A stretch of DNA of 63,481 nt, the filler included, from Octopus bimaculoides (lineage: Eukaryota), in assembly GCF_001194135.2 (NCBI RefSeq). It is 10 parts of 8 records of this genome, joined end to end, with 100 filler letters (N's around TTAATTAATTAA, not from the genome) between each part and the next. Parts side by side here need not be neighbours in the genome. Positions count along the whole stretch, not along the records: positions 1 to 19,657 come from NC_068995.1; 9 more parts are not named here. One strand, 5' to 3'. Positions 1 to 63,481 of the stretch are shown piece by piece; the stretch's first letter is position 1, and the number at the start of each line of letters is the position of its first letter. Below the pieces are notes generated by a model that saw nothing but the letters and a program-made list of their open reading frames with translations, was not told the origin of the DNA and did not search any database. The position numbers and the translations under genes are program-made.

Positions 1-9
1 TATATATAT

Positions 10-52
<43 letters not shown>

Positions 53-280
53 TGTGAATATAGCTATGTTATATGTCTGTGTTTGTTCCCGCTACCATCG
101 CTTGACAACCAATGTTGGTGTATTTACGCCACCATAACTTAGCGGTTCGGTGAGGAAGCCGATAGAATAATTACCAAGGTGGCTTACAAAAGATAATTCC
201 TGGGGTCTATTTGTTCGACTAAAAGTAGTGCTCCAGCATTACCGCTGTCAAATGACTGAAACTAGTACAAAAAACAAAAG
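1..280 (+). mobile_element. tRNA-derived SINE family B, 3' half
   Basis: (TG)n linker followed by CGCTTGACAACC...CTGGGGTCTATTTGTTCGACTAAA...GTCAAATGACTGAAAC, matching other copies in the window. Confidence 0.8.
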
Positions 281-1205
281 AACATGAGTTTACCTTAGAT
301 ATTACAATACTAACTAATATTACACCTGTCTTTATTTCATCCTAATTTTTACCTTGATTTTTACCTTCTGTTAAATTTCAATTTATTTCCCGTCGTGTTT
401 ATATTAATCCGTTTATTTCGTAAACTATATATCTAGAAATCTTTCTCTAGTTTTGTTTCTCTTTCCCTACCTCTTTTAAGTCTAACGATGAATATATAAC
501 GTTCCATATATTCCTTGCTATATATAACATTTTCTCCCACGACCGTAATCCACTGTTTGCTGTTAGGTATCTTGCTAAGTCTCACTGGTATAGTAAAACG
601 TTTTATTAATCTTATTACTTATTGTTGTTCAAATATCACTATTTCGAATGGTGACTATCTGTGTTTAAACTTATGTAGAGTGTCGATGAAAGAAATCTAA
701 AATAACTGTGATATTCGTTGACATATAATGAATCCGTTGTACCTGTATCAGTTTATAAATTACACAGCAGAATTCTGTAATTTATTTTATATATACATTA
801 ATGCAGGTATGTAAAATAATTTATTATTTATGATACACTAAATAATAATTTTTATATGATAAAGGTACAAAAAGATCGGAGTTGTATGGATGTCAATTTG
901 TGAAATGAATTTTTTCATCTTATACCTCTTCTCTTTCTTTATATCTGATACACTCATGAAATAATCATAACCATTTGGATTTATTGGATTTCACCTGCAT
1001 CGGATTATATAGTACAACCCTTTGTGTTGAGTTGCTTGATATATAGTTTGCAGCATGAGACATTAAAACGCTATTTTTATTGTTAGTGAAATTCGTATAT
1101 TGACCAATAAGTATTTATATATATACAGGATTTGGACAAAATAATGAAAACACCTTAAATTTTCAAAGAAATTTATTTTAATGGGGTAGGGTCGCCTTGG
1201 CATTT

Positions 1206-1432
1206 TTTTTTCATGATCTTTGACAACTATATCTGGTCTATTTGCCTTAATTTCTCTATCTGTGTGTATTGGCATATCCCAGAGTATGGTTGCTTTCTCG
1301 TTTTCTGTGACCTTTTCTGGCGTGTGTTTATACCATCTTTTTCTGTTGTTATTCCATAGTGTTTGCATAGCTTCCAGTGTATGTAGGTCCCAGCTCTGTC
1401 GTGTCTGTGAATATATTCCTTCTTAGACACCG
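1206..1432 (-). mobile_element. RLE-type non-LTR retrotransposon (R4/Dong-like) C-terminal fragment, frameshifted
   Basis: Two overlapping minus-strand frames give KKEYIHRHDRAGTYIHWKLCKHYGIT and WYKHTPEKVTENEKATILWDMPIHTDREIKANRPDIVVKD: the RHD motif plus the PD motif of a restriction-like endonuclease. Confidence 0.85.
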
Positions 1433-1467
1433 TAGTATATCTCCAGCGTTAGAAGGTGTGCAAAGGC

Positions 1468-1663
<196 letters not shown>

Positions 1664-1825
1664 GGTATTTTTTCGTTATCGGTTACAAACGTTGCTTACA
1701 TAGCAAAAATATGAGACAAAAACAAGGGACTGTTGGCTTTTACATAAAATACATGTAAATAATTAAAAATAAAATAAAATAACAAACAATTAAATTTTTA
1801 ACAATTAAATTTTCCTAATAGAATG

Positions 1826-2680
1826 GAGTGCCGTCCAAGGGCATCTAAGAAAGAACAAAGTTACCGAGTCACACTACTCACCACATGCGCGACGTTAAGT
1901 GCTCCTCTCTGTTCCATAAAATCCAGCCTGCAAACTCATACTTACAGTAGGTCCACTTACTCGTGTCATACTCGTTATTTTCACCGTTGAACATAATTTT
2001 TGTGCTACAGTACCTCAGTCTTCACTCTCCAAGTGGAACCCAAAACAGTTGATAAGGACCAGCCTGAAAAGCACCATGTCTCTATTCAGGACTTTAGTTG
2101 CGTCCACAATTCAGGCAATGCTTAAGCAATCTTTGTATAGATACAGAACGGTTTCACAATTCTGCGCGAAGGCGTCGCTGGCGACATTTACTTTACCTGT
2201 AGAATGTTTGTTGAACCGTCAATATCCCCAAGGATTTCAGGAAATTATTCACGAGTCCTGACCCTAAATTTCTGCAGCAAACGCGAGCCAGATGATTTCC
2301 CCTGACGCCCGACGAACGTTGTCGCTCTTCTCGTTACTAATCCTCTGCAGAACGCCATGTTGAAACACACACCAATCGCATTTTCCGACTTGCGGAACCT
2401 TTTCATAACTTTTCATACCTTTCCACCAACAAAGAAATGCTAGAGAAGTTAGTCTCAGCGCTTACCTCTTTATTACAGCGGCAGATGATGTTGAGAGCAA
2501 ATAGACCGTCTGACCAATGGAAGGGGTGACCTCCATACAAAGCGGAATAGGAAGCACGCAAATCAGGTCTTTGATGTACTATATTCTTCCATAAACCCTG
2601 ATTTCCTGAAGAATACATATTTTTGCTTTGAAATTACAAGGGCATTTATTCACTGGCGTGTACCACCCCTGTTTAACGGA
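1826..2680 (-). mobile_element. Unclassified degenerate TE-like segment, possibly a DNA transposase remnant
   Basis: GC content is visibly higher than the flanks. A broken minus frame reads NHLARVCCRNLGSGLVNNFLKSLGILTVQQTFYR, loosely like Kolobok-type transposases from memory. No TIR or TSD found. Confidence 0.25.
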
Positions 2681-2864
2681 TTTAGTACTGACTCTACTCT
2701 CTGTAAAACTCGATAATTACCAGTATTAGAAACAATAATATTACTTCGTGTTATTTCAAATATACTATGAATTTCACCTATGGAAAAACATTGACCTATA
2801 TTCAAGAGAATGGGTCATTTCAGTTAATTTAAGATCAAAATCATTATTTATTCACACATTAAGG

Positions 2865-3070
2865 AGGCAGCAGGCAGAACCGTTAGCTCGCCGGGCGAAA
2901 TGCTTAGCAGTATTTCGTATGTGGTTACATTCTGAATTCAAATCACAACGTGGTCGATTTTGTCTTCCATCCCTTCAGGGTGGATAAGTTATGTACAAGT
3001 GAAACACTAGTGTCGATGTGAGCGACTAGTCCCCTACCCCAATATCTCGCCCTGTTATCATAGTAAAAAG
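2865..3070 (+). mobile_element. tRNA-derived SINE family A (diverged)
   Basis: Head GGCAGAACCGTTAGCTCGCCGGGCGAAATGCTTAGC...CTGAATTCAAATC, matching the copies at 9652 and 27950. Confidence 0.8.
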
Positions 3071-4064
3071 TATTATTTATTCATATATTAGAACTGAGAT
3101 TGCTAATCTCATTATCATTATCATTATTACTATGACTATTTTCCTTCCATATCAGGGCTCAAAGTCATTTAAAAATCTGACGCTAGGAAGAAGAAACAGA
3201 CAACCACAATCCAGGCACGTTAACATATTCCCAGAGAGATATTGGCCGGCATGAGGGAGATTTAGAGTACTTATATGGCATAAATATGGGTAAGGAGGAA
3301 CTGGTAAAACTGATTGTCCTCCAGATTTTGGAGCAATTTATTTCGGTTATATTTTAGTACACCAATATAGTTCAATAAGCATATTTTAACAAATGGTTAA
3401 AATACGTGTGTGTACGGTTACATGTGAGTATATGAAATGTGTGTGAGGGTGTGTGTGGCTTTACTTCCACATACGCCAGATTAATTTAATTCGTCCTTAG
3501 TCGAGACACCATTTGTTAATGTCCTGTTTGTATTTGTATTTTTGTACCATTTCTCCGGTTTTTGTCCTTGTTTTCGCATACATTCGCTTGCTTTATTCCA
3601 GGGAATCTAGTGCTCTTATCTTAGATATTCTTGGGGCTGGACAGAGTGGAGCAGACTCGTGTGTAACCGCTCGAAACTGCTGAGGAAATCTGGAACTTGA
3701 CTCGATATAGAAAACACCGAATGACCCTTCCTTGTTTTCCTGTCCTTTTTTTATAGTTTAACTGTCCGGATGTTTTCTTGTCACCTGTTGCGTTATTGTC
3801 TCATTTCTTGTTTTATTTTACNNNNNNNNNNNNNNNNNNNNNNNNNNNNNNNNNNNNNNNNNNNNNNNNNNNNNNNNNNNNNNNNNNNNNNNNNNNNNNN
3901 NNNNNNNNNNNNNNNNNNNNNNNNNNNNNNNNNNNNNNNNNNNNNNNNNNNNNNNNNNNNNNNNNNNNNNNNNNNNNNNNNNNNNNNNNNNNNNNNNNNN
4001 NNNNNNNNNNNNNNNNNNNNNNNNNNNNNNNNNNNNNNNNNNNNNNNNNNNTATATCCTTTTAT

Positions 4065-4400
4065 TTTTTTCTTATAATTGTTTCAGTCATTTGACTGCGG
4101 CCATCATGGAGTATATATCTTTAGTCGGATAAATCGACGCCAGGACTTATTCTTTGTAAGCTTAGTACTTATTCTATCGGTCTCTTTTTGCTGAACCACT
4201 AATTTACGAGGACGGTTGTCAAGTGATGGTGGGGACACACATACACAAACACAGACTACTTTCAGTTTCCGTCTACCAAATCCACTCACAAGGCTTAGGT
4301 CGGCCGGAGGCTACAGTAGAAGACACTTGCCCAAGGTGCCACGCAGTAGGACTGAACCCAGAACAATGCGGTTGGGAAGCAAACTTCCTCCCATACACCC
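4065..4400 (-). mobile_element. tRNA-derived SINE family B, near full length
   Basis: Reverse complement gives a head with GGGTTCAGTCCTACTGCGTGGCACCTTGGGCAAGTGTCTTC and the body/tail GTCAAATGACTGAAAC. Confidence 0.85.
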
Positions 4401-4424
4401 ACTCATCCACCTATATATGTTTGC

Positions 4425-4462
<38 letters not shown>

Positions 4463-4520
4463 GACCACCACAATCAAATTTTTTCTCTCCGTGTTTTTCT
4501 CCTTGTTTTTCTCCTTATTC

Positions 4521-4579
4521 TTTCTGTTGAACAGCGTAGCTCGAAACGCTAAAGACTTTCTCTATTGCCGAGCGTTAAA
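4521..4579 (+). ncRNA. Putative minimal type I hammerhead ribozyme motif (copy 1, stem II mismatch) in a Penelope-like terminal repeat
   Basis: TTT-CTGTTGA-A-CAGC(GTA)GCTC-GAA-ACGCT...AGCGT-T-AAA. Stem III is perfect, stem I is TTT/AAA, and the cleavage triplet is GUU. Confidence 0.45.
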
Positions 4580-5556
4580 NNNNNNNNNNNNNNNNNNNNN
4601 NNNNNNNNNNNNNNNNNNNNNNNNNNNNNNNNNNNNNNNNNNNNNNNNNNNNNNNNNNNNNNNNNNNNNNNNNNNNNNNNNNNNNNNNNNNNNNNNNNNN
4701 NNNNNNNNNNNNNNNNNNNNNNNNNNNNNNNNNNNNNNNNNNNNNNNNNNNNNNNNNNNNNNNNNNNNNNNNNNNNNNNNNNNNNNNNNNNNNNNNNNNN
4801 NNNNNNNNNNNNNNNNNNNNNNNNNNNNNNNNNNNNNNNNNNNNNNNNNNNNNNNNNNNNNNNNNNNNNNNNNNNNNNNNNNNNNNNNNNNNNNNNNNNN
4901 NNNNNNNNNNNNNNNNNNNNNNNNNNNNNNNNNNNNNNNNNNNNNNNNNNNNNNNNNNNNNNNNNNNNNNNNNNNNNNNNNNNNNNNNNNNNNNNNNNNN
5001 NNNNNNNNNNNNNNNNNNNNNNNNNNNNNNNNNNNNNNNNNNNNNNNNNNNNNNNNNNNNNNNNNNNNNNNNNNNNNNNNNNNNNNNNNNNNNNNNNNNN
5101 NNNNNNNNNNNNNNNNNNNNNNNNNNNNNNNNNNNNNNNNNNNNNNNNNNNNNNNNNNNNNNNNNNNNNNNNNNNNNNNNNNNNNNNNNNNNNNNNNNNN
5201 NNNNNNNNNNNNNNNNNNNNNNNNNNNNNNNNNNNNNNNNNNNNNNNNNNNNNNNNNNNNNNNNNNNNNNNNNNNNNNNNNNNNNNNNNNNNNNNNNNNN
5301 NNNNNNNNNNNNNNNNNNNNNNNNNNNNNNNNNNNNNNNNNNNNNNNNNNNNNNNNNNNNNNNNNNNNNNNNNNNNNNNNNNNNNNNNNNNNNNNNNNNN
5401 NNNNNNNNNNNNNNNNNNNNNNNNNNNNNNNNNNNNNNNNNNNNNNNNNNNNNNNNNNNNNNNNNNNNNNNNNNNNNNNNNNNNNNNNNNNNNNNNNNNN
5501 NNNNNNNNNNNNNNNNNNNNNNNNNNNNNNNNNNNNNNNNNNNNNNNNNNNNNNNN

Positions 5557-5610
<54 letters not shown>

Positions 5611-6492
5611 TATCAATATATATATGTATATATGCATGCATGTGCATTATCGATATTTAGTTATAGTAATAACATATTTTTCACTCAGTATCAGTACGAC
5701 ACACGTGTAGTGAGAAGAAAGGTTTTTATAATGTATCGGAAATGTCCCTTAGGAGTAACTTATATTCATCTATTAGTTACACGAATTGGTTATCAATGTA
5801 TTTACTGTTCTCACATTCAGGCAAAGTCCTTTCCTATTGAAGGCGTTGAATGTGCTATTTTCTTCTCTAACGCCATCCTTGTGTGTTTAGAGCTGTAAGC
5901 ATTTGTGTATACGTAACGAATGGGTATATATATACACATACATGTATACATATGCACATGCATTTATATGCATGGATGGATGGGTGTGTGTATGTNNNNN
6001 NNNNNNNNNNNNNNNNNNNNNNNNNNNNNNNNNNNNNNNNNNNNNNNNNNNNNNNNNNNNNNNNNNNNNNNNNNNNNNNNNNNNNNNNNNNNNNNNNNNN
6101 NNNNNNNNNNNNNNNNNNNNNNNNNNNNNNNNNNNNNNNNNNNNNNNNNNNNNNNNNNNNNNNNNNNNNNNNNNNNNNNNNNNNNNNNNNNNNNNNNNNN
6201 NNNNNNNNNNNNNNNNNNNNNNNNNNNNNNNNNNNNNNNNNNNNNNNNNNNNNNNNNNNNNNNNNNNNNNNNNNNNNNNNNNNNNNNNNNNNNNNNNNNN
6301 NNNNNNNNNNNNNNNNNNNNNNNNNNNNNNNNNNNNNNNNNNNNNNNNNNNNNNNNNNNNNNNNNNNNNNNNNNNNNNNNNNNNNNNNNNNNNNNNNNNN
6401 NNNNNNNNNNNNNNNNNNNNNNNNNNNNNNNNNNNNNNNNNNNNNNNNNNNNNNNNNNNNNNNNNNNNNNNNNNNNNNNNNNNNNNNNNNNN

Positions 6493-6553
<61 letters not shown>

Positions 6554-6757
6554 TGTGCGTGTGTGTGTGTGTTTCTGTGTGTTTCACATTTAAAGAACAG
6601 ATATACATTTATCTATATATGTATGTATAGGAATGGCAGAGAGGACGGACCATTTTGAAACGGCTATTTACACAGCCCCAGCAGGAAAGACAGGTGTCCG
6701 ACAGGAACCATTCTGTACATGGTGCGTTAGCATTTTCTTTTCGTTTCAGGTGAAGCC

Positions 6758-7415
6758 ATGGCGCTCTGGACAACAGAGCATCGCGCGTTTGCCCACAGCA
6801 GTTAGTGAAGAATAGCAAGTATTTCACAGAGGTTAAGTGTGAGTTTCGGTGCCACTTCAGCATTCACCGATATCAGCCTCTTCTCACCCATTACACAATC
6901 TTACGTTGGCTGAATGCACTTCGTACACGAGGAACACTAATGAACAGGAGACCGGGGTGGGTGCGCCACAGACGGTACGGATCCCAAAAAATGTGGAACG
7001 CGTGACATAGAAATGATAAACACCTTTTTTTGTACCTGAGTTATGCCGAAAAGGTATACCTATTCGACGTGTGTGCTTTCAGGAGGATGGGGTGACGGCT
7101 CATACAGCCACAGCATCAATGAACGTTCTTCGCCTCTCTTCGGTGACGTCTCATTTCCAGGTTTGATGACATTCCTTGGCTCCTCGGTCCTCTGATTTAT
7201 CTATGTGTGATTATTTCTTGTGAGGAAGCCTCAAAGTACGTGTGTACGGGCATAGACCCCGTACATTAAGTGATTCGAATGAAGCTATTCGTCTAAAAGT
7301 CGCCCAAATCGATTGAGTAATGTTGGAGAGAGTGGAGGCCAAATTCCAAGACCGCCTTCAAAAATGCATCAATGAAAACGGGCACCACATGATGGATGCT
7401 GTTTTTCACACTTGA
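6758..7415 (+). mobile_element. Tc1/mariner superfamily transposase remnant, probably DD41D (rosa) type, internally deleted and frameshifted
   Basis: Starts MALWTTEHRAF..., then ILRWLNALRTRGTLMNRRP (HTH region), FQEDG(V)TAHT, a degenerate WPPRSPDLSMCDYFLW, and ends CINENGHHMMDAVFHT*. After frameshift repair the second and third catalytic Asp are about 41 residues apart. Confidence 0.8.
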
Positions 7416-7745
7416 TTCTGTTTTCATTTGTATATATGTATATATATATATGTAGGCATGTATCTATGCGTGTATGATGTCGTATGTGTGAATATTTGTA
7501 CATATATATACATATATATATGCATCTGCATGCATTTGTATATCCGCGTGTGTGTATATGTATATATATGTATACTCATACATGCGCCGTGTGTGAATAT
7601 ATGCCTGCTACGGGTGTGCATACATGTATTTTATGAGTTTGAGTATTTTAATTTATAAAAGTTCTAAGATAGGTGTAAGGATTTTTCTATGTGAAGATGA
7701 ACTTATAAATGCATACATACGTACGTGTGTATGTATATATATCTA

Positions 7746-7799
<54 letters not shown>

Positions 7800-9104
7800 T
7801 ATATNNNNNNNNNNNNNNNNNNNNNNNNNNNNNNNNNNNNNNNNNNNNNNNNNNNNNNNNNNNNNNNNNNNNNNNNNNNNNNNNNNNNNNNNNNNNNNNN
7901 NNNNNNNNNNNNNNNNNNNNNNNNNNNNNNNNNNNNNNNNNNNNNNNNNNNNNNNNNNNNNNNNNNNNNNNNNNNNNNNNNNNNNNNNNNNNNNNNNNNN
8001 NNNNNNNNNNNNNNNNNNNNNNNNNNNNNNNNNNNNNNNNNNNNNNNNNNNNNNNNNNNNNNNNNNNNNNNNNNNNNNNNNNNNNNNNNNNNNNNNNNNN
8101 NNNNNNNNNNNNNNNNNNNNNNNNNNNNNNNNNNNNNNNNNNNNNNNNNNNNNNNNNNNNNNNNNNNNNNNNNNNNNNNNNNNNNNNNNNNNNNNNNNNN
8201 NNNNNNNNNNNNNNNNNNNNNNNNNNNNNNNNNNNNNNNNNNNNNNNNNNNNNNNNNNNNNNNNNNNNNNNNNNNNNNNNNNNNNNNNNNNNNNNNNNNN
8301 NNNNNNNNNNNNNNNNNNNNNNNNNNNNNNNNNNNNNNNNNNNNNNNNNNNNNNNNNNNNNNNNNNNNNNNNNNNNNNNNNNNNNNNNNNNNNNNNNNNN
8401 NNNNNNNNNNNNNNNNNNNNNNNNNNNNNNNNNNNNNNNNNNNNNNNNNNNNNNNNNNNNNNNNNNNNNNNNNNNNNNNNNNNNNNNNNNNNNNNNNNNN
8501 NNNNNNNNNNNNNNNNNNNNNNNNNNNNNNNNNNNNNNNNNNNNNNNNNNNNNNNNNNNNNNNNNNNNNNNNNNNNNNNNNNNNNNNNNNNNNNNNNNNN
8601 NNNNNNNNNNNNNNNNNNNNNNNNNNNNNNNNNNNNNNNNNNNNNNNNNNNNNNNNNNNNNNNNNNNNNNNNNNNNNNNNNNNNNNNNNNNNNNNNNNNN
8701 NNNNNNNNNNNNNNNNNNNNNNNNNNNNNNNNNNNTATGTGTGTGTGCGTGTGTGTGCGTGTGTGTGCGTGTGTGTGTATGTGTGTGTGTGTGTTCTCGG
8801 GTAGTTTTAACTCTTTATTAACTTTAGTGTAAATAAACCTGATTACATTTATACTTTGAATAAGAAAACTGTCCTGCTACTAGGAATATTACATTTATTT
8901 ATAAGCAAAAACTGTATGAAACGCAAGTATATTTGTGTCCTAAGAAATTTGCTTCCTAACCAATGGTGCCAGGAAATGTCACATTGCATGGATTCGTGGC
9001 AAAATGTCTGCTATTGTACTTCCGGAACTACAAAATCCCTGCAGGTAGATTTAGTAGGCGTACTCTAAAAGAATCATGCTGTATATGAATGTGTATCTGT
9101 GTGT

Positions 9105-9400
<296 letters not shown>

Positions 9401-9651
9401 TAACATAAATGCACACACACGTGCACACATTCACTAACACACACACACACACTCACTAACACACACACACACACACACACACACACGTAGATATGGATAT
9501 GTATGTATACATATATGTTTATATAAATTTTCTATTGATATAATTTCGACATATGTATTTGTTTAATTTTGTCATGGAATTCAACAGACGACATTATGAT
9601 TTCATACGATATTATGTAACCATTCGACAGTTAATATATTGCACAAGACAA

Positions 9652-10085
9652 GGCGGCGAGCTGACAGAAACGTTAGCACGCCAGGCAAAATACTTAGCGG
9701 TATTTCGTCTGCCGTTACGTCTGAGTTCAAATTCCTCCGAGGTCGACTTTGCCTTCCATCCTTTCGGGGTCGATAAATTAAGCACCAGTTACGCACTGCG
9801 GTCGATATAATCGACTTAATCCCTTTGTCTGTCCTTGTTTGTCCCCGCTATATTTACCCTCTTGTGGACAATAAAGAAATAAGAAACGTCAGCATGCCGG
9901 GCGAAATGCTTAGCAGTATATCATCTGTTTTTACGTTCTGAGTTCAAATTCCACCGAGCTCGACTTTGGTTTTCATCCTTTCGGTGTCGATAAATTAAGT
10001 ACCAGTTGCGTATTAGGGTCGATCTAATCGACTGGCAACCTCCCCAAACATTTTGGGACTTGTGCTTAGAGTAGAACAGAATATT
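9652..10085 (+). mobile_element. Head-to-tail dimer of SINE family A (9652-9882 and 9883-10085)
   Basis: A-box-like TGACAGAAACGTTAG and B-box-like GAGTTCAAATTCC. The second unit restarts at AAGAAACGTCAGCATGCCGGGCG. Confidence 0.88.
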
Positions 10086-11008
10086 TTGCACAATACATTA
10101 ACTAAAAAGCTTATGAAAAACGAGCATTTATACACAGAAAAATATTTCAAAATGAAACATTTATATCAGCGCAAATAAATGAGATGAAATTCATACGTTG
10201 TTATTAAATTTGATAATTTTATGTTTTATAAAGTAGCCCCTAGTCTTTAATCTTTAATTTTGCGCTACGATTTTCAGCCCCACTAGGTGTTCCTGCTACT
10301 GTTATACTAATGTGTGTTTGCTGCCTTTCATTAAACTATCATTTAGACTTGTTTGACTCAAATTGTGTTTTCAATTATATAACATATCACTGAACTTTTT
10401 CAGGTTCCTGATTCATCCTGTCACTTAATCAGTAGCAAAGTATTCGGCAATCTTGAATTGCCTTGAATTACATCAAAGCAAGACGTACCATTTGAAAGTG
10501 TGACGTCTGCTGGAGCAATCAAGAAAAGAATCAAAACATATGATATATATTTACAAAGGCAATTTAAAATATATTTGGGAAGTTAAATAATATCAATAAG
10601 CGCATCACAATCTTAATTCAATGGAATATGCGAGGATAAAAGAATAGGCTGAGACGACTAGTCAAAGCAAAGAAATGTATGTCTATATGGAACTTTTATA
10701 GGGAATTTTTATAGAACCAATCAATGAGAATACCATTTCTAATACCAAAATTATATTGTCGCTATGTCTACTGACGTACAGTAATTTTCTATTAATTGTA
10801 GATCATATACTTTGTGAATTGTGGGAATCGTCGATTCACAGGAAAATGGATTTTCGTTGTCTATCTTTACAGTGTTATGCTGTGTGAAAAACTCATTCAA
10901 CAAGAATCATATCTCAACTAAATTTTAGAGATTTCCTCAATTTCATATTCACATGAAAACATTTACAGAAAAAAATTACGAAGATTTAAATTTTCAATGT
11001 AGGAGAAA

Positions 11009-12199
11009 ATGTTGCTCACAGAGTGTTTTATTTATACACTTTGCTCAATTATATCGATCGTAAATTCCGATGCAACGCACAATGACGAAAGATTATTGAA
11101 AGATAGTATGCTTTCAAATTATCGCAGTGATATAAGACCTGTTATAAATTTGTCGACAACAGTTAATATGAAGATTTATACGACACTTTACACCCTCTAT
11201 GATTTGGACTTTATAAATAACTTACTAACGGCTCGATATATCATTAAAGCTGTTTGGTTTGATGAACATCTTAAGTGGAACCCTTTGGACTATAACAACA
11301 TTACATATATATATATACCAAAAAAGAAATTATGGAATCCAGGTTTAGTAATGTGCAATTCAATGACACAGTCAGAAGAAAAAGATAGCTTGGATGATGT
11401 TCTCATTTATTACGATGGATTTGTGAGAATGCTATCATTTACATTACTACAAACTTATTGTCAAGTGAATGCTTACAGCTATCCATTCGATGAGCACAAA
11501 TGTGAAATTCGCATGTGTAGTGCAACGTACCATACTGATGAAGCAAATGTAACATCATTTCTACTTAATGTGTACTCTGAAGAAGAAAATTATAAATGGT
11601 ATATGAGCATTAGCGATCAGGAAACCTACAGTTCTTACGTAGTGGGCACAGTATATTTGCGACGTAAGCTCACAGTCGGTATCATAGCTATGCTAATTCC
11701 GACAGTAATGATGACTATTTTAACAATTTTTGTCTTTCTTCTGCCTCCTGAATCAGGTGAGAAAGTTTCTCTAGCAACAACAATATTTTTATCAAATGTC
11801 TTGTATCTTGTTCAAATTGATAAGAATACACCGGCAAATTCAAAATATCCTTCACTGCTTATTTTATATTTAATGGTGTTGTCATTGGTAAGTGGCATCG
11901 CCACACTTGGATCGGTGGTTATAAGCAAGTTGTATGTTAATCAATCATCACAAGAAAATAAGTTGAAATTATCAGAGGAAAGTAAAAAGAAGTCACAGAG
12001 AAACAAAGTTGAGGATATTTCAATTATTTCTATGGAGCATCCGGAGACTTTAATGAAAGGTGGTCTCCCAAGTAAGAAAAAGAGAAATTTCGTTATTGAC
12101 TATATGCGACTGGATGCGATATTTTTAAAACTTATTATTGTCGCCTTGTTAATAATTTCAATATCATTCACGTCTTTGTTGTTTTCCCCACTGGAGTAA
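11009..12199 (+). CDS. Intronless atypical nicotinic acetylcholine receptor-like Cys-loop subunit, cephalopod chemotactile receptor (CR) family
   Basis: 396-aa uninterrupted ORF. Signal peptide about 1-20; RPV motif; WxD..L.W and WNP motifs. Cys-loop C151-QVNAYSYPFDEHK-C165 (13 residues, YPFD). M1 ends LLPPESGEK; M2 VSLATTIFLSNVLYLVQI; M3 about 283-308; short M3-M4 loop; M4 about 368-392. No loop C vicinal CC, and loop B Trp is replaced (CSATY). Confidence 0.93.
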   Translation: MLLTECFIYTLCSIISIVNSDATHNDERLLKDSMLSNYRSDIRPVINLSTTVNMKIYTTLYTLYDLDFINNLLTARYIIKAVWFDEHLKWNPLDYNNITYIYIPKKKLWNPGLVMCNSMTQSEEKDSLDDVLIYYDGFVRMLSFTLLQTYCQVNAYSYPFDEHKCEIRMCSATYHTDEANVTSFLLNVYSEEENYKWYMSISDQETYSSYVVGTVYLRRKLTVGIIAMLIPTVMMTILTIFVFLLPPESGEKVSLATTIFLSNVLYLVQIDKNTPANSKYPSLLILYLMVLSLVSGIATLGSVVISKLYVNQSSQENKLKLSEESKKKSQRNKVEDISIISMEHPETLMKGGLPSKKKRNFVIDYMRLDAIFLKLIIVALLIISISFTSLLFSPLE

Positions 12200-13323
12200 G
12201 AAAATATTATTTGTTACTCTTTCTTCATATCTTTATAAAAAAAAAAAAGTAATACTGTTCTTTCTCGAAATCCAACATACATTAGATCCGCAGTGACAAT
12301 TATGTTTTGTTTCGCTGGGGAGCAGCTGTATCTAGAAATTTCTCAGTACTGCTTGAAGATAAAAGCACTAAGCACTGTTCAATATAATTCATTTTCAATG
12401 ACAAAAATTTGTAAGATGCTCTGTCCTGTATTTTTACCCACATAAGTAATACGGATAATAAAAGGGCAAGGATATAATTGACTCTGCAGAATTCCGTCGA
12501 ATGTATGTGTGTATTTTTGGATCACCACTCGATAACCGATAATTGTAACTTGAACAATATTTCTTGTTAGCTACTGCAACATAAATAGACATGAGTAGTT
12601 CGCAATATTTAGTGCTTATTTGTTTACTGTGGTGGTATACTTAAGAGAAAGGAAAGCTCATTAAGATGTTTTGAAATGCCCAATTTCTTACCGAAGCAAT
12701 TGAAAATTACAGGAACAGGTATGGCCATATTGTTAACGATTTCCCTTCACAGACTTCTATTCTCAGTTTCAAATCCTTTCTATTACGCTCCTGATTGGTG
12801 CCTTCTAAAGTTTTTCCGACAAGCCGAGAGTCTTGTGAGCAAACATGCAAGAACGAAATTCTTCGAAATTACCTCGAATATGTATGAGTGAAGGACAAAT
12901 ATATTTTTGTGTCAAAATTATGATTACAAGTTCAAATACACGTATATACGCATTCGTACACGTACGTATATTAATATAATCATATATACGCAGTTCAAAA
13001 AAGTTTTGCATATATCGCTATACTCATGCACTCGTACATGCAACTGCTTTTAAGTATATAAATTGCGAAAAGAATGCATGCACAATTGCTTATACATACA
13101 TGCATAATATTTATTACGTACACACACGCACACACACACAAACACACAGATAAAACAAGACTCGCACACAGATATATATTGACGTATGCATATGTATATA
13201 TATTTTTATTTATGTACATCTAACTATTCATCTATCTAGCTATATATATACACATAACACACACACATATATATATAGATATAGATAGATATATATATTT
13301 ATATATATATGTATATCTATCTA

Positions 13324-13362
<39 letters not shown>

Positions 13363-13579
13363 NNNNNNNNNNNNNNNNNNNNNNNNNNNNNNNNNNNNNN
13401 NNNNNNNNNNNNNNNNNNNNNNNNNNNNNNNNNNNTATATATATATAATATATAAACACCAGTGTTTACAATGTTTCACGAAGGAGAAATATAATTGTCA
13501 CTAATTGTGTCTAAGGTGTTAGAAAACACCGACAATGCTAGAAATAAGAGCTAAAGCGCTCTATTGCTGTAGTTAACGC

Positions 13580-14349
13580 ACATGAATGAAAACATAGACT
13601 GAAAGCATACTATTTATGTTTTCCTTTATTTGTGTACTTTGAATTCACGAATCGCTGTGAATTAATGAAGGAAATATTTTAAAATTATACATATTTTTCT
13701 TAAATATGGAAATATACTGGTGAAGAGTGTAATATGCGGCAAATTTAAATTAAATTGATTTTTCAAATTAATTAATTTAGTTTGTACATTAAACACGAAA
13801 CTAATACAGTATTTACCACAAAATTTTAAATAAACTCTTATGCATCTCGCCCGCTTTACAGTTATTTGCTATCAAGGCTAATTATTAGCTTTTTATCGTT
13901 TACTGGTTTCAGTCCAAGACTGGGGTCATGCTGGTGCACGATGCTTTTATTTGAACATCATATTGAACATGTATGGAAGATAGTTTCACTGTTTCTCTCT
14001 CTCTCTCTCTGTGTTTCTATATATACATATTTGCCACCTCGGCAAAAAAAGCATGTCGAATCGTGGATTGAAAGCATAGCTTTTTCTTTCCCTCTAATTT
14101 TGGGAAAATATTTGAGCAACTTGAATTACGAATCGCTGTAATGAATAAAGGGAATATTTTAAATTTATACATATTTTCCATAAATATGGGAATACACTGC
14201 TCAAGAGGGTACTATGTGACACATTTAATTTAAATTGATTTTTTTAAAATTAATTTATTTAATTTGTACATTGATCACGAAACTAGTACAGTATTCACCG
14301 CTATAATTTTAAATAAAATTTTATTTATCACGCCCGCATAAACAGTAGC
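13580..14349. repeat. Diverged direct duplication of about 280 bp (13580-13864 vs 14050-14349)
   Basis: Shared blocks TTGAATT(C)ACGAATCGCTGT, AAATTGATTTTT, TTGTACATT..CACGAAACTA.TACAGTATT and CGCCCGC; roughly 75-80% identity by eye. Confidence 0.8.
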
Positions 14350-14357
14350 TGCACGAC

Positions 14358-14585
14358 AACGTGAAGTATATTTGCCATTTCAATGTGGCTAACCGCTAAA
14401 GGTGGATGCTACTGCACCTTGTAGCCCCAGGAGGACACCTCCTCCAGCTGGCTATTGATACATTTTATGGACACCGAAAGTGTATCAAAAACCAGCTGGA
14501 GGAAGTATCCTCCTGGGGCTACAATGTGCAGTAGCACCCACTCTTAGCGGTTAGCCACATTGAAGTGGCAAATATCCTTCACGTT
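14358..14585. repeat. Fold-back palindrome of about 228 bp (MITE-like), arms about 108 bp
   Basis: AACGTGAAG.ATATTTGCCA.TTCAATGTGGCTAACCGCTAA...TGTAGCCCCAGGAGGA is mirrored by TCCTCCTGGGGCTACA...TTAGCGGTTAGCCACATTGAA.TGGCAAATAT.CTTCACGTT. Confidence 0.92.
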
Positions 14586-15429
14586 ATATAATATNNNNNN
14601 NNNNNNNNNNNNNNNNNNNNNNNNNNNNNNNNNNNNNNNNNNNNNNNNNNNNNNNNNNNNNNNNNNNNNNNNNNNNNNNNNNNNNNNNNNNNNNNNNNNN
14701 NNNNNNNNNNNNNNNNNNNNNNNNNNNNNNNNNNNNNNNNNNNNNNNNNNNNNNNNNNNNNNNNNNNNNNNNNNNNNNNNNNNNNNNNNNNNNNNNNNNN
14801 NNNNATATATATATATATATACACATGTACAATTTAAGAAATTGAGTCAACATGAAGGAGTACGCTGGGACAGTTATTTTTTAATCACTACAATTATTTC
14901 TATCAAACATGGTTCTTCAAAAATAGAGGTATTTGATTATGCATCTGTTTGCATAATGAGATCCTGCTGCGTTTCCTCATGTGATATTCAAATGTCTCCT
15001 GAGTTTAACATCTTCGACTTCAAGGCCATCTCATCCATCCGTCTTGGGTTAACTTTTGTAGCAGTTGGATGATTCACGCTGTTTACTGCCACAGTGTGTT
15101 TGTTGGACTGCTATGAGTGGTAGTGGATGACTCTTTTGGTAGCGGCTGATCGCTGACCTGTTCTTCATGGTTGGATACACTTGCTAATTTTATTACCTGA
15201 TCTTTAGTATTTAGAATAAGTCTAAGGTTATGCTCCAGCGTGGCCGCAGTCAAATGATTGGAACAAAAATAAAAGACTACATATCTAAAGAATAAAAGAA
15301 TACATACAATAAATGAATACTTACATACATACATACATACATACACCTCACCAACTCTAGACACAAATCAATGAAACTTTATGGCAGCTCTTCATACCGA
15401 GCTCATGGCGGAAAGTTCGTCACTTTAAA

Positions 15430-17655
15430 ACATGAACTCAGGACGATGAGCGAGAAACTCTGCTATCGCAAGTGAATTTTTGAGCGAGCCAATATCAATC
15501 GCAAGTTTGTTTCCAGCCCACAAGCTTTCTACAGAGAGATTAAGCAGGAAAACATTACTACTATGAAAACTCCCTGCCAAGAAAATGTACAGTCATTCTG
15601 GTCAAAAATTAAGAACGGAAAGAGGGATTGCAACCTGAATGCATCATAGTTAAATACAAGTGAGAGAGAGTACGGTTATAGCAGTAGGCAAACTGCAGAA
15701 TGAGAAGGCACCTGGCAGGGACCTAATAGTTGGATATTGGTACAAGAAGCTGACATTTCATAGAAACCAATTGATATGTATGTTCAAAAGGACTATGAAA
15801 GGTCAGACTGGTATAACACATTGGCTTGTTACAGCAAGGACAAATCAAGAATGGAATCACCGAGACGGCCGGAAATTGCAGAACCATTACTTGCCTAAAC
15901 ATTATGTACAAACTGTACACAAGTTGTCTCAACCGAATCCCTCCAACTCCATTGTGAGTCGAACAACATTGTGACTGATGAACCGGCTGGTTGAAAGAAG
16001 GCAGTGTGGGGATGTGACAAGCAAATTCTAATAAACAAAGTCTGACAATAAGAAGGCATTCGAATCTATCCCCCATTCATGGCTTTTGAAGTGCCTACAT
16101 CTTGCAAAAGTACCTACTACCTTTTTTGCTGCTATAGAGACTCACAAAGACATGGACAACTATTCTTACCCTTGCAACTAAGAACAAAATAATTGTTTTT
16201 AATAGTATAGGCATTAAAAGGGAATATTCCAGGGAGATAATCTTTCTGTACTTCTTTTCAGTTTGGCACTGAATCCATTATCGTTCTTACTGAAGAAAAC
16301 TCTCAGAAACATCAATTTCACTCACAATTTCTTTGCAGACAACCTGATAAGTTATGCTAAAATTGGTAAAGAATACAAAAAACAAGTGGAATTAATAACA
16401 ACATTTTCAGCTGATATAGGCATGGAATTTAGTCAAAAGAAATGTTCATATTTGGTTATAAAAAGAGGAAAGTAAGTCCCCTAAACCCAAAACTTGTGCA
16501 TCAACCGTCTCTCTGTCTCGGCACAAGAATGTTACAAGTACCTAAGCATAGACGAAAATGTATCATATGTAGCCACAGTATTAATGCCGTCCTGACAGTG
16601 TAGTGAGCAACATTGTTCGATTTGACAGTGAATTCCTCAAGAAACACTCTCATAATGATGATCTCCTAAAGAGCCCCAAAACAGCTGGGCTCTCTTACCT
16701 CAGTGAAGACCAGGACGGAAAGCACTCAATGTACAAAAGAAACAAAAAAGACCAGGCATGGGTATGTTGCCCGGAAGCTTGAAGAGGACAGTAGAAGTGA
16801 CATGAAGAACAGCCTCTCTTGGATACCAGACCACTACATCACATCACACTTTGAAGGCTATGCGTTTGCAATCTAGGAACAGGAGATTGCCACAAAGTAA
16901 GTAGCAAGCAAGAGTCACATTGACGCTCTTGTAATCCCAAGGTGCAACCGCATGTGTAGGCTATGTCGGGTTTCTGTGGAAGACATTACGCATGTGATTA
17001 GCAACTTTTCTAAAATGTCATCACGGCACTACCTCCCTATGCAGCACGATGTTGTCGCTAAAACAATTTACAATGCCATCCACAAAAAAGACTGTCATGA
17101 ATTTAACTTAGAAATTCCCTCTGTTATGGAATACATTCAGAAACACCAACTCAAGGAATACTGGCGGAATATTCCCATCAAAACGTCTGTCAACTGTAAG
17201 CATAACAAGACGGATATTGTTGTTTAGAACAGGGGCGGGGGCAAAGATATGTACCATCATACAGGTTAGCTACCCTGCTATATAGATATAAATGTCTCTT
17301 TGAAAATCGAAGAAAAAGAGGCTATCTTTGGACAACTGCTTCGAAACCTCCAGCTTCTATCTCCAGACTATGAATTCATATTCATACCAATAATAATTGG
17401 AACACTAGGTTTTGTTAGTAAATGTTTAAAGAAGAATCTGGATAAACTGGGATTTTCAGGAAAAGAAATCGACCGGTTGATTTGTACAAGTCCAATCTGT
17501 GAGTGGAACAGTAGAAATATGCAAGACATTTCTCAACTTCCAAATGGTAATTTATTTGTGTTAACTACACCCCAAAGACGGCGCCTTGTATCTTTGTTGG
17601 AAACCGGCTCCCTCCTCACTGGAACATTTATAATAAATCAAAAATAGAAGAGACA
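15430..17655 (+). mobile_element. Degenerate RLE-type LINE (RT + CCHC knuckle + PD-(D/E)xK nuclease), many stops and frameshifts
   Basis: EKAPGRDLIVGYWYKK, AFESIPHSWLLKCL, IFQGDNLSVLLFSLALNP, HNFFADNL (degenerate xxDD motif), YKYL, CRLCRVSVEDITHVISN, QHDVVAK, KHNKTDIVV, IPIIIGTLG. Confidence 0.9.
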
Positions 17656-18780
17656 CCCATCCATCCATCCATCCATCTATCCGTACGTACGTACGTACGC
17701 ACATACATTACATATACATGAATATGAAAATATTTACTCAAATCCTATCAAACTCTTAAACTGTTGGCGGGCGAGATTATAGCTTTGTGCATGTCAGTTT
17801 TTTTAACCGCTTTTAATATTTTGCCGACAAATATTACATAGTGCGGTAGTTTCTTAATGTATTTGTGTATGATAATTTCATTTTATTTATTGCAGGTAAC
17901 TGAAATGAAATACAAATTGTACGACTTTAAACTCACCTTTTTGTATTGAGAAACGTTAAACATTTTTTATTTAGGCGTTATTTGAATTCGCTAGTACAGA
18001 GCCCTGTTTCTTATTGAATTTTTTTCTACGAAGCCACATTAATTTAGAGACATTTTTTAGACTACTATTAGCTTAATGTGTTTTATATTGTACATAAATT
18101 GGAAATGCTGTTATACAAGTTGCCATCTACCTTCCTAACAATTGCGAGGAGGTTTTTAGTAATTTGTACAGTAGCATATACATTACACAAGCAGGTTTCC
18201 TAAAGGAGTTATAATTACTAGAACTTAAATTAAGAGTAATGTCAAAATAATTAATTAACTGAATTAACATTAATAACTGAAGTAATTTTATGGTTAAACA
18301 GTTTGAAAGTATTAATTGCATCTTTTATGTCTGTTACTGGTGGTCATTTCTGTTATAGATGAAAGTTAATACCTCTAAAATATTACATTAGGCTAGGAAG
18401 TTTTCTAAAATAAATGAACCATCAACTTACGGACTTCTATTCTGAGCCATAAACAAATGATAAAAGCAAAAGAAAAAAATGCACCATAAGAATATCAAAG
18501 TCTCTATGCCTTCTTTTTGCATATTATAATAAAAGCAATGTTAAATTCCGAAGACTTAATGTTCTATTGCAATCGAGATCTAGTACATTCATTGAGATTT
18601 ATTAATGAAAAGGTACACATCTTAAATATCAAAAAGCTACAAATCGCCACCGCAATAACACAATGATAAATATCTCATTCTAGCATATTTAGTGTGGATA
18701 TTTTGTTTTATATACAATCTGATATATTGACCATCGATATGCGAACTTTTCTGAAATGTACCATAGTTCATAACACAATG

Positions 18781-18862
18781 AAAATGTTTAATGTATGTTT
18801 ACAACTAACATAAGAAAATGTTTAATGTATGTTTACAACTAACATAAGAAAATGTTTAATGT
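18781..18862. repeat. 34-bp tandem minisatellite, about 2.4 copies
   Basis: AAAATGTTTAATGTATGTTTACAACTAACATAAG twice, plus a partial third unit. Confidence 0.92.
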
Positions 18863-19049
18863 GTGCTCACATATATATATATATATATATTTAAATATAT
18901 TAATATACATATCCCATGTTACTATGAAATATTTCTACATGTTTTTTTTTCCCAATACAGATACATTGAGTGAATAAAGTGTTCAAAATCAGACATGTCT
19001 TTTAGTTCTGTTTTATAAAATCTGCATTTTATTCCTGTTGCTGATTCTA

Positions 19050-19270
19050 GGAGGCGATTGGGAAGAATTATTAGCACGCCAGGCCAAATGCTCAGCGGGG
19101 GTTTTCCCGTTTTCACGTTCTGAGTTCTAATTACCCCGTAGTCCACGTTGCCATTCACCCATTAGTGGTCGATGAAAATAATATATCAGTTGAGCACTGT
19201 GGTCTAGGTAAACGATTTATCTCAGTGCATACAAATTACTGACCCTGTGCATAGATTTGACACCATTATT
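19050..19270 (+). mobile_element. SINE family A (diverged)
   Basis: TTAGCACGCCAGGCCAAATGCTCAGCGG...GTTCTGAGTTCTAATTACC. Confidence 0.75.
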
Positions 19271-19757
19271 CATCAAATATTATCAAACGCTTTCATCTCT
19301 ATTAGAATCTTTAAAATGCTCCCCTGCCCCCCGCAAAGCATTCAGGCGTATTGACGAGAGATGTTGATTAAAGTGTAATCCACGTCATCGACAACGACAG
19401 CGAAACTATTATTATAATGATGATGACACTGGTGATGAATAGCAGGATGAGGGGGTACAGCAGAAGAAGGATTAGAGTGATGAATGTGTAGTAATTGAAA
19501 CGAATCATAAAATAATTGGCATCCCAATTAAATTGTATGATATTTTATTCGATTTTTTGTAACAGTTTCATGACATACATGCAAGAATAAAACCCTAAAA
19601 GAAAAAAATACGTGACCATCTATAAATAGAGCACACACACTCACACACACACACACANNNNNNNNNNNNNNNNNNNNNNNNNNNNNNNNNNNNNNNNNNN
19701 NTTAATTAATTAANNNNNNNNNNNNNNNNNNNNNNNNNNNNNNNNNNNNNNNNNNNN

Positions 19758-19930
19758 GGCCACTATGAACAGTAGTGGCCCCAGGACAGTTCCTTGCGGA
19801 ACACCGCACAATATTTGCGTTTCCCTAGATAGTTCTCCATTGGCTGCAACTTGATATATATACTTCCGGTTTCGATGAAGAAAGACGTGCTTTTTCGTTC
19901 TCCTGAAACAACCCAAAAGAGATTGCATAA
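19758..19930 (-). mobile_element. CR1/L2-type LINE reverse transcriptase fragment
   Basis: QVAANGELSRETQILCGVPQGTVLGPLLFIVA contains the GVPQGxxLGPLLF RT motif; it runs into the gap. Confidence 0.88.
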
Positions 19931-20292
19931 ATCAACGATAAAATCTGCTAAAACTGACAGAAACGTAGACCTTGTTATATAAGAACAGTCTACTGTAATA
20001 TACTAATTAAAAAACGTAATATATTACTCTAAAAGTTGAATATATTACATTAAAGTCAGCGACACAAGCAAGTTATCATAAAAAACCACATGGTTACAAG
20101 GGATTGCCTAAATCGACCAAAAATAAATGTGCTAAAACTGACAAAAGGTAGTACTTGTTACTTCATAACAGTCTACCATAATATATTGATTAAAAGAAGA
20201 AAAAAAGTAATATATTACACTAAAAGTTTGATATAGTACATTAAAGTCAGTGAAACAATCTAAAGGTATCGTCGATAACCGCGTGGTTACAA
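19929..20292. repeat. Diverged tandem duplication, unit about 180 bp
   Basis: TGCTAAAACTGACA, AACAGTCTAC, GTAATATATTAC.CTAAAAGTT, ACATTAAAGTCAG and TGGTTACAAG each occur twice in the same order. Confidence 0.85.
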
Positions 20293-20689
20293 GTCGTAGT
20301 TTTATTTACAGTCAAATGTAAGAAGCAAAAAAAAGAATTGTTTTTGAAAGAAAACTTCTTTGTACAAGAACAAGGATTTGGAATTTTACCTTTTATGAAT
20401 AAGTATCCTTTTCATTTGTTTATTTTCTTTTAACTTAGGTAACATTTGAGTTACGACTTAATCTGTGTTTACTTTCTGAGAATTCTCACGATAATTTTCA
20501 TTTAACTTTTATTACAGCGACCACTTAGCTTTGATTCTCTTTGAAAAATAGAAACCATTACGAAACCCCTTTCTTTTTTCTTATCGTTTCATTTTTTCAC
20601 TTTATCTCTTTACAATTATTTGAATTACAAATCCCATTTAGAATTACGAATTTTCGTTTTCCTACACATCTTCGTTACCTGCTCCCACT

Positions 20690-21205
20690 CTCTTTTTCAT
20701 AAGTACCACTTCCTCTCTCCCTCTCTGTCTTCCATATCTTACTCTTTTTCTCATCTCTCTCCCTCGCTTTCATATCTTCCTCTTTTCTCAGTTCTCTTTC
20801 CTTTCCTTTGTATCTCACATCTTCCTCCCCTTCTGTCACCTCACCCTCTCCCTCATATACTTCTCATTTCCCCCTCTTCTCAGTCCGTTTCTCCCATCCT
20901 TTCCTGTCTCTCCCTCAGTCTGTCTCTTTTCTCTTACCATCCTCTCCCTCCCTCTGTCTCTCTTTCTCCTCCCCTCCTCTCCTTCACTCTGTCTCTCTTT
21001 CTCTTCCTCTCCTCTCCTCACTCTGCCTCTCTTTCTCTCTCCTTCCTCTACCTCCCTGTCTCTCTAACACCCCACACTCCCTCTCTTCCGCATATCACCC
21101 TCTCTCTTTCCTTCATATCTCCCTCTCTCTTTCCCTATTCCCCCCTCTGTGTTTCTTCTTTTCTACCTACCGCTATCTATCACTTCCTTTCTATCCTCTA
21201 CTCCC
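20690..21205. repeat. CT-rich low-complexity polypyrimidine tract
   Basis: About 500 bp almost entirely C/T on the + strand; source of the Ser/Leu/Pro ORFs. Confidence 0.9.
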
Positions 21206-21266
21206 CTTCTGGGCTTAAAAACCAATGATGGCACCAAAGTAGGAGAAGAAAGAATTAAATCTTCTG

Positions 21267-24200
21267 TTGCGAGCATGGATGATTGCTAGTGGTGATCCGC
21301 CAAACAACATCATCACTGCTGCACTGAAGAGCAATGGCTTACACAGAATCACTGATCAGAAAGAGCGGAAGAAGAATGAATTCCTCCGATCCTATACGCT
21401 CATCAGACCACACATCGACACCCTGGATGTCATAATCGAAAACTATTCTGGAAAGGCTGATAAGGATGGAGAAGATGAAAAAGAAAAAACACCCGGAAGT
21501 CTCTTTGATCCAGTGGCTCCTCAAAAGAATGGATCACCCACTCCTGTGAATGACCAGGCAGAAAAGGATAGTGGAGCCAAGGAAGCAGCAACTAGAAACC
21601 CCTCTGTGCCAGTGGTCCTACAAAGGAACGGAGCCCTCACCCCATTGGACAACCAGAGGAAAAAAGTTCCCACCACAAGAAAAGGAAGAACGGAACACAA
21701 GCATAAAGAAGGAAAAGGAAAATGTAAAAATGAAACAACTAAAACCGAAGCCCTAATCCACCAAACAAAAAGTAGAAAACCCCAAGGAGGATCCAATGCC
21801 ATCCAAGACCCTACAAGAAAGAAGACATTTGGAAGGCAATCAAGAACCTGCAAATTTTACCTGTAAGGCAAATGTTAGCATGAGGAAGACGGCAAAAACT
21901 GCCGGTTTGCCCACCCAACACCCCGCCAAAACTACAAAGGCCTAAATGATAAAAACTTCCCTGAGGAAAGACAACAAATGTCTCCAAGGAAAAAATTCAC
22001 AAAAGAAGTGCTCTCTTCAGAGATTATACGCAACGCAGCAGCTGAGCAAGAGTCTTTTTTATACATGGCTCAAAAGATTGTGCAGCAGCTGACGTGGCTA
22101 CACCAAGCACAAACAAGGAACCTTGCCCACCACTGCGCAAGACCACCATAGTCAACAGACATGGGATGGCCTCCCCTAACGCCTGCACAGGCATCACGCC
22201 AATATTTTTACTAAATATTGGGGGCCTGTTGCATTATAATAATAAAAGCAAAATTTCTTTCCTGAGAGACCTTGCTGCATGCAATCAAGCCCTATGCATA
22301 GCACTTGTGGAAACTCACCTCAGCCCTGATATAGAGGATGCAGAAGTACACATACCAAAATATGTCATACTGCGAACAGACAGAAGGGAAAGGAGCCATG
22401 GTGGAGTTGCTATATACATCNNNNNNNNNNNNNNNNNNNNNNNNNNNNNNNNNNNNNNNNNNNNNNNNNNNNNNNNNNNNNNNNNNNNNNNNNNNNNNNN
22501 NNNNNNNNNNNNNNNNNNNNNNNNNNNNNNNNNNNNNNNNNNNNNNNNNNNNNNNNNNNNNNNNNNNNNNNNNNNNNNNNNNNNNNNNNNNNNNNNNNNN
22601 NNNNNNNNNNNNNNNNNNNNNNNNNNNNNNNNNNNNNNNNNNNNNNNNNNNNNNNNNNNNNNNNNNNNNNNNNNNNNNNNNNNNNNNNNNNNNNNNNNNN
22701 NNNNNNNNNNNNNNNNNNNNNNNNNNNNNNNNNNNNNNNNNNNNNNNNNNNNNNNNNNNNNNNNNNNNNNNNNNNNNNNNNNNNNNNNNNNNNNNNNNNN
22801 NNNNNNNNNNNNNNNNNNNNNNNNNNNNNNNNNNNNNNNNNNNNNNNNNNNNNNNNNNNNNNNNNNNNNNNNNNNNNNNNNNNNNNNNNNNNNNNNNNNN
22901 NNNNNNNNNNNNNNNNNNNNNNNNNNNNNNNNNNNNNNNNNNNNNNNNNNNNNNNNNNNNNNNNNNNNNNNNNNNNNNNNNNNNNNNNNNNNNNNNNNNN
23001 NNNNNNNNNNNNNNNNNNNNNNNNNNNNNNNNNNNNNNNNNNNNNNNNNNNNNNNNNNNNNNNNNNNNNNNNNNNNNNNNNNNNNNNNNNNNNNNNNNNN
23101 NNNNNNNNNNNNNNNNNNNNNNNNNNNNNNNNNNNNNNNNNNNNNNNNNNNNNNNNNNNNNNNNNNNNNNNNNNNNNNNNNNNNNNNNNNNNNNNNNNNN
23201 NNNNNNNNNNNNNNNNNNNNNNNNNNNNNNNNNNNNNNNNNNNNNNNNNNNNNNNNNNNNNNNNNNNNNNNNNNNNNNNNNNNNNNNNNNNNNNNNNNNN
23301 NNNNNNNNNNNNNNNNNNNNNNNNNNNNNNNNNNNNNNNNNNNNNNNNNNNNNNNNNNNNNNNAAACAGCCACAGAACGCTGCAAGATTGGACTCCTCTT
23401 CGAAAAGGATGGCTCCCTCACAGACAGTCCAACTAGGATCAGTGAGGTACTGAATGAGCAATTCAAAAGTGTCTTCACCACTCCGTTGGAGCACAGACAA
23501 GTGATCGAACCAGTGGACTTCTTTGCCGCCTCCCCTATAACCAGAGAGGCAGTTACGATGGAATACATCAACATTAGCGAAGAAGATGTACTACTATCTA
23601 TAGATGAAGTGGACACAAACTCAACTGCTGGTCCTGATGGTTTCCCAGCAATCCTCCTTAAATCGTGCAAGTATGCCCTGGTAAAACCCCTCCAGATCCT
23701 CTTACAGAGCTTTCTCGCAAATGGCTGACAGCCAAGCAAGCTGAAGGAAAGAATAATATGCCCGGATAGCCACTCTTGTAAGCTACGCAGACTATACGAA
23801 AGTCTCGCAGAAAATACAGAACTCCAGTGATGTTGCACATCTGCAGCAGGAGATGGACTCAATTTACAGATGGGCTGAGGATAATAATATGCAGTTTAAC
23901 GCTGAAAAATTCCAAGCCTTGGGCTACCAACATCCAAAACTGAATATGAAACTTACAGAGTACACTGGTCCGCAGGGAATTTCAATCCCAGAGCCGAAAT
24001 CAGTGAAAGACCTGGGTATCGACATGAGTGATGATACCTCTTTCCAAGTGCACATTACCAGGATGGCGACAAAGTGCAGACGACTGGCTGGATGGATCCT
24101 GAGAACATTCAGAACCAGAGATAAGGAAACCATGATGGTCCTCTGGAAGACATTCGTCCTCAGCCGCCTGGATTACTGCTCACAGCTATGGTCACCCACC

Positions 24201-24558
24201 AGTGCGAAATTAACAACAGACCTTGAAGCAATCCAGAGAAGATTCACAAAGAAGATTGTCTCTTTGCAACTGCTCAGCTACTGGGAAAGGCTGAAACAAC
24301 TAAGACTCTACTCCTTGGAGAGAAGGCACGAGAGGTATGCAGTAATATACATCTGGAAGATCCTGAAAGGAATTGTGCCAAATTTTGGTATTGAAAGCTA
24401 CACCAATACCAGAACGGGACGACACTGCATAGTGCCAAAGATCCCAGCAATGACATCACGCTTCAGGACCAGTTACTGCAACAGTTTGAGTTTCAGGGAC
24501 CCACAGCTTTTAATACTCTCCCAAAGAGCCTGAGGAACCTGCACAAAGTAGATGTAGN
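21267..24558 (+). mobile_element. Inactive two-ORF APE-type LINE (CR1/L2-like): ORF1 with CCCH finger, ORF2 APE + RT
   Basis: ORF1 ends in CKFYL*GKC*HEEDGKNCRFAHP. APE motifs: LLNIGGL, IALVETHL, RTDRRERSHGGVAIY. RT: STAGPDGFPAILLK, SYADYTK (YADD to YADY), WAEDNNMQFNAEK, VKDLG, LDYCSQLWSP, LYSLERR. Confidence 0.92.
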
Positions 24559-24658
24559 NNNNNNNNNNNNNNNNNNNNNNNNNNNNNNNNNNNNNNNNNN
24601 NTTAATTAATTAANNNNNNNNNNNNNNNNNNNNNNNNNNNNNNNNNNNNNNNNNNNNT

Positions 24659-24830
24659 GGGAGAATGTACGAAAAAACAACAACAGACGAGGACAGGTGG
24701 TGTAAACAACAAAAGGATGTATTAGTATGACGCTCGGGAATTCGGAAAGTCTTTAACGTTTCGAGCTACGCTCTTCAACAGAAAGAATACGGAGACAAGG
24801 AGAAAAAACACGGAGAAAAAAAATTGAATA
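24659..24830 (-). mobile_element. Penelope-like terminal repeat remnant
   Basis: Same repeat as 4460-4579 (+) and 60945-61093 (-); carries the hammerhead-like motif. Confidence 0.55.
24726..24784 (-). ncRNA. Putative minimal type I hammerhead ribozyme motif (copy 2)
   Basis: Minus strand: TTT-CTGTTGA-A-GAGC(GTA)GCTC-GAA-ACGTT...AGCGT-C-ATA. 4-bp stem II, 5-bp stem III with one G-U pair, GUC cleavage triplet. Confidence 0.55.
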
Positions 24831-25567
24831 GTGTTCAGTCAACGGTCAATCATAGTAATGGCTGACCGGAAGTTAGAAATTATACACAGGAGAGCTAAGA
24901 AAAGGGGGAGATAACAAAGGGGGGAGAGAGAGAACGGTGATCGAAGAACGAGGGGCTGTATGTGTGGGAGATAGAATGCTGGTGATCTTGACGTATGTAT
25001 GTGTGAAAATGGGGAAGGGAGAAAGGAGTTGGTCAGTTGTAGTGTGTGCGTGGTGTGATGTGATGTGAGGGTACATACATACATATATAATAAACCCTTG
25101 TATAGGAGTTAACCTTATTTTATAACTGAAGAATTATTATGTTCAACATAATAATGAGGATCTCACTGTGTAATTAAAAATAAAAATTACAGAAAAGACA
25201 ACCAAATGTTTATTTATTCATGATAATAAACTCATATATAGGAAATAACCTTATATAATAATTGAAAAATTATTATAATTAATAACATATACAATTATTA
25301 ATGGCTACGCTAGATAACTAAGGAATAAAAACAACGGATAAGATAATTAAATACTTATTTATTAAAATATTATACTCTTTTATAGGAACTAGAATTATTC
25401 TATGATAATTGAGAAATTACTATAATTAATAATATGCAAAGAGATGACAGAACTAAATAGACACATCGGTTTATACTTATTTAAACTTGGAAATGTTTAT
25501 ATTTTTTACTAATTGACATTTATTTTACTAATTGACATATTCAGGTTCTACATGTGACTGTTTAATC

Positions 25568-25775
25568 ATGCCATGTACAAAAGAGGCCTTGGAACTGTCT
25601 AAATTTCAATGAGGCCCTATTGTGTGTCGTCAGTCTGAAGGTGAACCTAGTCAGAATAAAATCGCAGAAAACCTTGGGATCTCACTTTCTATAGTTAATA
25701 GAGTGATTGTGCAATTCCCCAGGGAGGGCAATAAGTCCACATCACCTCGCCCAGGTCGACCAGAGACCCCTTCAC
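25568..25775 (+). mobile_element. Tc1-like transposase N-terminal HTH remnant
   Basis: [64 protein letters not shown], with the GRP motif after the HTH. Confidence 0.8.
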
Positions 25776-25802
25776 TTTGTTAAATAGAGTGTAGAGGATA
25801 TA

Positions 25803-25892
<90 letters not shown>

Positions 25893-25894
<2 letters not shown>

Positions 25895-26130
25895 TGTATG
25901 TGAGTGTGTGTGTATCTTTGTTTCTGTATTTGTCCCCACCACCACCGCTTGACAACCATTGTTGTGTTGTATACTTCCCTGTAACTTAGGGGTTCGGCAT
26001 AGGATACTGGTAGACTAAATACCAGGTTTTTAAAAAAATAAGTACCGCTGTCGATTCTTTCGAATAAAATCTTCAAGGTGATGCCCCAGTATGGCTGCTA
26101 TCTAAACACTGAAATAAGCAAAAATTAAAA
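25893..26130 (+). mobile_element. SINE family B, 3' half after (GT)n (25805-25892)
   Basis: TTTGTCCCCACCACCACCGCTTGACAACC...GTAACTTAGGGGTTCGGC...GATGCCCCAGTATGGCTGC. Confidence 0.78.
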
Positions 26131-26260
26131 AGTATAAGTTATAAATGAAAGAAGATGGTAGAATGCAAAGGTAATCGACAAAATTCTTAAAGAGGATGCC
26201 CCGGTTTAGTCACAGTACAATAACTGGAACCAGTAAAAGAAATAAGAAAATGCAAGAATG

Positions 26261-26460
26261 TACGGAGGGTGCTGGAAAGAAAATACAGGAGGATCAGTTA
26301 ATTATGATTTTACTCAATATATTTCCCTCTCAGATTCACACATTTATAGCAGCAATCCTTCAGTTTTTGTAAGCCCTGTAAAAGAGCTCGGAAGTTTGGG
26401 CCTCCAACCAAGCCTTCTGGGATACCCTTAAAGCCAGGAATGTTTCAGCACCCTCTCGTA
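26261..26460 (-). mobile_element. Internally deleted mariner-like element (200 bp) with TA-bounded TIRs
   Basis: Left end TACGGAGGGTGCTGGAAA; right end TTTCAGCACCCTCTCGTA. The minus strand encodes the mariner C-terminus QGLQKLKDCCYKCVNLRGKYIE*. Confidence 0.85.
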
Positions 26461-27109
26461 CATGTGTATTCGTGCTGCAGGTATTTCGAGTGTTCTCCAA
26501 TATCAATCGGTTTGTGTAAGGTTGTTACAAACATAACACGCAAATACTGCACACTTTGCAGGACGCTGGTGAAGGAATCACGCCACCTATGAGCATCTGA
26601 CAGCCAAAATTACAGTGTAAACTCTATCATACATATATCTTTCTTTTATCTTTTATATCTTTTTTCTTTCTGCTTTGCTTCAGTTATTGGACTGCAGCCA
26701 TAACGGGACAGCAGCGCCCATAAGGGATTTAGTTGAACGATTCAACCTCTGTGCTGCTATTTTTTTAAACTTGTAACTTATTCCATCGGGCATTTAAACA
26801 AACCGACACTCGTTTCTAAGCATATATATATATTTATATATAAGGCAAATAAGAAAATGGAGAGGATATACAATTGACAAACATCAGCCATTAAACATTC
26901 AATTATATCTATTTATTAAATGATTACAAAAACATGTGTGAGTGATACAAATTAACGAATGAAATAAGTCAGTAACTGCATAAACAGATACACACAAACA
27001 CATACACACACACACACACACACACATACACACACACACACACACATACACACACACACACACACAAACACACACATATATAGAAACAAATGAATATATN
27101 NNNNNNNNN

Positions 27110-27185
<76 letters not shown>

Positions 27186-27344
27186 TATTATATGTATTTA
27201 TTTTCTCCTGGTTAATAATTAACTCGGACAAAATAAATTGGTTAATAGATACCAGGGTAGCAAAGATCACAAAATGACTAGTGTAACTCCTGTTTATGAC
27301 GTAGAAACTCCTTATTATTTTGGGTACTTGAGTATATATAAATT

Positions 27345-27621
27345 TAGTGAATGGAGTAAAACGCATATATTAACTGAATACTTTTATTTCCAACATATGT
27401 TTCGAAGATTACAAATTATACCTTCCATAGGAATAGGTGATGTTGTTAAGAATGTAATTTTCTCTTCAGGGAAATGCATGGGAACCAGCTTGAACGTAGA
27501 AGAGAAGATTACATTCTTATCAACATCACCTATTCCTATGGAAGGTATAATTTGTAATCTTCGAAACATATGTTGGAAATAAAAGTATTCAGTTAACATA
27601 TGCGTTTTACTCCATTTACTA
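27345..27621. repeat. Near-perfect inverted repeat: 123-bp arms, 31-bp spacer
   Basis: Arms 27345-27467 and 27499-27621 with 4 differences counted by eye. Both strands encode the same peptide (TEYFYFQHMFRRLQIIPSIGIGDV). Confidence 0.95.
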
Positions 27622-27949
27622 NNNNNNNNNNNNNNNNNNNNNNNNNNNNNNNNNNNNNNNNNNNNTTAATTAATTAANNNNNNNNNNNNNNNNNNNNNNN
27701 NNNNNNNNNNNNNNNNNNNNNTATGTAGTGTTCTCACTACATGAATAAATGGAGCTTGTACGAAGCGTGCGTACTGCTATAACCTATTGAATTTTTGTTG
27801 CTTTTCTTCAAATTTTGTTCACCAAATCTCTTGATTTTGTTTTTGGTTTTTACCCTACCAAATTCTGGTGCCTCAAACATTTTAATTACCATATTTAATC
27901 TTTTGATTAAATCTATATTTTTATATATACACATATATAGACACACACA

Positions 27950-28180
27950 GGCGGCGAGCTGGCAGAAACGTTAGTACGCCGGGCGAATTGCTTAGCGGTA
28001 TTTTGTCTGCCGTTACGTTCTGAGTTCAAATTCCACTGAGGTCCACTTTGCCTTTCATCCTTTCGGGGTCGATTAAATAAGTACCAGTTACGCACTGGGG
28101 TCGATATAATCGACTTAATCCGTTTGTCTGTCCTTTTTTGTCCCCTCTGTGGGTAGCCCCTTGTGGGTAGTAAAGAAATA
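27950..28180 (+). mobile_element. SINE family A, well-preserved copy
   Basis: GGCGGCGAGCTGGCAGAAACGTTAG...GTTCTGAGTTCAAATTCC...GTACCAGTTACGCACTGGGGTCGATATAATCGACTTAA...GTAAAGAAATA. Confidence 0.9.
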
Positions 28181-28426
28181 ACACAATCATGCACACACAC
28201 ACACACATATATATACAAGAGTTCAGAATGGAGTGGGAAAATTCGGGTTACATATGTTTCAAAGCAAGTGGAACCTCGGAAATGGTAAATATCAAAGCAA
28301 GTTGTATACCGCTGGCTACTCTTCAGGCCAAGGATATCTTAATTTGATTAAAGGTCACATTGTCGCAAGCAGGTACATGCTGACACCAAGAAGATTCAAT
28401 CAGAACGTCTGAAGGCCACAGTATGT

Positions 28427-28469
<43 letters not shown>

Positions 28470-30000
28470 NNNNNNNNNNGTGTGCGTGTGTGTATGCATG
28501 TATATATGTATAAAACACCATTTACTCTGAAGCGAAATCGAAATGTAAATTTGTGAACTCATAAGCCTATTATGCCACCTGAAGAGGCTGTTTTACACTG
28601 TGCGTTGCATCTAGAGTTATTGCATCGTACTACGCCCACGCAGGAGCAGTGCAACTTGAAGCGAAAGCAGTTATTGTGCTAATAAATGCTGTTTGTTATC
28701 CTCCATCATCTCCATTAATCTTTAAAATATCCCTATGTGTATCCTGGAATTTCTGGTCGTAGATCCAACGATGAATGCAAAGTATCGCTGATGATACCTG
28801 ATAGTCATAAGTGGAGAACCTGCTCCGCAGACACACTACCTGGGACGTACCCTGAAGCTACATTTTACACCTACTTTCTAAACCTTAATTCTATAACTTT
28901 AAAAAATTCGAATGTCTCTTAAATTGTTGTATATATTTTACAAAGATGCCTATCATAAAAATATTTATTGAATCCATCAGTATCAATTATGGTAACAAAG
29001 AATCATGCAAATATATTGATATAAAAATAGAACAGAATCTAAATTAAAAGAAAAAACACGAAAACTGAACAATTTCATTTTAAACAACTTCACTTTAGAT
29101 GTGTGGAATAAAATAAAATAAAATAAAGCGGGTTCTTTTTTTTTTTCGCATGACAACATTGAAATAAGAACATTTTTATGTTTAGTTCAACTTACTGATT
29201 TCAGCGTTAAAGTAATTTCTGTACTTTTTTTAATAAAAAATAAAGTAGCAAAGATTTTACGGAGAAATAAAAAAAAATGTTAGCAAGAATATTATGGATC
29301 AATTTTCAATTTCACAAGAATTAATGTGGATCAATTTTCCAGATCACAAGGAATATTATGGATATGTTTCCGAGTTCAAAAGAATTCGTTTGGTGGAATA
29401 AAAGAAAAAAGAATTCAAAATATCCAGGCATGCTGACAAAAAAACAACAAAAAAATGAAAGAAAAAAAAATTAAAAAAAGAAAAAAAACCAAAAAAAATG
29501 AAAGAAAGAAAAAAAAACACATAAATAATAAATAGAAATGGTTAAAAAATTGAATATTTTTATTCACTGCAGCCTCACTTTGGGTTTTGGAAAGATGAGG
29601 TTTCATGTTTGATATAACAACAATGATATTCTGGTTTTTCATATACGAGGATGAACGATGCTGTCTCAAAGATTACTGCAGATTGTTTTCTAGTTTACAA
29701 GAGAAGAAGATCCTTTATGACAGAGGTAGACTGTTGCAAAAGGCTACATGTTTTTGTTACATCAACATATACACTTTTGAAAGCATTTGTAGCTTTTGAC
29801 CGCTTAAATGATCAGAGATCTATCCTTTTCTAAAATTCAGTGAGTGCTTTACTGTTTGACCGAATTTAACAAAAGTGCTTCTTTCATTGCGCCGGGCTCT
29901 TTAGTTAAATCAGTAATTTTACAGTTAAAATAGATGAATCTTGTCCGAAAATTATTGAGAAACTTACTGTTTAAATTTGATAAGATGCTTTATAAAAGTA

Positions 30001-32600
30001 CTAGCTGACCACGTGCCGTCAATAATGACGGCTAATTCTAGTATTTTATATATAAATAATGTACAAACTAAGGTACATAATAATCACACATACAAACATT
30101 CACACACTTCCCTTGTACACGCACACAGGTACACACGTATACTCACACAGAGTTGAAACGCTGATTTTTTTCACCTCTTCCCTCCTTATTCATATATCAC
30201 TCCTCTTTTCTCTCATTGCTATTACTTTCTATCACTCCCGCTCAGTCAGGCTATTACTCTCACTACTTCTCCTTCACTGAATTACTATTTTCTGTCCTCT
30301 TCCGTGTCTGGCGTAATTCTGAACAAATATATATATATTTATTGATGTCACTAATAGAGTCTTCTAAAATCTCTACTAATTTGTAGGAAGACAGCTATTT
30401 TGTTTTCATTCACTTTGTGATTCCACAACAGTAGCTTTGATCCATATACTGAAATCTTTTCTCTTGCTAAAACATCATTAATATTTTCTCTTTGCAATTT
30501 TCGCAAAGATATCATCTGAACACAAGACATATCTCAGCCAAATAGAGTTATAGAACATGTCTGGAGAAACAAAATTTCGATATATCAGAATTGTTTTAAT
30601 TTCAGTTTTCTCAACCTCACTTCTCGGTGACGATAGAGGAACATATCCAGCCTCACCATCGACAGGTAAATTGCTAAACAGTTGTGTGTTTAGTTCTGTT
30701 TGACATCAATGGAAATCTTGCCCCCATTTTTCATAGCAGCCTCTTTGCAACCAATGTCTGGCAATGAAGTATATCATAAGTGACATGAACTTTAAGGTAC
30801 TGCCATTTTTATACCAAATGTTGTAATAAATTTAGAAAATTCTGTTCTAGATTTCCGTCATTCTAAATATACAAGTATTGCTATATCAACTTTAAATTGG
30901 AAAGAATACAAGCATTATTTTTAAAAACATATGTGTCAGGTATAATAGAATTAAAATCCTCTTTTAATCGCAGAATAGAATTGCAAAATACGTATATTTT
31001 TTTAAGAAAAATTACGAAAATCTTCCTTGATTTGAATAAATTTATTTATCTAAAAAATTACTTTGCAACACGATAACTAGCGAACTTCTGTATGAATCAA
31101 AATATTTTTATACGAGTTTTCATTTTGATTACAATACATAAGAAGATGCTTCTAAAATTAAATCTATTCATTATATCTAATTATTTATAATAATACCGAT
31201 AATTATTCAGTCTTTATGTTCAGATCTAATTAAATCTGTATTTTAATATATAATTCAAAGATAAATATATAAGAATCAGTTAAATGAATTCATTTATCTT
31301 TTAATAAAAACGACAGAGAATTGAAACATGTTTATAAAAAAAATAATACATTAAAACGAAAAAGCAAACATGGACATTGAAAACAAATAAGCAAGTCATT
31401 AATATATTTTACAAGATTTTTAATTTCGTAATTTTTCTTAAAAAGTTTAAATATCAATTGCACATATTATTCTTTGCTCATCCTGGAGCTTAATCTTCCC
31501 TTATGTAACCTTGAGAATCACGTAACATAACACCATATGATCAAAACCTTAATTTGGAAAATTATTATACATATTCATATCAAAATATTTAATAATAATA
31601 ATATAGCTATGGAATTCGTTATCCTTATTGTATACTTTATCGATTGATAATTAGTTGATTCTCAGCTTTAGAAATTTATGAGCGATTCAGAATATAAAAA
31701 CAAAATATCCTTTTATAGTCTGGAGAGACGTAATATTTGTACAAGATTATTAATCATAGTTATTTTGTATATTTTATGTGAAATGCAAATGCTATAGGTT
31801 CAGTAGTTTTGAATGAAAAATATTCTTACTTTCTAAAATGTTCACACCTCATTTAATATAAAATTGTTTATAAAAAATAGTCTTACTCTCATGAGAATTA
31901 AGTAATGTAAAATTCAAATAAAATGGTGTAAATTTTCAACAATTTAATATGTAGAACAATGCGTCATTGATGTCACATTTCAAAACATAAATTTCAAAAA
32001 TATATTAACCCAAAATGTTAAATAATGACAGCTACTCTTCATTTCATGATTAAATACACAGATTTAGGGTCCCAGAAATTTGAGCCTCATGCCGCATACA
32101 TTATCACAGCTTGCAAATTTTTGGTGATGTATCTCAGTTTTGCGATACCTGCATTACACATTTTATGACGTTGACAGAGATATAGCTCAGAGAGTCAGCA
32201 GTTAGCGATTGACGTACTTCAGCAGACTAGTTGCCGTTCTTACCAGCTGTTTTGATTTACGTTGCTGTTATTCGAATAGTGATGCTGTTTAGACGTCATA
32301 AATGAGAATTTTCATAAAAATGCTGCCATTAAGATTCTCACATCAAAAGAATACAACAGACAGTGCTGCCCTCATTGCTACACTGAGTATATAAATTCAA
32401 AAATTTACAGCTCCCCTTCAAATGGAAGTAAACATCACTTCCATCATGACACCGTATATTTGTGAACTTTCAAATGTACACGTTCACATGGTGCGGAGCT
32501 AATCTATGTAAAGACATACCTCCAAATTCGAATACAGTTTGATATGTCCGACGCCCAAAATTGTCGGACCTTGAGTCAGTTTGTAACTTTTACACATTAT
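30001..32600 (-). mobile_element. Helitron-like non-autonomous element (3' end well defined, 5' end approximate)
   Basis: The minus strand ends GCCGTCA-TTAT-TGACGGC + 10 nt + CTAG|T, the canonical Helitron hairpin/CTRR terminus. A TATA-rich segment near 32600 could be the 5' end. Confidence 0.6.
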
Positions 32601-32641
32601 GTATATATGTATATGTATATATATGAGTGTATGCTTGTGTT

Positions 32642-32760
<119 letters not shown>

Positions 32761-32769
32761 TGGAGGGTG

Positions 32770-33130
32770 GAAATGTGGACAGATAAAGCTCTTCAAAGAC
32801 ACCTTCCAAGTCTCTTTGAAGAGATTTGAGATTAATCGCCAGACTTACAAAATTCAAGTGCAAGACTGCCCTGCCTGGTGAAAATGCATCAACAAATGTG
32901 TTACCTCCTATGAACAGAGTAGTATTGGAGGAATACAATGACAACGCAAACTGCGCATGTTCAGAGCCTAATCATTACCTACAATCCCAGCAGACTACCA
33001 GTGCCCGACCTACAGCCGAGCCCTCCGAATAGGCATCGAATTGATCAGCATCAGCCAGGCACACCATGTCCATTTTCTCCCATGTAATAACATTGGTCAT
33101 CGTCGACAACGATGAACGAATGAATGAATA
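32770..33130 (+). mobile_element. RTE-type LINE 3' end
   Basis: GQIKLFKDTFQVSLKRFEI...QDCPAW, then a degenerate C-x2-C...IGL.SH.R.H zinc-finger tail and a (GAAT)n terminus. Confidence 0.8.

Positions 33131-63481: not shown

What the first reader, a model, noticed from the sequence alone, without database searches (positions are those of the whole stretch)
11009..12199. Intact chemotactile-receptor-type channel with the acetylcholine aromatic box dismantled
Seen: a complete intronless Cys-loop subunit. Aligned by eye to alpha7 nAChR, loop D W55 becomes I78, loop A Y93 becomes C116 and loop B W149 becomes A172. Loop C has no YxCC and is about 10 residues shorter (W197 to RR is 23 aa, versus 33 in alpha7). 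Established: octopus suckers express tandemly duplicated, intronless, ACh-insensitive Cys-loop chemotactile receptors that detect poorly soluble compounds. Inference: this is one CR paralog, possibly still orphan, and its divergent pocket would set its own ligand specificity. The family itself is not new.
Basis: partly seen in the sequence, partly recalled or inferred. Interest (0 to 1): 0.75.

Follow-up and report, generated by a model that had tools for sequence, protein, structure and literature searches.

The report
Octopus chemotactile receptor paralog, already catalogued
This is an intact, intronless gene for one of the known "taste-by-touch" chemotactile receptor channels of the octopus Octopus bimaculoides; the family and this gene are already in public databases, but its ligand pocket differs sharply from that of the one well-studied member, CRT1.

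Summary
Window 11009-12199 (+) is one uninterrupted 396-codon ORF for a Cys-loop channel subunit. The interpretation also holds. The best solved-structure match is octopus CRT1 (E 2e-135, end to end); nAChRs reach about 1e-32. The protein falls inside the octopus chemotactile receptor (CR) clade with 100% bootstrap. The gene is the fourth of at least eight CR genes spread over about 240 kb of O. bimaculoides chromosome CM046615.1. It is under purifying selection against an ortholog from another octopod (dN/dS 0.43; 0.17 in the membrane core). It is not new: a 363-aa form is in NCBI and the 396-aa form in UniRef. The analysis adds four points. Only 2 of 9 CRT1 ligand-contact residues are kept. 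A 4-residue loop C deletion occurs only in this orthogroup among the 25 octopus-clade CRs compared. M1, M2 and the vestibule glutamate match CRT1. C116 and C170 are present or absent together across CRs. Expression, ACh insensitivity, ligand and orphan status could not be tested.

The parts
11009..12199 (+). Complete intronless coding sequence of a chemotactile receptor subunit (396 aa plus TAA stop)
   Evidence: ORF list; Pfam LBD and TM domains; end-to-end match to CRT1; the exact 396-aa sequence is in UniRef and the 363-aa form starting at M34 is in NCBI/nr/eukprot
11009..11068 (+). Signal peptide, residues 1-20 (MLLTECFIYTLCSIISIVNS)
   Evidence: It aligns with the CRT1 N-terminal stretch that is missing from the mature 8EIS chain, which starts at full-length residue 21. 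AlphaFold predicts a helix at 2-18. The collection's gene call starts at M34 and omits it.
11069..11668 (+). Extracellular ligand-binding domain, residues 21-220. The residues at the nine CRT1 ligand-contact positions are T59, I78, L142, F144, A172, T173, Y189, Y207 and S208. E124 is the vestibule glutamate. N-glycosylation sequons lie at N47, N97 and N180.
   Evidence: Alignment to CRT1 and alpha7; CRT1 contact residues taken from bioRxiv 10.1101/2025.03.03.641191 and 10.1101/2025.10.28.685082; 48.5% identity to CRT1 over this domain
11459..11503 (+). Cys-loop, C151 to C165 (13 residues between the cysteines)
   Evidence: Both cysteines sit in invariant columns across all 37 aligned sequences and align with alpha7 C128 and C142
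11354..11356 (+). Codon of C116 (loop A, at the position of alpha7 Y93). Proposed disulfide partner of C170, whose codon is at 11516-11518.
   Evidence: Both cysteines are present in 27 of 31 cephalopod CRs, both are absent in 4, and neither ever occurs alone. Both are absent from all 10 non-CR nAChR-like sequences. The disulfide itself is an inference.
11597..11665 (+). Shortened loop C, W197 to R219: 23 residues, no YxCC
   Evidence: The length is 23 in the window protein and its ortholog P0002, 27-28 in the other 23 octopus-clade CRs, and 33 in alpha7
11669..11938 (+). M1-M2-M3 membrane core, residues 221-310. M1 and pore-lining M2 are identical to CRT1.
   Evidence: 92% identity to CRT1. 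The only differences are N273T, A276T, S278T, I285M, V290L, L293M and V294L, all in the M2-M3 loop or M3. AlphaFold helices at 223-244, 250-273 and 283-331.
11939..12196 (+). Short intracellular loop (roughly residues 311-360, low model confidence) and M4 (roughly 361-392)
   Evidence: pLDDT is below 50 for residues 332-362 and a helix spans 357-392. Identity to CRT1 is 33% in the loop and 61% in M4.
10997..11002 (+). Two-codon upstream ATG-TAG, in frame, two codons before the start codon
   Evidence: Read directly from the sequence. In the ortholog the same ATG is open and gives MKEKM.... The shared Met at 11009 aligns with the CRT1 start.
12457..12462 (+). Candidate polyadenylation signal AATAAA, about 260 nt after the stop. 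This is weak evidence.
   Evidence: The hexamer and its surroundings are also present in the ortholog's 3' flank. No transcript evidence. AT-rich DNA contains many such hexamers.

Best explanation
The ORF encodes one subunit of a pentameric ligand-gated cation channel of the cephalopod chemotactile receptor (CR) family. It comes from the tandem CR array on Octopus bimaculoides chromosome CM046615.1. By analogy with CRT1, five subunits assemble as a homomer or with other CR subunits in sucker sensory cells. A poorly soluble contact ligand binds at the extracellular subunit interface, in the site where nAChRs bind acetylcholine. Binding opens an M2 pore identical to that of CRT1, with the calcium-favouring vestibule glutamate retained (E124, equivalent to CRT1 E104), and cation and Ca2+ entry excites the cell. 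The acetylcholine aromatic box is absent. The residues at the CRT1 contact positions are T59, I78, L142, F144, A172, T173, Y189, Y207 and S208, under a loop C four residues shorter than in other octopus CRs, so ligand selectivity should differ from CRT1. Shown here: gene integrity, family membership, tandem location, the pocket substitutions, pore identity and purifying selection. Inferred: expression site, ACh insensitivity, channel function, ligand class and stoichiometry.
For: A single intact 396-aa ORF carries both Pfam pLGIC domains. CRT1 is the best PDB sequence match (E 2e-135, full length) and the best fold match (8eis_A, E 6.3e-38, TM-score on target 0.88, rmsd 2.7 A). The NJ tree gives 100% bootstrap for the octopus CR clade and 82% for a subclade that contains the chromosomal neighbours P0004, P0005 and P0009. 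Eight CR genes lie between 37.81 and 38.05 Mb of CM046615.1, and the window gene is at 37.889 Mb. P0004 and P0009 are head-to-tail. The aromatic box and vicinal cysteines are absent. M1 and M2 are identical to CRT1 and E124 is kept. An ortholog in a second octopod aligns colinearly, flanks included. Against it dN/dS is 0.43 overall, 0.17 in M1-M3 and 0.47 in the extracellular domain, with synonymous change exceeding non-synonymous change at Fisher p = 1.7e-7. The literature states that CRs are nAChR-derived, ACh-insensitive, activated by hydrophobic ligands, number 26 in O. bimaculoides and are intronless (PMC11526382, PMC10338036, PMC13174522).
Against: These tools give no transcript, expression or functional data for this gene. 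Y58, W122 and F192 coordinate every CRT1 ligand analysed, and mutating them abolishes CRT1 responses (bioRxiv 10.1101/2025.03.03.641191). Here they are I, L and S, so the subunit might bind ligands poorly on its own. L153, described as the conserved back wall of the CR pocket, is T here. The two orthologs share only 4 of the 9 pocket residues, which fits relaxed constraint as well as it fits diversifying selection. The Logan contigs that carry the ortholog end in microsatellites and look genomic, so they are not evidence of transcription.
Confidence: 0.8

Rival explanations
1. It is a CR subunit that does not form a ligand-gated homomer. It would act only as a modulatory or structural partner in heteropentamers, contributing one face of a binding site or none, as non-alpha or accessory nAChR subunits do.
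For: CR subunits can combine into multimeric complexes (bioRxiv 10.1101/2025.03.03.641191). Three aromatic contacts essential in CRT1 (Y58, W122, F192) are replaced by I78, L142 and S208, and loop C is 4 residues shorter than in every other octopus CR compared. M1 and M2, identical to CRT1, would be compatible with co-assembly.
Against: The pocket still carries hydrophobic and aromatic side chains (I78, L142, F144, Y189, Y207). The extracellular domain is still under net purifying selection (omega 0.47, p = 8e-4). Nothing in the sequence shows that it cannot form a homomer.
Confidence: 0.15
2. It is a recently inactivated or unexpressed duplicate (a cryptic pseudogene) whose reading frame has not yet decayed.
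For: Large tandem chemoreceptor arrays commonly hold pseudogenes. A 177-aa TM-only CR fragment lies 5 kb from the neighbour P0017. This lineage has diverged faster than CRT1: 72% versus 81% protein identity to orthologs found in the same sequencing runs, presumably one species. No expression data are available.
Against: The ORF is intact in two species with dS 0.37. dN/dS is 0.43 overall and 0.17 in the membrane core, significantly below 1. Signal peptide, Cys-loop, pore and M4 are all complete.
Confidence: 0.04
3. It is a canonical acetylcholine-gated neuronal nAChR subunit.
For: It shares the pLGIC fold and the Pfam domains. NCBI automatic names for its paralogs read 'acetylcholine receptor subunit ...-like'.
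Against: Sequence identity to nAChRs is only 20-29% in the alignments, against 56-57% to CRT1. It lies inside the CR clade with 100% bootstrap. W55, Y93, W149, Y188, C190-C191 and Y195 are all missing. The coding region is intronless.
Confidence: 0.01

Closest known systems
Octopus bimaculoides CRT1 (formerly CR518; UniProt A0A0L8FVQ9; PDB 8EIS, 9E6B)
   Same: Same family, species and chromosome (its native gene was not located; P0006 is the tagged construct). 56-57% identity overall and 92% in M1-M3, with M1 and M2 identical. Same signal-peptide and mature-chain layout, same Cys-loop, same C116/C170 pair and same vestibule glutamate. No aromatic box and no vicinal cysteines. Coding region intronless.
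   Different: Extracellular-domain identity is only 48.5%. Seven of nine ligand contacts differ: Y39T, Y58I, W122L, L153T, S169Y, L191Y and F192S. Loop C is 4 residues shorter. It belongs to a different subclade, with P0004, P0005 and P0009. CRT1 orthologs in three species keep YYWFALS(L/M)F at the nine contact positions, whereas this orthogroup has TILFATYYS and RLVFATSYG.
Squid CRB1 (PDB 8EIZ), a bitter-sensing chemotactile receptor
   Same: Cephalopod CR family and pLGIC fold. E 1.3e-38 by sequence and 1.5e-26 by fold.
   Different: Only about 28% identity. It represents a different lineage from the octopus CR clade; I did not place CRB1 itself in the tree.
Human alpha7 nicotinic acetylcholine receptor
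   Same: Ancestral scaffold: Cys-loop, four TM helices, and the -1' glutamate in the GEK motif before M2, typical of cation-selective pLGICs.
   Different: About 20% identity. All aromatic-box residues and the loop C Cys-Cys are lost. Loop C is 10 residues shorter. The intracellular loop is much shorter. The coding region is intronless.

Membership tests
Cephalopod chemotactile receptors (CRs) | Pentameric ligand-gated ion channel subunit architecture: signal peptide, beta-rich extracellular domain with a Cys-loop, and four TM helices | tested here: met
   Pfam PF02931 and PF02932. C151 and C165 sit in invariant columns. The AlphaFold model shows the beta sandwich and four helices.
Cephalopod chemotactile receptors (CRs) | Groups phylogenetically with CRs, not with canonical nAChRs | tested here: met
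   NJ tree with 200 bootstraps: octopus CR clade 100%, cephalopod CR clade 100%. The canonical nAChR-like sequences and alpha7 fall outside. The E-value gap is 2e-135 against about 1e-32.
Cephalopod chemotactile receptors (CRs) | Loss of the acetylcholine aromatic box and of the loop C vicinal cysteines | tested here: met
   W55->I78, Y93->C116 and W149->A172. Y188, C190 and C191 are deleted. Y195->S208.
Cephalopod chemotactile receptors (CRs) | Intronless coding region | tested here: met
   One ORF covers CRT1 residues 6-399 without interruption. PMC13174522 states that CRs are intronless. Introns in the UTRs could not be examined.
Cephalopod chemotactile receptors (CRs) | Location in a tandem array of CR paralogs | tested here: met
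   Eight CR genes between 37.808 and 38.048 Mb of CM046615.1, spaced 13-63 kb apart; the window gene is the fourth. Within the 19.6-kb window itself there is only this one copy.
Cephalopod chemotactile receptors (CRs) | Flat hydrophobic orthosteric pocket with the conserved inner-pocket residues Y58, F124, A152 and L153 (CRT1 numbering) | tested here: inconclusive
   F144 and A172 are kept. Y58 becomes I78, still hydrophobic. L153 becomes T173, polar, as in the ortholog.
Cephalopod chemotactile receptors (CRs) | Expression in sucker or arm sensory epithelium | not testable with these tools
   No RNA-seq data were accessible. The Logan contigs for the ortholog appear to be genomic.
Cephalopod chemotactile receptors (CRs) | Insensitive to acetylcholine and gated by poorly soluble ligands | not testable with these tools
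   This needs heterologous expression and electrophysiology or calcium imaging.
Canonical nicotinic acetylcholine receptors | Aromatic box (loops A, B, C and D) that coordinates the quaternary amine; Cys-Cys pair in loop C of alpha subunits | tested here: not met
   All box positions are substituted or deleted.

The most novel reading that the evidence does not exclude
This orthogroup (the window gene plus P0002) may be a distinct functional subtype of octopus CR. It combines a loop C deletion not seen in any of the other 23 octopus-clade CRs with replacement of the 'conserved' inner-pocket residues (Y58I, W122L, L153T, F192S). The result should be a wider, more hydroxyl-rich pocket. Such a pocket could be tuned to a ligand class not yet linked to CRs, for example larger or more hydrogen-bonding molecules than terpenoids and steroids. 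Alternatively the subunit could serve as an obligate heteromeric partner that reshapes the pockets of neighbouring subunits.
Probability: 0.3. Interest if true: 0.45.

Novelty: already known. Interest (0 to 1): 0.25.

Why it matters
CRs are a well-studied case of a neurotransmitter receptor turned into an external chemosensor. Published function and structure concentrate on CRT1, with a few other CRs expressed. This gene adds no new kind of system. It is, however, a clear natural variant for asking how pocket residues and loop C length set CR ligand specificity. The conduction machinery (M1, M2, vestibule glutamate) matches CRT1 while seven of nine ligand contacts differ. Chimeras or back-mutations between the two proteins would therefore separate ligand recognition from permeation.

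Tried and rejected
1. The primary papers (van Giesen 2020, PMC7605239; Allard 2023, PMC10228259; Kang 2023, PMC10262778; Allard 2023 primer, PMC11055638) are not held. CR properties therefore come from two bioRxiv papers of the same laboratory, a review and third-party papers.
2. I could not link the gene to a published CR name such as CR840. Names for window-encoded proteins are masked, and no supplements are held for the mating paper.
3. I could not identify the species behind SRR11869384-94, the source of the orthologs P0002 and P0003; a literature search for the run numbers found nothing.
4. I looked for further CR copies or pseudogene fragments in the window with tblastn, using 31 CR proteins. 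There were no hits outside the ORF.
5. The Logan contigs of the ortholog cannot serve as transcript evidence. They are colinear with the genomic flanks and end in (AG)n and (CA)n microsatellites, so they look genomic.
6. Pfam on the individual short ORFs of the downstream repeat region gave nothing significant. Masking the stops as X then revealed RVT_1.
7. No upstream non-coding similarity to the paralog loci was found, other than dispersed repeats.
8. The canonical-nAChR reading is rejected (see rival explanations).

Full report
1. THE OBSERVATION

Window 11009..12199 (+) is a single 396-codon ORF. It is the only ORF of at least 80 aa overlapping 10500-12700. Pfam finds Neur_chan_LBD (E 1.3e-33) and Neur_chan_memb (E 3.1e-13).

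I wrote the mature human alpha7 sequence from memory and verified it as identical to PDB 9j37_A residues 1-325. In a 41-sequence MAFFT alignment:
- alpha7 W55 aligns with I78, Y93 with C116 and W149 with A172.
- Y188, C190 and C191 fall in a gap, and Y195 aligns with S208.
- The Cys-loop cysteines C128 and C142 align with C151 and C165.

Loop C, counted from W197 to RR, is 23 residues here and 33 in alpha7.

The ORF aligns with CRT1 from residue 6 to the last residue, so the coding region is intronless. The start at 11009 is supported in three ways. An in-frame TAG lies two codons upstream (ATG TAG GAG AAA ATG). There is an A at position -3. The Met aligns with the CRT1 start. The gene model in the collection (P0001, 363 aa; in NCBI/nr/eukprot) starts at M34 and drops the signal peptide. 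The 396-aa form is also public, in UniRef.

2. WHERE IT COMES FROM AND WHAT SURROUNDS IT

The window is Octopus bimaculoides assembly GCA_001194135.2, chromosome CM046615.1 (58.16 Mb), at about 37.88-37.90 Mb. Looking up seven paralogs on the same chromosome gives a tandem array:

| Protein | Position on CM046615.1 (Mb) |
|---|---|
| P0005 | 37.808 |
| P0004 | 37.832-37.837 |
| P0009 | 37.851 |
| window gene | 37.889 |
| P0017 | 37.933 (plus a 177-aa TM-only fragment 5 kb further on) |
| P0025 | 37.957 |
| P0018 | 37.983 |
| P0013 | 38.048 |

. The overlapping loci of P0004 and P0009 show that these two genes are head-to-tail. The 19.6-kb window holds no second CR copy or fragment (tblastn with 31 CR proteins). 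The rest of the window is AT-rich repeat DNA with six assembly gaps, SINE-like repeats and a decayed retrotransposon.

3. WHAT IT IS

- By sequence, the best solved structures are octopus CRT1 (9e6b/8eis, E 2e-135 and 4e-133), then squid CRB1 (1.3e-38), then nAChR and 5-HT3 subunits (1e-32 and weaker).
- In the 5.8-billion-protein collection, the best hits other than the window's own gene model are 30 cephalopod CR-clade proteins (29-73% identity in the MAFFT alignment). They are followed by mollusc, annelid, echinoderm and nematode nAChR-like proteins at 21-25%.
- An NJ tree with 200 bootstraps gives 100% for the octopus CR clade and 100% for the wider cephalopod CR clade. It gives 100% for the window protein plus P0002, and 82% for a subclade that also holds its chromosomal neighbours P0004, P0005 and P0009. 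CRT1 sits in a different subclade with its O. sinensis ortholog.
- An AlphaFold2 model (mean pLDDT 79) has the expected beta sandwich and four helices. Its best PDB fold match is CRT1 8eis_A (E 6.3e-38, TM-score on target 0.88, rmsd 2.7 A, 61% identity).

4. IS THE GENE ALIVE?

P0002 (392 aa; from Logan assemblies of SRR11869385, SRR11869390 and SRR11869391) is encoded on 2.3-2.4-kb contigs. These align colinearly with window 10567-12958, flanks included, so P0002 is an ortholog in another octopod. Nei-Gojobori counts over 388 codons give:

| Region | dN/dS |
|---|---|
| whole gene (dN 0.158, dS 0.366) | 0.43 |
| M1-M3 | 0.17 |
| extracellular domain | 0.47 |
| intracellular loop | 0.61 |

. 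The excess of synonymous change is significant (Fisher p = 1.7e-7 for the whole gene, 8e-4 for the extracellular domain). Flank identity (72-73%) equals identity at synonymous sites (71%), so only the coding sequence is constrained. The gene is under purifying selection.

The lineage is nevertheless evolving faster than CRT1. In the same sequencing runs (presumably one species), the CRT1 ortholog P0003 is 81% identical to CRT1, while P0002 is 72% identical to the window protein.

5. HOW IT MOST LIKELY WORKS

Shown:
- M1 and pore-lining M2 are identical to CRT1. The seven differences in residues 221-310 all lie in the M2-M3 loop or M3.
- The GEK motif before M2 is kept. So is the vestibule glutamate that gives CRT1 its high Ca2+ permeability (CRT1 E104, here E124).

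The conduction pathway should therefore behave like that of CRT1.

The published CRT1 ligand contacts are Y39, Y58, W122, F124, A152, L153, S169, L191 and F192 in mature numbering, which is full-length numbering minus 20. They map to T59, I78, L142, F144, A172, T173, Y189, Y207 and S208, so only F144 and A172 are kept. CRT1 orthologs in three species keep YYWFALS(L/M)F at these positions. The window's ortholog has RLVFATSYG.

Loop C is 23 residues only in the window protein and P0002, and 27-28 in the other 23 octopus-clade CRs compared.

Inferred: the subunit forms a ligand-gated, Ca2+-permeable cation channel in sucker sensory cells. Its pocket is wider and richer in hydroxyl groups, and less capped, than that of CRT1, so its ligand spectrum should differ.

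The main rival is that it works only as a heteromeric partner. Y58, W122 and F192 are needed for all CRT1 ligand responses and are missing here.

C116 is not an isolated substitution. C116 and C170 (the position of alpha7 G147, loop B) are both present in 27 of 31 cephalopod CRs. Both are absent in the other four (P0015, P0020, P0024, P0025). Neither occurs alone, and both are absent from all ten non-CR sequences. This all-or-none pattern suggests a CR-specific disulfide linking loops A and B where the aromatic box used to be. That is an inference. I could not inspect coordinates, and I do not know whether the structure papers already describe it.

7. COMPARISON WITH WHAT IS KNOWN, AND NOVELTY

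CRs are an established family. They are derived from nAChRs, form homo- or heteropentamers, are not gated by ACh, and are activated by hydrophobic ligands. There are up to 26 genes in O. bimaculoides, and they are intronless (PMC11526382, PMC10338036, PMC13174522). CRT1 and CR840 were the first cloned, and a later screen used five CRs.

This gene meets every sequence-level and genome-level membership criterion I could test. Its protein is already in NCBI and UniRef. It is therefore already known as an entity. Whether it has been de-orphaned could not be established.

VERDICT

Interest is low to moderate (0.25). It rests only on the unusual pocket and loop C of this orthogroup.

Noticed in passing
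window 15300-17760 (+); RVT_1 match at about 15977-16544: A decayed non-LTR retrotransposon lies about 3.5 kb downstream of the CR gene. With stop codons masked, one frame hits Pfam RVT_1 (E 2.2e-16). One frame of 15000-17999 has 50 stops. GC content is higher here (0.39-0.40) than in the rest of the window.
   Followed up: partly
window 1063-1368 (-) and 16952-17227 (+): Two short ORFs end in similar motifs (ILWDMPIHTDREIKANRPDIVV and NIPIKTSVNCKHNKTDIVV). From memory, this looks like the C-terminal tail of invertebrate LINE ORF2 proteins. Neither has a Pfam hit.
   Followed up: partly
window 9666-9816 / 9882-10033; 13627-13854 / 14109-14337 / 14358-14585 (inverted): Dispersed repeats of 150-230 bp (83-87% identity) flank the gene on both sides. 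Copies also lie beside the paralogs in loci L005 and L006. They are probably SINE-like elements, not regulatory sequence shared by the CR genes.
   Followed up: partly
window 3822-4051, 4580-5556, 5996-6492, 7805-8735, 13363-13435, 14595-14804: Six assembly gaps (runs of N), bordered by TA, TG or ATAC-type microsatellites, produce the long 'X' ORFs in the ORF list. ORF 1456-1758 is a poly-Asn (AAT/AAC) microsatellite.
   Followed up: no
window 11009-11107 (residues 1-33): The public 363-aa gene model (P0001; NCBI/nr/eukprot) starts at M34, so it lacks the signal peptide and the start of the N-terminal helix. The 396-aa ORF, present in UniRef, matches the CRT1 N-terminus.
   Followed up: yes
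L006 10001-15376 (paralog P0004; CM046615.1 37.832-37.837 Mb): The NCBI model of neighbour P0004 (459 aa) carries an N-terminal extension of about 70 aa from an upstream exon (gene span 5.4 kb). No other CR has it and it has no Pfam domain. It is probably an annotation artefact.
   Followed up: partly
L009 16036-16569 (5 kb downstream of paralog P0017): A 177-aa ORF with only the Neur_chan_memb domain. It is likely a truncated CR pseudogene within the array.
   Followed up: no
proteins P0015, P0020, P0024, P0025 versus the other 27 cephalopod CRs: The cysteines at window positions 116 and 170 are kept or lost strictly together across CRs: 27 have both, 4 have neither, none has only one. This suggests a CR-specific disulfide between loops A and B.
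   Followed up: partly
protein search: O. sinensis and O. vulgaris hits: No annotated O. sinensis or O. vulgaris protein is more than 57% identical to the window protein, while an unidentified octopod (SRR11869385/390/391) has a 71-73% ortholog. The orthogroup may have been lost, or may be unannotated, in the O. vulgaris/sinensis lineage.
   Followed up: no
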